Shown here: in pieces, positions 1 through 64,000 of the stretch | How positions within the stretch are numbered: the stretch's first letter is position 1 | Layout of the letters: each line of letters begins with the position of its first letter | Translations under genes and position numbers: made by a program | From: a bacterium | GTDB lineage: Bacteria > Patescibacteriota > Microgenomatia > Woykebacterales > RBG-16-39-9b | Length of the DNA: 64,000 nucleotides | Assembly: GCA_030704665.1 (NCBI GenBank) | Contig: JAUYID010000009.1 | Span: 256,832 to 320,831, forward strand | Reading direction: 5' to 3' | Notes under the pieces: model-generated | Database searches by the model: none | What the model saw: only the letters and a program-made list of their open reading frames with translations | What the model was told of the DNA's origin: nothing

Positions 1-7973: not shown

Positions 7974-8603
7974 ATGAAGCGGAGGAAGGAACAGCTCATG
8001 AGAGGTCGAGTTATCTTCATCGGACTGGCCATGGTGGCCATCAGCGTTTTCGCCTTCGCCTGCGACGTCTACGGTGGATACGATGACGAGCAGACTCCGA
8101 CTCAGCAGGCAGCGATCGGCACGCTGGTTGCTCAGCAGACAGTGGCGCCGCTACCGACTCCGCGCCCGGTTGGCTACTGTGTGAAGGAGATCGCCAGTGG
8201 AGAGGTGGAACTTGGGGATCGGATGCGGATCACACCGGTCAAGGATTCGGATGGCAAGGATCAGGGTCTCAACCTGATCGCGAACTTTACGGTTCTGGGC
8301 ACCGACACGTTTCTCATCGCCAATGCCGCTCGGGGACCGCACTACCGGTTCCTGGTGAATCCGGCGTCAGTTGTGCCGGGGGATCAGTTGGTCAGCCCGA
8401 TAATCTTCGGTCCAGCCGTCGGTATGGTCGGACGTCTCATCGACGTTACCTGTGGGGAGGTCCCGATCTTGTACTTGGAGGTCTCGTTCTGGGATCTCTG
8501 TCACCAGGTTCCCGATGCGATTGTGGTCGAGGGTAAACCGCTCCTTGATGTGATCAAGACGGACTATCGTGTCGATCCCTGCAACATCGGCGGACCTGAG
8601 TAG
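7974..8603 (+). CDS. putative secreted lipoprotein, hypothetical (GC-rich islet)
   Basis: Internal Met of ORF 7848-8603. N-terminus MKRRKEQLMRGRVIFIGLAMVAISVFAFAC resembles a lipoprotein signal with lipobox Cys. Confidence 0.45.
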   Translation: MKRRKEQLMRGRVIFIGLAMVAISVFAFACDVYGGYDDEQTPTQQAAIGTLVAQQTVAPLPTPRPVGYCVKEIASGEVELGDRMRITPVKDSDGKDQGLNLIANFTVLGTDTFLIANAARGPHYRFLVNPASVVPGDQLVSPIIFGPAVGMVGRLIDVTCGEVPILYLEVSFWDLCHQVPDAIVVEGKPLLDVIKTDYRVDPCNIGGPE

Positions 8604-8615
8604 GGAGGGATATAC

Positions 8616-8816
8616 ATGGAATTCGGTACGAGAGTGGGAATCCTTTTCGTAGGGCTGCTGACCTTTGCCTTCCCTGGAGCGTTCGGGGTTTGGGGATTGG
8701 TGAGCTTTTACAGTGAAGGCTCAGAGCTCTTTTGGCCTCTCCTGGTGAGTTTCAGCCTCGGTGTGCCCGTTGCTGTTGTTCTCTTGGCTAGCGAGGCGCT
8801 GTTCTCGGAGAGCTAG
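8616..8816 (+). CDS. small hydrophobic membrane protein, hypothetical
   Basis: 66 aa, two predicted TM segments, GAGGGA RBS. GC-rich. Confidence 0.35.
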   Translation: MEFGTRVGILFVGLLTFAFPGAFGVWGLVSFYSEGSELFWPLLVSFSLGVPVAVVLLASEALFSES

Positions 8817-8935
8817 GACGAAGAAGAGAGAGTTTTTGTAGGAGAAAGCGCTTGCGCTTTGCTTTAATGCCAGATTCCGAAACTCGGAACTGCTCCTTTC
8901 CTTCAGAAAATCTTGCGTAAGGTTTGTTGAAGAGG

Positions 8936-8976
8936 AGAAACGACTTGGAAACGGGTCGTTTTTCTTTGGCATTTAG
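8936..8976 (+). terminator. intrinsic terminator (AAACGAC..GTCGTTT stem + T-run)
   Basis: GAGAAACGACTTGGAAACGGGTCGTTTTTCTTTGG. Near-identical module at 30174-30205. Confidence 0.6.
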
Positions 8977-9011
8977 CTAGGACAAATTGTACGATCGTGG
9001 AGTTTTGTTGG
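8970..9011 (+). repeat. copy 2 of 33-bp ACGATCGTG motif
   Basis: TTTAGCTAGGACAAATTGTACGATCGTGGAGTTTTGTTGG. Confidence 0.6.
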
Positions 9012-9061
9012 GTTTTAGTTTGAATTGGTGTTTATTATTACTCAAGTTTAACTCAACAAAA

Positions 9062-10408
9062 CTACCAAGTCAGAGTGAAATCGGGGTGTCCGGACTTGAA
9101 CTCTTTGAGAGCAATGGGTTTTTTCCCTTCAACTTGAACCGTCTGTTTTGGCAAGAGCTTAACCCTTAATTCTTCATTCTTAATTCTGTAAATTGTCCAG
9201 ACCCCAGGCCAAGGGTGGTAGGCACGAATCAAATTACTTAAATTCTTCGGGGGATTGCCGAAATCGACATAACCGTCTTCTTTTTTCAGTATTTTTGTGT
9301 AAGTTGCCTGTTCATGTTTCTGCGCCTTAGCTTTTATTTTCTTATTGACCCAAAGATGAATGACGTGATTAATTAAATTTGAACCAGTTACAGCCAGCTT
9401 TGCGCTCAGAGTTTCAAAAGTATCGTCTTTGTTGATCCGTTGCTTGGCCGAGATGATGACTGGGCCTTCGTCCATTTTCTCATTCATTTTCATGATCGAG
9501 ACACCAGTGTAAAGATCTCCGGCGGCAATGGCAGCTTGAATTGGGCTAGCACCTCGATATTTGGGCAAAACCGAGCCGTGGACGTTTAGAGAGCCACTGA
9601 CAGGGATATCCAGGATCTCTTTAGGAAGAATCTTACCGTAAGAAGCAACAACAATTACCTGGGGCTTGGCGGCTTTGATTTTAGCAACAATTTCCTCGTT
9701 AACTATTCGTTTACCCGAGCTGTCTTTTTTCACGAGCCAACTTGGTTTCTCGAGAGCGATATTAAACTGTTTAGCCAGTTCTTCCACCGGAGTGACTCTT
9801 TCTTCTTGCTTACGCCCGGCGAGCTTCGGTGGTGCGGTTACTACCAAGGGAATTTCGTACTCACCGACAGTTGATTGACCGATCAAAGATCTCAAAATTG
9901 TGGCTGCAAACTCTGGCGTGCCAAAGAAAACAAGCCGAACCGGCTCAAAGGCCAAGAGATTCTCTTTTTTATCGGCAATGTGATCAACGTAGAAGGTCGA
10001 GGAGAGGTGATCGTATTCGTGCTGAACTATTCTAGCGTAAAAACCACTTAAAGTAGCCAGCTTGGTTTTGCCACGAATGTCGGTGTATTCCAGTACAATC
10101 TCGGTTGCTCGATCGAGAATACCGCGGTAGCCGGGGATGGAAAGACAGCCCTCCTCACCCTCGTCAGTCTCTTTAACCCTTTTTATCATTTTTGGATTGA
10201 TGAAGGTCTCTTTCAGGGCACCGTAATCCACGATAAAGAGCCTGAGTTTTTCACCAATTTGAGGTGCAGCCAGCCCAACTCCGCCGGTGAAGGTCAGAGT
10301 TTCCTGCATATCAGCAACCATTTTTTTTACTTTCTCATCAATGACTGGAACAGGTTTGAAGGTGTATTTCCAGATTGGATCGGTTTTTTTGGTAAGGTTG
10401 AGTAACAT
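9062..10408 (-). CDS. def-fmt: fused peptide deformylase / methionyl-tRNA formyltransferase
   Basis: 448 aa single ORF. N-terminal Def motifs GVGLAAPQIG, EGCLSIPG, QHEYDHL. C-terminal Fmt motifs LVFFGTPEFAA and SLNVHGSVLPKYRGASPIQAAI. Confidence 0.75.
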   Translation of the reverse strand: MLLNLTKKTDPIWKYTFKPVPVIDEKVKKMVADMQETLTFTGGVGLAAPQIGEKLRLFIVDYGALKETFINPKMIKRVKETDEGEEGCLSIPGYRGILDRATEIVLEYTDIRGKTKLATLSGFYARIVQHEYDHLSSTFYVDHIADKKENLLAFEPVRLVFFGTPEFAATILRSLIGQSTVGEYEIPLVVTAPPKLAGRKQEERVTPVEELAKQFNIALEKPSWLVKKDSSGKRIVNEEIVAKIKAAKPQVIVVASYGKILPKEILDIPVSGSLNVHGSVLPKYRGASPIQAAIAAGDLYTGVSIMKMNEKMDEGPVIISAKQRINKDDTFETLSAKLAVTGSNLINHVIHLWVNKKIKAKAQKHEQATYTKILKKEDGYVDFGNPPKNLSNLIRAYHPWPGVWTIYRIKNEELRVKLLPKQTVQVEGKKPIALKEFKSGHPDFTLTW

Positions 10409-10498
10409 CGAAAATTATTATAGCTTGGGAGAGCAAATAGACTCAACAGTTTGCTTGTCTAAGATATAATCTGGGAAAGAAGTGAAGGAGGCTCGGAG

Positions 10499-10867
10499 AT
10501 GGGTATTGTAAAAAGTCTTGACCAGACCTCTGAGGGTCGGCAAGATCTCAAACGTGTTCTGGTCGACTCAGGTCTGATGGATGAATGCAAACGAATCCGT
10601 GACGAATATGCACATGCACGCGGCTACTTTGCTGAGATTCGCTTCCCACCCCGTGTGGCGGAGTTCACCCTTCGTCTCGACTGGTGGAATCCGGATAAGC
10701 CGTGTAAGTACTCAGTTAGAGTGTGGGCCAGGAGGAGAGTCAACGGTACTATCGAGATCAGAATCAACAACTGGAATCTCGACCCAGCATCTCTTCCGAG
10801 TCAGGAGGGGGTAAAGCGCCTGATTCAGAAAGCGATGGAAAACCCGCTCGTCGAGGAACTGAAGTAA
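10499..10867 (+). CDS. hypothetical protein (GC-rich islet)
   Basis: 122 aa. GAAGGAGG RBS. -10-like TATAAT upstream at ~10466. Confidence 0.45.
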   Translation: MGIVKSLDQTSEGRQDLKRVLVDSGLMDECKRIRDEYAHARGYFAEIRFPPRVAEFTLRLDWWNPDKPCKYSVRVWARRRVNGTIEIRINNWNLDPASLPSQEGVKRLIQKAMENPLVEELK

Positions 10868-10943
10868 CGCGTCTAACCCTGTCCAAAACAAGACCCGCAC
10901 TCGCCCCGCGGGTCTTCTCACTTTTAAACCTATAGCCCTTTGA

Positions 10944-10972
10944 CTTTTATACCTAAAAATGCTAAGATGCCG
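10944..10972 (+). promoter_or_regulatory. candidate promoter TTGACT-17-TAAGAT with ~110 nt structured leader
   Basis: TTGACTTTTATACCTAAAAATGCTAAGAT upstream of CDS 11089. Leader contains a GTTTTCGATTCATTCGAAAC hairpin. Confidence 0.3.
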
Positions 10973-11088
10973 CCTACTTTGGTGCTGGCAATCTGTTTTC
11001 GATTCATTCGAAACTAGTTTGCCATCACTATGGAACTCCGTCCATGGGATGTGTGTAGTGGCCGTGGGGCCGAAAGGAGTAGATCGAC

Positions 11089-11556
11089 ATGGCAGGTCTA
11101 AGAGTTTTCAGGGAAACGAGTCGGGCAATCCAGCTCTTCTTTGAGTTGGCTGGTATGCTCGGGCTTCCGGATGCAATTCGGAACATCTACACACCCTCAC
11201 CTAGCCAAGATGAGGGTAGATGGGTGCCTTCGATTCTGATTTTGAGCGGTTTTGCGGGAACGGACGAACCGCTCAGGAGTCGTTTTATCCTGGAATCTGC
11301 CAAAGACGAGCAGCTCCGTCTTGGCAAGGTTATTCTGGAAGGCGATCCTAGCGATGATTGGGGACCTCCAAGTTCCGGAGCAGCTTGGCGCAGGGATTTC
11401 CTAATTCTGAATCACGAGGATGGAAGGCTGGAATTTGTCGCCCCCGGGACAGTTATCGGCAAAGCTTTCAGTCAAATGTCGGCAACTGCCAAACTGGCGA
11501 TACGGCAGCGCTACTTCTACACTGGAGTAACGCCCTTCATCTTTCCCAAAGAATGA
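11089..11556 (+). CDS. hypothetical protein (GC-rich islet)
   Basis: 155 aa. AAAGGAG RBS. Confidence 0.45.
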   Translation: MAGLRVFRETSRAIQLFFELAGMLGLPDAIRNIYTPSPSQDEGRWVPSILILSGFAGTDEPLRSRFILESAKDEQLRLGKVILEGDPSDDWGPPSSGAAWRRDFLILNHEDGRLEFVAPGTVIGKAFSQMSATAKLAIRQRYFYTGVTPFIFPKE

Positions 11557-11603
11557 GTTGAAGAGCTCGGAGCAAGGATGAAACCGAGCAGAAGGAGAAT
11601 ATC

Positions 11604-11837
11604 ATGAGAGCTCTGACCGAAGCCGAGCAGAGGATCTTCGAGATGGTCAAGGATAACACCAGCATTCAGCAGGCGCTGTCCTATCCGGATCGGCTGGTGG
11701 CGATGCGGGAGGTTCGGGCCGTTCTACGTCGCCGGCCAGATGTTCACGATTTGCCCGACGATGGTATCACCGAGGCGCCTGAGTACGCTCTGGCGAATCA
11801 CCTCGTTGACTACCGTGAGCAGGTCAAGACAAGCTGA
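11604..11837 (+). CDS. hypothetical small protein
   Basis: 77 aa. GAAGGAG RBS. GC-rich. Confidence 0.4.
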   Translation: MRALTEAEQRIFEMVKDNTSIQQALSYPDRLVAMREVRAVLRRRPDVHDLPDDGITEAPEYALANHLVDYREQVKTS

Positions 11838-11929
11838 GGGAAAAAAACGAGAGATTCGGGGTGGCGGTGCGAGGTTCTATCCCTTTACCGCCACCTAAGA
11901 TCTTCTCCCATTCATTAATTAAACTAACC

Positions 11930-11969
11930 TTTAGCTAGTACAAAATTTCCGATCGTGAAAAACTGTTGC
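11930..11969 (+). repeat. copy 3 of 33-bp ACGATCGTG motif
   Basis: TTTAGCTAGTACAAAATTTCCGATCGTGAAAAACTGTTGC. Confidence 0.55.
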
Positions 11970-12002
11970 ATTTTCCCGACCAATTACTTTATATTTTAGT
12001 CA

Positions 12003-12512
12003 ATGGCGATCATTGATGACATTCTTGTCCAGCTCATCGACTTTACTTACCACCCCTACAAAATGATGTATGGGGATCTGCGGAAAACCTACAAAGCTGA
12101 GTCAGTCCGGATTGCTCTCTCCCGAGCTCAGAAGAAAGGTTGGTTGGAGCGAAGCTGGAATGATGATGGTACTTACCTAAAATTAACTGACCTTGGTAAG
12201 GAAAGAATGCTTAAATACAAGCCAGTCAGCAAACTCTTGCCCTGGCAGATGGAGGAGGGAGAGGTCAGTTACTGCGTGGTCGTTTTCGATATTCCTGAAA
12301 AAAGCCGCTCGACCCGGGATCTACTGCGCAGAAAGCTAAAAGAAGCCGGCTTTGTCGGCTGGCAGAAAAGTGTTTGGGTGGGGAAAAATATAAATTTGGA
12401 GAAACTACGCGAGTTTTTGAAGGAAGTTGGGCTGGAAAACCATGTTTTGGCAATCGAAACTTCTGACCTTGGTGATGAAGCTTTGGTCAAAGAATTAAGC
12501 ACATTCAGGTAG
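12003..12512 (+). CDS. PaaX-like winged-helix regulator family protein (putative)
   Basis: 169 aa. N-terminal wHTH-like (KKGWLERS...YLKLTDLG) and C-terminal YCVVVFDIPEKSRSTRDLLRRKL...SVWV block resembling the PaaX C-terminal fold. Flanked on both sides by the 33-bp motif. Confidence 0.4.
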   Translation: MAIIDDILVQLIDFTYHPYKMMYGDLRKTYKAESVRIALSRAQKKGWLERSWNDDGTYLKLTDLGKERMLKYKPVSKLLPWQMEEGEVSYCVVVFDIPEKSRSTRDLLRRKLKEAGFVGWQKSVWVGKNINLEKLREFLKEVGLENHVLAIETSDLGDEALVKELSTFR

Positions 12513-12543
12513 TACAAATTTCACGATCGTGGATTTTTGTTGG
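12511..12543 (+). repeat. copy 4 of 33-bp ACGATCGTG motif
   Basis: AGTACAAATTTCACGATCGTGGATTTTTGTTGG. Overlaps the stop codon of CDS 12003-12512. Confidence 0.55.
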
Positions 12544-12675
12544 TTAAATCAAAAAAACGCACTACGAAACTACTCGTCTTGAGACCTTTTTGCTTCTGTT
12601 TCAATTTCTTTCAGCTTCCACATAAGCCGCTATGATGTTAAAAATTGATAGTGATCGCATCTTGTTTGGAAATTG

Positions 12676-12978
12676 CTAACTTTTAATTTCTGATTCCAGT
12701 TGTTGCAATTTCCACATGAAGAGTTTGCCGCGATTGGTCGATTTCGTATTGTAACCAATGGCAAAGACCATGGCTTCGTGGAGAAGATAGCGATTCCTTT
12801 CCTTGGAAAGCTTGATATAGAGAGCTTTGTGTTTAGGGTCGTGAAGCTGCTCAGAGAGGTAAACTCCGAAATCTTGGAACTCGTGGTGTGCATAGACTCG
12901 GCCTTTGGGTTTCCCAAACTTATCTTGAATTACTTTGGAAATGGGTTCAAAGTTAGAATCTTTCTTGTTTTCAGCCAT
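12676..12978 (-). CDS. hypothetical protein, translationally coupled to upstream O-antigen ligase-like gene
   Basis: 100 aa. ATG lies 4 nt after the stop of 12983-15010. Confidence 0.45.
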   Translation of the reverse strand: MAENKKDSNFEPISKVIQDKFGKPKGRVYAHHEFQDFGVYLSEQLHDPKHKALYIKLSKERNRYLLHEAMVFAIGYNTKSTNRGKLFMWKLQQLESEIKS

Positions 12979-12982
12979 AAAT

Positions 12983-15010
12983 TTAGCCTGTGATCAAACT
13001 TTTTTGTAAGTCTTTGGCATCGTCATAATCTGGCTTGAGTTTGAGGACTTTTTCAATTTGCTTGAGCGCTTTTTCCTTGTCCCCGGCGGCTCGATAAATT
13101 ACGGCCAAATTGTACTGAATTGACGCATCAGTCGGAGCCATCTGACCCAGTTTTTCAGCCGCCTGCAAAGTCTCAGGCCAGTATTTTTTGTCGAGCTGAG
13201 CTAGAGAATAGAGAGTTTGCAGGCTGTTCCGGGCCAAGGTAGTATGATGGGGATGCTCTCGGACGAGATCTTGGTTCAGGTCATGAGCTTCAGCAATCAG
13301 GTCGTTTTTGAGCTTTTCGTCATCAACTTCGGCCGCTAAACTGGCTTCGCCCAGCGCCAGTTCAGAGCGGTAAAGGGGTTCGCCCGGGAAAAGGGAGACT
13401 GCTTGCCTGAGATTTTTGTAATTGACCGTCTCATCGACAGTGACCCCTTGGGCATAAAAAGTATCCGCCAGCCAGATTTTTCCGACGAAAAAGAGGCTGT
13501 AAAGACCAAGAAAGACGGCGACGAGAGTTAAAAGCTGACGGCTGAGCGGGTTCTTCAAGTGTTTACTGACAAACTTTTCAAAGTAATCTGTGCTTCTGGT
13601 TTGGTCACTGATGAGGAAGGCTAGAGCCGGGAAAAGGAAAAAGAAAAGAGCGATGATGACCACAGAAAAGCCAAAAATATTTTGGACCAAGAAACCAACA
13701 AAAGCAGAGAAAAGGGCCAGCACCCAGAGGCGCTCTTCAGCCATTTTTGACTGCAAAAGATAGCGAATTGCCCAAAAAACGAAGATTCCGATGAGCAACA
13801 AATAGCTTGCTAAACCAACAATTCCAGTGTTTGCCAAGTAATTTAAATACTCATTGTGGGCCTTGTTGTAGAGATAGTCCCACTCCGCAGTTTGGTTGTG
13901 TTCGGCTGGTCGAAAAAGATAGTAACTGTAGCCAAAAGTTTCAACTCCAGTGCCGAAGAGTGGGTAGTGGCGAAAGATATCAAAAGCTCCTTGCCAGACT
14001 ACCAGACGAATGCGTCCAGTTTGCGCCCCGTCAATTTCAAGTTGAGACTGACTTGATTTTTCCTCCCCCCTTGCTTCAGTTGAAGGGTTGACCCCCCGCA
14101 AGGAGAGAGCATTGCCCAAATTGGAGTTCAAAAGTAAAACTGCGACCAAAAAAGCAGCCAGCCAGAGATAATTTTTCTCCCAAACTGGAGCCAAAGTGAG
14201 CCTCAAACCGAAAAACCTTTTTATTCGGTTGGTGAGGCTTTGCCGATAGAGGGTTAGAAACAAAGAAAAGATAAGGCCAGTCGCAATCAAGCCGAGAGTT
14301 CCACCACGGGAAAGGGTGTAGGTGATAGTTAGGTAAAAGGTAAGTGAAAGAAGGAGAAAAGGAGCTTTTTGCCAAGTTTTTTTGAGAAGAAGCATCAGGG
14401 TTAGAGAGAGTGGCAGAAGCATAGCCAAATAGGCAGCGAGCCAGTTGGGTTGTCCCAGAGTAGAAAAGACCCGCCTTTCCACTGCTTCAGCCCAGTAAGT
14501 GTAGTCAATGCCGTGGTTGATCCACTTGTTGCCGACGTGTTTAGCAAAGAGGGGGTTTGGATGCTGTAAGATCCCGTAGACTGCGACTAAAGCCCCACTT
14601 ACCAGACCAACTAAGATTAAAACTTTAGCTTTAGCTTTATCAAAATTGTTCGTCAAGGCAAAATAAAGCAGGCTATAAGAGAGGATTGAGAAAAAACCAC
14701 CGTTAAAGCGCGAGTAATACCCATAGAGACTGGTGTGAGGATCGATGGAGAGGACAGTCGAAATTAAATTAGCCAGCAAAAAAATTAAAATTGGCCAGTC
14801 AAGAGGAGTGCGGACAAATTTGAAAGAGCGCTGCGCAAGAATCTTCAGCAGCCAGGCAGTTACAATAACCACAGTCAGCAGGTAGGTGAGGACCATTTTG
14901 TTGAATTCAAAGAGTTCGTAGTTGATCGGAAGCCAAATGAGGGGGACGAGGAAAAAAAGAAGGTAAAAGCAGGTTTCAATAGTTGTCTCGTAAACTTTGG
15001 TCCAATTCAC
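12983..15010 (-). CDS. O-antigen ligase (Wzy_C)-like polytopic membrane protein with C-terminal TPR repeats
   Basis: 675 aa. About 10 TM helices and a large loop typical of Wzy_C/WaaL. C-terminal TPR-like AxxxG repeats. Confidence 0.6.
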   Translation of the reverse strand: MNWTKVYETTIETCFYLLFFLVPLIWLPINYELFEFNKMVLTYLLTVVIVTAWLLKILAQRSFKFVRTPLDWPILIFLLANLISTVLSIDPHTSLYGYYSRFNGGFFSILSYSLLYFALTNNFDKAKAKVLILVGLVSGALVAVYGILQHPNPLFAKHVGNKWINHGIDYTYWAEAVERRVFSTLGQPNWLAAYLAMLLPLSLTLMLLLKKTWQKAPFLLLSLTFYLTITYTLSRGGTLGLIATGLIFSLFLTLYRQSLTNRIKRFFGLRLTLAPVWEKNYLWLAAFLVAVLLLNSNLGNALSLRGVNPSTEARGEEKSSQSQLEIDGAQTGRIRLVVWQGAFDIFRHYPLFGTGVETFGYSYYLFRPAEHNQTAEWDYLYNKAHNEYLNYLANTGIVGLASYLLLIGIFVFWAIRYLLQSKMAEERLWVLALFSAFVGFLVQNIFGFSVVIIALFFFLFPALAFLISDQTRSTDYFEKFVSKHLKNPLSRQLLTLVAVFLGLYSLFFVGKIWLADTFYAQGVTVDETVNYKNLRQAVSLFPGEPLYRSELALGEASLAAEVDDEKLKNDLIAEAHDLNQDLVREHPHHTTLARNSLQTLYSLAQLDKKYWPETLQAAEKLGQMAPTDASIQYNLAVIYRAAGDKEKALKQIEKVLKLKPDYDDAKDLQKSLITG

Positions 15011-15118
15011 GAGAAGATATTAACACATCAACTCACAATTCTTAATTCTTCATTCCTAATTCATTGTTAATTCTTGATTCTAACTGTGCTACACTGTTGA
15101 TTCAAAGAGGGACAGCAC

Positions 15119-16174
15119 GTGTATTTATTTGATCAATTACTCGGACAAATTTCTCATGACATCAGTATAGACTTGGGTACGGCCAACACTTTGGTTTTGG
15201 TCAAAGGTAAAGGTATCATCGTGCGTGAACCGACGGTCATTGCCCAGCACCGTAAAACCAAGCAAATTTTGGCCGTCGGTAAAGAAGCTAAAAGAATGCT
15301 TGGGAAAACTCCGCTGATGATCAATGCCATAAGACCCCTCAAAGACGGGGTAATTTCCGATCTTGAAGCAGCTGAAGCGTTGCTTAAATATTTCATCAAA
15401 AAGGTTCATGAGGGTGGCAGCAGTGGTTTACCCAAAATTCCCCGGCCCAGAATCGTCATTGGTATTCCTTCTGGGGTGACTGAAGTCGAAAGACGGGCGG
15501 TCCAGGACGCGGCTGTCAAAGCCGGAGCGCGCGAAGTTTTTCTGATTGAAGAGCCAATGGCAGCTGCCCTTGGGGCTAAACTGCCGATCGAGGAGCCACG
15601 CGGCAATATGGTCGTTGATGTTGGCGGGGGAACGACAGAAATTGCCGTTATTTCTCTTGGGGGAATGGTCATTTCCCAGTCTTTGCGAGTCGCCGGGGAT
15701 GAGATGGATCAAGATATCATCAATTACGCTCGCAGCCGTTACAATCTTTTACTTGGGGAGCGGACCGCAGAAGAAATAAAGGTTAATGCTGGCAGTACTG
15801 TGCCGGCCAAGGTTGAAGGCAAGATTCCGATGCGGGGTCGGGATTTAGAAACCGGCTTGCCTGCCACGGTGATGATCAACGCCGGAGAGGTCCGCGAAGC
15901 GATCTCAGGAACAGTTCGTACTATTATTGAGGCGGTGAAGGATACTCTGGAAGAAACCCCACCGGAACTACTTGGAGATATTTTGGAATCAGGAATTGCT
16001 TTGACGGGTGGAGGATCACTTTTACCGGGCTTTGCGCAGACCCTGGAAAAAGAAACTAAAATTCCGGTTCGACTCATTGAAGATCCTTTGACTAGTGTTG
16101 TACGGGGAGCAGGTAGAGTTTTTGAGGACCGAGAGCTTTTGCGCACGGTGAAAGTTTCTACGGCTCTGCGTTAA
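15119..16174 (+). CDS. mreB: rod shape-determining protein MreB
   Basis: 351 aa. DLGTANTLV phosphate-1 motif, EPMAAALGA, actin-like fold signature. Confidence 0.85.
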   Translation: MYLFDQLLGQISHDISIDLGTANTLVLVKGKGIIVREPTVIAQHRKTKQILAVGKEAKRMLGKTPLMINAIRPLKDGVISDLEAAEALLKYFIKKVHEGGSSGLPKIPRPRIVIGIPSGVTEVERRAVQDAAVKAGAREVFLIEEPMAAALGAKLPIEEPRGNMVVDVGGGTTEIAVISLGGMVISQSLRVAGDEMDQDIINYARSRYNLLLGERTAEEIKVNAGSTVPAKVEGKIPMRGRDLETGLPATVMINAGEVREAISGTVRTIIEAVKDTLEETPPELLGDILESGIALTGGGSLLPGFAQTLEKETKIPVRLIEDPLTSVVRGAGRVFEDRELLRTVKVSTALR

Positions 16175-16189
16175 AGGAAAAAGCATTTT

Positions 16190-16993
16190 ATGAGTAAACT
16201 AATTGCCTCTGTCTCCAAAATCCGTTTGTTTTTTCTGATCCTCTTCGTTGGGCTGATCCTCATTTTTCTGGAGAGGTTTGGAGCACTTGATTTTGCCAAG
16301 GGGGTAGTAAGTTACCTTTCCACCCCGATCCAGCTCTCAGTTTACCGCAGCTATCAAAATCTCTCCCAGAGTCTTGACGCGGTAGTTTCCATTGGTGGTC
16401 TGCACGCTCGCAACTCCACCCTTGAGAGAGAAAATGCCCTCTTGCTAGCCGAAAACATCAAGATCCGTTCTTTGGAAAAAGAAAACGAAAATTTGCGCGC
16501 TCAACTCGGGAGTCCCAAAATTGGCTTAAAGCTAAAAGAAATAGCTTCAGTGATCGGCTTTGGGGTTGGAGGAAATCGAGACAGTTTGCTCCTTGATCAG
16601 GGTCAAAACCAAAAAATTAAGAAAGGAGATCTTGTCGTCGTTAGAAATATTTTCGTTGGTACTGTGGTTGAGGTTTCTCCTCGAACCAGTCGAGTGGCTT
16701 TGATCACTGACCCGCAGACCAAAATTCCGGCTATTACGCAGTCCGGCGCAGTGGGTGTTTTGGCTGGTCAGTTCGGTACTGAGGCACACCTGACCAACGT
16801 GATTCAGGATGATAAATTAAACGAGGGAGAACTCGTCCTGACCTCAGGAGAGGCGGACTATCCGAAAAACTTGGTTCTGGGGAAAATCACTTCCGTCAAA
16901 AAAGTTTCCCGGGAACTTTTTCAAAATGCAAAGGTTGAGAGTTTGCTACCCGCCGGAGAATTGCAAACCGTCTTTGTCATGGAAAGAAAATGA
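16190..16993 (+). CDS. mreC: rod shape-determining protein MreC
   Basis: 267 aa. N-terminal TM, coiled coil, beta-rich C-terminus. Position between mreB and mreD. Confidence 0.7.
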   Translation: MSKLIASVSKIRLFFLILFVGLILIFLERFGALDFAKGVVSYLSTPIQLSVYRSYQNLSQSLDAVVSIGGLHARNSTLERENALLLAENIKIRSLEKENENLRAQLGSPKIGLKLKEIASVIGFGVGGNRDSLLLDQGQNQKIKKGDLVVVRNIFVGTVVEVSPRTSRVALITDPQTKIPAITQSGAVGVLAGQFGTEAHLTNVIQDDKLNEGELVLTSGEADYPKNLVLGKITSVKKVSRELFQNAKVESLLPAGELQTVFVMERK

Positions 16994-17334
16994 AAAACTT
17001 TTCTCACTACCTGATTATTTTTATTTTTGCTCTTGCCCAAACAACTTTTCTGCCTTTGAACTTGATACTGGGCTATTTGCTACTTACTTTTTATCGAAGG
17101 GGCTTCTACTTTGTTTTCCCAATCTTTATCTATAGCGCTGCTTTGCTAGCACTAATGGCCAGCAACTCAGTTGGCTTGACGCTATTCACCTTTTGCCTGA
17201 TTCTCGGTATGGTCGGTCTGATCAAAAACTATTTGCCCGCCGCCCTCTTTATTCGAGCTTCAATATTGATTCTTGCCTTACCTGCCTATGAGCTGACTTA
17301 CAGTTTCTTGTTTCGGTTTATTACTCGTTTATGA
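16990..17334 (+). CDS. mreD: rod shape-determining protein MreD
   Basis: 114 aa polytopic membrane protein overlapping the mreC stop. Operon context. Confidence 0.6.
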   Translation: MKNFSHYLIIFIFALAQTTFLPLNLILGYLLLTFYRRGFYFVFPIFIYSAALLALMASNSVGLTLFTFCLILGMVGLIKNYLPAALFIRASILILALPAYELTYSFLFRFITRL

Positions 17335-19211
17335 AAAAAGATAAACTCGGTCCAGTCTTTGCTGAAAATATTGAGCAAGCGGAAAGAAAAAGCCGTTTGG
17401 TCGATAACGATCAACTCAAAGAGTCAATCGTTTGGGGGACAGAGAAAGAGAGCCTGTATACCAGTAAACAAATTTCTCCCTGGCGGGTTCTACCACTCTA
17501 TCTCTTTTTCCTCATTTCTTTTTTGGCTTTGAGCGCCAAAGCTTTCAGTTTACAAGTAATTCAAGGTGGAAGCTTTCTCAATGAGGCTGAAGGAAATCAC
17601 GTCCGGATTGTGACCACACACGCCCCTCGAGGAGCGATTCTTGACCGTAACGGAAAAATCCTGTCCCAATCCAAGCCGGGCTTTAGTGTGGTGATTGATC
17701 CCCAAAGCTGGCCAGAAAATTACTCAAAAGAAATAAAAGAGCTTGCTAAACTCTTAAAAGTGAGAGCGGGTCAAATCGAGAAAAAGATCAAAGCTAGCAA
17801 TGGTAGTGATTTGATCCAGATCAGAAGTAACATTGATCACGCCACTGCGATCAGTCTCCAAGCCCAAGAAGAAAAGTTCCCTGGCGTCCTGGTGGAGATT
17901 AACCCGCTGCGTGAGTATCTTTCCCCCAAAATCTTTTCTCCGATCATTGGCTATACCTCTGAGACTTCAGAAGAGGACCTAAAAGATCTCAGCAAAGCCT
18001 ATCAACCGGGCGACAAGGTGGGTAGAGTTGGGGCCGAGGCGGCATTTGAGGACAGGTTGCGAGGCGCCAATGGCTACGATTTGATTCGCGTTGACGCTGG
18101 CGGGAAGCGAGCCGGAACTTTGGTCCACACTGAGGCGGTTTCCGGAAACGACATTACTTTGAGTATTGATTCAGACTTACAAAAATTTATCTACGAGCGG
18201 GTCAAGAACGCCATGAAAGTTTCCAAAGGTAAATCGGCAGCAGTAGTAGCAATGAATCCAAAAACTGGAGAAATCTTGTCCATGGTTTCTTTCCCCAGCT
18301 TCGACAACAATCTCTTTGCCAAGGGTTTAACCCAGAACGAGTTTACTCGGCTCTTTAACGATCCGAACTTTCCTTTGCTCAACCGCGCACTGAGTTCTGG
18401 TTTTCCACCAGGGTCAACCTTTAAATTGGTCATGGCGGCGGCTGGATTGGAGACTGGGACAGTGAGCCCGGAAACAAAGTTTGTTGACACCGGCTTTCTC
18501 CGGCTAGGAACAATTACTTTTCAGAACTGGCTTTGGCGCGAAAAACACCGGACAGATGGGACAATCAACATTACTAGAGCCTTGGCCCGCTCCAACGACA
18601 TTTACTTCTTCCGTCTGGGGCAGAAACTTGGGGTTGATAATATTGACAAGTACGCTGCCCTTTTTGGACTCGGAGAAAAAACTGGAGTTGAACTGCCTGG
18701 TGAAGCAGCCGGTTTGATTCCGTCGCCGACCTGGAAGCAAGAAACGAAGGGTTTGCCGTGGTATCCAGGAGAAACCCTCAATGTCTCAATTGGTCAAGGA
18801 GATACTCTAGTTACTCCATTGCAGTTGGCAAGTGTGACTTCGGCGATTGCCAACGGTGGTAATTTGCTTCGTCCCACGATACTGCCTACCAAGACCGCTG
18901 ATTACCAAAGAAAAAATTTCCTCAAACCAAAAACTTTGGGAGTGATAGTAGACGGAATGATTGGTAATCAGAGAGGGGACGGGAATACTGGTTATTTGTT
19001 CCACAACTTTCCTATTCCTACGGCTGGGAAAACTGGGAGTGCTGAAACTGGGCTGGCCAAGAAGATCGATGGTTGGTACACTGTCTTTGCACCGGTGAAA
19101 AACCCAGAGATTGTCATTACTACTTTAGTGGAAAGGGGCAATGCTCACGGAGGAGAAATTTGGGGACCAGAGGTTAAAAAAATTCTGCAGTGGTGGTTTG
19201 AGCACCGTTGA
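17331..19211 (+). CDS. mrdA: penicillin-binding protein 2 (transpeptidase)
   Basis: 626 aa. STFK, SND and KTG motifs. N-terminal TM. Follows mreBCD. Confidence 0.8.
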   Translation: MKKDKLGPVFAENIEQAERKSRLVDNDQLKESIVWGTEKESLYTSKQISPWRVLPLYLFFLISFLALSAKAFSLQVIQGGSFLNEAEGNHVRIVTTHAPRGAILDRNGKILSQSKPGFSVVIDPQSWPENYSKEIKELAKLLKVRAGQIEKKIKASNGSDLIQIRSNIDHATAISLQAQEEKFPGVLVEINPLREYLSPKIFSPIIGYTSETSEEDLKDLSKAYQPGDKVGRVGAEAAFEDRLRGANGYDLIRVDAGGKRAGTLVHTEAVSGNDITLSIDSDLQKFIYERVKNAMKVSKGKSAAVVAMNPKTGEILSMVSFPSFDNNLFAKGLTQNEFTRLFNDPNFPLLNRALSSGFPPGSTFKLVMAAAGLETGTVSPETKFVDTGFLRLGTITFQNWLWREKHRTDGTINITRALARSNDIYFFRLGQKLGVDNIDKYAALFGLGEKTGVELPGEAAGLIPSPTWKQETKGLPWYPGETLNVSIGQGDTLVTPLQLASVTSAIANGGNLLRPTILPTKTADYQRKNFLKPKTLGVIVDGMIGNQRGDGNTGYLFHNFPIPTAGKTGSAETGLAKKIDGWYTVFAPVKNPEIVITTLVERGNAHGGEIWGPEVKKILQWWFEHR

Positions 19212-19714
19212 AAAAGATTAAAATAAATTTAAGACAAATGGGACAAGAATGGACAGTTGAAAAGCATCTCGGTCTTGGACAAGCTCTGATTGTTTTTCTC
19301 GTTCCCATCTTCTTCTTTATTATCACTCTGATGAATTTTTATTTTCTCAGCCCCAGTACAGAACTTTTCTTGCGCTTGCTGCCTTTGATTTTTGCGATCG
19401 TTGCCTTTTTTTGTTTTCTGAGAGTGGTCAGAACCTTGCGAGATTACCCCGAAATTCAACATTTTAAAATCAACGAAGAGGGGATCAGCCTACAATTGCC
19501 GGAAAAGGGAAACCAAGAGAGAACTCTTTCTTGGCCGGAAATGCGCGAATACGATGTTCTCGAAAGCTCAAGAAGTGGGATAAATCGAATTCAAATCAAG
19601 ACTAGTCATGAAGATGAAAGTCTCGAGGTTGTTGCTCCAAGCGCAGAAATGAACAGCCTTATTGCTATCCTCGGTACCAAAGAGATAACATTTGGTTATG
19701 TCCGCTCTCGATGA
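19208..19714 (+). CDS. hypothetical membrane protein
   Basis: 168 aa. Two TM helices, then a soluble domain. Overlaps the mrdA stop. Confidence 0.4.
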   Translation: MKKIKINLRQMGQEWTVEKHLGLGQALIVFLVPIFFFIITLMNFYFLSPSTELFLRLLPLIFAIVAFFCFLRVVRTLRDYPEIQHFKINEEGISLQLPEKGNQERTLSWPEMREYDVLESSRSGINRIQIKTSHEDESLEVVAPSAEMNSLIAILGTKEITFGYVRSR

Positions 19715-20795
19715 TAGAAAGCTAGCTTTTTTCCTTGCTTTGTATTCGATCCCAGGAATTGGACCCGCTCGTTTTCACCTTCTCCTCAAACACTTCAAGG
19801 ATCCAGAAGAAGTCTGGAATCTTCCCAGGCAAACTTTAGAAAAAATTCTCAAATCCAAACTTGCCAGCCAATTTTTGCAGAGTAGAGAACAGACGGACCC
19901 GGCAAAGCTGTTGGAGGAGGTTAAAAGCAGGGGAATACAGATAGTTACAGTTGAAGATAAAACTTACCCAAAACTGCTAAAACAAATACATGATTGTCCG
20001 CCGATTTTGTTTGTGCGTGGCTCGCTGGAAAACCTAGGAAAAACACTTGCAGTGGTTGGTAGTAGAAACCCAACTTCCTACGGCCGAGAAGTTACAGAAA
20101 TCTTGGTGAAAGGCTTGGTAAGGGAAGGGTTCACCATTGTTTCTGGTTTAGCTCGTGGTGTGGATTCGTTGGCAGCACAGACAGCTCTGGAGGTAGGAGG
20201 AAAAACTGTAGCAGTTTTGGGTGGGGGTCTGAGTCGAATTTACCCACCAGAAAACCTTCCTTTAGCAAAAAGAATTTTAGAAAAAGGCGCGGTTGTTTCG
20301 GAATACTTTCCAGAGGTACCCTCGGTTCCTGGAAATTTTCCCGCCCGTAATCGGATTATCTCAGGCTTATCTTTGGGGGTACTAGTTACCGAGGCGGGTG
20401 CAGTTTCAGGCACCTTAATTACCGCTGGTTTTGCAGTTGAGCAGAATCGAGAAGTCTTTGCTGTACCAGGGCCGATTTACTCCAAACTAGCTGCCGGTCC
20501 GGCCGAGCTGATTAAACAAGGCGCCAAACTCGTCATGAGTGTTGGGGATATTCTCGAGGAGCTGAAAATGAATTCAGAATCGAGAATGCAGAATGTACAG
20601 GAGAGGGAAATTAAAGCTGACACGAAAGAGGAGCAAGCGATTCTTGATTTGTTGGAAGATGAGGTCGTCCATATTGACGAAATCACCAGAAGAACCTCCT
20701 TCCACTCTGCGAAAATTTCTTCTTTGCTTACAACCATGGAACTTCAGGGTAAGGTTAAGTCGTTGGGGAATGGGAACTACGCACGGAACCATTGA
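19692..20795 (+). CDS. dprA: DNA processing protein DprA/Smf
   Basis: 367 aa. Rossmann-like core GSRNPTSYG...GLARGVDSLAAQTALEVGGKTVAVLGGGL typical of DprA. Confidence 0.8.
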   Translation: MVMSALDDRKLAFFLALYSIPGIGPARFHLLLKHFKDPEEVWNLPRQTLEKILKSKLASQFLQSREQTDPAKLLEEVKSRGIQIVTVEDKTYPKLLKQIHDCPPILFVRGSLENLGKTLAVVGSRNPTSYGREVTEILVKGLVREGFTIVSGLARGVDSLAAQTALEVGGKTVAVLGGGLSRIYPPENLPLAKRILEKGAVVSEYFPEVPSVPGNFPARNRIISGLSLGVLVTEAGAVSGTLITAGFAVEQNREVFAVPGPIYSKLAAGPAELIKQGAKLVMSVGDILEELKMNSESRMQNVQEREIKADTKEEQAILDLLEDEVVHIDEITRRTSFHSAKISSLLTTMELQGKVKSLGNGNYARNH

Positions 20796-20839
20796 GAAGG
20801 GCCCGCAAAACCGACCCTTTACAAGTTTTGATATAGTTA

Positions 20840-22834
20840 ATGGCGATGTCCAAAAGTCTGATTATTGTTGAATCACCTACGAAGGCACGAACTCTCGGCA
20901 GGTTTCTCGGAGAAGATTTTCAAATAGAAGCCTCGATGGGTCACATCCGCGATTTGCCGAAAAGTAAAATTGGAGTTGAGGTCGAAAAGAACTTCGAGCC
21001 GACCTATATCATTCCTACGGACAAACGCAAAACCGTTGAACATCTAAAAGATCTGACCGCGAAAGCTGCCAATATTATTCTCGCCACTGACCCAGATCGT
21101 GAAGGAGAGGCAATTGCCTGGCATCTGTCCGAAATCATCCGAGAACAAAAGAAAGACGGCAAAGATTTCCAAAGAATTGTTTTCCACGAAATCACCAAAG
21201 AAGCAGTCGAGCAGGCGCTGACAAGCCCTAGAAGCATTGATCAGGCGCTTGTCGATGCTCAACAAGCCCGTCGCGTCTTGGACCGTCTGGTGGGTTATAA
21301 ACTCTCACCAATTCTTTGGTTTAAGGTCAAAAAAGGACTCTCCGCTGGTCGAGTTCAATCAGTAGCAGTTCGGCTGATCGTTGACCGCGAGCGAGAAATA
21401 GACGTCTTCAAGCCAGTTGAGTATTGGAGCATTGATGCTCTTTTCAAAAAAGGCAAAGATGAGTTTGAAGCAGCCCTAACTGAAAAAGACGGCAAAAAAC
21501 TCTCTATCAACAACCAAAAAGACGCAGCTGAAGTGGTTAAAGGTTTGGAAGGAGCAGAGTACAAAGTCAACAATGTTACCCAGAAAGAACTGAAGAAATC
21601 TTCTTACCCGCCTTTCACAACTTCAACCTTGACTCAGACGGCGGCCAACCGCTTGCGCTTTACTTCGAAAAAAACGATGAAGCTAGCTCAAGATCTTTAT
21701 GAAGAGGGTTTGATCACTTATCACCGTACTGACTCAGTAAATCTTGCCCAAATCGCCCTGACCCAAACCAGAAAATACGTGGAAAAAAATATCGGTAAGG
21801 AATATTTACCCGACAAAGCAAGGATTTTCAAAACCACTTCCAAGTCAGCCCAAGAAGCCCATGAGGCGATCCGTCCGACCCAAGCAGACAAAGTCCCGGA
21901 CTCACTAAAAAATGATCTTGATCGTGACCACTTGCGGCTTTACGAATTGATCTGGCAGCGAATGGTTGCTAGCCAGATGCGAGAAGCCATTTACGACCAA
22001 ATCGCTCTTGATATCAAGGGAAACGCCTACACCTTCCGTGCCAACGGAGCGATGATCAAATTCGCCGGTTGGTTAAAAATTTACGGCCGAGAAGAGGGCG
22101 ATCAACTCGATGAACGCTTCGTTCCTTTACTTAAAATCGGCGATAGTGTTGATCTCAAAGCCCTGCGGCCAAACCAGCATTTTACTGAGCCACCACCACG
22201 CTACACTGAGGCTTCACTGATCAAAGCTCTGGAAGAAAAGGGTATTGGGCGGCCGAGTACTTACGCGCCGATCATTTCTACTATTCAAGACCGTAATTAT
22301 GTTGAACTTCTTGAAAGAAAGTTTAAACCAACCCCCCTTGGCACGGCCGTGACGGACTTTCTAGTCAAAAATTTTGCCCAAGAGGTAGACTATCAATTTA
22401 CTGCAGAAATGGAAGATAAGCTTGACCAGGTTGCGGAAGGAAAAGAAAAGTGGCAAGAGATGATCAGGGCTTTTTGGCAGCCTTTTGAAAAACATCTTGA
22501 AGTTGTCGCCGAAAAAGCGGCTCGAGTCAAAGTTGAAGCTGAGACTGTGGATGAGATGTGCCCAGAGGGTCATCAACTCGTCATTCGCTACGGAAGATTC
22601 GGCAAATTCCTTGCCTGTGAAAAATTCCCTGATCACAAATTTACTAAAACCTTTGAAGAGAAAGTCGACGCCCTCTGTCCTGAGTCAGGCGATCCAGTGG
22701 TTATAAAAAGAACCAAACGCGGCCGACCGTTCTTTGGTTGCAGCGGATATCCAAAGTGTAAATGGATGAGCTGGACCAAGCCGGAAACAACCCCACCAGT
22801 TGACGAAGTGACAGCTCCCGCTGCCGAAGCCTAA
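20840..22834 (+). CDS. topA: DNA topoisomerase I
   Basis: 664 aa. TOPRIM start IIVESPTKARTL. Catalytic Tyr region. C-terminal Cys4 zinc ribbons. Confidence 0.9.
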   Translation: MAMSKSLIIVESPTKARTLGRFLGEDFQIEASMGHIRDLPKSKIGVEVEKNFEPTYIIPTDKRKTVEHLKDLTAKAANIILATDPDREGEAIAWHLSEIIREQKKDGKDFQRIVFHEITKEAVEQALTSPRSIDQALVDAQQARRVLDRLVGYKLSPILWFKVKKGLSAGRVQSVAVRLIVDREREIDVFKPVEYWSIDALFKKGKDEFEAALTEKDGKKLSINNQKDAAEVVKGLEGAEYKVNNVTQKELKKSSYPPFTTSTLTQTAANRLRFTSKKTMKLAQDLYEEGLITYHRTDSVNLAQIALTQTRKYVEKNIGKEYLPDKARIFKTTSKSAQEAHEAIRPTQADKVPDSLKNDLDRDHLRLYELIWQRMVASQMREAIYDQIALDIKGNAYTFRANGAMIKFAGWLKIYGREEGDQLDERFVPLLKIGDSVDLKALRPNQHFTEPPPRYTEASLIKALEEKGIGRPSTYAPIISTIQDRNYVELLERKFKPTPLGTAVTDFLVKNFAQEVDYQFTAEMEDKLDQVAEGKEKWQEMIRAFWQPFEKHLEVVAEKAARVKVEAETVDEMCPEGHQLVIRYGRFGKFLACEKFPDHKFTKTFEEKVDALCPESGDPVVIKRTKRGRPFFGCSGYPKCKWMSWTKPETTPPVDEVTAPAAEA

Positions 22835-22935
22835 AATTTAACCCCAAGTGCTATAATCCGTCAGGAATATGTCCTGACGTCATGTATCCTTGCAGGATAT
22901 AATTCCTCCAAGAAAATCAATAAGGAGAGTGTGCG

Positions 22936-23049
22936 ATGAGTAGCCGTCTGATCTCTGACTCTTATTTCACTGCCTATCAACTTCTGAACTCAGCCTTGTC
23001 GGATAGTGGCCCGCTCTTGATCGAGATTGAACCGCTGGTGGAGGAGTGA
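22936..23049 (+). CDS. small upstream ORF (38 aa), stop overlaps GNAT start
   Basis: Strong AAGGAGAGTG RBS then ATG. TGA at 23047 followed by ATG at 23051. Below the ORF-track size cutoff. Confidence 0.25.
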   Translation: MSSRLISDSYFTAYQLLNSALSDSGPLLIEIEPLVEE

Positions 23050-23050
23050 G

Positions 23051-23512
23051 ATGAGGACCCACATTGCTTCTATGAATGAAGTTAGGGACTGGGTGAGCCA
23101 GTCGAAATCCGAGACTGTCGACTACATGTTTGCTAGTCACATTTTGCTCTGGTGCGATGAGGCAGTAGTTGCCAAGAGGGCGGGAAGAATCGTTGGTTTG
23201 GCCCTAATCTCTCCTGGATACTGGGAAAGGCGAGATCCAGAGATCGCTGCTCTCTACGTAGAACCGGAGTTTCGGAGCCGTGGTCTTGGGACGAAACTTG
23301 TCAGAGACGCAGTGAGACGCTGTCTGAAGCGTGGTCTTGTTCCAGTGCTTGTTCAACTACGCTCAGCCCGTTCACGAAGTATCGTTGAGGCTCTGCCTGA
23401 GAAACTGCTTCGAGCGGTTGAAGCTTTGGATTTGGTCGAGGGGGAGGATTACGACGAAATGGCAGAGCGGGAAGAAGCGGAGATAGGTCTGCAGATGGTG
23501 GTGGGAGTATGA
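23051..23512 (+). CDS. GNAT family N-acetyltransferase (GC-rich islet)
   Basis: AALYVEPEFRSRGLGTKLV acetyl-CoA binding motif. Internal Met of ORF 23027-23512. Confidence 0.55.
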   Translation: MRTHIASMNEVRDWVSQSKSETVDYMFASHILLWCDEAVVAKRAGRIVGLALISPGYWERRDPEIAALYVEPEFRSRGLGTKLVRDAVRRCLKRGLVPVLVQLRSARSRSIVEALPEKLLRAVEALDLVEGEDYDEMAEREEAEIGLQMVVGV

Positions 23513-23542
23513 AGCCTTTCAAGCTCTCGCCACCGGACCTTG

Positions 23543-24001
23543 TTAATTTGATGTGTTGGCCTCGACTTTGATTTTGGTTTTGACCGAAGATTTATTTGAA
23601 TAGGAACTAGCACCGTCATTTGAGTTCGAACTTGAACTTGATTGGCAGTCCACACTGACAGAGACATCCCCACTTGAGGCTTCGTCCACTTCAACTGAAT
23701 CAGAAGGAACCACCTGCGTCACTCCATTTTTCGTCACCGTACAAGTTCCAGAACCAGTTGAATTGCTTGAATCATCGTTATTTTGGTCGTCGGTGTCTGC
23801 TGAGGTAGCTCCAGAAGCTGGTTTGGAAGAATCGGTTGCTTCTTTCGAGGATTGAGTAGCTGCCTTGTTGCCCAGCTTGGTCTCGTTGCTATTTTTGATC
23901 AACTGAGTTGAAAAAGCCGCTGCGATGAAAAGAAGAACAGCAGCAATGGTGATCGTGAGGCGCAGCCGATCGTTTCTTAAATTCCCCATAGTGTTTGGCA
24001 T
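23543..24001 (-). CDS. Ser/Thr/Asp-rich secreted or membrane-anchored hypothetical protein
   Basis: Signal/anchor LRLTITIAAVLLFIAAAFS followed by low-complexity S/T/D/N-rich sequence. Confidence 0.4.
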   Translation of the reverse strand: MPNTMGNLRNDRLRLTITIAAVLLFIAAAFSTQLIKNSNETKLGNKAATQSSKEATDSSKPASGATSADTDDQNNDDSSNSTGSGTCTVTKNGVTQVVPSDSVEVDEASSGDVSVSVDCQSSSSSNSNDGASSYSNKSSVKTKIKVEANTSN

Positions 24002-24097
24002 TATCCAACTTTGACCGGATCTTGTCAAAGGACAAGCGGGCTGGTGTTATAATGCTTGCTAGAAATACCTGTGGCGGGTAGTTCTTGGGGAGGAAAG

Positions 24098-24235
24098 ATG
24101 GCCAAGATAGATCCGCAGAGGACAGAGAAGATACGTTCCGCGGTTCGTTATTTGCTTGAGCATGGCGGAATGGTCAAGGGTGTTCAGACAAAGTTGGCTG
24201 AGCACTTCAAGACGAGCCGGCAAAGAGTCCACTAA
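24098..24235 (+). CDS. small HTH DNA-binding protein (45 aa), putative
   Basis: GGGAGGAAAG RBS. Sequence ...LAEHFKTSRQRVH resembles a classic helix-turn-helix. Confidence 0.3.
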   Translation: MAKIDPQRTEKIRSAVRYLLEHGGMVKGVQTKLAEHFKTSRQRVH

Positions 24236-24318
24236 ATTACGGTGGAGGAAAGGAGAAGACAAAAAGCAAAGCAAAGCTAGCCCAAAATCCTGGTGGTGGG
24301 GTTCTTAGGGGTTTTGGT

Positions 24319-24600
24319 ATGTGGATTCGACCAGTAATATTTCAGGCAAGACGTGCAGGATGTCAGGAGGTGAGAGAAGCAAAAAAGGGAATCCAGGCCA
24401 CCTTGCGGCGAATGGATAAGTGTGGAGCAGTTCCGCACAAGCGTTACCAAGCCTACATTGCTCACTTGTGTTACTGTCCACCCTGTCGTGAGGAGCTGAA
24501 GGTGGATGATTGGAAGTTCATACCACGACTCTGTGAGCATCGGACTGGGTTTGATTTTGGGAAAGTCTGCCTTCACCTAGTCAGACTGGTTGAGTCCTAA
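24319..24600 (+). CDS. Cys-rich small hypothetical protein
   Basis: 93 aa ORF with seven Cys (CYCPPC cluster). No convincing RBS. Confidence 0.25.
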   Translation: MWIRPVIFQARRAGCQEVREAKKGIQATLRRMDKCGAVPHKRYQAYIAHLCYCPPCREELKVDDWKFIPRLCEHRTGFDFGKVCLHLVRLVES

Positions 24601-24696
24601 GGTGGTTAGAGGAGGGGGAGCGATCAAACAGAACCTACCTGCCCATCCTCTAAAACTTTCAACTTATTAATTTACAAGTTTAGGATACCAACAAAA

Positions 24697-24733
24697 ATTC
24701 ACGATTGTGAAGTTTGTTCTAGCCAAACTCTTC
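24697..24733 (-). repeat. copy 5 of 33-bp ACGATCGTG motif (variant, inverted)
   Basis: CCAACAAAAATTCACGATTGTGAAGTTTGTTCTAGCC. Confidence 0.5.
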
Positions 24734-24736
24734 GTT

Positions 24737-24832
24737 TGTCACTCTGAACCTGCCTTGTCGGCAGGCAGGTGAAGAGTCTCGAGTGTGGGTTGGTGAAGAC
24801 CCTGAGATCCTTCGCTTTGCTCAGGATGACAT
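24737..24832. repeat. MITE-like palindromic element copy
   Basis: TGTCACTCTGAAC ... GCTCAGGATGACAT termini. Shares GTGAAGAGTCTCGAGT with the copy at 53485-53560. Confidence 0.55.
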
Positions 24833-24930
24833 TGAAATAGGTTAATTGAAAGGGGGAACGGCTCGATCCTCGGGGTGAGAACAGAGCCGTTCAGTGCGGT
24901 GCGCGGTGTTGATCTAGCAAGACTTGTGCC

Positions 24931-25182
24931 TCATGCATGGGAGGTTCGGGAGAGCGTTTGAGCGGCAACACTCTTCAAAACCTCCGTAACTTCCTCGAGG
25001 GGGAGTTTTCCTTCGGTTCGGGTAGCCCTGGTGATGATGTCCCGGAGAGCTTCGGTGCGGTGCTTGAAAGCAATCACCTCACCGTCGTCTTGACTTTCGC
25101 GACGGTAGAGCCTCCAAACTGCCTTGGCATCCTCCTGGACACGCACCAGAGTCCAGTCCCTTGGCAAACATAGGGTAGTCAT
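24931..25182 (-). CDS. hypothetical protein (GC-rich islet)
   Basis: 83 aa. Perfect GAAAGGAGGTGATC RBS upstream on the minus strand. Confidence 0.45.
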   Translation of the reverse strand: MTTLCLPRDWTLVRVQEDAKAVWRLYRRESQDDGEVIAFKHRTEALRDIITRATRTEGKLPLEEVTEVLKSVAAQTLSRTSHA

Positions 25183-25443
25183 GCCTGATCACCTCCTTTC
25201 TTTCCCGTCTCGCCCTTCCGGCGGATTTGCGCACTTGAGAGTCAATTAACACAAATTAAAATTACAAACAACAACCAAGCTGGCCAGGCAAGCACTTGAT
25301 ACACTTTGACCGACTTGTTCGAGTTACTTTCTTTCGGCTATATTAAAAAGGCAAAGGAGGTCCCACCTCTTCTGATTGGTTACTCAAGGCCAGATTAAAA
25401 CAACAGGCCTTCCTATTTAAGACACTAATCAGATTTAAACAAT

Positions 25444-26088
25444 GTGAAAGGTGGGGGCCGTCCTCTCTTTATGATTCTTTCTGACCGAGACATTCGTCTC
25501 CACCTCAAGAGCGGGAAAATCCGCATTGATCCAGCTCCAATTCTTGAAGAACAGCTTGGTAGCTGCTCAATTGACTTGCATTTGGGCAATACTTTCAAAA
25601 TCTTTAACCATTCCAAATACCCGTATATTGACCCAAGGAACCCATCGATTTCCAAAGAACTGATGAAAGAGATCTCTGTTCCTGGTAGCGAAGCCTTCAT
25701 CATGCGGCCAGGGGAGTTTTGTCTGGCAATTACCGAGGAATCAATTGCTTTGGCTGATGACTTGCTTGGTCGACTCGAAGGACGAAGTAGTTTGGGAAGA
25801 CTGGGAATCATTGTTCACTCCACGGCGGCTCGGGTCGATCCGGGTTGGGAAGGAAAAATAGTCATGGAACTCGGAAACATTGGCGTCATGCCAGTGGCTC
25901 TTTATCCCGGGATGCGGATTTGCTCACTGACCTTTGAGCAGGTTTCGACTGTGGTGGACAACCCTTACGCGAAGAGAAAGAGCTCAAAGTATGTCAATCA
26001 AGATGCACCTTTGGCTTCAAAGTTGAGTGATGAAATGAGTGTCGAGCCTAGGTACGTCAAACACGGAAAAAAAGCGGTGCGAATTTAG
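25444..26088 (+). CDS. dcd: dCTP deaminase
   Basis: Dcd/dUTPase-fold motifs SIDLHLG and GRSSLGRLGIIVHSTAARVDPGWEGKIVMEL. GTG at 25444 or, more likely, ATG at 25471. Confidence 0.75.
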   Translation: MKGGGRPLFMILSDRDIRLHLKSGKIRIDPAPILEEQLGSCSIDLHLGNTFKIFNHSKYPYIDPRNPSISKELMKEISVPGSEAFIMRPGEFCLAITEESIALADDLLGRLEGRSSLGRLGIIVHSTAARVDPGWEGKIVMELGNIGVMPVALYPGMRICSLTFEQVSTVVDNPYAKRKSSKYVNQDAPLASKLSDEMSVEPRYVKHGKKAVRI

Positions 26089-26104
26089 AATGCAGAATGA
26101 GGAA

Positions 26105-26170
26105 TTGTCATCCTGAGCACTTAGCGAAGGATCTATTGAGATTCTTCGGCTTCGCCTCAAGAATGACAAA
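26105..26170. repeat. MITE-like palindromic element copy
   Basis: TTGTCATCCTGAGCACTTAGCGAAGGATCTATTGAGATTCTTCGGCTTCGCCTCAAGAATGACAA, imperfect palindrome. Between the two dcd paralogs. Confidence 0.6.
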
Positions 26171-26176
26171 ATAAAC

Positions 26177-26677
26177 ATGATACTCTCAAAGCAAACGATA
26201 CAAAAATTACTTAAGGAAAAGAAAATTAAGATCAACCCTTTCTCAGAGGCTGATCTTGGAGCAGTCAGCATTGACCTTCATCTTGGTGCTGAGGGGTTGA
26301 ACCCCGACAGTGGTAAAGAAGTTGATTTAAATGACTACCACCTTTCCTTGGATGAGTTTCTTCTCGCGAACACACAAGAATATGTCGCCCTTCCGGACAA
26401 TATTGTTGCTCGGGTAGTTCCGCGGAGTTCTTTGGCTCGACTTGGAGTGCTCGCAACTTTTGATGCCGATATTTTGCCCCCAAACTATTCGGGAAAACCC
26501 TTGTTAACCTTGAAAAACCTTTCCAAAAAACCAATTTTACTGAAAGCTGGTCTGGCGGTGGCTCAAATCATGTTTGAGCAAGTCGATGCTCCAGTCGAGG
26601 GTTACGCGAGCCGTTACAACCACGAAAAGCCAGAAGAAAGCAAACTTTGTGAAGAGATGGTGGAGGAGAAAAACTGA
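26177..26677 (+). CDS. dCTP deaminase-family paralog
   Basis: 166 aa. VSIDLHLG and RSSLARLGV motifs of the Dcd/dUTPase fold. Shorter and divergent compared with the upstream dcd. Confidence 0.55.
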   Translation: MILSKQTIQKLLKEKKIKINPFSEADLGAVSIDLHLGAEGLNPDSGKEVDLNDYHLSLDEFLLANTQEYVALPDNIVARVVPRSSLARLGVLATFDADILPPNYSGKPLLTLKNLSKKPILLKAGLAVAQIMFEQVDAPVEGYASRYNHEKPEESKLCEEMVEEKN

Positions 26678-27201
26678 TGGCTGCCTTTGAATTTCGCTTG
26701 CAATTTCAAGATCCAGAAAAAGCAAAGGCAAGCGTTTCCCAAAAGAGTAAAGTTGTCGAGGAATACGAGATGAAAGAGAGTTTTTTTCAGCCAAAAGACG
26801 CCGGCTGGAAATTTAACGAGCAAAATATGCGCCTGCGTCAGTTTAAGGATGGACGAATTCAGCTTATTTATCGAAAAAACGCTTGGCAGGGGCAAATCAA
26901 GGAAGAAATCATTCAGTTGCGAGCAGATTTGAGAAGCCTTGCGCAAGGAGAGGAATCTTTGCAAGACTGGGGTTTTGTACCGATTATAAGCTATCAGAAA
27001 ATCGGTCAGCGTTTTGAACTGGCAAGCGGCAGCGGTTTTGTTTGGGAAGAAATTGAGCATTTGGGCTCTTCGGTTGAGATCGAAGGGGAGAATGAAGAGG
27101 AAGCAAAGAAAATTCTCGAAGACGGGTTTTCCGGGATTGAATACAAGCTAATTTCGAAAACAGTTCCAGAGATGGTAATGGAGAAAATCAATGGCAACTA
27201 G
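26677..27201 (+). CDS. CYTH-like (triphosphate tunnel metalloenzyme fold) protein
   Basis: 174 aa. Pattern MRLRQF...LIYRK, ISYQKIGQRFEL and VEIEGENEEEAKKILEDGF matches CYTH. N-terminal ExExK is degenerate (FEFRLQ). ATGA overlap with upstream and downstream genes. Confidence 0.45.
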   Translation: MAAFEFRLQFQDPEKAKASVSQKSKVVEEYEMKESFFQPKDAGWKFNEQNMRLRQFKDGRIQLIYRKNAWQGQIKEEIIQLRADLRSLAQGEESLQDWGFVPIISYQKIGQRFELASGSGFVWEEIEHLGSSVEIEGENEEEAKKILEDGFSGIEYKLISKTVPEMVMEKINGN

Positions 27202-28756
27202 AAGCCCCAAATGGCCAATTCTTTATGAAAACATCTTGCGAGTTGGAGATCCGGATCAATCTGTTGGGGTGGTTACCCTTTGGACTGAGCGGGATGTGAT
27301 CAAGGATTCTTTGGAGAAGAAAGATTATGCCGCCATCGGCAATCTTTATTCGGCAGCTGGAATCAACCACATGATGCGCAACGTTCTCGCCAATCCGCAC
27401 ATCAAGCATTTGGTTGTTTGGGGAGCAGATATGTCGGGGTCAGCCTCGTCCCTGCGCAATTTTATGGAAAAAGGGATTGATGAAAACTACAAGATTCAAG
27501 GTGCTCCGGGCGAGATCGAAAAAGAAATACCTAGGCAGGCAGTTGAGGATTTTCGCAAAAACGTAGAGCTCATCGATATGCGCGGCAAGCCGAAGGAAGA
27601 AGTGGTCAAAGTGGTCAAATCTTTCAAAAAAGAAAAACCTTTTCGGCCTAAAGCGGAAGTCTTTCCAGCCTCGGAGAAGAAAGTTTCGACCTGGCCTTCG
27701 GAGCAAGTTAGTTATCGTATCGAAGCTCCAACTGTCGCACAGCTTTGGCTCAAAGTGCTCAACATGGTCACCAAGTACGGCCGGGTTAAAAGTACCAGAT
27801 ATGCAACGACCAACGAGCTCAAAGAGCTTTTAAATCTGAATGCGGTTGTGACTGAGGAAGACCCACTCAACGAGTATTTTCCCGAGTATTTACCCTTCAC
27901 CATGCAGGAGTTGAAGGCTTATTACCCCGAATGGTTGACCGCTCGGCGAATTCCCGGGACTGCCTACAACTATGGTGACCGCATGCGCAACATGGATGGG
28001 ATCAACCAAATCGAAGAAATCAAAAAACTTTTGCAGACCAGACCGGACAGCAAAAAGATGATCGCTTCTCTATACAATGTCAAAGTTGACTGGGCGGCTG
28101 CCAACACGGGGGACACACCCTGCATTACTCAAGTCATTTGTGGTGTGCAGGACAAAAAACTTTTCATGACCGTCCACGTGCGCAGTCAAGACATGTTCCA
28201 CGGCTGGCCCCGCAACATGTTTGCTGCTCGCAAACTGCAAAAAGAAATCGCCGATTCGGCTGGCTACCCACTGGGGAAACTGGCGATGATTACCCACAGT
28301 GCTCATATGTATGCTGATGACTGGACCACTTCCCAGCAAATTCTTGAGGACTGGTATATCAAAGAAGCGAAGCACAAGGCCGGCTACCGCTTTGACGAAG
28401 ATCCCCGCGGTAACTGGCTGATTGAGGTAGATCGAGTAAATAGTTTGATCACTGCCAAACTCTATACAGCTGACATGAGTACGCAGTTAGCAATGTTTCA
28501 CGGCAAGACCGCTGAAGAGGTGGCCTACCAAATCGGGGACTGGGAGCTGATCACGATGACTTCACACGCCGAAATTGTTGGCATTGAGCTAGGCAAAGCC
28601 GAGATTGCCCTCAAAGCTGGTCTTGAGTATCGCCAAGATAAACCCTTAGATTTAAATAAAAAATACGTTGCTGAAGAGTTGATTAAACAAGAAGAAATTC
28701 CCGCCGAAACCCGTTACGTGCGCAAAGGTAAAAAAGTAATTCCTCTCAAAAACTAA
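27191..28756 (+). CDS. thymidylate synthase (ThyA)-family protein with ~175 aa N-terminal and ~140 aa C-terminal extra domains
   Basis: 521 aa. Central region aligns by eye to ThyA (KYGRVKSTRYATT = RTGTGT, PCI nucleophile Cys, HVRSQDMFHGWPRNMF = YQRSCDVFLGLPFNI with Asn retained). Flanking domains unassigned. Confidence 0.55.
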   Translation: MATRSPKWPILYENILRVGDPDQSVGVVTLWTERDVIKDSLEKKDYAAIGNLYSAAGINHMMRNVLANPHIKHLVVWGADMSGSASSLRNFMEKGIDENYKIQGAPGEIEKEIPRQAVEDFRKNVELIDMRGKPKEEVVKVVKSFKKEKPFRPKAEVFPASEKKVSTWPSEQVSYRIEAPTVAQLWLKVLNMVTKYGRVKSTRYATTNELKELLNLNAVVTEEDPLNEYFPEYLPFTMQELKAYYPEWLTARRIPGTAYNYGDRMRNMDGINQIEEIKKLLQTRPDSKKMIASLYNVKVDWAAANTGDTPCITQVICGVQDKKLFMTVHVRSQDMFHGWPRNMFAARKLQKEIADSAGYPLGKLAMITHSAHMYADDWTTSQQILEDWYIKEAKHKAGYRFDEDPRGNWLIEVDRVNSLITAKLYTADMSTQLAMFHGKTAEEVAYQIGDWELITMTSHAEIVGIELGKAEIALKAGLEYRQDKPLDLNKKYVAEELIKQEEIPAETRYVRKGKKVIPLKN

Positions 28757-28858
28757 ACTTGATTTCCGTGCCTGAGTATACTATACTATGGGACAGAAAA
28801 CTGAGCGTGGACAACACGAGTTCGTGCTCTTGCATTTGAACAAGAGAGGAAGAGGGAA

Positions 28859-29590
28859 ATGTCGGATCTGTTTTACTACCTACGGTACAACACTGTGGCG
28901 GGTGAGGACTGGTGGCTCTTCCGTATCGTGGCCTGGTACTGCCGCAGCCGCAGGATTGACCTGCCGGCAGGACGGTGCCACTTCAGCGAGATCATCTGCC
29001 TCTACGTCCCGATCTACGTCGCTCTCGGTCTGCTCTTCAAGCTGATCGTCGGCGTCATCTGGCCGCTTCTTCGCTTCGTGACCCGACCGCTCTGGATGCC
29101 AGTTCTTTGGTATCTGAGAAGGTTGGATGAAGAGTTCAGCCATAGGGCAATCCGCAGTTTAACCCTTGCCACCGTGGCGGTCCTTGGGTTGCTCTTCTAC
29201 ACGGGCGTCTCAATCGGCCTCGATCTTAGGGATGGAAGCCTGTCTGATGAAGGCGACGATGCCTCTGCAATGGAGGTGGCTCTGGTAGTGTTGGCCTTCT
29301 TCGGCTTTCTGACGGCGGAGTATATTCTTGTCTGGATCTATGATGCCGTTCGGCCGAGATTACAGCCAGCTTTTGAACTCGGTCACGAGGCCTCGGAAGC
29401 ACTGCATCGGCCCACGGTCCGCCAAGTTGGTGGTGTGGTTGTCTCGCCGTTCAAGATTGTGCCGGCGGGAGCTCGTTTCGGACGCGACTTCGGGGCTGTA
29501 ACGTTCAGTACAGTCCGCGGAGGTTGGCGGCGGACGGTTTGCCCGCGCTTGACTTACAGGTTCGACACGAGCAAGTACCGGCAGCAATAA
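28859..29590 (+). CDS. polytopic membrane hypothetical protein (GC-rich islet)
   Basis: 243 aa. GAGGAAGAGGG RBS. Several TM helices. Confidence 0.45.
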   Translation: MSDLFYYLRYNTVAGEDWWLFRIVAWYCRSRRIDLPAGRCHFSEIICLYVPIYVALGLLFKLIVGVIWPLLRFVTRPLWMPVLWYLRRLDEEFSHRAIRSLTLATVAVLGLLFYTGVSIGLDLRDGSLSDEGDDASAMEVALVVLAFFGFLTAEYILVWIYDAVRPRLQPAFELGHEASEALHRPTVRQVGGVVVSPFKIVPAGARFGRDFGAVTFSTVRGGWRRTVCPRLTYRFDTSKYRQQ

Positions 29591-29637
29591 GGCGCGAACA
29601 GCCAAAGCTCGTGCTCTGAGCAAGAGAGGAGTCAGTC

Positions 29638-29877
29638 ATGAGACAGGTGATGGCCATTCTTTACGCATTGCTGGGCGTAGCCATGGTCTTCGCTTTCTTC
29701 TGGGCAGTGGTCCAGGGAGGAAGGACAAGCTGGATCGCCTTCGCGGTCCTCGTCTTGGGGTTCGTAGTGCTGTACCCTTTCGTCGGTAGACTCGTTCCGA
29801 AACGGCGACGGGCAGCGGAGCACCACTACCTGCACAAGGTGATGGACTCGACCCACCGACCGCGGCGCTTTGGTTAG
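29638..29877 (+). CDS. small membrane hypothetical protein
   Basis: 79 aa, two TM helices, AGAGGAG RBS. GC-rich. Confidence 0.4.
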   Translation: MRQVMAILYALLGVAMVFAFFWAVVQGGRTSWIAFAVLVLGFVVLYPFVGRLVPKRRRAAEHHYLHKVMDSTHRPRRFG

Positions 29878-30173
29878 GAGGGCAAGCTTGGGCAAGTCTG
29901 AACCCGATGAATGGACCGGCGAGCGCCTAGAAAGGTTCCAGGAATGGAAGGAGGAAGTCTAATACGAGCGGGAACGTGAGCGCTACATGGTTTCCTGCTG
30001 GCGTTGCGATTTTCGGTTTTGCACCATTCAAGGATACGAATGTCCAGATTGTGGTTGTAAGAACGGAGGTTTATGACGCAGTGGTGGCAAGCTCGAAAGA
30101 GAACGACAGCAATATCTGTCTACCTCTTGCCAATACCCTAAACTAAGCAGCAATAACTGGTTAATTTAGGAAG

Positions 30174-30205
30174 AGAAACGACCTAGCAATGGGTCGTTTT
30201 TCTTT
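30174..30205 (+). terminator. intrinsic terminator, near-duplicate of 8936-8976 module
   Basis: GAGAAACGACCTAGCAATGGGTCGTTTTTCTTTGC. Confidence 0.6.
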
Positions 30206-30210
30206 GCTTA

Positions 30211-30273
30211 AATGTCATTCTCGGTTTTGATCGAGAATCTTCCGGAAGATCCTCGTTTTCACGAGGATGACAT
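30211..30273. repeat. MITE-like palindromic element copy
   Basis: AATGTCATTCTCGG...CGAGGATGACAT, near-perfect 62-bp palindrome centred on TTCCGGAA. Confidence 0.55.
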
Positions 30274-30378
30274 GAGAAGTTACTCCTAACTTTGTATTCA
30301 CACCTCTTAATTCAAAACTCATCACTGCTTGCTCGCTAAGCGTATAATATTCCTCAATTCGGCTAGTTTAGTGATCGA

Positions 30379-30807
30379 ATGGAGACGATCATGAAGAAAG
30401 GCAGGATCCCCGACCTACGCAAGTGCAAGAACTGTCAGCGACTCTACCGCAAGCACAAATCGGTGAACTACTGCTGTTTTTGCGGGACGAGCTTAGGAGA
30501 GAGGCAACTTCCCAAAGTTCGCCTTTCCTGTAGCGCTGATCTGAGCCGGCTGACCCGTGTCCTCTATTACCGACGAGCCGGTCGCAACCAGTACTCGAAT
30601 CGAAAAGCGGCTCGTTGTCTACAAGCACTGGCTGAAAATGACAGCAAGCAGCTCTACCGCATTGTGGTGCTTCATCTGGAGCTCAACAACCACGGACAGT
30701 CCTGGTCCTTTGCAAAGATTGGTCGGCAGACAGGACTCTCAGAATCAACCGTGCGGTCTCGCTATCACATTGCTGTGCGGAAGATGCGCGAGATGATCTG
30801 GCAATAA
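30379..30807 (+). CDS. zinc-ribbon + sigma-70 region-4-like HTH small protein
   Basis: 142 aa. N-terminal CKNCQ...CCFCG. C-terminal WSFAKIGRQTGLSESTVRSRYHIAVRKMRE resembles sigma region 4. GC-rich. Confidence 0.5.
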   Translation: METIMKKGRIPDLRKCKNCQRLYRKHKSVNYCCFCGTSLGERQLPKVRLSCSADLSRLTRVLYYRRAGRNQYSNRKAARCLQALAENDSKQLYRIVVLHLELNNHGQSWSFAKIGRQTGLSESTVRSRYHIAVRKMREMIWQ

Positions 30808-30913
30808 ATAGGTAGACGAGATCGGGTGGGGCTTCGGATTAAACTAAACTAATCCCAGCTCCACCCAAGACGAACTTCCCCAAAATTTGTTTCCTATAGT
30901 ATAGTAATGCAAT

Positions 30914-31576
30914 ATGTCAGCTAAGTTCATTGTTTTCGAGGGCTCGGACGGAACTGGAAAAACTACCCAAGCAAAACTTTTAAGAGACTTTTTGGCCAAA
31001 AAGGGTATCGACTCGGTTATTATCGATTTTCCTCGCTATTGGAGCAGTTTTCATGGACGTATTATCCGCCGCTACTTGCACGGTGAACTTGGTAAGCTTG
31101 ATCATGTTAATCCTTATCTGATTTCCTTTGCTTATTCTCTCGATCGGGCCACCGCCAAAGAAGAAATCCAAGGCTGGCTTAACGAAGGAAAATTTGTTAT
31201 CGCTGATCGTTACGCTCCTTCCAACATGGCTTATCAGGCGGCGAAGCTGCCACCCTCCAAACGTAATCAGTTCATTAAATGGGATTACGATTTGGAATAC
31301 AAAGAGAATAAAATTGTCCCGGAAGATTTTGTCCTCTATCTTTACCTTCCAATTGATATCACTACCAAACTCTTGAAAAAAAGAAACCGTAAACTAGACA
31401 TTCATGAAGTTAATGTTGATCTTTTGAGAGAGAGTCAAAAAATGTATTTAAAGCTTTCAAAAAGATTCAAACACTGGGTTGTTATCAACTGTGTCGATGA
31501 GCAAGGAAACCTCAAAAGCAGGGAAGAGATTCACGAGAAAATAGTTGCAACTCTGAAAAAGTTAAATATAATTTAA
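30914..31576 (+). CDS. tmk: thymidylate kinase
   Basis: 220 aa. P-loop FIVFEGSDGTGKTTQ and DRY motif. Confidence 0.85.
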   Translation: MSAKFIVFEGSDGTGKTTQAKLLRDFLAKKGIDSVIIDFPRYWSSFHGRIIRRYLHGELGKLDHVNPYLISFAYSLDRATAKEEIQGWLNEGKFVIADRYAPSNMAYQAAKLPPSKRNQFIKWDYDLEYKENKIVPEDFVLYLYLPIDITTKLLKKRNRKLDIHEVNVDLLRESQKMYLKLSKRFKHWVVINCVDEQGNLKSREEIHEKIVATLKKLNII

Positions 31577-31578
31577 TC

Positions 31579-31824
31579 ATGGATCATAATCCTGCCGAAA
31601 ACCCACTCAATCTTCAAGACGAGACGATCAAAGCTTACCTTGCTAAACACCCTGAAAAGACTGCAGAACTGACTTCAACTCTGATGAGTGCGGAAGAGGA
31701 AATTACTCCAAAACAAACAGACGACCCCTTAGGTATTTCCGGAACCAAAATCGGAGTTCTTGCCCTTTTTGGAGTGTTGATTTTAATTGTTGGGTTTGCA
31801 ATTTTTAAATTACTTTCTGTTTAA
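31579..31824 (+). CDS. small C-terminally anchored hypothetical protein
   Basis: 81 aa. C-terminal TM GVLALFGVLILIVGFAIF. Immediately follows tmk. Confidence 0.35.
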   Translation: MDHNPAENPLNLQDETIKAYLAKHPEKTAELTSTLMSAEEEITPKQTDDPLGISGTKIGVLALFGVLILIVGFAIFKLLSV

Positions 31825-32118
31825 ACTTGCTTACCCTTGACTGTTTTGCTATACTGAGCCGCGTTACTAAATTTCACACACCTGAGCAAAGAAAAGCCCT
31901 GCGCTTTGTCCGTCAGTTTACGAAGTAAACCTGACGAGACGGGCGAACTTCAGGTGGAGGACAGAAAGGGTTTATTCTTTAATTTTAATTACATCGACCT
32001 AAATTTAAACCCTTCGGGACTATTTTCCGGAGAAATTAGCTTAGAAAAACTTTAGGTATTGTATGCGGTCGATATTATTCAAAACTAGAAATTGTAGGAT
32101 TTAAGGAAGTTTTAAATT

Positions 32119-32853
32119 ATGGCAAAAACACCGTCAATGAAAGAACTACTTGAAGCTGGGGCTCACTTTGGGCATCAGACCAGGCGTTGGAATCCCAAAA
32201 TGGGTAATTATATTTTTGGGGCGCGCGCCGGGGTCCATATTCTCGATCTGGAAAAAACCGAGGAAAAACTCAAAGAGGCAGCCGAATTTGTGCGTGAAAC
32301 AGTCGAAAAAGGCGGCAGCGTCGTTTTCTTGGCAACCAAAAAGCAAGCCCAGGAAATCGTTAAAACTGAAGCTGAACGAGTCGGGGCAATGTTTCTGGTC
32401 GAGCGCTGGCTCGGCGGGCTTTTCACCAATTTCGAGGCAGTCAAAAAGACAATTGAGAAAATTCCCCAACTTGAGGAAAATTTAAAACCGGAGAGCAAAT
32501 TTACCAAAAAAGAGCAGCTTTTGATCAGTCGCGAACTGGCCAAGCTAAATCGCAATATTGGTGGGATAAAGAATCTTGAGAAGCTTCCTGAGATACTTTT
32601 TGTTGTTGATGCGAAGAAAGAAGACAACGCGATCAAGGAGGCCAGAAAAACCGGTGTCAAGGTCGTTAGTATCGTCGATACCAACGCTGACCCGACCAGT
32701 GTTGATTTTCCAATTCCCGCCAACGATGACGCGATCAAATCGATCAGTCTGGTTGTGAAAACCATTGCCGACGCCTTTGAAGAAGGGAAGGCAGCAAACC
32801 AGAAAAGAATGGAAAAAGAAGCTAAAAAAGTCGAGAAGGAAAAGGAGGATTAG
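32119..32853 (+). CDS. rpsB: 30S ribosomal protein S2
   Basis: 244 aa. MAKTPSMKELLEAGAHFGHQTRRWNPKM N-terminus. Lys/Glu-rich tail. Confidence 0.9.
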   Translation: MAKTPSMKELLEAGAHFGHQTRRWNPKMGNYIFGARAGVHILDLEKTEEKLKEAAEFVRETVEKGGSVVFLATKKQAQEIVKTEAERVGAMFLVERWLGGLFTNFEAVKKTIEKIPQLEENLKPESKFTKKEQLLISRELAKLNRNIGGIKNLEKLPEILFVVDAKKEDNAIKEARKTGVKVVSIVDTNADPTSVDFPIPANDDAIKSISLVVKTIADAFEEGKAANQKRMEKEAKKVEKEKED

Positions 32854-32854
32854 A

Positions 32855-33316
32855 ATGACAGACATTAACGCTGCACAAGTGAAACAACTTCGAGAAGAAA
32901 CCGGGGCAGGGGTGATGGACGCCCGCAAAGCCTTGCTCGATTCTGATGGAGACATGGAAAAAGCCAAGGACATCCTCAAAGCCGCCGGAGCAGAAAAGGT
33001 TGCCAAAAGAGCGCGGCGTGAGACCGGACAAGGCCTGATTGAAACCTACGTCCACGCTGGTGGCAAGGTTGGGGCTATGGTACACTTAGCTTGCGAAACC
33101 GATTTCGTTGCCAAAACTGACGAGTTTAAAAATCTCGCCCGCGAAATTGCCATGCAAGTGGCCGCCATGAATCCAGCCGATGTTGACGAGTTGGAAAAAC
33201 AGGACTACATCCGCGAGCCGGGAAAGACCATCAAAACTTTGATCGACGAGGTCATCGCCAAAACTGGTGAGAACGTACAAGTTAAAAAAATGGTTCGCTA
33301 CTCGCTCACCGATTAA
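32855..33316 (+). CDS. tsf: elongation factor Ts (short form)
   Basis: AAGGAGG RBS, ATG 2 nt after the rpsB stop. MTDINAAQVKQLREETGAGVMDARKAL N-terminal UBA-like domain of EF-Ts. Confidence 0.8.
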   Translation: MTDINAAQVKQLREETGAGVMDARKALLDSDGDMEKAKDILKAAGAEKVAKRARRETGQGLIETYVHAGGKVGAMVHLACETDFVAKTDEFKNLAREIAMQVAAMNPADVDELEKQDYIREPGKTIKTLIDEVIAKTGENVQVKKMVRYSLTD

Positions 33317-33331
33317 GCTGTAACCTTATAA

Positions 33332-33385
33332 AATGTCATCCTGAATTTATTTCAGTATGACCAACTGGATACTGAAACAAGCTAA
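33332..33385. repeat. MITE-like element, short variant
   Basis: AATGTCATCCTGAATTTATTTCAGTATGACC...CTGAAACAAG. Matches both ends of the 52866-52940 copy. Lies between tsf and frr. Confidence 0.45.
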
Positions 33386-33401
33386 GTAAAACAAGCCACA
33401 G

Positions 33402-33956
33402 ATGGAACAACTTCTTACCCAAACAAAAGAAAAAATGAATAAAGCTCTTTCTCACCTTGATGAAGAGTTAAAAGGGGTTCGCACTGGTCGAGCAACACCA
33501 GCTTTGATTGAAGGGGTGAAGGTGGCTGTTTATGGCTCCCCACTAAATTTGCGGGATGTGGCCAGTGTCAATGCTCCCGAGCCAAGAATGCTTTTGGTCC
33601 AGCCCTGGGATCCGAACAATACCGACGCAGTCGCCAAAGCTATCCGTGAAGCCGGTTTAGGTTTTAACCCGATTGTTGAGGCAAACTTAGTTCGTGTTCC
33701 GGTTCCAGAACTAACAGAGGAAAGAAGAAATGAGTTGACCAAGCTGGTCAGCGAAAAGGCTGAGGGAGCCAGAGTTGCCCTACGCGCGATTCGTCGGGAA
33801 GCAATGGAAACAATTGACAAAGAAAAAAAGAATTCGCAAATCAGTGAAGACGAACAAAAACGTCATCAAGAGCAGGTACAAAAAATTACCGACGAGGATA
33901 TGAAGACTTTAGAAGAAAGAGTAAAATCAAAGCAAGCGGAGCTGGCCCAAATTTAA
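33402..33956 (+). CDS. frr: ribosome recycling factor
   Basis: 184 aa. Typical Frr N-terminus and VRTGRA motif. Confidence 0.85.
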   Translation: MEQLLTQTKEKMNKALSHLDEELKGVRTGRATPALIEGVKVAVYGSPLNLRDVASVNAPEPRMLLVQPWDPNNTDAVAKAIREAGLGFNPIVEANLVRVPVPELTEERRNELTKLVSEKAEGARVALRAIRREAMETIDKEKKNSQISEDEQKRHQEQVQKITDEDMKTLEERVKSKQAELAQI

Positions 33957-35099
33957 ATGTTACTCACCATTGCTATCATTGCCATTGGAATAGTTGTCAC
34001 CGCCGCCCTGATCACTTTTCTGGTCACAATCCACGAATTCGGTCATTTTCTGACGGCCAAATTTTTTGGAGTAAAAGTCGAAGAGTTTGGGATTGGCTTT
34101 CCTTTTCCGGGGCGACTTTGGAAAAAGAAATTCGGTGAGACGGAATATTCAATCGGAACTTTGCCGGCCGGGGGTTTTGTCAGACTTTTTGGTGAAGAGG
34201 AAGAAGAGAACAAGCCCCGCAGTTTTTCTTCCAAACCGGCTTGGCAAAGAGCAGTCATAATAGTAGCCGGAGTTTTTGTTAACTTCGTTTTTGCTTTTGT
34301 TCTCTTTACCGCCTTACTTGGGTTTTCTGGCTGGAAAACGCAGATTCCGCAGCTTTTTGGAGTCAACCACTTTCCTTTTGGTAGTCAAGAAAACCAAGTT
34401 CTTGTCGTTGACGTTGAAAAAGATTCCGGTGCTGACACGGCGGGAATAGAGGCAGGGGATATCATCTTGAGTGTAAATGAGAAAAAGATTGAGTCAATCG
34501 AAGAGTTGAGAGGAGGAACCAACGCTTCAAAAGGACAGGCTTTGAATCTGACACTGGAAAACTCACAAACAGAAGAAAAGCGCCAAGCCCAAGTCACCCC
34601 AAGGTACAATGAAGAAGAAAAACGATGGTTGATCGGAGTTGCACCTTCTGAATTGACCGTGCTTTCTTATCCAAGTTTGGCCGAAAAAATCTTTGTCGGG
34701 CCACTGCACTCGGCTAACATGTTGCAGTACCAATACGAAGTGATGAAAAATCTCTTTTCCACTTCGGTAAAAGAGGGCAATGCAACCCCAATTACCCAGA
34801 ATGTCTCTGGAGTTGTTGGTGTAGGTGGAGTCATCACCCAACTGATCCAAGTTCTCGGCTTTGGGGCTGCCGTCCCACTGCTGACTGTCATGGCTCTTTT
34901 GAGTTTGCTGCTTGCCATCATCAATGTCTTACCCATTCCAGCGGTTGACGGCGGACGACTCTTTTTTGTTTTGGTCGAGCTTGTCACTAGAAAAAAAGTC
35001 AACGCCACGGTTGAGCGTTGGGTCCATACCGCTGGCTTTGGCATCTTGATCGTGCTTTTCGTTCTTATTACTTTTAATGACATCCTTAAGTTTTTCTAG
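33957..35099 (+). CDS. rseP: RIP metalloprotease RseP (M50 with PDZ)
   Basis: 380 aa. HEFGHF zinc motif. PDZ block AGIEAGDIILSVNEKKI. C-terminal LDGG. Confidence 0.75.
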   Translation: MLLTIAIIAIGIVVTAALITFLVTIHEFGHFLTAKFFGVKVEEFGIGFPFPGRLWKKKFGETEYSIGTLPAGGFVRLFGEEEEENKPRSFSSKPAWQRAVIIVAGVFVNFVFAFVLFTALLGFSGWKTQIPQLFGVNHFPFGSQENQVLVVDVEKDSGADTAGIEAGDIILSVNEKKIESIEELRGGTNASKGQALNLTLENSQTEEKRQAQVTPRYNEEEKRWLIGVAPSELTVLSYPSLAEKIFVGPLHSANMLQYQYEVMKNLFSTSVKEGNATPITQNVSGVVGVGGVITQLIQVLGFGAAVPLLTVMALLSLLLAIINVLPIPAVDGGRLFFVLVELVTRKKVNATVERWVHTAGFGILIVLFVLITFNDILKFF

Positions 35100-35141
35100 C
35101 AAAGCTTGACAGAGCCTCTTTACTTGCTAAACTAAATTCAG

Positions 35142-36344
35142 ATGCGTTTTTCCGATTCCTTTATAAAAACCTTGCGCGAAGCACCGAAAGATGAAACCAG
35201 CGCTAACGCTCAACTACTAATTAAGGGTGGGTTTATCGACAAATTGATGGCTGGTTCTTATACGCTGTTGCCTTTGGGTAGGCGAGTTGAGCAAAAGATT
35301 GAGGAAATAGTTCGGGAAGAAATGAACGCTACGGGAGCACAGGAAATTCTCATGCCACTTCTTCATCCAAAAGAAATTTGGAATGAAACGGGACGTTGGG
35401 ACACAGCAGCAGAGGTGATGTATCAGTTTAAAAAAGACGAAAAAGAATACGCTCTATCGTTTACCCATGAAGAGATTGTCATGGATGTTATTCGAAAGCA
35501 CATCGGTAGTTACAAAGATTTACCCGCCAATCTTTATCAGTTTTCCACAAAATTCCGCTCGGAAAAGCGTCCAAAATCAGGAATCCTTAGGGGACGGGAG
35601 TTTCTTATGAAGGATCTCTACAGTGCACATATTAATGAGGAGGATATGTGGAAATATTACTGGCAGGTTGCTGACACATACCTAAAAGTTTTTAAGCGCA
35701 TGAATCTTGATGCGATTATTACCGAGGCTGGTGGAGGCGTTTTTACCGATAGATTGACACACGAGTTCCAAGTAAAAAGCGAGGTAGGCGAAGACACCAT
35801 TTATATGGCTGATGGTTGGAAATATGCAAAAAATGAGGAGATCATGACAGATGAGGATAGGAAAGCGAAAGGTTTAAAGTCAATTAAATCAATTGAGGTG
35901 GGGAACATTTTTCCATATGGGACTGACAAGTACTCAGATTCTATGAAAGTGCTTTACACGGATAAGAATGGAGACAAAAAGCCTGTATGGTTTGGAGCAT
36001 ACGGTATCGGTATTACACGTCTCATCGGCGTTTTGGTTGAAGTATTTCACGATGAGCACGGTATTATTTGGCCTGAGAGTGTGGCACCGGCGCAAATCCA
36101 TCTCATTAAAATTGGGGATAACAAAGAAGCCGACGAGATTTACGACAAATTAATAAAGTCAGGCAAAGAAGTCCTATACGACGACCGGGATGTCTCTGCA
36201 GGAGTAAAACTTTCCGATGCTGATCTGATCGGACTTCCACAACGCTGGGTGGTTTCAGAAAAAACTCTCAAAGAAGACAGTGTTGAAGTGAAAAAGAGAA
36301 GTGAAGAAAAGGTAACTTTGAAGAAGATAAGTGAGTTAGTTTAA
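35142..36344 (+). CDS. proS: prolyl-tRNA synthetase (short form without editing insertion)
   Basis: 400 aa. Class II motifs and ProRS catalytic core. C-terminal anticodon-binding region. Confidence 0.75.
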   Translation: MRFSDSFIKTLREAPKDETSANAQLLIKGGFIDKLMAGSYTLLPLGRRVEQKIEEIVREEMNATGAQEILMPLLHPKEIWNETGRWDTAAEVMYQFKKDEKEYALSFTHEEIVMDVIRKHIGSYKDLPANLYQFSTKFRSEKRPKSGILRGREFLMKDLYSAHINEEDMWKYYWQVADTYLKVFKRMNLDAIITEAGGGVFTDRLTHEFQVKSEVGEDTIYMADGWKYAKNEEIMTDEDRKAKGLKSIKSIEVGNIFPYGTDKYSDSMKVLYTDKNGDKKPVWFGAYGIGITRLIGVLVEVFHDEHGIIWPESVAPAQIHLIKIGDNKEADEIYDKLIKSGKEVLYDDRDVSAGVKLSDADLIGLPQRWVVSEKTLKEDSVEVKKRSEEKVTLKKISELV

Positions 36345-36415
36345 GTCCTCCTGCCGGTAGTTCTCGTTAGTTAAAATTTTAACCTTCAAGAACCACCGGC
36401 GAAGATCGTCTCTCC

Positions 36416-36652
36416 TCAAAAATGCGGGAAGAGAAGAATCAGTAGTGCTCCGAGTGCTCCCCCAGCGACAGCCTCCCTTGGCGACAAGAAACCGGCTAGC
36501 ACCAGTGACGTGGCCACGGCAGCAAAGAGAGTCAGAGCTCCGATCATCGCTACCAAGTCCAGAACGGACATGTGCGGGAAGGTGAAGGTTGACTCTGGCC
36601 TTCGACTGTGGAAGAGGCCCCAGCCTTTCTCAAACTTTTTTGTTGGTTTCAT
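36416..36652 (-). CDS. small membrane hypothetical protein (GC-rich islet)
   Basis: 78 aa. ATGA overlap with the upstream ORF. Confidence 0.4.
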   Translation of the reverse strand: MKPTKKFEKGWGLFHSRRPESTFTFPHMSVLDLVAMIGALTLFAAVATSLVLAGFLSPREAVAGGALGALLILLFPHF

Positions 36653-37020
36653 GATCTTCCTCCGTTGTCAATGAGCTTGCCGATTCCGTACGAGATAGCG
36701 GCGAAGAAGAGCTCTGCGCCGATGATCCAGAGCAGTTCGCTGCGGTCGATGGTTGCACTGATTGCTCTCGCCCAAGCAGTGACCGCGGTGAACAGAATCA
36801 TGAATTGTGCCGCTGCGGTCCATCCTTTGACTCCCAATCCCAGGAACTTGCCTGTTGTCGTGTCCAGAATCACCAGACTATCTTCGGGACCAAGCATGAT
36901 CGCCAGGAATTCGAAGAAGACGACCACAACAAAATGAACAGTCCCAGCCGCCAGTCCAACAATGCTAGGAAGCTGCAAATCAGTGCATTCGCCAGAGTTG
37001 CTTGGGTAAGGACTCGCCAC
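36649..37020 (-). CDS. membrane hypothetical protein (GC-rich islet); alternative start/frameshift possible at 37049
   Basis: 123 aa frame begins at GTG without an RBS. A different frame has AGGAGG-6nt-ATG at 37049 and runs 59 codons before stopping. Confidence 0.35.
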   Translation of the reverse strand: MASPYPSNSGECTDLQLPSIVGLAAGTVHFVVVVFFEFLAIMLGPEDSLVILDTTTGKFLGLGVKGWTAAAQFMILFTAVTAWARAISATIDRSELLWIIGAELFFAAISYGIGKLIDNGGRS

Positions 37021-37121
37021 CGTAGGGAAACTGTTTCCCAGTAAGTCATGATCTGCCTCCTGCTGATCTCTTTTCCAGTTGACCCAAATTATACTTAATT
37101 GTGCAAAGATAGTACAATGTC

Positions 37122-38030
37122 ATGATGGCAATTGACTTACACACCCATACAATTTACTCAGACGGTGGTTTGGAACCAGAAGAACTGGTGAGAAAAGCCA
37201 AAGAGATTGGTCTTTCGGCCCTGGCCATTGCTGATCACGATTCTGTTTCAGCACTTGAAGAAGGGTTAAAGATTGCCCAAGAAGTTGGTATTGAGCTAGT
37301 TCCAGCACTGGAAATCAGCTCTTACCCTGACGAAGAAAACGAGTTTCACATTTTAGGTTACTTTATTGATTGGCAGAACAGCGTTTTAGTTTCGACCCTG
37401 AAGCACTTTCAAGAAGTCAGAGATAAGCGGGCGCACAAAATTGCCGAGCGCTTAAACGAGCTTGGCTATCAGGTTAGCTATGAAGAGATACGCAAACAAG
37501 CCAAAGGAACTATAGTTCAACCCCATGTCGCGGCGGCCGTGATTGGAAATCCCGCCAATGAGAAAAAGTTAAAACAAGAGTTTGGAGTTTCACCCAAAAC
37601 CGGAGATTTCATCCGCGAGCATTTGATCCAGGGCAAAGACGCTTACATCACGCGAGAAGCTCTCACTCCCAAAGAGGCGCTTGATTTGATTCACAAGGCA
37701 GGTGGAATTACTTCTTTGGCCCACCCATGCTGGAACTTGGTGAAAAAAGACTCAGCAAGCGGAGAATTAGTTTTTGACGATGCGGGCTTGAAGGAACTTG
37801 TTAAAATAGGTTTAGACGGGATTGAAGTTTATGCCCATCGGGAAAACGAAGCCGATACGAGAGCGTGCGTTGACCATTACTTGAAACTTGCTACCGAGTT
37901 AAATTTGGTTGCGTCCGGAGGAAGTGATTTTCATGGTTATGGATCGGCGGGGAAGAAGCTGGGTTTTGAGGATTTTTACCTTAAGGTGCCGGATGCGGTG
38001 TTGGATGAACTTAAGAAATTCAAACGATAG
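37122..38030 (+). CDS. PHP domain phosphoesterase
   Basis: 302 aa. DLHTHTIYSDG, AIADHDS and further His/Asp motifs of the PHP family. Confidence 0.7.
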   Translation: MMAIDLHTHTIYSDGGLEPEELVRKAKEIGLSALAIADHDSVSALEEGLKIAQEVGIELVPALEISSYPDEENEFHILGYFIDWQNSVLVSTLKHFQEVRDKRAHKIAERLNELGYQVSYEEIRKQAKGTIVQPHVAAAVIGNPANEKKLKQEFGVSPKTGDFIREHLIQGKDAYITREALTPKEALDLIHKAGGITSLAHPCWNLVKKDSASGELVFDDAGLKELVKIGLDGIEVYAHRENEADTRACVDHYLKLATELNLVASGGSDFHGYGSAGKKLGFEDFYLKVPDAVLDELKKFKR

Positions 38031-38078
38031 TTGTACGATATAAGATATCCTAAATCTTTTATCTTTAATCTTAGATCT

Positions 38079-38390
38079 ATGGAAGAGTGTTTGTTTTGCC
38101 AAATAATTAGAAAAGAAATACCCGCCAAAATTGTCTATGAAGATGAAAATATTATCGTTTTTCCGGATATTAATCCCAAGGCGAGAGTACACTTGCTTAT
38201 TGTACCTCGCGAGCACATAAACAGTGTTTTGGATTTGACGGACAAACAAAATATGACATTGACAAAAATGTTAAAAGTGGTACAAGAGTTAATAAGGGGT
38301 CAGAAAATCGAGGGTGGTTACCAACTTCTTTTCAACGGCGGTAAACACCAACACGTACCTCACCTCCACTGGCATTTGCTGGGAGACTAG
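38079..38390 (+). CDS. HIT family protein
   Basis: Histidine triad HVPHLHWHLLG. Internal Met of ORF 38031-38390. Confidence 0.75.
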   Translation: MEECLFCQIIRKEIPAKIVYEDENIIVFPDINPKARVHLLIVPREHINSVLDLTDKQNMTLTKMLKVVQELIRGQKIEGGYQLLFNGGKHQHVPHLHWHLLGD

Positions 38391-38564
38391 TTTGTTAAGT
38401 ACTAAGTTGTAAGTTTTAAGTTAACTGCTTAAAACTTGCCACATAAGACTTAAAACTCAAAGGGAGGTGTGTTAAGTTTAACGATTTTTATATTGAGCTA
38501 TTAGGTTGTTTCTGAGAAACCAAAAATCTATATGCGCTCAATATAATTTTCGCAAGCTCAAACT

Positions 38565-38747
38565 ATGACTATTGTTAAGGCTCAAGAGGGCGAGTCAGTT
38601 GACGTCTTGATACGGAAATTTAATAAAAAAGTTCAGGCCGATGGTATTCTCACCGAGCTAAAAAAGCGGGAGTTTTACGAAAAACCCTCAGTTGTTCGTA
38701 AACGTGAGAAACAAATGCGCGGGCGCAAGCGCCGTGTTGAATATTAA
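38565..38747 (+). CDS. rpsU: 30S ribosomal protein S21
   Basis: 60 aa. Basic C-terminus KREKQMRGRKRR. Preceded by a palindromic leader. Confidence 0.8.
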   Translation: MTIVKAQEGESVDVLIRKFNKKVQADGILTELKKREFYEKPSVVRKREKQMRGRKRRVEY

Positions 38748-38851
38748 AACCAGATAGCAATTTCTCCCTGTTCATATCTTTTGTTCAGACAAAAATACAG
38801 TCTTGAAAAGCAAGTATACTTTTCCTCACTTCTAGTGCATAATAGCCACAA

Positions 38852-39328
38852 ATGCACAAGATTGATGTCTACATAGAACCACACTATCCACTGCGCAAAA
38901 AACAGCTCTCGGCTCCAGCATTGGCTACTTTGGAGGAAGCAGGGGTCAAGGGAGACAGTTTGGTCTCGGTTTCAATCGTGGGAGACCGCAAGATGCGAGC
39001 CTTGAACAAAGACTATCGTGGTCTTGATCAGACGACCGATGTGCTCGCCTTTCCCTACACTTTTTCATCTGGAAAAGAGAAGTTTGTCGAAGCTGAAAAT
39101 TCTGAGTATTTAAATTTGGGCGATATCATCATTTCATACCCCCAGCTCCTTGAAAGGGCGGCGAAAGAGGATATGCTAGTTGAGGAGATGGCCGCTTTTC
39201 TCGTCATCCATGGAACACTACACTTGCTTGGTTATGATCACGAGCGGGATGAAGAGGCAGCCAAGATGGAACCACTGGAAGACGCGATCCTTTCCAAACT
39301 CTTTCCTGCAATACAAGTAGTCCATTAA
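38852..39328 (+). CDS. ybeY: rRNA maturation RNase YbeY
   Basis: 158 aa. HGTLHLLGYDHE zinc motif. Confidence 0.8.
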   Translation: MHKIDVYIEPHYPLRKKQLSAPALATLEEAGVKGDSLVSVSIVGDRKMRALNKDYRGLDQTTDVLAFPYTFSSGKEKFVEAENSEYLNLGDIIISYPQLLERAAKEDMLVEEMAAFLVIHGTLHLLGYDHERDEEAAKMEPLEDAILSKLFPAIQVVH

Positions 39329-39395
39329 TTGACTTTCAGAAGTATAATTTCAATAACTCCAAATTCGAGAGACAAAGGGAAAGGAGGTTTGCTAA

Positions 39396-39758
39396 GTGGA
39401 AGACAAGTCTGAATTCAGTGGCTGGGTTTACACCTTTCGCTTCACTATACCCATCCAAGCGGGTAAAGGGTTTCGAGAAGCGAACAAACTGGTGGCTGAA
39501 TGGGTGTGGGACGCCGAAGTGGTCCGTTTCGTTCATGATCACGCCAACCACGTCATGGTCATCACCGATCAGTTCGACCAGAAGTTTTGCGACCAACTAG
39601 TTTCTCGGTTGGAAGGTGGCGAGTCAGTAAAACTTCCGGACCAGGTGGTTCAGGACAAAGTCAGAACTTTTGCTCGTGACAAAGCTGTCACGCCACACAT
39701 AAGGAGGAGGACGAGGTCTCTGCAGAACTGCGCCGGCTTTTCTTTCAGCCGCAACTAA
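39396..39758 (+). CDS. hypothetical protein (GC-rich islet), GTG start
   Basis: AAGGAGG 8 nt upstream of GTG at 39396. 120 aa. Confidence 0.4.
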   Translation: MEDKSEFSGWVYTFRFTIPIQAGKGFREANKLVAEWVWDAEVVRFVHDHANHVMVITDQFDQKFCDQLVSRLEGGESVKLPDQVVQDKVRTFARDKAVTPHIRRRTRSLQNCAGFSFSRN

Positions 39759-39938
39759 AGTGGGACACGATACAGGACCCGCGTCCCACTTTCACCCCAA
39801 CTTGCATTTAATTATTTCTAGCTGGTAAGCTCAAGAGGTGAAGATTGTAGTCGGTCTCGGTCCCACCTACCTTGCTTTTCGCCTTTTCAGTACTATTCGT
39901 ACACGGCTCAAAGGGCGGTTTGGAGGGACCAAGCAAAT

Positions 39939-40463
39939 ATGAAATTAATAGTGGGGCTTGGAAATCCAGGTGAAAAGTATGCCAGAAACCGACACAATCT
40001 CGGCTTTATGGTCGTGGACGAAATGGTCAAAGGCCAAATTGTTTCTCCCACAGTGGACAAAAAATCCGAATCCAACGTTTACAAAGTGGGTGAGACTATC
40101 CTGCAAAAACCGATGACTTTTATGAACCTTTCCGGTAGGGCAGTCAAAGTCATGGCTGACTTCTACAAAATTCCAGCAGAAAATATTTTGGTGATCCATG
40201 ACGAAGTTGATCTGGAATTTGGCGATATCAAACACCAGTTTGATCGAGGTGCTGCTGGTCACAATGGGGTAGACTCAGTGATTCAGTCTCTTGGTACACA
40301 AGAGTTCCACCGTTTGCGGGTCGGGGTTGGCCGAGGGGAAAATCCTAATATTGAAACCGCTGATTGGGTCTTGCAGGATTTTGCCGAAAGCAAAGAAGAA
40401 GTGGAAAAACTCATTACTCGCGCTGCCGAAGTAGCGGAAAACTGGATCGGTAAACCGCGTTAA
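39939..40463 (+). CDS. pth: peptidyl-tRNA hydrolase
   Basis: 174 aa. MKLIVGLGNPG...RHN motif. Confidence 0.85.
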   Translation: MKLIVGLGNPGEKYARNRHNLGFMVVDEMVKGQIVSPTVDKKSESNVYKVGETILQKPMTFMNLSGRAVKVMADFYKIPAENILVIHDEVDLEFGDIKHQFDRGAAGHNGVDSVIQSLGTQEFHRLRVGVGRGENPNIETADWVLQDFAESKEEVEKLITRAAEVAENWIGKPR

Positions 40464-40472
40464 GATCTCTTG

Positions 40473-43154
40473 CTAAGGAATAAACTTCCCTCGTAGCCAG
40501 TTCAAAGTCTTTTCTTTGACAAGATCAGTGTCGGTGTAGTCAGTAGTTGTGGAAACACCCAAGACAGAATTGTAATTGTTGATCTCATCCTTATCAAGTA
40601 ATTTGTCGATTGCTTCTTCAGCTTCTTTCTTTTCGGGGCCTGGGAGCTCAACAATTTTTGCAAAAGTCGAAATTGAGTAGACGGAGTCTTGCTTTGTGAC
40701 CAAAGTTCTGATGCTTTTTAGAGTCTTTAGGTAGCCTTTGTAGGCAGTTTCAGTGCTGCTGTTTAAATAAGAAGTGTAGCTAGAATCAAAAGATTTGATG
40801 TAATCAACTAAACCCCAAAACTGTATTGGCTCGATAAAAGCAAAACCGCCAATTTTTTCTTTGACTTGAGAGAACTGATCCTTCCAGGAGTCTGACTCCA
40901 GAAGAGTTTTGCCACCCTTAGTCTCAAAGTCAATCAATTCCTTGATAGATTTGTCCGTGACTGAAAAATCAAGAATTACTTTCTTTTTTGTGACCGCAAA
41001 GTAAAGGTTCAGTTTAAGCTCACCGTAAAAATAAAGTTGAAGGGTGTAAATTTTGACTCCGGAGTAGTCAGAAACTTTTGGAGTGATCCTTCCCGCGGAT
41101 TTACTAATTTCTCCCGAAAAACTGGAAGCTCCATTCAGGATTGAATAGATCCGACCGTCTTCTAGATTTGCCTTGAGGGTGTAGGTAGAACCGGTAGTAG
41201 TATAGGAGTAGTTTGCCTTGGTGGAAGGGTCTTTGGGGATGGTGCGCAGATAGGTGGTAGTTTCAGAAGTCAGAGCTGAAAGAGAGCTGGGGTATTTCGA
41301 ATGCTTGATAAAATAAACCCCCAAGGCGCTGGCAAGACTGCGCAAATCTGATTGACGAGCATAATCTCGGGATTGGGCTGCATAATCTCGAATAGCCAAT
41401 TTCGATAGTGAGTTTTCTGCCTTGCTTTGATCTTTGGTGGTTGCCAAGATGATAAACTCTGGGGCAGTCTTGGCACTTCCGGCATTGAAAAGCATTGCGT
41501 TTTGACCTTCGAGCCAACTTAAAATATCATCGTCGAAATCCAAGTTAGTAGAGTCTTTGATAGTTTTTTTGTACTCTTCCCAATCTTTGAGAGCTTGCTC
41601 AAAAGCTTTGCGTTGGTTGCGGGATTCCGAGTTTTCTGCCAGATCTTTGATTTTATCAATCTGGTCGTTGACGATCTGCTTCAGGTTGCGGGTTTCAGCA
41701 TAAAAAGCGGGACTGATTCCGTTCAAGGTAGCGGGTATTTGGTTGGCGAGAGACTCAGAAATAAGGAAAGGATCTTTCAAGTTTTCATTCTTAGTTTTAG
41801 TCGTATCGAGTTGGAGGGAATCTATCTTAAAGCCATCTTTTTCGGCGACGACAGATATTCCACTGACTACGTGGTCGGCTGTTTTTGAGTTTTCATCAGT
41901 TGTGATAGTTAAATCTGTAGCCCCAATACCGAGGTAGGATTGGCTCAGGCCCTCAGCCGGCAAAAAGCTATTGTAAGGTGTAGTCGGTGTGTTTGAATAG
42001 TATTTGAGGAAGCTTTGCGAAGGGAAAAACTTAGCGACAGCCTGGTGATCAGGATCATCTTTGATGCTTTTGAGTTTGTTTTTGTTGGAAAGGCCGAAGC
42101 TAGCCTTGAGTTTGGCAAGGTCAGAAATCTTTTTGATGTCATCTTCCTTGGGACCGGCGATGATAAATTTGTTGATAGCTTGAGCAAAAATCGTGGGTGG
42201 TTTCGCCTTTTCTGGACAAGGAGTCCTTGAGGGGCTATAGATTCCACAGTTAAAATTAGTACTGGGCTGGGCAGAGGTTTCCGCCTCTTTCAAATGCAGA
42301 TCTAAATAGTTCTGATCCCCATATTTCTTTTTTGAAACAGCGTAGGCATCGTCTTGAGTGAATTTATCAAGTCTTTCTTGCGCTTTTGCCCCGGTCAGTA
42401 AGTCAGTGAAGCTGACGATATTCTGCATAGCAGGGTAGGAGGTAGCACCCTTTTCTTGCTTGGAAATTTGGGTGAGAAAAAGCTCGTTTTTTGAGAGGCG
42501 GAGAAAATCATCAAAGGGGTTATTCGAGTTACTTAGAGATTGGGTGATTGATTTATCAAGGCTAGTAATGACTTTTTCGCCATTGGGGAATTTCTTGATT
42601 AAATCTTTGGCCGCTAGAGCTTGGGGATTGTTTTTAACCGAAAGAGAAAGATAAAACAAAGCGTCATCAGGAATAAGATCAAGCGTGGTGACTTTATCAA
42701 GAACAAAGGTTTTTACTCCGAGAAAACCCGCTCCTCCGATTAAGACCAACCCCAAAGCAGCGACTATAAGAAAAAGAGGACCTTTTCCGAACAAACCCTT
42801 ACTAATTGTGGAGGAGGGAGGGGGTGGCTCTGGTGTATTACTTGAACTAGTTGGGCTCGGTATTGGGGAGGGGGTTACAGTTTCAGGTTCCGTCGTCGAG
42901 GTGGTTGCCGCGTTTTCCCAAGGTGTAGAGTAAGCGCTTGGGTCTGTGCTTCTGGTGAGCTGATTAGCTGTTCCAACTGCTGTTTGAGAAGTTTTTTCTG
43001 GTGCGAGTGTAGGTGGGTTGTTGACTGATTGGGTGGGAGCTAAGTCTGGGACGGGTTTGGAATTAGTTCCTTGATTTGGGTCGGTGACTTGGTTTAAGTT
43101 TTCCATTAAGGCAGAAGTAATTAAATTATTGCACGCTGACTTGAGCAAAAGCAA
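40473..43154 (-). CDS. large extracellular/surface hypothetical protein with N-terminal Pro/Thr-rich region and single TM
   Basis: 893 aa. PT-rich low-complexity N-terminus, TM (LFLIVAALGLVLIGGAGFL), long extracellular region. Pilin-like Y-rich motif near the C-terminal third. Confidence 0.5.
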   Translation of the reverse strand: MLLLKSACNNLITSALMENLNQVTDPNQGTNSKPVPDLAPTQSVNNPPTLAPEKTSQTAVGTANQLTRSTDPSAYSTPWENAATTSTTEPETVTPSPIPSPTSSSNTPEPPPPSSTISKGLFGKGPLFLIVAALGLVLIGGAGFLGVKTFVLDKVTTLDLIPDDALFYLSLSVKNNPQALAAKDLIKKFPNGEKVITSLDKSITQSLSNSNNPFDDFLRLSKNELFLTQISKQEKGATSYPAMQNIVSFTDLLTGAKAQERLDKFTQDDAYAVSKKKYGDQNYLDLHLKEAETSAQPSTNFNCGIYSPSRTPCPEKAKPPTIFAQAINKFIIAGPKEDDIKKISDLAKLKASFGLSNKNKLKSIKDDPDHQAVAKFFPSQSFLKYYSNTPTTPYNSFLPAEGLSQSYLGIGATDLTITTDENSKTADHVVSGISVVAEKDGFKIDSLQLDTTKTKNENLKDPFLISESLANQIPATLNGISPAFYAETRNLKQIVNDQIDKIKDLAENSESRNQRKAFEQALKDWEEYKKTIKDSTNLDFDDDILSWLEGQNAMLFNAGSAKTAPEFIILATTKDQSKAENSLSKLAIRDYAAQSRDYARQSDLRSLASALGVYFIKHSKYPSSLSALTSETTTYLRTIPKDPSTKANYSYTTTGSTYTLKANLEDGRIYSILNGASSFSGEISKSAGRITPKVSDYSGVKIYTLQLYFYGELKLNLYFAVTKKKVILDFSVTDKSIKELIDFETKGGKTLLESDSWKDQFSQVKEKIGGFAFIEPIQFWGLVDYIKSFDSSYTSYLNSSTETAYKGYLKTLKSIRTLVTKQDSVYSISTFAKIVELPGPEKKEAEEAIDKLLDKDEINNYNSVLGVSTTTDYTDTDLVKEKTLNWLRGKFIP

Positions 43155-43208
43155 GCTTTGGCAACTGATATATAATGAGGGTTTGAAAGGAGGCTTATTA
43201 CACAGCTA

Positions 43209-45140
43209 GTGAGGAAAAACCAAAAAGATTCACCCACCCCCAAAAGTGCTTTGGGGTCTTTTGTCGTGGAAAAGAATCAAAAACTCTCTTCACAGGACTT
43301 TACTAGAAAATTAACTGAACTCGATTATGAGTTTCAGGGGATCAGTCAAGTTTCCAAGACCGGGCAGTTTTCAGTGCGGGGGAGTTTGATTGACCTTTGG
43401 CTGGAAAGATACAAAATTCCGGTCCGCTTTGATTTGATTGGAGAAAAAATTGAGGGGATTTACTTGTTCAATCCAATTACTCAAGAAAAGGTAAAAAGTT
43501 TGAACAAAGTGTATATCTTTCCTTATAGTTCTTTGCCGGTTTTTGCGCCGAAATGGGCAAAGAAACAAATCGGGAATAGTGAAAAACTTTTTCTTTCCGA
43601 GGTAGAAATCGGAGATTTAGTAGTCCATATTGAGCACGGAATCGCCCGTTTTTCCGGGATTGAGTTTCGAGAGCTGCAGCCAAAGGAGGGGAAGACCTAC
43701 TTAATTTTGGAATATGCTAAGGGTGATAAACTTTTTGTGCCGATTGAGCAGATCGAGCGCGTCACTAAATACCTTGGAGTGGCAGGTAGAAAACCAGCCC
43801 TGAATTATTTAGGGACAGGAGCTTGGGAACTGACCAAACAGCGGGTCAAAGAGCAGGTCGTTAGCTTTGCTGTGGATCTGCTTAAAGTTTATGCCAAAAG
43901 GGAAGTTTCGGCTCGTAAAGCATACGAAACTGACAACCCTTGGCTCAAAGAACTGGAAAGCAGTTTTGAATTCGAAGAAACTCCCGATCAGCTTCAAACT
44001 ATTGAGGCAATCAACAAAGACCTGTCTTCAACCAAACCGATGGACCGTCTGCTGGTTGGTGATGTCGGTTTCGGGAAAACCGAAGTGGCGCTTCGTACTG
44101 CCTTTAAGGCTGCCGTCGAGGCTCGTCAAGTCGCTTTGCTCGTCCCAACGACTATTTTGGCTGAGCAACATTTTCATTTCTTTCGCGATCGGCTCGCGTC
44201 CTTCCCAGTCAAAGTAGCCCTTCTTTCACGCTTTCAGGAAAAAGAAAAGCAAAAGGAAGTTTTGGAAGGGCTAAAAGGCGGTTCAGTTGATATTGTCATT
44301 GGGACGCACCGCTTGCTTTCCAAAGACGTGGAGTTTAAAAACCTAGGACTAGCTATCATTGATGAAGAGCACCGCTTCGGGGTCGATGCCAAGGAGCACT
44401 TCAAAAAGTTAAGGCCCGAAGTTGACATCTTGTCTCTGTCTGCCACCCCGATACCTAGAACTTTGCAGATGGCGATGGCCAAAATTAGAAAAGTTTCGAG
44501 TCTTTCGACTCCACCCTCGGGTCGTCAACCGATCAAAACTTTGGTTGGGTCTTTTGATCAGGACAGAGTCATACAAGCTGTAAAAGCAGAACTGGATAGA
44601 AAAGGGCAAGTCTATTACGTTTACAACCACATTCCTCTGCTCGGCCAAAAATCTGCTCAGTTGCAAAGATTATTTCCAGAAGCACGGATCGTCTATGCGC
44701 ACGGGCAGATGGGAGATCGGCAGTTGGAAGAGGTGATGGATCAGTTCTACTCTCGTGAGGTTGATGTTTTGGTTTGTACCACGATCATTGGCTCGGGACT
44801 CGACATGCCCAACGTTAATTCAATAATAATTGAAGATGCACAGAACTTTGGTCTGGCCGATCTTTACCAACTGCGTGGTCGGGTCGGTCGGGCCGAGAGG
44901 CAGGCCTTTGCCTTTCTTTTTTACCCGGGGAAGTTTACTCCGAAGGGCTCAGCTTTCGAAAGGTTGCTCGCCATGGCCGAAGCAACTGACCTTGGGGCCG
45001 GGTTTAAAATTGCCAAAAAAGATCTAGAGATTCGTGGGGCAGGCAATTTACTGGGCAAAGCTCAGCACGGCAGTATTGCTCTGGTTGGATTTGAGCTCTA
45101 CATCCAACTACTTGCCCAGGCAGTTGAGCAGCTCATATAA
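43209..45140 (+). CDS. mfd: transcription-repair coupling factor Mfd, N-terminally short form
   Basis: 643 aa. RNAP-interacting region, then SF2 helicase motifs (GDVGFGKTEVALR, DEEH) and C-terminal TRCF domain. Lacks the UvrB-homology N-terminal modules. Confidence 0.7.
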   Translation: MRKNQKDSPTPKSALGSFVVEKNQKLSSQDFTRKLTELDYEFQGISQVSKTGQFSVRGSLIDLWLERYKIPVRFDLIGEKIEGIYLFNPITQEKVKSLNKVYIFPYSSLPVFAPKWAKKQIGNSEKLFLSEVEIGDLVVHIEHGIARFSGIEFRELQPKEGKTYLILEYAKGDKLFVPIEQIERVTKYLGVAGRKPALNYLGTGAWELTKQRVKEQVVSFAVDLLKVYAKREVSARKAYETDNPWLKELESSFEFEETPDQLQTIEAINKDLSSTKPMDRLLVGDVGFGKTEVALRTAFKAAVEARQVALLVPTTILAEQHFHFFRDRLASFPVKVALLSRFQEKEKQKEVLEGLKGGSVDIVIGTHRLLSKDVEFKNLGLAIIDEEHRFGVDAKEHFKKLRPEVDILSLSATPIPRTLQMAMAKIRKVSSLSTPPSGRQPIKTLVGSFDQDRVIQAVKAELDRKGQVYYVYNHIPLLGQKSAQLQRLFPEARIVYAHGQMGDRQLEEVMDQFYSREVDVLVCTTIIGSGLDMPNVNSIIIEDAQNFGLADLYQLRGRVGRAERQAFAFLFYPGKFTPKGSAFERLLAMAEATDLGAGFKIAKKDLEIRGAGNLLGKAQHGSIALVGFELYIQLLAQAVEQLI

Positions 45141-45224
45141 GACTTTACTTTTCTTGATCCAAGATTTATATACAAGTTACCACAAGGCTAATTGTTGGCT
45201 AGGAAGCCATTTCAGGAGGGCAAG

Positions 45225-45674
45225 ATGAAGAACAGGGAGCTAATAGTAGAGATTGCCAATGATGAAGGCAAGATGGCTGATGCACTAGCGGTGCGGCACA
45301 CTGTCTTTGTTGTTGAGCAGATGATTGATGAGGTTCTCGAAAGAGATGAGCTTGACGCGGAAGCGATTCATGTTGTTGGCTACCTTGAGGCTGAGCCCGT
45401 CGCCGCCGGTCGTGCAGTCATCGAAGGTGGATCGGCCAAGATCGGTCGGATGGCGGTGCTAAAGGCCCAGCGGGGCAAGGGTTTTGGAGTTGATATTCTT
45501 CAGGCCCTGGAGGAGGCCTGCAAGGATCAAGGAATCTGGGTCGCGCGCCTCAACGCTCAGGAACACGCCGCCGGATTTTACTCTCAGGCTGGCTACCATC
45601 GAGTTGAAGGAACGCAGCCTTTTCTTGAAGCTGGCATCAGACACATAATGATGAAAAAGGACCTCTCGCGGTAA
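45225..45674 (+). CDS. GNAT family N-acetyltransferase (GC-rich islet)
   Basis: RMAVLKAQRGKGFGVDIL acetyl-CoA motif. AGGAGGG RBS before MKNREL. Confidence 0.55.
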   Translation: MKNRELIVEIANDEGKMADALAVRHTVFVVEQMIDEVLERDELDAEAIHVVGYLEAEPVAAGRAVIEGGSAKIGRMAVLKAQRGKGFGVDILQALEEACKDQGIWVARLNAQEHAAGFYSQAGYHRVEGTQPFLEAGIRHIMMKKDLSR

Positions 45675-45707
45675 ACATCGGAGTAGAGATCGATCTGAGC
45701 CCCCAGT

Positions 45708-46100
45708 TTAGTTTTGACTGTGGGGCTCTTCGCGTTTTGTTGGTGCATTGACCAGATTGGGATTGTTTTCTCCCATGAAATTGATATAGCCGTCTTCGTG
45801 AGGCTCACACTTGCCGTTTTGGCATTCCCCACCATAGTGATGAGTGTTGTGGATCAAACCGCCGTATTTGTTCCAAACATAGCTGCCGTGAACTTCAACT
45901 TCTTCTTCAACTTTGACTGGAACCCGATAGGCCCGCTTCAGGTTGTGGGCGACCAAAACCGTGTGCCCACCTTCAGGCTCAATAATGAAACGTTGGTGAG
46001 GTGTATCATCAGTATCGTCAGTCAAGATACGAGTGACTTTACCGGAAACGGTGAGTGGGACTCCATGAAGGCGGCGAGCGAAGGCTTCTTCAACTGTCAT
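45708..46100 (-). CDS. hypothetical protein
   Basis: 130 aa. His-rich C-terminal part. No family assigned. Confidence 0.4.
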   Translation of the reverse strand: MTVEEAFARRLHGVPLTVSGKVTRILTDDTDDTPHQRFIIEPEGGHTVLVAHNLKRAYRVPVKVEEEVEVHGSYVWNKYGGLIHNTHHYGGECQNGKCEPHEDGYINFMGENNPNLVNAPTKREEPHSQN

Positions 46101-46286
46101 TACCTTAATTATAGTATTTTTTAGAGAGCTAAGTCGAAACGACGCAAAGATCGAAGAAATTTATATCAAAAAAATCCTGCGACCACTTCGTGGGCTTTGT
46201 ACCTAAGGGGGAGGTGTCGGGTACCAAGTTTGAAGGGTATTGGCCGGTTGTCTTTAGGGTAAGTTACATTTAGAATAGTTAGCGCA

Positions 46287-47876
46287 ATGGCTGTGCTTTA
46301 CCGCAAATATCGACCTCAAAAACTCTCCGACATAGTGGGCCAAGATGAGATTACTTCTTCTCTTCTCAAACAGTTGCAATCGGGAAAAATCTCTCACGCT
46401 TACCTTTTTTCTGGACCGCGCGGAACTGGGAAAACTTCTACGGCACGGATTCTGGCCAAGGCGCTGAATTGTGAAAAATCGAAAGAGGATAAATATGATG
46501 AGCCGTGTGGAAAATGCCAATCTTGTCTAGCCATTGCTGAAGGACGTTACTTAGATTTGATTGAAATTGATGCTGCCTCAAACCGGGGTATTGATGAGAT
46601 TCGGGAACTGCGGGAAAAGATTCGTCTCGCTCCGACAGAAGGTCGTTTCAAAGTCTACATTATAGATGAGGTCCATATGCTCACCAATGAAGCTTTCAAC
46701 GCTTTGCTCAAAACTTTGGAGGAGCCTCCGGAACACGCAATTTTTATTCTCGCTACCACTGAACTACAAAAAGTTCCCTCGACTATTCTTTCGCGGACGC
46801 AAAGATTTGCTTTCAAAAGACCGAGTGTGAAAGATATTACTCTTTGTTTGCTGCCCATTGCTAAAGCAGAGAAATTTGGTTTTGACAAAGAAGTCTTGGA
46901 AGAGATCGCTAGGGCCTCCGATGGGGCCTTTCGGGACGCCCTAGTTTTGCTGGATAAAGTTTCAGCGGTAGATACCAAGGCAGACTTGGCTCGCGTCCGG
47001 ACTATTCTTGGGAAAAGCCAAGAAAGATTGACTCTGATCGAACAGCTTGTCAGCTCGGATAGCCAGGGGGCGATCCTTTGGCTGAACAATTTTTTGAACC
47101 AAGGTGGAAACCCAAGGATTCTCGCGGAAGATATCTTGCAGGATTTGCGAGTACTCCTTCTTTTTAGGCAAGGAGTTGGGGAGAAGATTTTTGCTGACTT
47201 TGATGAAGAAAAGACTGTTGAAATTGAAAGATTGGCGGGCAAAATTGCTAAGGAAAAAACCCTCAAATGGGTCAATCTTTTTACAACTGCCTTGGTGGAT
47301 CTGCGCCAAGCCAGCATTCCTCAACTACCTTTGGAAATGGCGATCATCGAGGCCTGTGGTTTTGAAGCCGAAGTTAAAGAAGTTAAAACTGAAGCTGAGG
47401 TAAAAGCGGGTGCTAAGCTAGAGACAAAAGCTGCGCAAGAAGCTAAATTGGGCTCGTCCGAGATGAAAAACGGAGAAACAGGCGAAGTTGGAGAGAGAAA
47501 AACTGAGATAGATGTGGATCATCAAAATCTTGTCGCGGTGGATTTTAAAGCGGATATGAAAAAAGTTCTTGGAGCCTGGGATACAATTCTTAAAGAACTC
47601 AAACCAAAGAACAATTCGCTCGAGATTTTTCTCCGTGGAGCAACACCAAAAGAAATCGATGAGGGAATTTTACTTATTGAGTTTGGCTACCGTTTTCACA
47701 AAGACAGGTTTGATGAGCCCAAAAACCGAGCGATCATCGAGGCGATTTTGCTCCAAGTACTTGGCGAGCCTGTTAGAATAAAGACAGTGGTGGGAACACC
47801 AAAACCAAAGGTGATCATTAAGGAAAAGATCGTCGAAGAGTCTGACCCGGTGGAAGTTTTTGGAAAGCTAGATTAA
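46287..47876 (+). CDS. dnaX: DNA polymerase III subunit gamma/tau
   Basis: 529 aa. AAA+ P-loop GPRGTGKTS, zinc module CGKCQSC, sensor motifs. Confidence 0.85.
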   Translation: MAVLYRKYRPQKLSDIVGQDEITSSLLKQLQSGKISHAYLFSGPRGTGKTSTARILAKALNCEKSKEDKYDEPCGKCQSCLAIAEGRYLDLIEIDAASNRGIDEIRELREKIRLAPTEGRFKVYIIDEVHMLTNEAFNALLKTLEEPPEHAIFILATTELQKVPSTILSRTQRFAFKRPSVKDITLCLLPIAKAEKFGFDKEVLEEIARASDGAFRDALVLLDKVSAVDTKADLARVRTILGKSQERLTLIEQLVSSDSQGAILWLNNFLNQGGNPRILAEDILQDLRVLLLFRQGVGEKIFADFDEEKTVEIERLAGKIAKEKTLKWVNLFTTALVDLRQASIPQLPLEMAIIEACGFEAEVKEVKTEAEVKAGAKLETKAAQEAKLGSSEMKNGETGEVGERKTEIDVDHQNLVAVDFKADMKKVLGAWDTILKELKPKNNSLEIFLRGATPKEIDEGILLIEFGYRFHKDRFDEPKNRAIIEAILLQVLGEPVRIKTVVGTPKPKVIIKEKIVEESDPVEVFGKLD

Positions 47877-47897
47877 ATTTATTTTAGGAGGATAAAC

Positions 47898-48179
47898 ATG
47901 TTAGATAAATTAAAGCAGCTCTATGAACTAAAAAAACAAGCCGACCAGATGAAAAAGGAACTCGAAGTCGAAGTTCTTGAAGTTGAAGTCGGAGATGTGG
48001 TAGTGAAAGTCAACGCCGCCCAAAAAGTACTTAACCTTAGTTATCCGGAAAATACTCATCCGGATCGAGTGCGGGACGCGATCAACAAAGCTATGGACGA
48101 AGCGCAAAAAGTCGCCGCCAAAAAAATGCAGGGGATGATGGGTGGCATGGGTGGTATGGCAGATCTCCTCAAGGGTTAG
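47898..48179 (+). CDS. ybaB: nucleoid-associated protein YbaB/EbfC
   Basis: 93 aa. Typical coiled N-terminus and Gly/Met-rich tail. Confidence 0.8.
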   Translation: MLDKLKQLYELKKQADQMKKELEVEVLEVEVGDVVVKVNAAQKVLNLSYPENTHPDRVRDAINKAMDEAQKVAAKKMQGMMGGMGGMADLLKG

Positions 48180-48259
48180 GAAGCCCAAAACTTGTTTCCT
48201 AGTAATATAATCTAATTAACCAAAAAGCTATAGGTCAGCTGCTGCAGTGGAGGTGAGAG

Positions 48260-49174
48260 ATGAAGCAGTTATTTGCAAAGGTAAAAGCAGGGTTGACCAG
48301 CATAGCTCTCGGCAGCATTGTTTGGCTGCTTCGTGCTGTGATGCGCTGGTTCCCAAAGAATCTGCGCGCCGTCATCCTATTCCAGCTTGGCTTGGGTATC
48401 TTGATCTTCGGTTGGTTCTGGATCGGGCGGCGAATGAACAGCAACCTGAGGCTCTTGCGTCCGGACCTGAACTGGGCTCAGAGACTGATGGTGACAGTAC
48501 GAAATATCTGGACTCTGACTCGGGCTTGGACTTTCCTCTTGAGCAACGAGGAGATTGCTCCTGAAGATATGCAGGCGCGGGTCGAGGGGGCCGAGCCGCT
48601 GCTCGAATCCTACAATGCCGGAACCAAGACTATCGTTGCCTTTGTGCACATCGCGGTGAACGAATTGGTACCGGCAGTTTCGGCTCTGGGGGTGAGAGCA
48701 TTTGCGCCGGCCGAAGCAATTCCGGAGTTACTCTATCAGGCTATGGCGCGACTGCGTGCTCGCCACGGCAATGTTGAGTTCACGCGGATTAGTCGTGGCC
48801 AGACCTTGCCAGTCTGTCGGCAAAAACTAGCCGAAGGCTGGATTGTCGTTTTGGCGCTGGACATGATCCGCCAGGCCGGTAGCGGTGGAGTTCTCTGTCG
48901 TCTAGGGACTGCCAAAGGGTACTTTCCAGTTGGAGCAGTCAAACTTGCTCTCGAAGAAGAAGCTAGTCTTTGGCTTGCCCTACCGTACTACGACCAGAAG
49001 GGTGTGGCCCGACTGCGCATCGAAGGTCCGTTTGAGTTGACTCGTACTGGAGAGGTCGTCGCCGACATCGAGTCCAACACCTGTCGGCTAGTTGCTGCGT
49101 ACGAGAGTTTCATTCTCGAGCGTCTTGCGGATTGGTGGCAGCTGCCTTGGGTGAAGTTGACGAGGAAGGAGTGA
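48260..49174 (+). CDS. LpxL/HtrB-like lysophospholipid acyltransferase-family membrane protein (putative; GC-rich islet)
   Basis: 304 aa. N-terminal TM helices and HIAVNE (HX4D/E-like) motif. Inserted between ybaB and recR. Confidence 0.35.
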   Translation: MKQLFAKVKAGLTSIALGSIVWLLRAVMRWFPKNLRAVILFQLGLGILIFGWFWIGRRMNSNLRLLRPDLNWAQRLMVTVRNIWTLTRAWTFLLSNEEIAPEDMQARVEGAEPLLESYNAGTKTIVAFVHIAVNELVPAVSALGVRAFAPAEAIPELLYQAMARLRARHGNVEFTRISRGQTLPVCRQKLAEGWIVVLALDMIRQAGSGGVLCRLGTAKGYFPVGAVKLALEEEASLWLALPYYDQKGVARLRIEGPFELTRTGEVVADIESNTCRLVAAYESFILERLADWWQLPWVKLTRKE

Positions 49175-49192
49175 TCGCGGGGCGCTCAACGG

Positions 49193-49852
49193 TTGAAAGA
49201 CCGGCGAGTGCCCCTTCGCGTTTTCTTCGCGGATATTTTTTGTTACACTAGTAAGGTGCAAATTCCCAAATCAGTTGCCAATGTCATCGCTGAATTTGAA
49301 AAATTACCCGGTATTGGGCCGAAGTCAGCACAAAGGCTAACCTACTATTTACTTCACGCTCCGAAGGAACAGTCCGCCGCTCTTTCAGCTGCGGTCGCCG
49401 AACTCAAAGACAAAACAGTTCTTTGTAGCACTTGCTTCAATGTTGCGGAAGTTGATCCTTGCGAAGTTTGCAGCTCAAAGATGCGGGACCGCGCGGTCAT
49501 TATGGTGGTTGAGGAACCGCTTGACGCTCTAGCCCTCGAGCGTTCCCGATCCTTCAAAGGGCTTTATCACGTTCTTCACGGAGCCATCGCCCCACTCGAC
49601 AACATTGGTCCGGACGAAATCTATCTCAAAGAACTTTTGCCAAGACTAAAAAGTGGCGAAGTCAAAGAAGTGATTCTGGCGACCAATCCGAATATCGAAG
49701 GGGAAGCAACCGCGATGTACATTCAACGTTTGATCCAACCTCTTGGGCTGCGGGTGACTCGTATCGCCCGCGGTCTCCCAACTGGTGCAGACCTTGAGTA
49801 CGCTGACGAAACGACTCTTTCCCGCGCGGTTGAAGGTAGAGTTGATTTTTAA
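49193..49852 (+). CDS. recR: recombination protein RecR
   Basis: HhH motif LPGIGPKSAQRL, Cys4 zinc finger, Toprim domain. True start probably GTG near 49256. Confidence 0.8.
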   Translation: MKDRRVPLRVFFADIFCYTSKVQIPKSVANVIAEFEKLPGIGPKSAQRLTYYLLHAPKEQSAALSAAVAELKDKTVLCSTCFNVAEVDPCEVCSSKMRDRAVIMVVEEPLDALALERSRSFKGLYHVLHGAIAPLDNIGPDEIYLKELLPRLKSGEVKEVILATNPNIEGEATAMYIQRLIQPLGLRVTRIARGLPTGADLEYADETTLSRAVEGRVDF

Positions 49853-49860
49853 ATCCTGTT

Positions 49861-50418
49861 ATGGCAAAAATAATCATTGGTCTGGTTGGTCCTCCTGGAT
49901 CAGGGAAAACCTCAGCCGCAAAGTATTTAGAAAGCAAAGGCTTTGTGAATCTACGACTTTCTTCTGCTTTGGAACCTGAAATAAAAAAAAGGGGTTTGCC
50001 TTTGATTCGTGAAAGTTACCAAGATCTTGGGAACGAATGGAGAAAAGAAAAGATCGATTACCTCAGTGAGATTTTGTTTACGCAGATTGAAAAGCTACCA
50101 AAAGAAGCAAAAGTAGTGGTCGAGGGTTTTCGTAACCCAGGAGAAGTGGTACCGTTTAAAGAAAGGAGCAACTTTTTTCTAATTGGACTAGATGCTGGGG
50201 TTGAGGAGCGTTTCAAAAGAGTTAACTCATTGGGACGAGATCCTCAAAGTTGGGAGGAGTTTTTGGTACTTGAGAAACGTGACCAAGGAAATGATGAGCC
50301 TGAGTGGGGCCTGCAGGTAGCGAAAACTCTAAGTTTGGCTGATATCATTATTGATACTGGCAAAGACAAAACAGCTGTATTTACAGAAATAGAAAATTTT
50401 TTGAAAGGAATAAAATGA
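49861..50418 (+). CDS. P-loop nucleotide kinase-like protein
   Basis: 185 aa. Walker A GLVGPPGSGKTS. Adenylate/dephospho-CoA kinase-like size. Confidence 0.45.
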   Translation: MAKIIIGLVGPPGSGKTSAAKYLESKGFVNLRLSSALEPEIKKRGLPLIRESYQDLGNEWRKEKIDYLSEILFTQIEKLPKEAKVVVEGFRNPGEVVPFKERSNFFLIGLDAGVEERFKRVNSLGRDPQSWEEFLVLEKRDQGNDEPEWGLQVAKTLSLADIIIDTGKDKTAVFTEIENFLKGIK

Positions 50419-50855
50419 GTTTAAACGAAAAACTACAAGCAGACATGAAAGAAGCGATGATTGCTAAGGACGAGATGAGATTGTCCACGATTCGCTTTTT
50501 GCTCTCCGACCTTAATTACTTAAAAATCGAGAAACAAAGAGAACTGACCGACGAGGATGTTCTGGGTGCGATTGAAAAACAAGTCAAGCGCCACCGCGAA
50601 AGCATTGAAGGCTTTGAAAAGGGTGGGAGAGCCGAGATGGCGGAAAAGGAAAAAGCCGAGCTAGCTATCCTGCAAACTTATTTACCCGCGCAAATGAGTG
50701 AAGAAGATATACGCAAAGCGGTTGGTGAGGCGATTGCCTCATCTGGGGCTTCTTCAATTCAAGAGATGGGCAAAGTCATGGCTGCACTTTCTAGCCTTAA
50801 AGGCAAAGCAGACATGAGTGTTGTCAGTTCCATAGTTAAAGAAAAGCTTTCCTAG
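50415..50855 (+). CDS. yqeY: GatB/YqeY domain protein
   Basis: 146 aa with the YqeY family pattern. Confidence 0.7.
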   Translation: MSLNEKLQADMKEAMIAKDEMRLSTIRFLLSDLNYLKIEKQRELTDEDVLGAIEKQVKRHRESIEGFEKGGRAEMAEKEKAELAILQTYLPAQMSEEDIRKAVGEAIASSGASSIQEMGKVMAALSSLKGKADMSVVSSIVKEKLS

Positions 50856-51199
50856 ATTGTTTTGTTATTTTAAGCCTATTTAGAATTCTTTCTGTCACTT
50901 TTTAGAAAAGTGACCAAAACTTCCGCCAGGCTGCGTGCGCTAGCAAGATTTAAGTCGCTCAAGCAAAGTTGTTAAACTCGCCTTCGGCTCAAACAAAACA
51001 ACTTGTGCTAGGTCGCTTGGTTAAATCTTGCTTAAACGCGTACTCGCAATGGCGGTATAAGAAAATTTTAACTTCGCATTCACAATTCTTAATTCTGGAC
51101 TCACTTGTTTCCTTGACCCGAAAGGGTACAATTTTAGATGAGACATGGCAGTGTCTTCCGACTTACTTCGTTTTTGGCAGGTTTGCAGTATCACGAAGA

Positions 51200-52860
51200 A
51201 GCCCTAGTTAAAAAAGTAGGTCGGTTGAAGGGGTAGAAGGGTAGGGCAGATTTCCAGAGCAGCTGGTTTCTTGTTCTTTCCTAGGGGAGAACACGTCTGT
51301 TCGGTGTACACTCAATCAGCTGTTCTGTCGCATTGGTTTTCCCAAGGTTCAACTATCGGGTTCGAACGGGCAACCAAGGCAAAATGCGGCGAAGTGGGGG
51401 TTTTAGTGCTCAATTAGCCTTTGCTTCGCCGTTCCCCAAGGCAAACAATTGACCGCTTGCTTTTTCATTTTTCTAGTAGCATTATCTCAATAACGGTTTG
51501 TGGAACGGCCTCGAGTTCCGATTGGAAAAAGACTGATGTCTCTGTCCAAGTCCACGATATCAAGAGGCAAGGAGGTGCTGTCTAGCCAAGTTCTCGGCAT
51601 AGGCGTGTCCTGACAGGACGTGACTGTACTTCAGGACAATTCCCCCACCAGGGAATGGGCGGAACTGAATGACGTTTTGGGAGAGGCGTTGTTTGGTGCC
51701 CCAGAAGATGGTGACTGGAGAGGGCGGCTTTTCTCGAAAGTTACCATTGACTGTTCCTTACCTGACCTGATTTTTGCTTACTTTGTGGGCAAGTCTCAGA
51801 TCAGTTTCAATACGGTGAATCGGAGGGAGAGATGGATCTTATCTTGGGACTTTGAGCAAGGATGCTCCCGCGCGTAAGTTCCGAGCCCTCCATTCAGGCG
51901 AGAGCGAGTGTGTCCACGGATCCCCGAAATTCTTGACCACACCGCTCTCGCCCTCGCTCCTTTTTCCCCACTTGAATTTAAACAAAAAAGGTAGCATATT
52001 TAATTTGAAGGTCTGGTTGGGATCCGCATAACCGCACCAAACCTTTACCGTGTCCACACCTTGTGGCTAGCACGGGTGGATGCTCCTGACGGCCAGGAGC
52101 GTAGGTCTCAAGGAAGACAGGAGGCAGGGAAGAGTACGGCATTCGCGGAGGCTTGAGAGTACCAGTCAGGGTTTGATGGGATGCGGACCTTTCCCTGACG
52201 CTTTCCAGTTGGTGGAGTTTGGTTGCGAAGAAGAAGCACCAAAGCCATGGTGAGACTCCACCCAACTGCCAATTTCCTGATTCGATTTCGCTTGTCCGAA
52301 AAGCAGATCGGTCAGTGCGCAATAATTTCGGTTCCTCAAGGACGAGGAGTTTGAGAGCAGACGAAAGAAGGGCCAACCCTGAAGTCCCACCCCGCCACCT
52401 AGGACGTTTCAGGCCCTTCCTGCGGTTTCAAGCTGGCAGAAGCTGGCCCCCGCATATCCCCCCTCAAGGCGTCTGGTCTCAACCCCAAACCTTCAGGACA
52501 GGGGAGCGTGGTGTGACGATTTTGCGAATCGTTGCTTACGCCCCACGCTCCCCCTCGTCTAGTCTAAAAGCTTGCAATTTCCTTTCACAAAAGTTAAAAT
52601 TCAAACTGACAAGGGCATCTACGCCGCATCTCGCCGAAAGGGCGGGACCCGACGTTGCTTAACTAAGGTCGTCTTGGAATAGGACGAGCCGACAAAGAGC
52701 AGGGAAACCAAAGCAGGCCAGCCTCGACTAGCTCAGCTAGTCGAACTGAATTACCACAAAATAGATGCCTTTTTACGTGCCCGCCAATTTTGGCGAGGTA
52801 CGGTCAAAATCCCTGTGTGATTAATTTAAAAGTACCCTTTGAAAGGTTTTTAACGTGGCG
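51200..52860. other. ~1.6 kb GC-rich segment with no credible ORF (candidate structured RNA or decayed foreign DNA)
   Basis: All frames have only short stop-interrupted ORFs with junk-like translations. Contains long imperfect stems (e.g. GGCGAGAGCGAGTGTG...CACACCGCTCTCGCC around 51895-51955). Confidence 0.3.
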
Positions 52861-52865
52861 ATTTG

Positions 52866-52940
52866 TGTCATCCTGAATTTAATTCAGGATCTTCTGAAAA
52901 CGCCAGGTTAATTGGGTTCTGAAACAAGTTCAGAATGACA
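52866..52940. repeat. MITE-like palindromic element copy
   Basis: TGTCATCCTGAATTTAATTCAGGATC ... GTTCTGAAACAAGTTCAGAATGACA. Overlaps the first ATG of ORF 52935. Confidence 0.55.
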
Positions 52941-52955
52941 GAAGGAGCAATAAAA

Positions 52956-53414
52956 ATGGCTATGTTTAGTTTTTTCGGAAAAGGGTTTCGTGATCTCGAA
53001 ACCAAAATAGCAGAACTCATTACCAGCTTCGCCGGAAGTATGGCTTTTGTTTACATACATATTATTTGGTTTGGAGCCTGGATAATTTTCGCCAAGCAAA
53101 TTGGTGATACCTTTCCTTTTGGTTTGCTGACAATGATCGTCTCCCTTGAGGCAATTTTCCTTTCTACCTTGATCATGGTCAAACAAAACCGTCAGGCTGA
53201 GATTGATGCCCAAAGAGCTGAAGAAGAGGATGAAGAAAGAGAAGACATTGAAGAAGATATTGAGGATATTCAAGAGGATTTCGATGAGCTACAAAAAGAT
53301 CTTAGTGAAGTGCGTCGTCTCATTGAAAAAATTGAATCTCGAACTACTAGTTACGACCCTGTTTCCAAACCAGTGCCTTCTAGCATTCGAAACAAGAAAA
53401 AAGATTCCGCCTAA
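52956..53414 (+). CDS. DUF1003-like membrane protein with acidic coiled-coil tail
   Basis: AAGGAG RBS 8 nt before ATG at 52956. Two TM helices and an NRQ motif, then an E/D-rich tail. Confidence 0.5.
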   Translation: MAMFSFFGKGFRDLETKIAELITSFAGSMAFVYIHIIWFGAWIIFAKQIGDTFPFGLLTMIVSLEAIFLSTLIMVKQNRQAEIDAQRAEEEDEEREDIEEDIEDIQEDFDELQKDLSEVRRLIEKIESRTTSYDPVSKPVPSSIRNKKKDSA

Positions 53415-53446
53415 ACAAACGAGGTTAGTTAAACTTAAATCTTGAG

Positions 53447-53480
53447 TAGTACAAATTGTACGATCGTGAACTTTGTTCTA
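53447..53480 (+). repeat. copy 6 of 33-bp ACGATCGTG motif
   Basis: TAGTACAAATTGTACGATCGTGAACTTTGTTCTA, immediately followed by a MITE-like element. Confidence 0.55.
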
Positions 53481-53484
53481 TCTA

Positions 53485-53560
53485 AATGCCATCCTGAACA
53501 CTTCGCTCTCTCACTCTGAAAGTAGTGAAGAGTCTCGAGTTCAAACCCAGTGAGAGATTT
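53485..53560. repeat. MITE-like palindromic element copy
   Basis: AATGCCATCCTGAACACTTCGCTCTCTCACTCTGAAAGTAGTGAAGAGTCTCGAGTTCAAACCCAGTGAGAGA. Upstream of cysS. Confidence 0.5.
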
Positions 53561-53648
53561 TCTGATCTACCCCTAAGTTAATCAAAGAGATTCTTCAGCA
53601 GTTTTGGCTGGTTGTCCGGCTCTCTGAATGTGATAATATGATTAGCTA

Positions 53649-55079
53649 ATGTCAGAAATATTTCTCACCAACACTTTGGGTAGAAAAAAGGAAAAGTTTG
53701 AGGCGACTAATTCGTTGGTTACTATTTATTCCTGTGGGCCGACAGTTTACCGCAACGTTCATATCGGCAATTTGCGTACCTACATAAGCGTCGATCTTCT
53801 TATTCGAGCTTTGAAATACAATGGTTACGAGGTGCGACACGTCAAAAATATTACCGATGTGGGGCACATGCGCAGTACCGGAGCAGACACCGCTTACGAT
53901 CCGATCATTAACGAGGCCCTCAAAGAAGGCAAGACTCCAGCTGAGATTGCGGAGATTTATACTCAGGCTTACTTTGAAGATCAAAAGAAGCTCAATATTC
54001 TCGATGCGCACGTCAATCCCAAAGCGACCGAGCATATAGCTGAAATGATTGCACTGACCGAGGAGTTGGTTAAAAATGATCTTGCCTACGAAGTAGAGGG
54101 AACAGTTTACTTCGACGTCAAAAAGTTTAAAGATTACGGTAAGCTATCGGGTAATACCTTGGACAAAATGGGACAGTTGCTCGAAGCGGTGCGAGTTTCA
54201 GTTGAGACCGACAAAAAAGACAGCGTTGATTTTGCTCTTTGGAAGTTGTCTAAAGATGACCGCGCCATGGTTTGGGACAGCCCGTGGGGGAAAGGCTTTC
54301 CCGGCTGGCACATTGAGTGTTCGGCGATGTCGCTCAAACACCTAACCAAAGCCTTTGAGAGTGGCAAATTTGATCCAGAAGAAGTTAAAACTATAGATAT
54401 TCACTCCGGTGGAGAGGATTTGATCTTCCCACACCATGAAGACGAGATCGCTCAAAGTCAGGGAGCAAGTGGAAAAGAGTTTGTAAAATACTGGTTTCAC
54501 GGTGGTTTTCTGACAGTTGATGACAAAAAGATGTCTCGTAGTGCAGGTAATTATCTTGTTCTAAATGATATAGAAAGCAAGGAGTACAAGCCACTTTCGT
54601 TTCGTTATTTAACGCTAACTGCACACTACCGCAGTAAACTAAATTTTACTTGGGAGTCTCTGACTGCGGCCCAAATTGCCCTTAAAAATCTTTATCGTGA
54701 AATTTCCCGTTACTATCAAGAATCAGAGGCAAAAATCGGTTGTGCTGAATACGAAGAAAGGTTTTTGGCGGCTGTTAATGACGATCTTGACACTCCAAAG
54801 GCACTTACGGTTGTTTGGGAACTGGTAAAGAGTGATTATCCAGCTTCAGCAAAGTTAAAAAGCTTACTTAAATTTGATGAATTTTTAGGTTTGGATTTGC
54901 ATACAGTTTCAAGCGGTAAAATTTCCGACGAGGTTGGCGCTTTGGTTGAAGAACGCGAAAAAGCACGAGCCGCGAAGGATTTTGCCAAAGCTGACGAACT
55001 TCGCGCCGAGATTGCCAAAAAAGGTTTTGAAGTAGTTGACGAAGAAGCTGGCCCGAAACTAAAGAAGATCATCCAATGA
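53649..55079 (+). CDS. cysS: cysteinyl-tRNA synthetase
   Basis: 476 aa. HIGN (HIGH) and KMSRS motifs. Zn-binding Cys. Confidence 0.9.
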   Translation: MSEIFLTNTLGRKKEKFEATNSLVTIYSCGPTVYRNVHIGNLRTYISVDLLIRALKYNGYEVRHVKNITDVGHMRSTGADTAYDPIINEALKEGKTPAEIAEIYTQAYFEDQKKLNILDAHVNPKATEHIAEMIALTEELVKNDLAYEVEGTVYFDVKKFKDYGKLSGNTLDKMGQLLEAVRVSVETDKKDSVDFALWKLSKDDRAMVWDSPWGKGFPGWHIECSAMSLKHLTKAFESGKFDPEEVKTIDIHSGGEDLIFPHHEDEIAQSQGASGKEFVKYWFHGGFLTVDDKKMSRSAGNYLVLNDIESKEYKPLSFRYLTLTAHYRSKLNFTWESLTAAQIALKNLYREISRYYQESEAKIGCAEYEERFLAAVNDDLDTPKALTVVWELVKSDYPASAKLKSLLKFDEFLGLDLHTVSSGKISDEVGALVEEREKARAAKDFAKADELRAEIAKKGFEVVDEEAGPKLKKIIQ

Positions 55080-55870
55080 GCGAAAAAATCGTTAATTTTT
55101 CCGACAAACAAGGCAGAAAAATCGTGGGCACTTTGCTTCTTCCTGAGGGTGCAGGCCCCTTTCCCGCGGTTGTAATCTGTCACGGTTTTCGTGGTGATAG
55201 AAACCAGGAAAACTTAACTGAAATAACAGAGGAAACAAGCAAAAAGGATATCGTTACTTTTCGCTTTGACTTTACCAAAGTGCCCGGAGAAAGCGATTTA
55301 CCACTAGAAGATATGACGATAACTTATGAATTGGAAGTTTTGGATTTAGCTCTAGATTTCCTTCGAAAAATTCCAGAAGTTAACAAGGATAAAATAGGTT
55401 TGGCCGGACATTCGTTAGGTGGGCTCGTGGTTGCTTGGTACGCTGCAGCTCATCCAGAGATCAAATCTCTAACACTTCTTTCGGCCGTTTACAACTTTTT
55501 AATCATGTGGAACCACCGTTATGGTGAAGAAACTGCCAAAGAGATGCAAGAAAAGGGCTTTGCCATGATTTATTCAACCAGGTTTAAAAGAGATTTAAAG
55601 ATGAAGGTTGGTTTTTATGAAGATGCGCAGAAGTATGATATTGATCAGGTGATTGATACTTTGACTTGCCCAATACTTGTAATCGCTGGAACTGAGGATG
55701 AAGCAGTAACTTTGGATCATGCCCAGCATTACTTGGATCGGGCTCCAAGCTTACAAAAAGAGTTAAAGATAATTCGGGGTGCTGATCACAACTACACAGA
55801 TCCGAAAAATTTGGAAGAAGTCAAAACCGCAGTGGCGGATTGGTTTGAGAAAACCCTGAATAACCCTTAA
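55076..55870 (+). CDS. alpha/beta hydrolase (esterase/dienelactone hydrolase-like)
   Basis: 264 aa. GHSLGG nucleophile elbow. Confidence 0.6.
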   Translation: MSEKIVNFSDKQGRKIVGTLLLPEGAGPFPAVVICHGFRGDRNQENLTEITEETSKKDIVTFRFDFTKVPGESDLPLEDMTITYELEVLDLALDFLRKIPEVNKDKIGLAGHSLGGLVVAWYAAAHPEIKSLTLLSAVYNFLIMWNHRYGEETAKEMQEKGFAMIYSTRFKRDLKMKVGFYEDAQKYDIDQVIDTLTCPILVIAGTEDEAVTLDHAQHYLDRAPSLQKELKIIRGADHNYTDPKNLEEVKTAVADWFEKTLNNP

Positions 55871-55993
55871 AAGAGATCTAGCAAGCTAGACTGTTTCCAG
55901 TGTCACTGAAGGGAGCAAAGCTACTTGTTTTCAAAACGAAATGAGATGCAGGGGCCTACCATTTTTTGGTAGAATTAAAGAAAGAAACTGCCA

Positions 55994-56875
55994 ATGACCA
56001 TTTCTGCAAAAAAACTTTCTAGATTTACCTACCAAAGGGGCTTCACCCTCATTGAAATCTTGATTTCCGCGACGGTTATTATTATCCTGAGTTTGATCGC
56101 TCTTGCTTCCTACAATACATTTGCTCGGCAAATCAACCTGGATACCACTACCCAAAATGTCATCAGTACCTTACGTTTGGCTCAGACAAGGACGAAAGCT
56201 TCAGAGGCAGATACAAGGTACGGGGTGCACTTCGAAACAACAAAGTATGTGCTTTTCTCAGGAGATACTTACACGGTCGGGGCGGTCGGAAACAAAGAGT
56301 ACCTTCTTAGCTCGGTGGAAATTTATCAGATAAATTTGAACGGTGGTGGTAGTGAAGTAATCTTTGATCGCATTCGGGGTACCACCTCAAATTTTGGTTC
56401 GGTTGATCTTCGTTTGATTGACAATCCGGCTCGAAGTCAACAGGTTTTGATTGGCATTAGTGGGGAAGTTTCCCTTGAAAATCCCGTTTCTCCGACAGGG
56501 ACGAGACTGACGGATAGTCGTCATCTACACTTTGATTTGGGTTGGAGTATACAAAGCAAAACTACACTGACTCTTACCTTCACCGATACACCGAATCCAA
56601 CTGTTGTCAAAAACATTCCTATGGCGACTTATTTTGACTCTGGAAAAACTGTTTTTGACTGGTCCGGAACAGTCAATGTTAACGGTTCAAATCAGGTTCT
56701 GCGGGTGCATACCCATCTTCTTGACGCTTTTAGCACTATCTTGAGTATTCAGCGCGATCGTCGTTACAATGATAAAGCCCTGAACCTGACAATTGATGGT
56801 TTGGATATCGTTACTTATACCGCTGCCGGAACGGCCAGCGTTGGCGCTTCCGGTGGCACCATGACTGCTCAATGA
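55994..56875 (+). CDS. type IV pilin-like / pseudopilin with prepilin N-terminal domain
   Basis: QRGFTLIEILISATVIIILSLIA prepilin cleavage/methylation motif. Confidence 0.6.
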   Translation: MTISAKKLSRFTYQRGFTLIEILISATVIIILSLIALASYNTFARQINLDTTTQNVISTLRLAQTRTKASEADTRYGVHFETTKYVLFSGDTYTVGAVGNKEYLLSSVEIYQINLNGGGSEVIFDRIRGTTSNFGSVDLRLIDNPARSQQVLIGISGEVSLENPVSPTGTRLTDSRHLHFDLGWSIQSKTTLTLTFTDTPNPTVVKNIPMATYFDSGKTVFDWSGTVNVNGSNQVLRVHTHLLDAFSTILSIQRDRRYNDKALNLTIDGLDIVTYTAAGTASVGASGGTMTAQ

Positions 56876-57363
56876 AAAAATTTGAAAGAAACAAAAAAGA
56901 AAAAGGTTTTGCACTACTTGAGATTCTGATTGCCTTGGTGGTGATCACCATCTCTTTTCTAGCGGGAGTCAGCTTCCTCTTTTTTGCGCGTCAAGCTTCT
57001 TCCAAAGCGATTCAAAAAACCGAAGCAGTTTCACTTGCGGAAGAAGCTCTTGAGGCCGTGAGAAATTTACGAGACGAGAGCTGGTCTGGCAACATTGAAG
57101 CGCTGGCAGCCGGGACCACTTACTATCCGACTCTTTCTGCGGGGAAGTGGACTCTTTCAACGACAAACCCCTCTAGTAGTTCAACCTACACGACGACGGT
57201 TGTTTTTTCCCTAGTAAATCGAGATGCCAGCGCCAATATTAGTGCTGTCGGTAGCAACGACCCCAACACTAGAAAAATTGTTGCTAGCGTCAGTTGGAAA
57301 GAAGCAAATACGACCGAAACAGTTGCTTTGACGGCTTATGTGACCAATTTCTTGGGCAATTGA
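56872..57363 (+). CDS. prepilin-type minor pilin
   Basis: KGFALLEILIALVVITISF N-terminus. Confidence 0.6.
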   Translation: MKKFERNKKEKGFALLEILIALVVITISFLAGVSFLFFARQASSKAIQKTEAVSLAEEALEAVRNLRDESWSGNIEALAAGTTYYPTLSAGKWTLSTTNPSSSSTYTTTVVFSLVNRDASANISAVGSNDPNTRKIVASVSWKEANTTETVALTAYVTNFLGN

Positions 57364-57375
57364 GCGGGAAAATTT

Positions 57376-57945
57376 ATGAAAAGATTGGTTCCAGACAACT
57401 TAAAAAACAAAAAAGGTCGACTCCGAGCAGGAGAAGAAGGGTTTACTTTGATAGAAACCCTAGTTTACGTCTTTGCTTTGATTTTCATCATGAGTGTTTT
57501 GATAGTGGTTCTCTTTCAGCTCATTGCTTTGAACGAAAGCTCGCGTCGTTCCCGAGAGGCGGTTTCGAACGCCCGTCTTGCTTTGGATGCGGTTGCTCAG
57601 GAAGTCCGTCACGCCAAAGGAATTTACACACCAACAAGTGTTTTTGGAACCAACCCTGGACAGTTGAGCTTGGAAACGACTCGGGATCTACCGGCAGAGG
57701 AAGACACTACCTACGTAGATTTTTATATTGATGACTCTGGTCTTTATCTTAAACGTGAAGAACAAGCAGCAGTCTTGGTTACCTCAGAAAAAATTAAGAT
57801 CACCAACTTTGCTGTGACCGAGTTAAACAGTGCTGCGACTACTCCGGCGGTGCAAATTCAGTTGACCGCTGAGTACGACTCACCGGTTTCAGGAAGTAAA
57901 AATACAGTTAGTTTAGAAACGACCGCTTCTTTGAGGTCTTATTAG
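57376..57945 (+). CDS. prepilin-type minor pilin
   Basis: EGFTLIETLVYVFALIFIM N-terminus. Confidence 0.6.
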   Translation: MKRLVPDNLKNKKGRLRAGEEGFTLIETLVYVFALIFIMSVLIVVLFQLIALNESSRRSREAVSNARLALDAVAQEVRHAKGIYTPTSVFGTNPGQLSLETTRDLPAEEDTTYVDFYIDDSGLYLKREEQAAVLVTSEKIKITNFAVTELNSAATTPAVQIQLTAEYDSPVSGSKNTVSLETTASLRSY

Positions 57946-57949
57946 AAAA

Positions 57950-59740
57950 ATGAGAAACAAAAATTTTAAAAAAGAAAAGGGACAAGCCGCGCTCATCACT
58001 ATTTTGATCATTGCCTCGGTTTTGGCGATTTTGGTGGCTGCTTTTGGAGCCCTGACTGTTAATGATTTGAAGACAATCGACAAAGTAACTTCTTCGTCGC
58101 AGAGTTATTATGTTGCCGAGTCTGGCATTGAGGATGCCTTGGTGCGCATCGCCAACAAACTTCCTTACTCGAACAACTATACTTTGGCAGTCGGCAACGG
58201 CAGTACCGAAGTAGAGGTGAGTGGGACAGTCAATGCCTTGGTAGTTACTTCCAAGGGTAATGTCAGCAACCATTTTCGAAAACTTTCTGTCAATTTGGAC
58301 GCCACCACTCACAGTAGCCAGATTGCCTTTAACTACGGTCTTCAGGTAAATTATGGTGGTTTGATTATGTCGAACAACTCAGGAGTGAACGGCAACGTCT
58401 ATTCCAACGGAGATATTTTGGGTTCAAACGGTGCTTTTATTTCCGGGAGTGCCTATGCGGCCAACTCTCCAGCGTTAGCAGCAGATCAGGTCAATGATTC
58501 GCCCCTTCCACCCGGAAGTTCAATTGTTTTTGGCAATGCGACCGCTAGTCAGGATTTGGCCCAAAGTTTTCAAGTCTCAGTAACAGAACCAATCAGCAAA
58601 ATTCAACTTTACCTCAAAAAAACAGGTTCTCCTACGAATGCTACCGTCAGGATCGTAAACAATAATTCGGGTAGTCCCGGTACCATCACAATCGATTCCG
58701 GAACTCTCGCCTCTTCGACGGTAGGCAGTTCCTATAGTTGGATCGATGTCAACATGAACTCTGGAGCTCAACTGAGCAGTGAGACTACCTATTGGTTGGT
58801 GGTTGATGCCTCAACCGGCAGCGGAACGAAAAACTTCACTGTTGGAGCAAACAATACCTATAGCCTTGGTCAAGCCAAAATCGGACAATTCTCCGGAAGC
58901 TGGAACAATACCTCTCCGTCTGGACTGGACGCCTATTTCAAAGTTTATCTGGGAGGCACCACCGGAGTGATTGACAACGTTAACATTGGAACTTCAGGAG
59001 TTGGGGACGCGCACGCGCACGTGATTACAGATTCGACCATAACCGGCAGTGTCTACTGCCAAAGTGGTTCTGGAAACAACAAAGTCTGTGATACTTCCCA
59101 ACCAGATCCAACTCCCCAAAACCTTCCAATTTCTCAGGCCAACATTGATGATTGGCAGGCAGAAGCGGCGGCGGGGGGAACTTTGAGTGGAAACTATACT
59201 CTTGACAATGGCGCCGTTGGTTCTTTGGGGCCGACAGTTATCACCGGGGATCTAAACTTATCGAACAACGTGACGTTTACGATGACTGGGACAATTTGGG
59301 TGCAAGGAAAGATCAATTTGGAAAATAACGTCACTATGAAGCTTGATCCGGGCTATGGTTCAAGCGGGGGAATTCTCCTTGCTAGTGGCTATATCAACTT
59401 GGTCAACAACGCTATTTTCCAGGGTTCTGGGGACCCAAACAGTTATTTTCTTTTGCTGACGACCAATGATTGTGTTGGTTCGGGGAGCCCGACTGGTCTG
59501 ACTTGCACCGGGTCAAACTCAGCCATGGATGTTTCCAACAATGTCGGCTCAGTGATACTTTATTCTTCGCGGGGACAGATAAATCTAGCTAACAATGCTG
59601 AGGCCAAAGAAGTAAATGGTTACAAGGTTTTCTTGTCCAACAACGCCACCATTAATTATCAAAGCGGATTGGCGAACGCCAATTTTTCTTCTGGTCCTGG
59701 AGGTGGCTACAATATTAGCAATTGGATTGAGATTAGCTGA
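57950..59740 (+). CDS. large pilus-associated protein (PilX/tip-like), Gly/Ser/Asn-rich
   Basis: 596 aa. Hydrophobic N-terminus GQAALITILIIASVLAILVAAF. In the pilin operon. Confidence 0.5.
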   Translation: MRNKNFKKEKGQAALITILIIASVLAILVAAFGALTVNDLKTIDKVTSSSQSYYVAESGIEDALVRIANKLPYSNNYTLAVGNGSTEVEVSGTVNALVVTSKGNVSNHFRKLSVNLDATTHSSQIAFNYGLQVNYGGLIMSNNSGVNGNVYSNGDILGSNGAFISGSAYAANSPALAADQVNDSPLPPGSSIVFGNATASQDLAQSFQVSVTEPISKIQLYLKKTGSPTNATVRIVNNNSGSPGTITIDSGTLASSTVGSSYSWIDVNMNSGAQLSSETTYWLVVDASTGSGTKNFTVGANNTYSLGQAKIGQFSGSWNNTSPSGLDAYFKVYLGGTTGVIDNVNIGTSGVGDAHAHVITDSTITGSVYCQSGSGNNKVCDTSQPDPTPQNLPISQANIDDWQAEAAAGGTLSGNYTLDNGAVGSLGPTVITGDLNLSNNVTFTMTGTIWVQGKINLENNVTMKLDPGYGSSGGILLASGYINLVNNAIFQGSGDPNSYFLLLTTNDCVGSGSPTGLTCTGSNSAMDVSNNVGSVILYSSRGQINLANNAEAKEVNGYKVFLSNNATINYQSGLANANFSSGPGGGYNISNWIEIS

Positions 59741-59778
59741 TAGAGCTGGTATATTAGAAGAGCTACTTTTATCTGCCT

Positions 59779-60327
59779 ATGCTGTTTTTTGGAAAAAACA
59801 ACCGACAAGACATCAACCTCATTCCCGAAGAGGAACAGATTCTAAGAAAAAAGAAGAATTTTCGGCTCTTGCTTGGTTTTGCAGTGCTCGTTTTTAGCGT
59901 AGTTGCCTTGACACTGGTCGCTATTTTTATTTTGCTCCTCTCTGAGAAGAGCAAAGCCAAGGATGTTCAAGTCAAAACAGAGACTGAACTTTTGAACTGG
60001 CAGAAAGTTGCCAGTGCGGCGGCTAGTTTAAACAAAGTCAGCCAGCGTTACAATTCTTACAAGTCTTTTTCTTTGGCTCAATCCAAACTGGAATTAAAGC
60101 TGGAAAAATTAGCAAAGAAACTACCGAACAAGGTACAGCTTTTAAACCTCTTCGTAGACAACAGCGGTAAAGCCAAAATTGCGGGCAAAGCTGCCTCTGC
60201 CGATGTCGCTTACCAGCTCTTGCAGATTTTCCAATCTCAAAGTGACTTTGCTTCAGTAAGTCTATCTGCTTTGACCAAAGGTCAAAGCAATGATGTGACT
60301 TTCAGTTTGGATTTGGTGATACATTAA
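59779..60327 (+). CDS. PilN-like pilus assembly protein
   Basis: INLIP motif, TM, coiled coil. Confidence 0.5.
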   Translation: MLFFGKNNRQDINLIPEEEQILRKKKNFRLLLGFAVLVFSVVALTLVAIFILLLSEKSKAKDVQVKTETELLNWQKVASAAASLNKVSQRYNSYKSFSLAQSKLELKLEKLAKKLPNKVQLLNLFVDNSGKAKIAGKAASADVAYQLLQIFQSQSDFASVSLSALTKGQSNDVTFSLDLVIH

Positions 60328-61079
60328 TGGACAAAAGATTACGGAAGCTAGCTAAAGATATTCAAGCAAGCGGTGTTTTTTTTCTCCTTGGTGGGACGAG
60401 CAGCTTAGTTATCGGGGTTCTCTTGTTTTATTTTGTTGGGATGCCTCTTTTGAGACAAGTGAATGATTTAAAGGAAAAAAACGCCCAAGCCGATCAAGTT
60501 TTGGAAACAATCCGCAACAATGTTGCAGCGGTTTCATCAGTTGATGCGCTGGAAGTTGCCGAGCTAGACGTAGTTACCAGTAAGTTGTTACCCTCGAGCA
60601 GCGACCATGTTCGGGTCGCGGCCTTGCTTGATGTGATTGCACTTGCTTCTGGTGGAAGAATTACCAACATTCAAGCAACTGATACAAGTTCGCCTCGTAG
60701 CAACCCAAGCACCCCAGTCACCTTGACTCAGGGTAGTGGGACGGGGACTTCAAGCTACACTATGACGGTGAATTTTGAAGGCACCTTTCCTTCTCTACTA
60801 AAGTTTCTTACTTCTTTGCGCTGGGCCGATCGTGTCTTTGGGGTCGCTGATTTGACCGCGGCTGGTAGTCAAAATGGTACAAATTTGGTGCAAGTCAAAC
60901 TGAGTCTGAAGCTGCCTTTAACGCTGACGCAGACCCAGGAACTATCGCCCCAACAAGAGGTTTTACTTCTTTCTAAAAATGACGCCGACGAAATAAAAGC
61001 CTTACAGAAAAACATTCTTTTCAGGGTGAAACCAGCTAGCCAACCTCTTTCACGAACGAATCCTTTTGCGAGTTATTGA
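60327..61079 (+). CDS. PilO-like pilus assembly protein
   Basis: 250 aa. N-terminal TM and coiled coil. Context after the pilN-like gene. Confidence 0.45.
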   Translation: MDKRLRKLAKDIQASGVFFLLGGTSSLVIGVLLFYFVGMPLLRQVNDLKEKNAQADQVLETIRNNVAAVSSVDALEVAELDVVTSKLLPSSSDHVRVAALLDVIALASGGRITNIQATDTSSPRSNPSTPVTLTQGSGTGTSSYTMTVNFEGTFPSLLKFLTSLRWADRVFGVADLTAAGSQNGTNLVQVKLSLKLPLTLTQTQELSPQQEVLLLSKNDADEIKALQKNILFRVKPASQPLSRTNPFASY

Positions 61080-61169
61080 AAAATATCAATTGAAGAGAAA
61101 GGGTGGCTTGGGGTCACCCGGGTTGGAGGATTTCAAGACCAGGCGACCCCAGTTTGCGAAAGCAAACCT

Positions 61170-61760
61170 TCAGTATCCCCGACTGCCGTTGTGGCGGTTT
61201 CGGTCGAGTTTGAAGGCTTCTTCAAGGGTGGTTTCTCTTCTTCTCCGTGAATTGAAGCTGCCGTTGGTAGTACCCGGCCGAGGGTATTCGTTTTGGCGTC
61301 TTGATGGAACAACCAGAGACGACTCCCGGGTAAAGACCTCGTAACGGTGTCCGTCTGCAACAGTTGTCCCTCTGCGGCTTGCCTCGGTTAAGCGTTGACC
61401 ATCGACCCAAACCGCGGCTAGCATCCGCTGCCTGATTAGAAAGCGGACCGCGGTTGGCAGATAGATCAGGTCCAGACCGAAGACTGGAAACTCCTGTACT
61501 TCCGTCTGCCCACCTGCTTGGTGAACTACTACTTCTACCTTGCGGGTGAAGAAAAGCCGGTCACCTTCCTCGACTTTCCGTCTGACCACCTCACTTGATG
61601 GGGTAGAGAAGGAATCGAAGGCAACGACTTGGTCCAGGTCACCTGGGACTCTCAGTGGTTTGAAGAGTCTCCCGATTTCGACGCCGGCGCTGATTCTCAG
61701 GTCCACTCCAGGGCGCTCCGGTCCGAAGAGAACCGAGATGTTGACACTTGATCCAGACAT
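61170..61760 (-). CDS. hypothetical protein, paralog A of a two-gene pair (GC-rich islet)
   Basis: 196 aa. GAGAGGGG RBS. Shares EGD.LFFT.K and VWVDGQRLTE/VRVDGVVLTE blocks with 61923-62426. Confidence 0.45.
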   Translation of the reverse strand: MSGSSVNISVLFGPERPGVDLRISAGVEIGRLFKPLRVPGDLDQVVAFDSFSTPSSEVVRRKVEEGDRLFFTRKVEVVVHQAGGQTEVQEFPVFGLDLIYLPTAVRFLIRQRMLAAVWVDGQRLTEASRRGTTVADGHRYEVFTRESSLVVPSRRQNEYPRPGTTNGSFNSRRRRETTLEEAFKLDRNRHNGSRGY

Positions 61761-61922
61761 AGATAAGCCCCTCTCTTCTTTTTTGTGAGGCTATTTTAGA
61801 ATTTTGCAGCCTAGTTGTCAAATTTTTCGTGGGTAAAACGAAAAGATGAAGTGGGCCAGATTCCAGGGTGGTTTCCGGCCCAGAGATGAGTGTTGATCAG
61901 ATTTGGTCTGGACCCGAGGGTT

Positions 61923-62426
61923 TTAGGGGTCCCAGGGCTCAATGACCGTGTCGTCGTCAGCGACATAGGTGGTCGACATCTGCTCTTCGGTGAGAACTAC
62001 TCCGTCGACTCTCACCTGGTTGGTCAGGTGGATTCTGGTTGCCTGCTCGATCGCCGGCACCATCTCCGTGATGGTAAGCCCGACGACAGGTACACTGCGG
62101 GCTGCGACCAGTTCCTCCCCGAGAATACCCATGATCCTCACTAGTCGTTTCTTGGTGAGGAAGACGAGATCCCCCTCAGTGAGGACCCGTCTTGATTCGG
62201 ACAGGGTCACCGGGTTGGCGTAGTCGCCGTTCAGAACAACTACTCGAAGATCGCCGCTATCAACGAAACGAGCGTTGACGAAGTCCGGCAGGGTTGTTCC
62301 TTCAGGAATGTTGAGGTACTGCAGCGGCCCGCGTTCGACACGCACCCGAACACAGATCTGAGTCGGTACCCCGGGTTTGGGCGCAGCTGAGCTGGGTTTG
62401 GCTCTTGATAAGGTAGCAGTTCCCAC
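61923..62426 (-). CDS. hypothetical protein, paralog B (GC-rich islet), GTG start
   Basis: 167 aa. AAAGGAGAAG RBS before GTG. Two beta-rich repeats resembling SAF/beta-grasp-like modules. Confidence 0.45.
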   Translation of the reverse strand: MGTATLSRAKPSSAAPKPGVPTQICVRVRVERGPLQYLNIPEGTTLPDFVNARFVDSGDLRVVVLNGDYANPVTLSESRRVLTEGDLVFLTKKRLVRIMGILGEELVAARSVPVVGLTITEMVPAIEQATRIHLTNQVRVDGVVLTEEQMSTTYVADDDTVIEPWDP

Positions 62427-62618
62427 AATCTTCTCCTTTGAACTAACTTGCCTGTGGTTGTTACCCCAGTTTGCTTTTGTCTTCCCTCCTTTTCACTCCC
62501 GAGCCTTGTTGTGATTTTAGGACTCTTTTTATTTGCTTGTCAATTCCAAAAAGGAAAGCCTCCAGGCGAATTTTTGGTCTCGTTTAACTAATTAGAAAAT
62601 TTGTGCTATAGTTTTTTT

Positions 62619-63044
62619 ATGGATGAAAAAAACTGGCAAGAGTCAGTTTTGGCTAGCATTCCGGATATTGCTATGGTAGTCAACAAAGACGGCAATATTC
62701 TTTACATCAACCACATCTTGCCGCAGTTCACCCGCGAAGAAGTCATTGGCTCTTCGGTGAACAACTATATTCCATCAGCCTATCACGAAACTTACAAAGA
62801 GGCTCTCAAAGAAGTTTTCGGCTCAAGTGCTAGTAAAGACTTCATCGTCACCGGCGCAGGACCGAACAACTCGACTTCTTGGTACTTGACGAGGATCGGA
62901 CCGATCAAATCTGGTGAAACTGTTGAGGCAGCCGCTATCATTTCTACAGATATCACTCCAAGAATGATGATCGATGACGATCTCAAGGCTGCCAAGGCTG
63001 AGGTTGACCGACTTCAAACTCAACTCAACGAGCTCCAAAAATAA
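62619..63044 (+). CDS. PAS domain protein with C-terminal coiled coil
   Basis: Extended -10 TGCTATAGT upstream. IAMVVNKDGNILYINHI PAS core. Confidence 0.55.
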   Translation: MDEKNWQESVLASIPDIAMVVNKDGNILYINHILPQFTREEVIGSSVNNYIPSAYHETYKEALKEVFGSSASKDFIVTGAGPNNSTSWYLTRIGPIKSGETVEAAAIISTDITPRMMIDDDLKAAKAEVDRLQTQLNELQK

Positions 63045-63188
63045 ATTAATTTCCTGATTAGTTAAAAGTGAAAAAGTTTAGGAAAAAGAGGTCTGAAGGC
63101 CGGCTAGCTGTGTGTGCTGTACCAGGGAGGGTGCATACAGACACAGACTAGCCGACCCACACCTCATCGGTCTATCACGGCAGAGTGA

Positions 63189-63338
63189 TCAGACCGAAGA
63201 AGTCTCGCCGCAGGCCATCCAGTACGGGGATGAGCTGACGGCTTTGGCCTCGTCGGTGGCGACGTGCTTCATCGCGATCACATCGATCGTCGACGAGTTA
63301 GTCGGAGAGCCGCGAGGGCCGTGGATGGTGGTCATCAT
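63189..63338 (-). CDS. small hypothetical ORF (49 aa) with perfect RBS (GC-rich islet)
   Basis: AAGGAGGTCGGTC ATG ATG on the minus strand. Below the ORF-track cutoff. Confidence 0.3.
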   Translation of the reverse strand: MMTTIHGPRGSPTNSSTIDVIAMKHVATDEAKAVSSSPYWMACGETSSV

Positions 63339-63452
63339 GACCGACCTCCTTGGAACGTTCTCAAGCACGTAGGTTTTTACGTGTGAGAACTCTTGCCGAT
63401 ACTAGAAATTATTAGGCAAGCAGACAGTATTTGTCAATAAAAAGGCAAAGAA

Positions 63453-63944
63453 TTAAATTTTGAGGATCTGGCCGACAATGAGTCCAATGCAAGTAGCGAT
63501 AGCACCAATGACAAAAAGTTCGACTGCACTTCGCAAAGGAGAAACCCTGACTAGTTTTCCTTTGATATAGCCAACAGCAAAAAGGCCGAGGAAAGCAAAA
63601 ATTATACTCCAAATTCGTCCGGTGGTTGGGTTGGCAAGGATAAAAGGCATGATTGGTATCAAACCGGAGAGAAAGTAAGCAACAAACATGATCGTCGCCC
63701 CCAAAACTAAACTGTCAGTATGTTTGCCACTAGTATCAAGTTGGTGAACCGCCTTTTCAGAGGAATATTGTCCAGCGGCCATTGAAGTGGCTTCGACTGT
63801 TACCGCCACGAAAGCTGCCAAAATTATTATCGCTTTTGAATCAACTCCGGTGCTGATGCCGACGACCACACCAGTGGTCGAAACCAGACCATCTTGCAGC
63901 CCAAAGAGGGCACTGCGCAGGTAGTCTTCGTGAATTCCGTTCAT
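63453..63944 (-). CDS. VIT1/CCC1-family membrane transporter
   Basis: 163 aa. GLQDGLVSTTGVVVG motif and multiple TM helices. Confidence 0.65.
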   Translation of the reverse strand: MNGIHEDYLRSALFGLQDGLVSTTGVVVGISTGVDSKAIIILAAFVAVTVEATSMAAGQYSSEKAVHQLDTSGKHTDSLVLGATIMFVAYFLSGLIPIMPFILANPTTGRIWSIIFAFLGLFAVGYIKGKLVRVSPLRSAVELFVIGAIATCIGLIVGQILKI

Positions 63945-64000
63945 AATATGATTGTACTACAAAGTTATTAACGTAAATATAAAACCTATAGTGGTTGACT

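What the first reader, a model, noticed from the sequence alone, without database searches (positions are those of the whole stretch)
9062..10408. Peptide deformylase and methionyl-tRNA formyltransferase fused into one 448-aa ORF
All three Def motifs (GVGLAAPQIG, EGCLSIPG, QHEYDHL) are followed in frame by the Fmt N-terminal fold (LVFFGTPEFAA) and the SLNVHGSVLPKYRGASPIQ catalytic loop. There is no intervening stop.

def and fmt are normally adjacent but separate genes. A covalent fusion couples removal and addition of the formyl group in one polypeptide, which is functionally curious.
Basis: partly seen in the sequence, partly recalled or inferred. Interest (0 to 1): 0.5.

Follow-up and report, generated by a model that had tools for sequence, protein, structure and literature searches.

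The report
Fused deformylase–formyltransferase gene, real but known
This gene really does encode, as one protein, the enzyme that puts the formyl group on the initiator Met-tRNA and the enzyme that later removes it from new proteins, but the same fusion is already known, has been shown to work in Exiguobacterium, and recurs in many uncultured small-genome bacteria, so this is one more lineage with a known oddity.

Summary
Window 9062-10408 (minus strand) is one uninterrupted 448-aa ORF. It carries a complete peptide deformylase (Def, aa 4-149), a 21-residue junction, and a methionyl-tRNA formyltransferase (Fmt, aa 158-448). Both halves score above the curated family cut-offs and keep every catalytic motif.

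It is not an assembly artefact. More than 100 independent assemblies, mostly labelled Candidatus Woykebacteria or Patescibacteria, carry the same fused ORF at 35-70% identity. Within the window's own clade the junction length is fixed at 30-31 residues, and the catalytic residues of both halves are invariant or nearly so. AlphaFold2 gives a confident single-chain model (pLDDT 95.6, pTM 0.90).

Unfused relatives have def and fmt overlapping (ATGA) or a few bases apart, so a small indel is enough to fuse them.

The kind is already known. A 2025 paper (PMC12690207) reported a def-fmt fusion in Exiguobacterium and showed that it complements an E. coli def-fmt deletion. UniRef already labels such proteins "Multifunctional fusion protein". 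Of the 150 best-scoring divergent cluster representatives, 49 are fused, always Def first, with differing junctions.

Verdict: a genuine, conserved and probably bifunctional enzyme, from what looks like an independent fusion event. Interest is low to moderate.

The parts
9062..10408 (-). Whole fused def-fmt ORF (448 aa plus TAG stop at 9062-9064)
   Evidence: ORF list. Pfam and NCBIfam architecture. Identical protein P0001 is in NCBI, named only 'methionyl-tRNA formyltransferase'.
9962..10399 (-). Peptide deformylase domain (aa 4-149)
   Evidence: PF01327 E 3.7e-41. TIGR00079 is above its cut-off. The model superposes on T. maritima PDF 1lme with target TM 0.95 and rmsd 1.2 A.
10253..10282 (-). 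Def motif 1, GVGLAAPQIG (aa 43-52; Gln50)
   Evidence: Read from the translation. G45 and Q50 are invariant, and G43, A47 and A48 are at least 90% conserved, in 63 fused homologs.
10130..10153 (-). Def motif 2, EGCLSIPG (aa 86-93; metal ligand Cys88)
   Evidence: Translation. E86, C88 and S90 are invariant.
10004..10024 (-). Def motif 3, QHEYDHL (aa 129-135; metal ligands His130 and His134, catalytic Glu131)
   Evidence: Translation. Q129, H130, E131, D133 and H134 are invariant.
9941..10003 (-). Junction (aa 136-156, SSTFYVDHIADKKENLLAFEP) in place of the usual Def C-terminal tail and the Fmt N-terminus
   Evidence: Codon listing. HExxH-to-GTP spacing is fixed at 30-31 residues across the window's clade. 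The model is well ordered here, with pLDDT about 95. The internal TTG at L152 is not conserved; relatives have Tyr there.
9362..9937 (-). Fmt N-terminal (Rossmann-type formyltransferase) domain, aa 158-349
   Evidence: PF00551 E 1.8e-40. It aligns to E. coli Fmt 1fmt/2fmt residues 2-238, including the loop with the Arg42 equivalent (KLAGRKQ against RPAGRGK).
9536..9592 (-). Fmt catalytic and folate-binding loop SLNVHGSVLPKYRGASPIQ (aa 273-291). Asn275 and His277 match E. coli Asn108 and His110.
   Evidence: Residue-level alignment to 1fmt. H277, S279, L281, P282 and P289 are invariant; N275, R285 and G286 are at least 90% conserved.
9470..9472 (-). Codon of Asp313, the equivalent of E. coli Fmt Asp146
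   Evidence: Alignment to 1fmt. D313 is invariant in 63 homologs.
9065..9289 (-). Shortened Fmt C-terminal (tRNA-binding) domain, aa 374-448
   Evidence: PF02911 matches profile positions 2-44 of 100 only. The BLASTP alignment to P0150 shows about 35 residues missing, while the terminal VQ.EGKK....F..G motif is kept. Unfused relatives P0151 and P0146 have the same short form. pLDDT is 93-97.
10417..10446 (-). Promoter-like site, TTGAGT-18 nt-TATAAT. The -10 hexamer ends 8 nt before the ATG and there is no Shine-Dalgarno, so the mRNA may be leaderless.
   Evidence: Consensus scan, 10 of 12 positions matched. A similar -10-like hexamer lies 6-9 nt before the ATG in L001, L081 and L082. The same pattern is seen at 11 of 52 window ORFs, so it is not specific to this gene.

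Best explanation
The ORF is a genuine, conserved, bifunctional Def-Fmt enzyme of a Patescibacteria (Woykebacteria-type) bacterium.

Origin (inferred). The ancestral state was a translationally coupled def-fmt pair whose stop and start codons overlapped or nearly touched. A small indel or stop-codon loss put fmt in frame with def. It removed the last ten or so residues of the Def tail and the first few residues of Fmt, leaving a short junction of fixed length.

Function (inferred from sequence and from the Exiguobacterium experiment). The C-terminal Fmt part formylates Met-tRNAfMet using 10-formyl-tetrahydrofolate (Asn275, His277, Asp313). The N-terminal metalloenzyme part removes the formyl group from nascent chains (Cys88, His130, His134, Glu131, Gln50). 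The two reactions act on different substrates at different times, so the fusion does not channel a substrate.

What the fusion does achieve (inferred). It enforces 1:1 co-expression and co-inheritance. Because Def is N-terminal, any truncating mutation in def also removes Fmt. That avoids the toxic state of formylation without deformylation; def is dispensable in E. coli only when fmt is also absent (Mazel et al. 1994, as cited in PMC12690207).
For: A single ORF contains both domains above curated cut-offs. All Def motif residues and the Fmt Asn/His/Asp triad are invariant or at least 90% conserved across 63 fused homologs spanning 36-70% identity, which indicates purifying selection on both active sites. 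Residue-level alignment to E. coli Fmt confirms N108/H110/D146 and the Arg42 loop.

The AF2 model has pLDDT 95.6 and pTM 0.90, with no disordered linker. Its halves superpose on solved Fmt (target TM about 0.8) and on solved PDF (target TM 0.95, rmsd 1.2 A).

The fusion is conserved in more than 100 assemblies, in GTDB representatives L001 and L002, and in syntenic L081. The junction length is fixed at 30-31 residues in the clade, and the clade is coherent in both the Def and the Fmt trees. There is no conserved internal start codon.

Unfused relatives show ATGA overlaps, or gaps of 1-25 nt in most, between the def stop and the fmt start. The tails of unfused Microgenomates-type Defs (...KKKLYK...) resemble the junction (...DKKKLYTYKP...).

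An Exiguobacterium def-fmt fusion with the same domain order restores growth of an E. coli def-fmt deletion (PMC12690207). That protein (P0142) is 37% identical to this one.
Against: No enzymatic or genetic test exists for this protein or for any Patescibacteria member.

The Fmt C-terminal tRNA-binding domain is about 30-35 residues shorter than in characterised Fmts.

The Def part lacks the long C-terminal helix that anchors E. coli PDF to the ribosome (own knowledge: Bingel-Erlenmeyer et al. 2008). How the fused Def reaches nascent chains is therefore unknown.

Whether the genome also has a separate def or fmt could be checked only in this 64-kb window, which has none. The selective-advantage part of the explanation is inference only; the fusion could be a neutral by-product of genome compaction.
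Confidence: 0.88

Rival explanations
1. Assembly or sequencing artefact. A missed base or stop at the def/fmt boundary makes two ordinary overlapping genes look like one ORF.
For: In unfused relatives the two genes overlap or lie 1-25 nt apart in most, so a single-base error could create an apparent fusion. Reads could not be inspected.
Against: The same in-frame fusion, with the same junction length of 30-31 residues, occurs in more than 100 independent assemblies from different projects, at 41-70% identity within the clade. It also occurs in L001, L002 and L081. The junction is conserved at the protein level and is modelled with pLDDT about 95.
Confidence: 0.01
2. A fused ORF in which only one half is catalytically active. 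The other half would be retained as a docking or regulatory module, for example an inactive Def-like domain as in type 3 PDFs, with a separate def or fmt elsewhere in the genome doing the real work.
For: Exiguobacterium, the published case, does keep a second PDF. The genome outside the 64-kb window could not be searched. The Fmt C-domain is shortened.
Against: Every catalytic and metal-binding residue of both halves is invariant or nearly so across the fused clade. Both halves exceed the equivalog cut-offs. The short C-domain is shared with stand-alone Fmts of related lineages, which are presumably functional. No second def or fmt is present in the window.
Confidence: 0.06
3. One ORF but two proteins. 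Internal translation initiation near the junction (TTG at Leu152, preceded by AAGAGA), or proteolytic cleavage, would release free Fmt and free Def.
For: The window has an in-frame TTG at codon 152 with a purine-rich stretch upstream, at about the position where an ancestral fmt start would lie.
Against: That codon is Tyr in most relatives, and L001 and L002 have no start codon there. The junction is short, of conserved length, and predicted to be structured rather than a flexible cleavable linker.
Confidence: 0.04

Closest known systems
Exiguobacterium def-fmt fusion (e.g. WP_021067074.1 = P0142, 461 aa), described and complementation-tested in PMC12690207 (Mol Biol Evol 2025)
   Same: It has the same domain order (Def at the N-terminus, Fmt at the C-terminus) in a single ORF, with intact motifs in both halves. 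It is 37% identical to the window protein over 414 residues and has the same Pfam architecture. NCBI names it only 'methionyl-tRNA formyltransferase'.
   Different: It comes from a different phylum (Bacillota against Patescibacteria). Its junction is about 6 residues shorter and is not alignable in sequence. It has a full-length Formyl_trans_C domain (profile 1-99 of 100) against 2-44 of 100 here. Many unfused lineages lie between the two, so the fusions are most likely independent events. Exiguobacterium keeps a second PDF; whether this genome does is unknown.
Canonical separate def-fmt operon (E. coli Def, PDB 1bs5 etc.; E. coli Fmt, PDB 1fmt/2fmt)
   Same: The gene order is the same, as are the catalytic residues (Def Cys/His/His/Glu/Gln; Fmt Asn108/His110/Asp146 and the Arg42 loop) and the folds.
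   Different: There is no stop codon between the two. The Def C-terminal helix is replaced by Fmt. The Fmt C-domain is shortened by about 30-35 residues.
Other fused Def-Fmt proteins in databases, e.g. Candidatus Nealsonbacteria A0A2G9YSK9 (UniRef 'Multifunctional fusion protein', P0168) and Candidatus Fermentithermobacillaceae MBP8613512.1 (P0150 cluster)
   Same: They have the same architecture and the same order. Of the 150 best representatives from 1.84 billion 50%-identity clusters, 49 carry both halves, and all have Def first.
   Different: They are 32-42% identical to the window protein. By a simple motif-distance measure their junctions range from 15 to 91 residues, against 30-31 in the window's clade. 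In coarse neighbour-joining trees they are interleaved with unfused lineages.

Membership tests
Peptide deformylase (PF01327 / TIGR00079) | Profile score above the curated cut-off | tested here: met
   PF01327 scores 140.7 bits against a cut-off of 22.8. TIGR00079 scores 121.3 against 103.95, and NF001159 scores 134.3 against 125.
Peptide deformylase (PF01327 / TIGR00079) | Three catalytic motifs: G-phi-G-phi-AAxQ, EGCxS and QHExDH (metal ligands Cys, His, His; catalytic Glu) | tested here: met
   GVGLAAPQ, EGCLS and QHEYDH are all present. Their key residues are invariant in 63 homologs.
Peptide deformylase (PF01327 / TIGR00079) | PDF fold | tested here: met
   Foldseek to 1lme (T. maritima PDF) gives target TM 0.95 and rmsd 1.2 A over 146 columns. 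This uses a predicted model with pLDDT 95.6.
Peptide deformylase (PF01327 / TIGR00079) | Deformylase activity on N-formyl-Met peptides | not testable with these tools
   This needs an enzyme assay or complementation. It has been shown only for the Exiguobacterium fusion (PMC12690207).
Methionyl-tRNA formyltransferase (TIGR00460 equivalog) | Equivalog profile score above the curated cut-off | tested here: met
   The score is 220.7 bits against 201.5, but only profile positions 2-243 of 315 are matched.
Methionyl-tRNA formyltransferase (TIGR00460 equivalog) | Catalytic Asn108/His110/Asp146 (E. coli numbering) and the HxSLLPxxRG folate loop | tested here: met
   Asn275, His277 and Asp313 align to E. 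coli Asn108, His110 and Asp146. They are invariant or at least 90% conserved.
Methionyl-tRNA formyltransferase (TIGR00460 equivalog) | Insertion loop in the Rossmann fold carrying the Arg42 equivalent, which recognises the initiator tRNA acceptor end | tested here: met
   TAPPKLAGRKQEERVTPV aligns to E. coli TQPDRPAGRGKKLMPSPV with the Arg conserved. The role of Arg42 is from my own knowledge of the Fmt literature.
Methionyl-tRNA formyltransferase (TIGR00460 equivalog) | Complete C-terminal beta-barrel tRNA-binding domain (PF02911, about 100 residues) | tested here: inconclusive
   Only profile positions 2-44 of 100 match, and about 35 residues are missing relative to P0150. However, the terminal VQ.EGKK motif is kept, the domain is modelled confidently, and the same short form occurs in stand-alone Fmts of relatives.
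Def-Fmt 'multifunctional fusion protein' (as in Exiguobacterium, PMC12690207) | Single ORF with Def at the N-terminus and Fmt at the C-terminus and no intervening stop | tested here: met
   The same is true in L001, L002 and L081.
Def-Fmt 'multifunctional fusion protein' (as in Exiguobacterium, PMC12690207) | Common descent of the fusion event (shared junction) with the Exiguobacterium protein | tested here: not met
   The junction differs in length and sequence. Unfused lineages lie between the two. This is the same kind of fusion, but probably an independent event.
Def-Fmt 'multifunctional fusion protein' (as in Exiguobacterium, PMC12690207) | Both activities supplied in vivo by the single polypeptide | not testable with these tools
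   This needs complementation of an E. coli def-fmt deletion, as was done for E. alkaliphilum (Fig. S1 legend).

The most novel reading that the evidence does not exclude
Def-Fmt fusion has arisen repeatedly in Patescibacteria and Bacillota, and in each case Fmt takes the place of the C-terminal segment that anchors stand-alone Def to the ribosome in E. coli. The fusion might therefore do more than co-express the two enzymes. It could recruit Fmt to the ribosome, or recruit Def to initiator tRNA or initiation complexes. That would physically couple the formylation cycle to translating ribosomes in cells with minimal translation machinery. The high pTM of 0.90 suggests a fixed inter-domain geometry that selection maintains.
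Probability: 0.08. Interest if true: 0.5.

Novelty: new member of a known kind. Interest (0 to 1): 0.22.

Why it matters
The practical value is modest.

1. Annotation. NCBI names these proteins only 'methionyl-tRNA formyltransferase', and in at least one genome the Def half was dropped from the gene call (L081). Name-based surveys would therefore score these bacteria as lacking the essential def gene.

2. Evolution. The data suggest that def-fmt fusion is a recurrent event (49 of the 150 best divergent cluster representatives, always Def first, with varied junctions), not a one-genus curiosity. This fits the genetic rule that Fmt without Def is harmful.

3. Biochemistry. A naturally fused Def without the usual C-terminal tail is a ready-made test of how much ribosome anchoring by that tail matters.

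None of this changes current understanding of the formylation cycle.

Tried and rejected
1. GTDB scan. Many loci matched both halves by tblastn, but ORF analysis showed that only L001 and L002 are true fusions. The rest are adjacent separate genes, including triple-def arrays in Sulfitobacter and Roseobacter.

2. P0100, a 313-aa 'Fmt-only' protein from Woykebacteria RBG_16_43_9, looked like an unfused member of the clade. Its locus L081 in fact has def and fmt continuous in one frame, so this was an annotation artefact.

3. The internal TTG at codon 152 as a restart for free Fmt was rejected. The codon is not conserved.

4. A leaderless-type promoter as a special regulatory feature of this gene was rejected. 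The -10-like hexamer lies 6-9 nt before the ATG in 4 of 5 fused loci, but the same pattern occurs at 11 of 52 ORFs in the window, so it is a genome-wide habit.

5. The short Fmt C-domain as a consequence of fusion was rejected. Stand-alone Fmts of relatives have the same short form.

7. The look-up of encoding contigs returned nothing for the exact protein, so the rest of the 938-kb contig could not be examined.

8. The paper's supplements do not hold the Exiguobacterium sequence. It was recovered instead through the cluster look-up.

9. Literature searches for a Patescibacteria or CPR-specific report of the fusion found none.

10. Rfam found only the four tRNAs in the window.

Full report
**1. 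The observation**

The ORF lister returns one ORF at 9062..10408 on the minus strand, with an ATG start, 448 aa and no internal stop. The raw sequence agrees.

Pfam places Pep_deformylase at residues 4-149 (E 3.7e-41), Formyl_trans_N at 158-349 (E 1.8e-40), and a partial Formyl_trans_C at 374-420 (E 2e-8, profile positions 2-44 of 100). The NCBIfam equivalog models for both enzymes are passed: TIGR00460 fmt scores 220.7 bits against a cut-off of 201.5, and TIGR00079 def scores 121.3 against 103.95.

**2. Is it an artefact?**

No. The word-indexed protein search found the identical protein in NCBI (P0001, on a 938-kb contig, named only 'MAG: methionyl-tRNA formyltransferase [bacterium]'). It also found more than 100 further proteins of 427-489 aa with the same three-domain architecture at 34-70% identity. 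They come from NCBI, JGI, ENA and Logan assemblies, and the named ones are mostly Candidatus Woykebacteria or other Patescibacteria.

Two GTDB species representatives (L001, L002; 56% identity) carry a single stop-free ORF spanning both halves. One apparent exception was a 313-aa 'Fmt-only' protein of Woykebacteria RBG_16_43_9 (P0100). Its locus L081 is syntenic with the window (Wzy_C ... def-fmt ... L28 ... M50 peptidase). There, def and fmt are continuous in one frame, and the annotation had simply started the gene too late.

In 63 aligned fused proteins, the spacing from the Def HExxH motif to the Fmt G(T/S)P motif is fixed at 30-31 residues throughout the window's clade. A sequencing error cannot be conserved like this.

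**3. Are both halves intact?**

*Def.* Motif 1 (GVGLAAPQ), motif 2 (EGCLS) and motif 3 (QHEYDH) are present. G45, Q50, E86, C88, S90, Q129, H130, E131, D133 and H134 are invariant across the 63 sequences.

*Fmt.* The residue-level alignment to E. coli Fmt (1fmt/2fmt) puts Asn275, His277 and Asp313 opposite the catalytic Asn108, His110 and Asp146. It also puts the Arg of KLAGRKQ opposite Arg42 of the tRNA-recognition loop. H277 and D313 are invariant, and N275, R285 and G286 are at least 90% conserved.

*Structure.* AlphaFold2 with the 63-sequence alignment gives pLDDT 95.6 and pTM 0.90, with no disordered linker. Foldseek against the PDB finds Fmt chains (target TM about 0.8) and PDF chains (1lme, target TM 0.95, rmsd 1.2 A). 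No solved chain covers both halves.

**4. Two departures from the textbook enzymes**

First, the Def part ends about 15 residues after HExxH. It lacks the long C-terminal helix that anchors E. coli PDF to the ribosome (own knowledge); Fmt follows instead.

Second, the Fmt C-terminal domain is about 30-35 residues shorter than usual. It keeps the terminal VQ.EGKK....F..G motif. This short C-domain is not a product of the fusion, because stand-alone Fmts of related lineages (P0151, 272 aa; P0146, 283 aa) show the same partial Pfam match.

**5. How it arose**

Other Patescibacteria in the GTDB scan have separate def and fmt in the same order. These include Moraniibacteriota, Parcubacteria, Paceibacterota, Microgenomatus, Kerfeldbacteria and Pacebacteria. 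Their def stop and fmt start overlap (ATGA in L012, and likewise in L021 and L029) or lie 1-25 nt apart in most. That is the classic translationally coupled arrangement, which a one-base indel can fuse.

The tails of stand-alone Microgenomates-type Defs (...LLEQKKKLYKLNAKDEWEEVEI) resemble the clade's junction (...DKKKLYTYKPIKIVFFG). This suggests that the fusion trimmed the last ten or so Def residues and the first few Fmt residues. The in-frame TTG at codon 152 of the window is not conserved (Tyr in relatives), so there is no conserved internal restart.

**6. How widespread, and how many times?**

An exhaustive phmmer search of 1.84 billion 50%-identity representatives returned 150 best hits. 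Of these, 49 contain both halves, and in all 49 Def comes first. By a simple motif-distance measure their junctions range from 15 to 91 residues.

Source names for a sample include Patescibacteria group, Candidatus Nealsonbacteria (UniRef: 'Multifunctional fusion protein'), Candidatus Fermentithermobacillaceae (Firmicutes) and Exiguobacterium. In coarse neighbour-joining trees of each half, the window's clade is coherent, while the distant fused proteins are interleaved with unfused lineages. Together with the differing junctions, this suggests several independent fusions. These trees are not robust enough to count events.

**7. What is already known**

PMC12690207 (Mol Biol Evol 2025) reports that def and fmt are fused in the four Exiguobacterium reference genomes. 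A synthesised E. alkaliphilum fusion restores normal growth to an E. coli def-fmt deletion, and these genomes also carry a second PDF.

The Exiguobacterium protein (P0142 = WP_021067074.1) is 37% identical to the window protein. Its junction is about 6 residues shorter, and it has a full-length C-domain. Three literature searches found no report of the fusion in Patescibacteria or CPR bacteria. The kind is therefore known and tested. The Woykebacteria-type clade is an undescribed, probably independent instance.

**8. Mechanism**

*Shown.* There is one ORF. Both catalytic centres are under purifying selection. The junction is fixed in length and structured.

*Inferred.* The protein performs both reactions. 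Fmt acts on Met-tRNAfMet before initiation and Def acts on nascent chains, so the fusion cannot channel a substrate. What it provides is obligatory 1:1 co-expression and co-inheritance. With Def first, any truncating mutation in def also removes Fmt. That avoids formylation without deformylation, which is the lethal combination in E. coli (Mazel et al. 1994, as cited in PMC12690207). A neutral origin through genome compaction cannot be excluded.

**9. Context**

The gene stands alone on the minus strand, between small plus-strand ORFs that have no Pfam match. It lies in an ordinary housekeeping neighbourhood: L28, an M50 peptidase, a Wzy_C/TPR protein, MreB-MreC-PBP2, DprA and TopA. No second def or fmt is present in the 64-kb window. 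The rest of the genome could not be reached.

**10. Verdict**

It is a new, lineage-level member of a known and experimentally validated kind of fusion. Interest is low to moderate (0.22).

Noticed in passing
window 10417-10446 (-), and starts of ORFs at 30914, 35142, 46287, 53649, 59779, 63944(-), 12003, 6680(-) and others: A -10-like TAnnnT hexamer ends 6-9 nt before the start codon, with no Shine-Dalgarno, at 11 of 52 long ORFs in the window, the def-fmt gene included. Another 15 of the 52 have an SD-like motif. This suggests that many first-in-operon genes of this genome are transcribed as leaderless mRNAs.
   Followed up: partly
L081 3536-4942 (NCBI MHCS01000033.1, Woykebacteria RBG_16_43_9): The deposited gene call (313 aa, 'methionyl-tRNA formyltransferase') starts inside the fused ORF and leaves the whole Def half unannotated. 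More generally, NCBI names the fused proteins only as Fmt, so name-based surveys would miss def in these genomes.
   Followed up: yes
window 9065-9289 (-); also P0151 and P0146: The Fmt C-terminal tRNA-binding domain is about 30-35 residues shorter than in characterised Fmts (Pfam profile 2-44 of 100 only). This holds both in the fused clade and in stand-alone Fmts of related Patescibacteria. It looks like a lineage-wide minimal C-domain, and its effect on tRNA binding is unknown.
   Followed up: partly
window 12003-12512 (+); L082 7698-8231; L083 5151-5684: A small protein with a PaaX_M / Cas2-like domain lies 1.6 kb from the fused gene in the window. A similar one lies 2.3 kb from the fused gene in a distant fused lineage (P0109 loci). 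This may be coincidence if such proteins are common in these genomes.
   Followed up: no
L024, L025, L028, L030, L031, L056 (Sulfitobacter / Roseobacter): Three tandem def paralogs lie directly upstream of fmt. This matches the clustering of three PDF genes in Rhodobacterales noted in PMC12690207.
   Followed up: no
L009 5236-6576 (Planctomycetota MAG): The stop-to-stop ORF holding the Def domain is 447 aa long, with Def at residues 269-403. This leaves a possible N-terminal extension of about 260 residues, of unknown nature, upstream of a separate fmt. The true start codon was not determined.
   Followed up: no
window 7237-8816 and 10499-11556 (+): Five small or medium ORFs flank the fused gene: 7237-7656, 7848-8603, 8616-8816, 10499-10867 and 11089-11556. 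The four that were scanned (all except 8616-8816) have no Pfam match. The interval 8001-12000 has the highest GC of the window (0.494, against 0.43-0.49 elsewhere).
   Followed up: no
window 3832-4617 (-): A cluster of four tRNA genes (Trp-CCA, Thr-TGT, Tyr-GTA, Thr-GGT) sits in a stretch with no ORF of 120 aa or more, between the asparaginase-like gene and the next ORFs. These are the only Rfam hits in the window.
   Followed up: no
P0148 (MCK7474229.1): A 458-aa fused Def-Fmt protein is labelled 'peptide deformylase [Rhodopseudomonas palustris]' in a MAG. The taxonomic label looks doubtful (possible mis-binning), because cultured Alphaproteobacteria in the scan have separate genes.
   Followed up: no

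What the first reader, a model, noticed from the sequence alone, without database searches (positions are those of the whole stretch)
50856..52860. ~2 kb region after yqeY with no credible ORF, ~1.6 kb of it GC-rich and stem-rich: candidate large structured RNA or a decayed foreign islet
All six frames are broken into short ORFs with low-complexity, junk-like translations. The region is nonetheless GC-rich, like the coding islets.

It contains several long imperfect helices. One is a 14-15 bp stem GGCGAGAGCGAGTGTG/CACACCGCTCTCGCC near 51895-51955. Another is GTCCTGACAGGAC. A ~100-nt nested hairpin region sits at 50925-51035.

I could not recognise RNase P, tmRNA, SRP, group I or group II hallmarks by eye.
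Basis: seen in the sequence. Interest (0 to 1): 0.6.

Follow-up and report, generated by a model that had tools for sequence, protein, structure and literature searches.

The report
Chain of small structured RNAs, not one
The 2-kb gene-free stretch is real non-coding DNA in a tiny Patescibacteria (CPR) genome, but it looks like a row of separate small structured RNA elements, including a previously undescribed riboswitch-like leader in front of a membrane-protein gene, not one large RNA or a dead gene.

Summary
Positions 50856-52934, between yqeY and a DUF1003 gene, have no credible ORF, no codon periodicity, no protein, Pfam or Rfam match, and fold better than shuffled sequence, mainly on the + strand.

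Eleven related CPR loci keep the order yqeY-gap-DUF1003-cysS, but the gap ranges from 254 to 912 nt and holds different subsets of modules. The window, at 2079 nt, is the largest stack. Three modules have homologues and compensatory base changes:
- **A (50877-51070):** a REP/ERIC-like palindromic element found at other intergenic sites and in both orientations.
- **B (51469-51815):** an sRNA-like element with an AAGGAGG...UCUAGC motif. That motif occurs at this locus in five lineages and nowhere else in the 152 loci fetched.
- **D (52611-52774):** a three-way-junction RNA behind a conserved TTGCAA-17-TAAAAT promoter. Its closing helix runs straight into a U-run. It is present upstream of DUF1003 in nine lineages, with 99% of cells paired and 7 of 13 pairs changed on both sides.

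D is most likely a transcription-attenuating leader and a riboswitch candidate. About 1.1 kb (51076-51468 and 51816-52570) is lineage-specific and unexplained. A decayed gene, a single giant RNA, an intron, a T-box and a split tRNA all lack support.

The parts
50877..51070 (+). Module A: a palindromic element. It has a short AT-rich hairpin (arms 50889-50902 and 50906-50919), then a long imperfect hairpin of about 135 nt (50923-51056) with conserved unpaired motifs AAGUCGCUCA and GGUCGCUUGGUU.
   Evidence: Folding z is -4.95 on the + strand and -4.0 on the - strand. A family profile finds 7 distinct copies: the window; L120 twice, one of them inverted; L030; L117; L025; L022. Six of the 7 sit right after the stop codon of a same-strand gene, but behind different genes. 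RNAalifold keeps 18 of 29 predicted pairs through changes on both sides in 4 sequences (14 of 31 in 3 sequences).
51076..51468 (+). X1: lineage-specific spacer with several hairpins (for example 51254-51335 and about 51385-51437). It contains promoter-like hexamers around 51108-51140 and 51449-51485, read by eye only.
   Evidence: Folding z is -2.78. No period-3 signal. No homologue in any fetched locus. Function unknown.
51469..51815 (+). Module B: sRNA-like structured element. It has a 5' branched hairpin domain, a purine tract AAGGAGG and UCUAGC (51569-51586), a hairpin AUUCCC-CCACCA-GGGAAU (51639-51656), and CCAGAAGAUGG (51701-51711) pairing with CCAUUGACUG (about 51744-51753).
   Evidence: nhmmer matches L021 8466-8788 at the same locus, with E from 2e-5 to 8e-5. 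On the two-sequence alignment, 20 of 63 predicted pairs are changed on both sides and kept. The pattern AAGGAGG-N(1-30)-KCTAGC occurs once in the window (0.07 expected) and once each in L021, L025, L112 and L117. Every occurrence is in the gap after yqeY on the + strand, and there are none elsewhere in the 152 loci fetched.
51897..51966 (+). It looks like a terminator and may mark the 3' end of the B transcript.
   Evidence: Sequence. It appears in the minimum-free-energy fold of 51488-51970, z -4.18. The simple terminator scan did not call it because the loop exceeds 8 nt.
51967..52570 (+). X2: lineage-specific GC-rich segment (55% GC), unassigned. It contains a hairpin 52362-52424 with a CCCCGCC loop and a strong hairpin with arms at 52501-52511 and 52543-52553, just before the D promoter.
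   Evidence: Folding z is -3.76 on the + strand and -2.19 on the - strand. No period-3 signal. Similarity to relatives is only marginal: L110 at E=0.046, and the covariance model R2 of the relatives' 'RNA-2' scores 6.9 bits, E about 0.05, at 52324-52428.
52572..52600 (+). Sigma-70-type promoter TTGCAA-17-TAAAAT for motif D and the DUF1003 gene.
   Evidence: Found by the promoter scan. The same TTGC(A/T)N-17/18-TA(A/G)AAT arrangement is read directly in L021, L022, L027, L110, L112, L115, L117, L119 and L120 (sequences).
52611..52774 (+). Module D: riboswitch-like leader. P1 is 52613-52620 with 52763-52769, then U5 at 52770-52774. P2 is 52630-52635 with 52641-52646. P3 is 52667-52673 with 52683-52690. 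The invariant joining strands are ACGCCGC, CCCGACGU and CAGGGAAAC. The window alone has an extra inserted hairpin at 52724-52744.
   Evidence: Nine distinct members, all just upstream of DUF1003 and on the same strand. The held-out member L120 scores 109 bits with model R1. 99.1% of cells are paired, 7 of 13 pairs are changed on both sides, and 0 of 500 shuffles reach the observed score; slid controls give 35-55% paired (MAFFT alignment version). P3 is a hairpin of different sequence in every member. No Rfam match at E<=10.
52871..52935 (.). Two operator-like inverted repeats TCCTGAA-N5-TTCAGGA between D and the DUF1003 start codon: a perfect copy at 52871-52889 and a degenerate copy at 52917-52935.
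   Evidence: Five matches in the window at up to 2 mismatches, against 0.43 expected. A perfect copy sits at the same place in L022.

Best explanation
The yqeY-DUF1003 spacer is a permissive intergenic site in this Patescibacteria lineage where several independent, small, structured non-coding elements have accumulated on the + strand. The window carries the largest stack seen.

1. **Module A** is a REP/ERIC-like palindromic element at the 3' end of yqeY. It probably acts as a hairpin in the 3' UTR, as a terminator or exonuclease barrier, and it is mobile or recurrently gained (inferred).
2. **Module B** belongs to a clade-wide sRNA-like family marked by a Shine-Dalgarno-like AAGGAGG tract and UCUAGC. 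Its function is unknown. My guess is that it sequesters or presents an anti-SD-complementary or GGA-rich tract (speculative).
3. **Module D** is the 5' leader of the DUF1003 (and possibly cysS) transcript.
   - *Shown:* a conserved promoter is followed within about 10-45 nt by a three-way-junction RNA, and the junction's closing helix P1 abuts a U5-7 run.
   - *Inferred:* the folded junction is itself an intrinsic terminator. When P1 and its extension form, presumably stabilised by a ligand or protein bound at the invariant junction nucleotides, transcription stops before DUF1003. When the invariant CGCCG segment instead pairs locally with CGACG, P1 is weakened and RNA polymerase reads through.
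4. **X1 and X2**, the remaining 1.1 kb or so, are lineage-specific structured filler or further young RNAs of unknown role.
For: **Non-coding status.**

**Modularity.**
- Gene order is conserved, but gap size and content vary: 254, 278, 390, 615, 616, 631, 724, 733, 757, 872 and 912 nt in relatives, against 2079 nt in the window (sequences).
- D stands alone in L115 and L119.
- B plus D occur in L021.
- Two A copies plus D occur in L120.
- Other RNAs (RNA-1 and RNA-2) occur in L025, L112 and L117.

**Module A.**

**Module B.**

**Module D.**
- Covariation.
- Detection of a held-out member.
- Single copy per locus and no hit elsewhere in 635 kb.
- Minimum-free-energy folds of all members close with P1 next to the U-run.
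- L117 keeps the promoter directly in front of DUF1003 although D is deleted. L025 lacks both D and DUF1003. Both facts fit D being a cis-acting leader rather than a separate gene.
- The distance from the U-run to the DUF1003 start is about 30-70 nt in six of the nine members, which leaves little room for another promoter (coordinates with 107).

**Strand.** + strand folds are better, and G-U pairs in A are conserved on the + strand.
Against: - There are no expression data. All promoters except the one for D are read by eye, and the scan found only D's.
- Family B rests on one significant pairwise homology plus a short shared motif.
- The covariation counts for A and B come from 2-4 sequences and from structures predicted on those same alignments.
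- X1 and X2, 55% of the region, have no homologue. They could be part of longer transcripts that include B.
- D could be a stand-alone sRNA that ends at its own terminator.
- No ligand can be proposed, because DUF1003 has no known function.
- In the window and in L022 the D-to-gene distance is 110-180 nt and contains operator-like palindromes, so a second promoter there is possible.
Confidence: 0.6

Rival explanations
1. A single very large (about 1-2 kb) novel structured RNA, comparable to GOLLD, ROOL or OLE, spans most of the gap. Modules A, B, X2 and D would be domains of one transcript.
For: All signals lie on the + strand, and folding is better than shuffles along most of the gap. Only one textbook promoter and no textbook terminator are called inside. 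Nothing known matches, so novelty is possible.
Against: Relatives with up to 81% identical YqeY keep only some modules in gaps of 254-912 nt. A occurs at other loci and inverted. D has its own conserved promoter and occurs alone. More than half of the sequence has no conservation at all. Only short, imperfect long-range complementarity was found: 17 nt at 82%.
Confidence: 0.1
2. The gap is largely functionless debris: nested insertions of MITE/REP-like palindromic elements and their decay products at a tolerant site. Only D is under selection.
For: A behaves like a dispersed palindromic repeat, with different loci and both orientations. Gap content turns over quickly between relatives. X1 and X2 have no homologues. 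L022 has a GIY-YIG ORF inserted at the same site.
Against: B and the relatives' RNA-1 and RNA-2 are conserved at this locus with compensatory changes and terminators. There is only one A copy in 64 kb and no internal repeats in the gap. A genome of about 0.94 Mb would not be expected to keep 2 kb of junk (contig length; the expectation is general knowledge about reduced genomes).
Confidence: 0.2
3. A decayed protein-coding islet: a pseudogenised foreign or orphan gene.
For: The window does contain GC-rich orphan genes without Pfam hits, so an orphan that decayed would leave no homologue to find. X2 has 55% GC.
Against: There is no period-3 signal in any 300-nt window, while all orphan ORFs tested have z of 7-20. 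There are no protein hits for any open frame of at least 35 aa, no Pfam hits and no tblastx hits. The folding bias favours the + strand, and A, B and D show RNA-type covariation.
Confidence: 0.05
4. D is not a leader but an independent trans-acting small RNA of about 165 nt that ends at its own intrinsic terminator. DUF1003 would then be transcribed from elsewhere.
For: D has a promoter, a compact fold and a terminator, which together make a complete sRNA gene. The window and L022 have 110-180 nt plus operator-like repeats between D and the gene.
Against: Linkage and orientation to DUF1003 are strict in 9 of 9 members. About 30-70 nt lie between the U-run and the start codon in six of the nine members. 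L117 uses the same promoter directly for DUF1003 with D deleted. D is absent where DUF1003 is absent (L025).
Confidence: 0.2

Closest known systems
Transcription-terminating riboswitches and attenuator leaders (multi-stem junction aptamers such as the purine, TPP or c-di-GMP-I classes, with intrinsic-terminator expression platforms)
   Same: D lies between a promoter and the regulated gene. It has a junction of covarying helices with invariant joining strands, and it ends in a helix plus U-run. It is a single copy, strictly linked to one gene family.
   Different: D matches none of the 4227 Rfam families. The closing helix P1 of the junction appears to be the terminator stem itself rather than a separate downstream hairpin. 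The ligand, if any, is unknown, and the regulated gene has no known function. So far D is seen only in one Patescibacteria clade.
REP, ERIC, BOX and Correia-type intergenic palindromic elements (MITE-like)
   Same: A is an imperfect palindrome of 130-190 nt that folds into a long hairpin. It is found in intergenic DNA at different loci, usually right after a stop codon, in both orientations, and in sequence variants that share their ends.
   Different: Copy number is low: one in 64 kb here, and 0-2 per 3-16 kb locus in relatives. No target-site duplication or transposase was looked for or found. The interior keeps pairing through compensatory changes between species, which suggests selection on the RNA or DNA hairpin.
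Large bacterial ncRNAs (GOLLD, ROOL, OLE, HEARO, raiA)
   Same: They are long, GC-rich, stem-rich, ORF-free stretches in small or unusual genomes.
   Different: No covariance-model match. The stretch is not conserved as a unit, and its pieces occur independently in relatives.
Protein- or ribosome-titrating sRNAs with exposed GGA/SD-like tracts (for example CsrB/RsmZ-type sponges). This comparison is recalled from general knowledge, not tested.
   Same: B and the relatives' RNA-1 carry an invariant GGGAAGGAGG-like purine tract next to a structured domain and a terminator.
   Different: There is only one tract per RNA. It is predicted to be partly paired. No CsrA gene or binding data were examined.

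Membership tests
Any Rfam 15 family (including GOLLD, ROOL, OLE, HEARO, raiA, 6S, SRP, RNase P, tmRNA, riboswitches, ribozymes) | Covariance-model score at or above the family's gathering threshold | tested here: not met
   The window gives only 4 tRNAs, all elsewhere. The region at E<=10 gives 3 chance-level hits of no more than 20 bits. D alone gives 0 hits. Relatives' loci give 0 hits at gathering threshold and only noise at E<=10.
Group I / group II intron, or intron-split tRNA gene (known in Patescibacteria, PMC13011429) | An intron core model match, and flanking exon halves: a tRNA T-arm plus an acceptor stem complementary to an upstream 5' half | tested here: not met
   No Intron_gpI or Intron_gpII hit at E<=10. 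ARAGORN finds nothing. My own scan finds no T-arm on the + strand and only poor non-canonical candidates on the - strand. Caveat: PMC13011429 reports divergent introns that RF00028 misses, but without exons there is nothing to splice.
T-box leader (considered because cysS lies downstream) | Stem I with a specifier codon, the conserved T-box sequence with a UGGN bulge in an antiterminator, and a competing terminator | tested here: not met
   No RF00230 hit at E<=10 in the window's gap or in L117's gap. No hit at gathering threshold in the seven relatives' loci scanned, which include L025 and L112. The GGGUGCUACCGG-like strings seen by eye in relatives pair with a downstream CUUGUCGG strand instead.
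Riboswitch (generic definition) | A conserved structured aptamer with covariation, located in the 5' UTR of the regulated gene | tested here: met
   D has 9 members, 99% of cells paired, 7 of 13 pairs changed on both sides and 0 of 500 shuffles reaching the score. It always lies between a conserved promoter and DUF1003.
Riboswitch (generic definition) | An expression platform that can switch (terminator against alternative pairing) | tested here: inconclusive
   P1 plus U5-7 is present in all members. An alternative local pairing, ACGCCG with CGACGU, is predicted, but it involves only invariant bases, so there is no covariation for or against it.
Riboswitch (generic definition) | Direct, selective binding of a small-molecule or ion ligand | not testable with these tools
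   This needs in-line probing or ITC. DUF1003 gives no hint of a ligand.
REP/ERIC/MITE-like palindromic repeats | An imperfect palindrome present at multiple unrelated intergenic sites and in both orientations | tested here: met
   Seven distinct copies lie behind four different genes, one of them inverted.
REP/ERIC/MITE-like palindromic repeats | Many copies per genome, or target-site duplications | tested here: inconclusive
   There is only one copy in this 64-kb window. The rest of the roughly 0.94-Mb genome is not available here. Target-site duplications were not examined.
Pseudogene / decayed coding islet | Residual codon periodicity or detectable similarity to proteins | tested here: not met
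   Period-3 z is at or below 0 everywhere. There are 0 hits against 5.8 billion proteins at E<=10, 0 Pfam hits and no tblastx hits.
6S RNA (considered for the rod-like A and for the relatives' RNA-1) | A rod of about 180 nt with a closing stem, a large central bubble and a terminal stem; RF00013 match | tested here: not met
   No RF00013 hit at E<=10. A occurs in two copies and both orientations in L120, which does not fit a housekeeping RNA gene. The rod shape alone is not diagnostic.

The most novel reading that the evidence does not exclude
Motif D is a new riboswitch class. Its three-way junction doubles as the terminator and senses an unknown metabolite or ion to control the orphan membrane protein DUF1003 in Patescibacteria. 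The neighbouring B / RNA-1 family is a new conserved regulatory sRNA of these reduced genomes. Identifying D's ligand would assign a function to DUF1003.
Probability: 0.3. Interest if true: 0.65.

Novelty: new member of a known kind. Interest (0 to 1): 0.45.

Why it matters
Patescibacteria have tiny, densely packed genomes and almost no experimentally studied regulatory RNA. A conserved, covarying leader in front of a widespread protein family of unknown function (DUF1003) is a concrete and testable handle: finding its ligand would suggest what the protein does. The locus also shows that even reduced genomes keep a fast-evolving 'RNA nursery' at a fixed intergenic site, a pattern that family-based annotation cannot see. 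For the scan itself, the lesson is that a long ORF-free, stem-rich stretch need not be one giant RNA. Comparing syntenic loci split this one into modules.

Tried and rejected
- **Rfam.** I searched at gathering threshold and at E<=10 on the window, on D alone and on relatives' gaps. Nothing was found.
- **Protein origin.**
  - Pfam on six-frame translations found nothing.
  - All open frames of at least 35 aa, concatenated and searched against 5.8 billion proteins, gave nothing at E<=10.
  - tblastx against relatives found nothing.
  - Alternative genetic codes gave no long ORF.
- **Repeat or mobile origin of the whole stretch.**
  - There is no second copy in the window.
  - There are no internal duplications.
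  - There is no phage or plasmid match.
- **tRNA, tmRNA or split tRNA with an intron.** Nothing was found.
- **T-box upstream of cysS.** Rejected.
- **Small ORF behind the AAGGAGG tract.** There is no start codon in L021. In the relatives' RNA-1 the start codon sits 1-2 nt after the tract, and the reading frame shifts relative to the conserved terminator hairpin (read from the sequences).
- **Homology of X2 to the relatives' RNA-2.**
  - The nhmmer profile gave no hit.
  - Model R2 gave only 6.9 bits with filters off, although it does detect L023 (E=1e-4).
- **Genome-contig scan with YqeY.** It returned only distant, non-syntenic genomes.
- **Metagenome scan with a YqeY alignment.** It was swamped by distant relatives and yielded only L030 as useful.
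- **D pattern in viral contigs.** It gave 32 hits, none confirmed by model R1, so they are chance matches.
- **Literature.** There are no papers linking DUF1003 to a riboswitch.
Full report
**Setting**

The window comes from a Patescibacteria (CPR) genome. The YqeY protein encoded at 50415-50855 is identical to one on a 938-kb NCBI contig labelled 'MAG: bacterium', and its relatives include proteins labelled Woykebacteria and Patescibacteria. The finding covers the 2079-nt spacer between yqeY and a DUF1003 membrane-protein gene (52935-53414; Pfam E=4e-22). That gene is followed by cysS.

Yes.
- The longest stop-free frame is 161 codons, and it overlaps a promoter and an RNA helix.
- No alternative genetic code opens a long frame.
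- No ORF passes a codon-usage score.
- A Fourier test for codon periodicity gives z of 0 or below for the whole spacer, for each sub-segment and for every 300-nt window. yqeY, DUF1003, cysS, recR and five orphan GC-rich ORFs elsewhere in the window give z of 7 to 29.
- The period-3-free run 50701-53100 is more than twice as long as any other in the 64 kb.
- GC content is only modestly raised: 51.7% over 51201-52800 and 55% over 51997-52570, against 46.4% for the window.
- Folding beats dinucleotide shuffles, mostly on the + strand: z of -4.95, -2.8, -4.2 and -3.8 for successive pieces. For 150-nt windows the mean z is about -1.6 inside and about -0.1 in the coding flank (my arithmetic).

**What it is not**

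- No Rfam family matches at gathering threshold or at E<=10. That covers the large ncRNAs, introns, ribozymes, riboswitches, 6S, SRP, RNase P and tmRNA.
- ARAGORN finds nothing.
- Prompted by a paper on hidden intron-split tRNA genes in Patescibacteria (PMC13011429), I scanned for tRNA halves and found none.
- Six-frame Pfam is empty.
- All open frames of at least 35 aa, concatenated and searched against 5.8 billion proteins, give nothing at E<=10.
- tblastx against relatives' loci is empty.
- There is no phage or plasmid DNA match.
- The spacer is not repeated elsewhere in the window and has no internal duplications.

**Comparison with relatives**

I fetched the loci of YqeY proteins that are 66-81% identical. 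All keep recR-(kinase-like)-yqeY-gap-DUF1003-cysS, except that L025 lacks DUF1003. The gap is 254 nt (L115), 278 (L119), 390 (L027), 615 (L023), 616 (L110), 631 (L120), 724 (L022, which includes a GIY-YIG ORF), 733 (L021), 757 (L025, measured to cysS), 872 (L117) and 912 (L112). The window's 2079 nt is the extreme. The contents differ between lineages, which lets the window's spacer be split into modules.

**Module D (52611-52774, promoter 52572-52600)**

- blastn first flagged 52609-52718 as 84% identical to L021. That is more conserved than the flanking genes, which are 70-72% identical.
- Nine distinct lineages carry the element, always once, just upstream of DUF1003 and on its strand.
- All nine, plus L117, have a TTGC(A/T)N-17/18-TA(A/G)AAT promoter in front of it (sequences).
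- The RNA is a junction of P1, P2 and P3.
  - P1 is GGGCAUCU with AGAUGCC, extended in some members to 14 bp.
  - The invariant joining strands are ACGCCGC, CCCGACGU and CAGGGAAAC.
  - A U5-7 run follows directly after the 3' strand of P1.
- On the model-fitted alignment, 99.1% of cells pair, 7 of 13 pairs change on both sides, and no shuffle reaches the score. Sliding the partner by one to three columns drops pairing to 35-55%. The MAFFT alignment gives 96%.
- P3 is a hairpin of unrelated sequence in every member.
- A model built from eight members found the ninth, L120, at 109 bits. It found nothing else in 635 kb of loci.
- Thirty-two pattern hits in viral contigs were all rejected by the model.
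- L117 has lost D but keeps the promoter directly in front of DUF1003. L025 has lost both.

I therefore read D as the 5' leader of DUF1003. Because the junction's closing helix abuts the U-run, the folded leader should itself terminate transcription, which makes it an attenuator or riboswitch candidate. The switching mechanism is inference: competition between the P1 extension and a local ACGCCG/CGACGU pairing. The ligand is unknown, because DUF1003 has no known function.

**Module A (50877-51070)**

- It consists of a short AT-rich hairpin followed by a long imperfect hairpin of about 135 nt.
- nhmmer finds homologues upstream of recR in L117 (E=1.8e-14) and L025, after a hydrolase gene in L022 (E=2e-10), after yqeY in L030, and twice in L120, once inverted.
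- RNAalifold keeps 18 of 29 pairs through changes on both sides in four sequences.
- Conserved G-U pairs favour the + strand.
- Six of seven copies directly follow a same-strand stop codon.
- This is the behaviour of a REP/ERIC-like palindromic 3'-UTR element, although the copy number seen here is low.

**Module B (51469-51815)**

- It is homologous to L021 8466-8788 at the same position (E from 2e-5 to 8e-5).
- Twenty of 63 predicted pairs are compensated.
- Its AAGGAGG-N-UCUAGC signature occurs exactly once in the window (0.07 expected). It also occurs once each in L021, L025, L112 and L117, always in this gap on the + strand, and nowhere else in the 152 loci fetched.
- In L025, L112 and L117 the signature ends a rod-like 'RNA-1' of about 200 nt with its own terminator.
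- RNA-1 is followed there by a roughly 370-nt 'RNA-2', which has covariation and a detectable relative in L023.
- No conserved small ORF follows the SD-like tract, as read from the sequences.

B thus belongs to a clade-wide sRNA-like family of unknown function.

**The unexplained remainder**

They fold better than chance. They may be young RNAs, extensions of B's transcript, or debris.

**Verdict**

The stretch is non-coding and truly structured. The evidence favours a stack of independent small elements over one large RNA, and it argues against a decayed gene. The most valuable product is motif D, an undescribed riboswitch-like leader. It is a new member of a well-known kind of element, of moderate interest until transcripts and a ligand are shown.

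Noticed in passing
window 52871-52889, 52917-52935, 33339-33357, 6739-6757, 37396-37414; L022 2681-2697: An operator-like inverted repeat TCCTGAA-N5-TTCAGGA gives 5 matches at up to 2 mismatches, against 0.43 expected. A perfect copy sits upstream of DUF1003 in both the window and L022. It is probably the binding site of a transcription factor with a small regulon.
   Followed up: partly
window 5029-5592 (-), 7848-8603 (+), 23543-24028 (-), 28859-29590 (+), 61170-61760 (-): These ORFs, several of them in locally GC-rich parts of the window, have no Pfam hit but strong codon periodicity, z of 7-20. ORF 5029-5592 starts with a signal-peptide-like hydrophobic stretch and ends at a strong terminator.
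   Followed up: partly
L025 6480-7165, L112 5480-6165, L117 4040-4700, L023 8751-8902: In other lineages the same yqeY-downstream gap holds two different structured RNAs. RNA-1 is rod-like, about 200 nt, and ends in GGGAAGGAGG...GUCUAGC plus a terminator. RNA-2 is about 370 nt, with a 12-bp GGGGAGUAGU/ACUACUCCCC stem and a CCCCGCA loop. Both show compensatory changes and no Rfam match.
   Followed up: partly
L022 2022-2312: A 96-aa GIY-YIG (homing-endonuclease-type) ORF is inserted in the same yqeY-DUF1003 gap in one relative. This fits the site being tolerant of insertions.
   Followed up: no
L022 about 2420-2455 and L120 about 975-1005: An extra small covarying hairpin lies between the promoter and motif D in two lineages: ACCGUU-UAGGCA-ACGGU in L022 and GGUAUCGU-CUAGGCA-ACGAUAC in L120 (sequences).
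   Followed up: no
all nine D members, immediately 3' of the U-run (window 52775-52781): A conserved short motif (A)YGUGG or GUUGG, always containing a GUG, AUG or UUG triplet, follows the U-run of motif D (alignment). The short frames that start there differ in length and sequence. Its role is unexplained: it could be part of an alternative pairing or a tiny uORF.
   Followed up: no
window 3835-4617 (-): A cluster of four tRNA genes gives the only Rfam hits in the 64-kb window.
   Followed up: no
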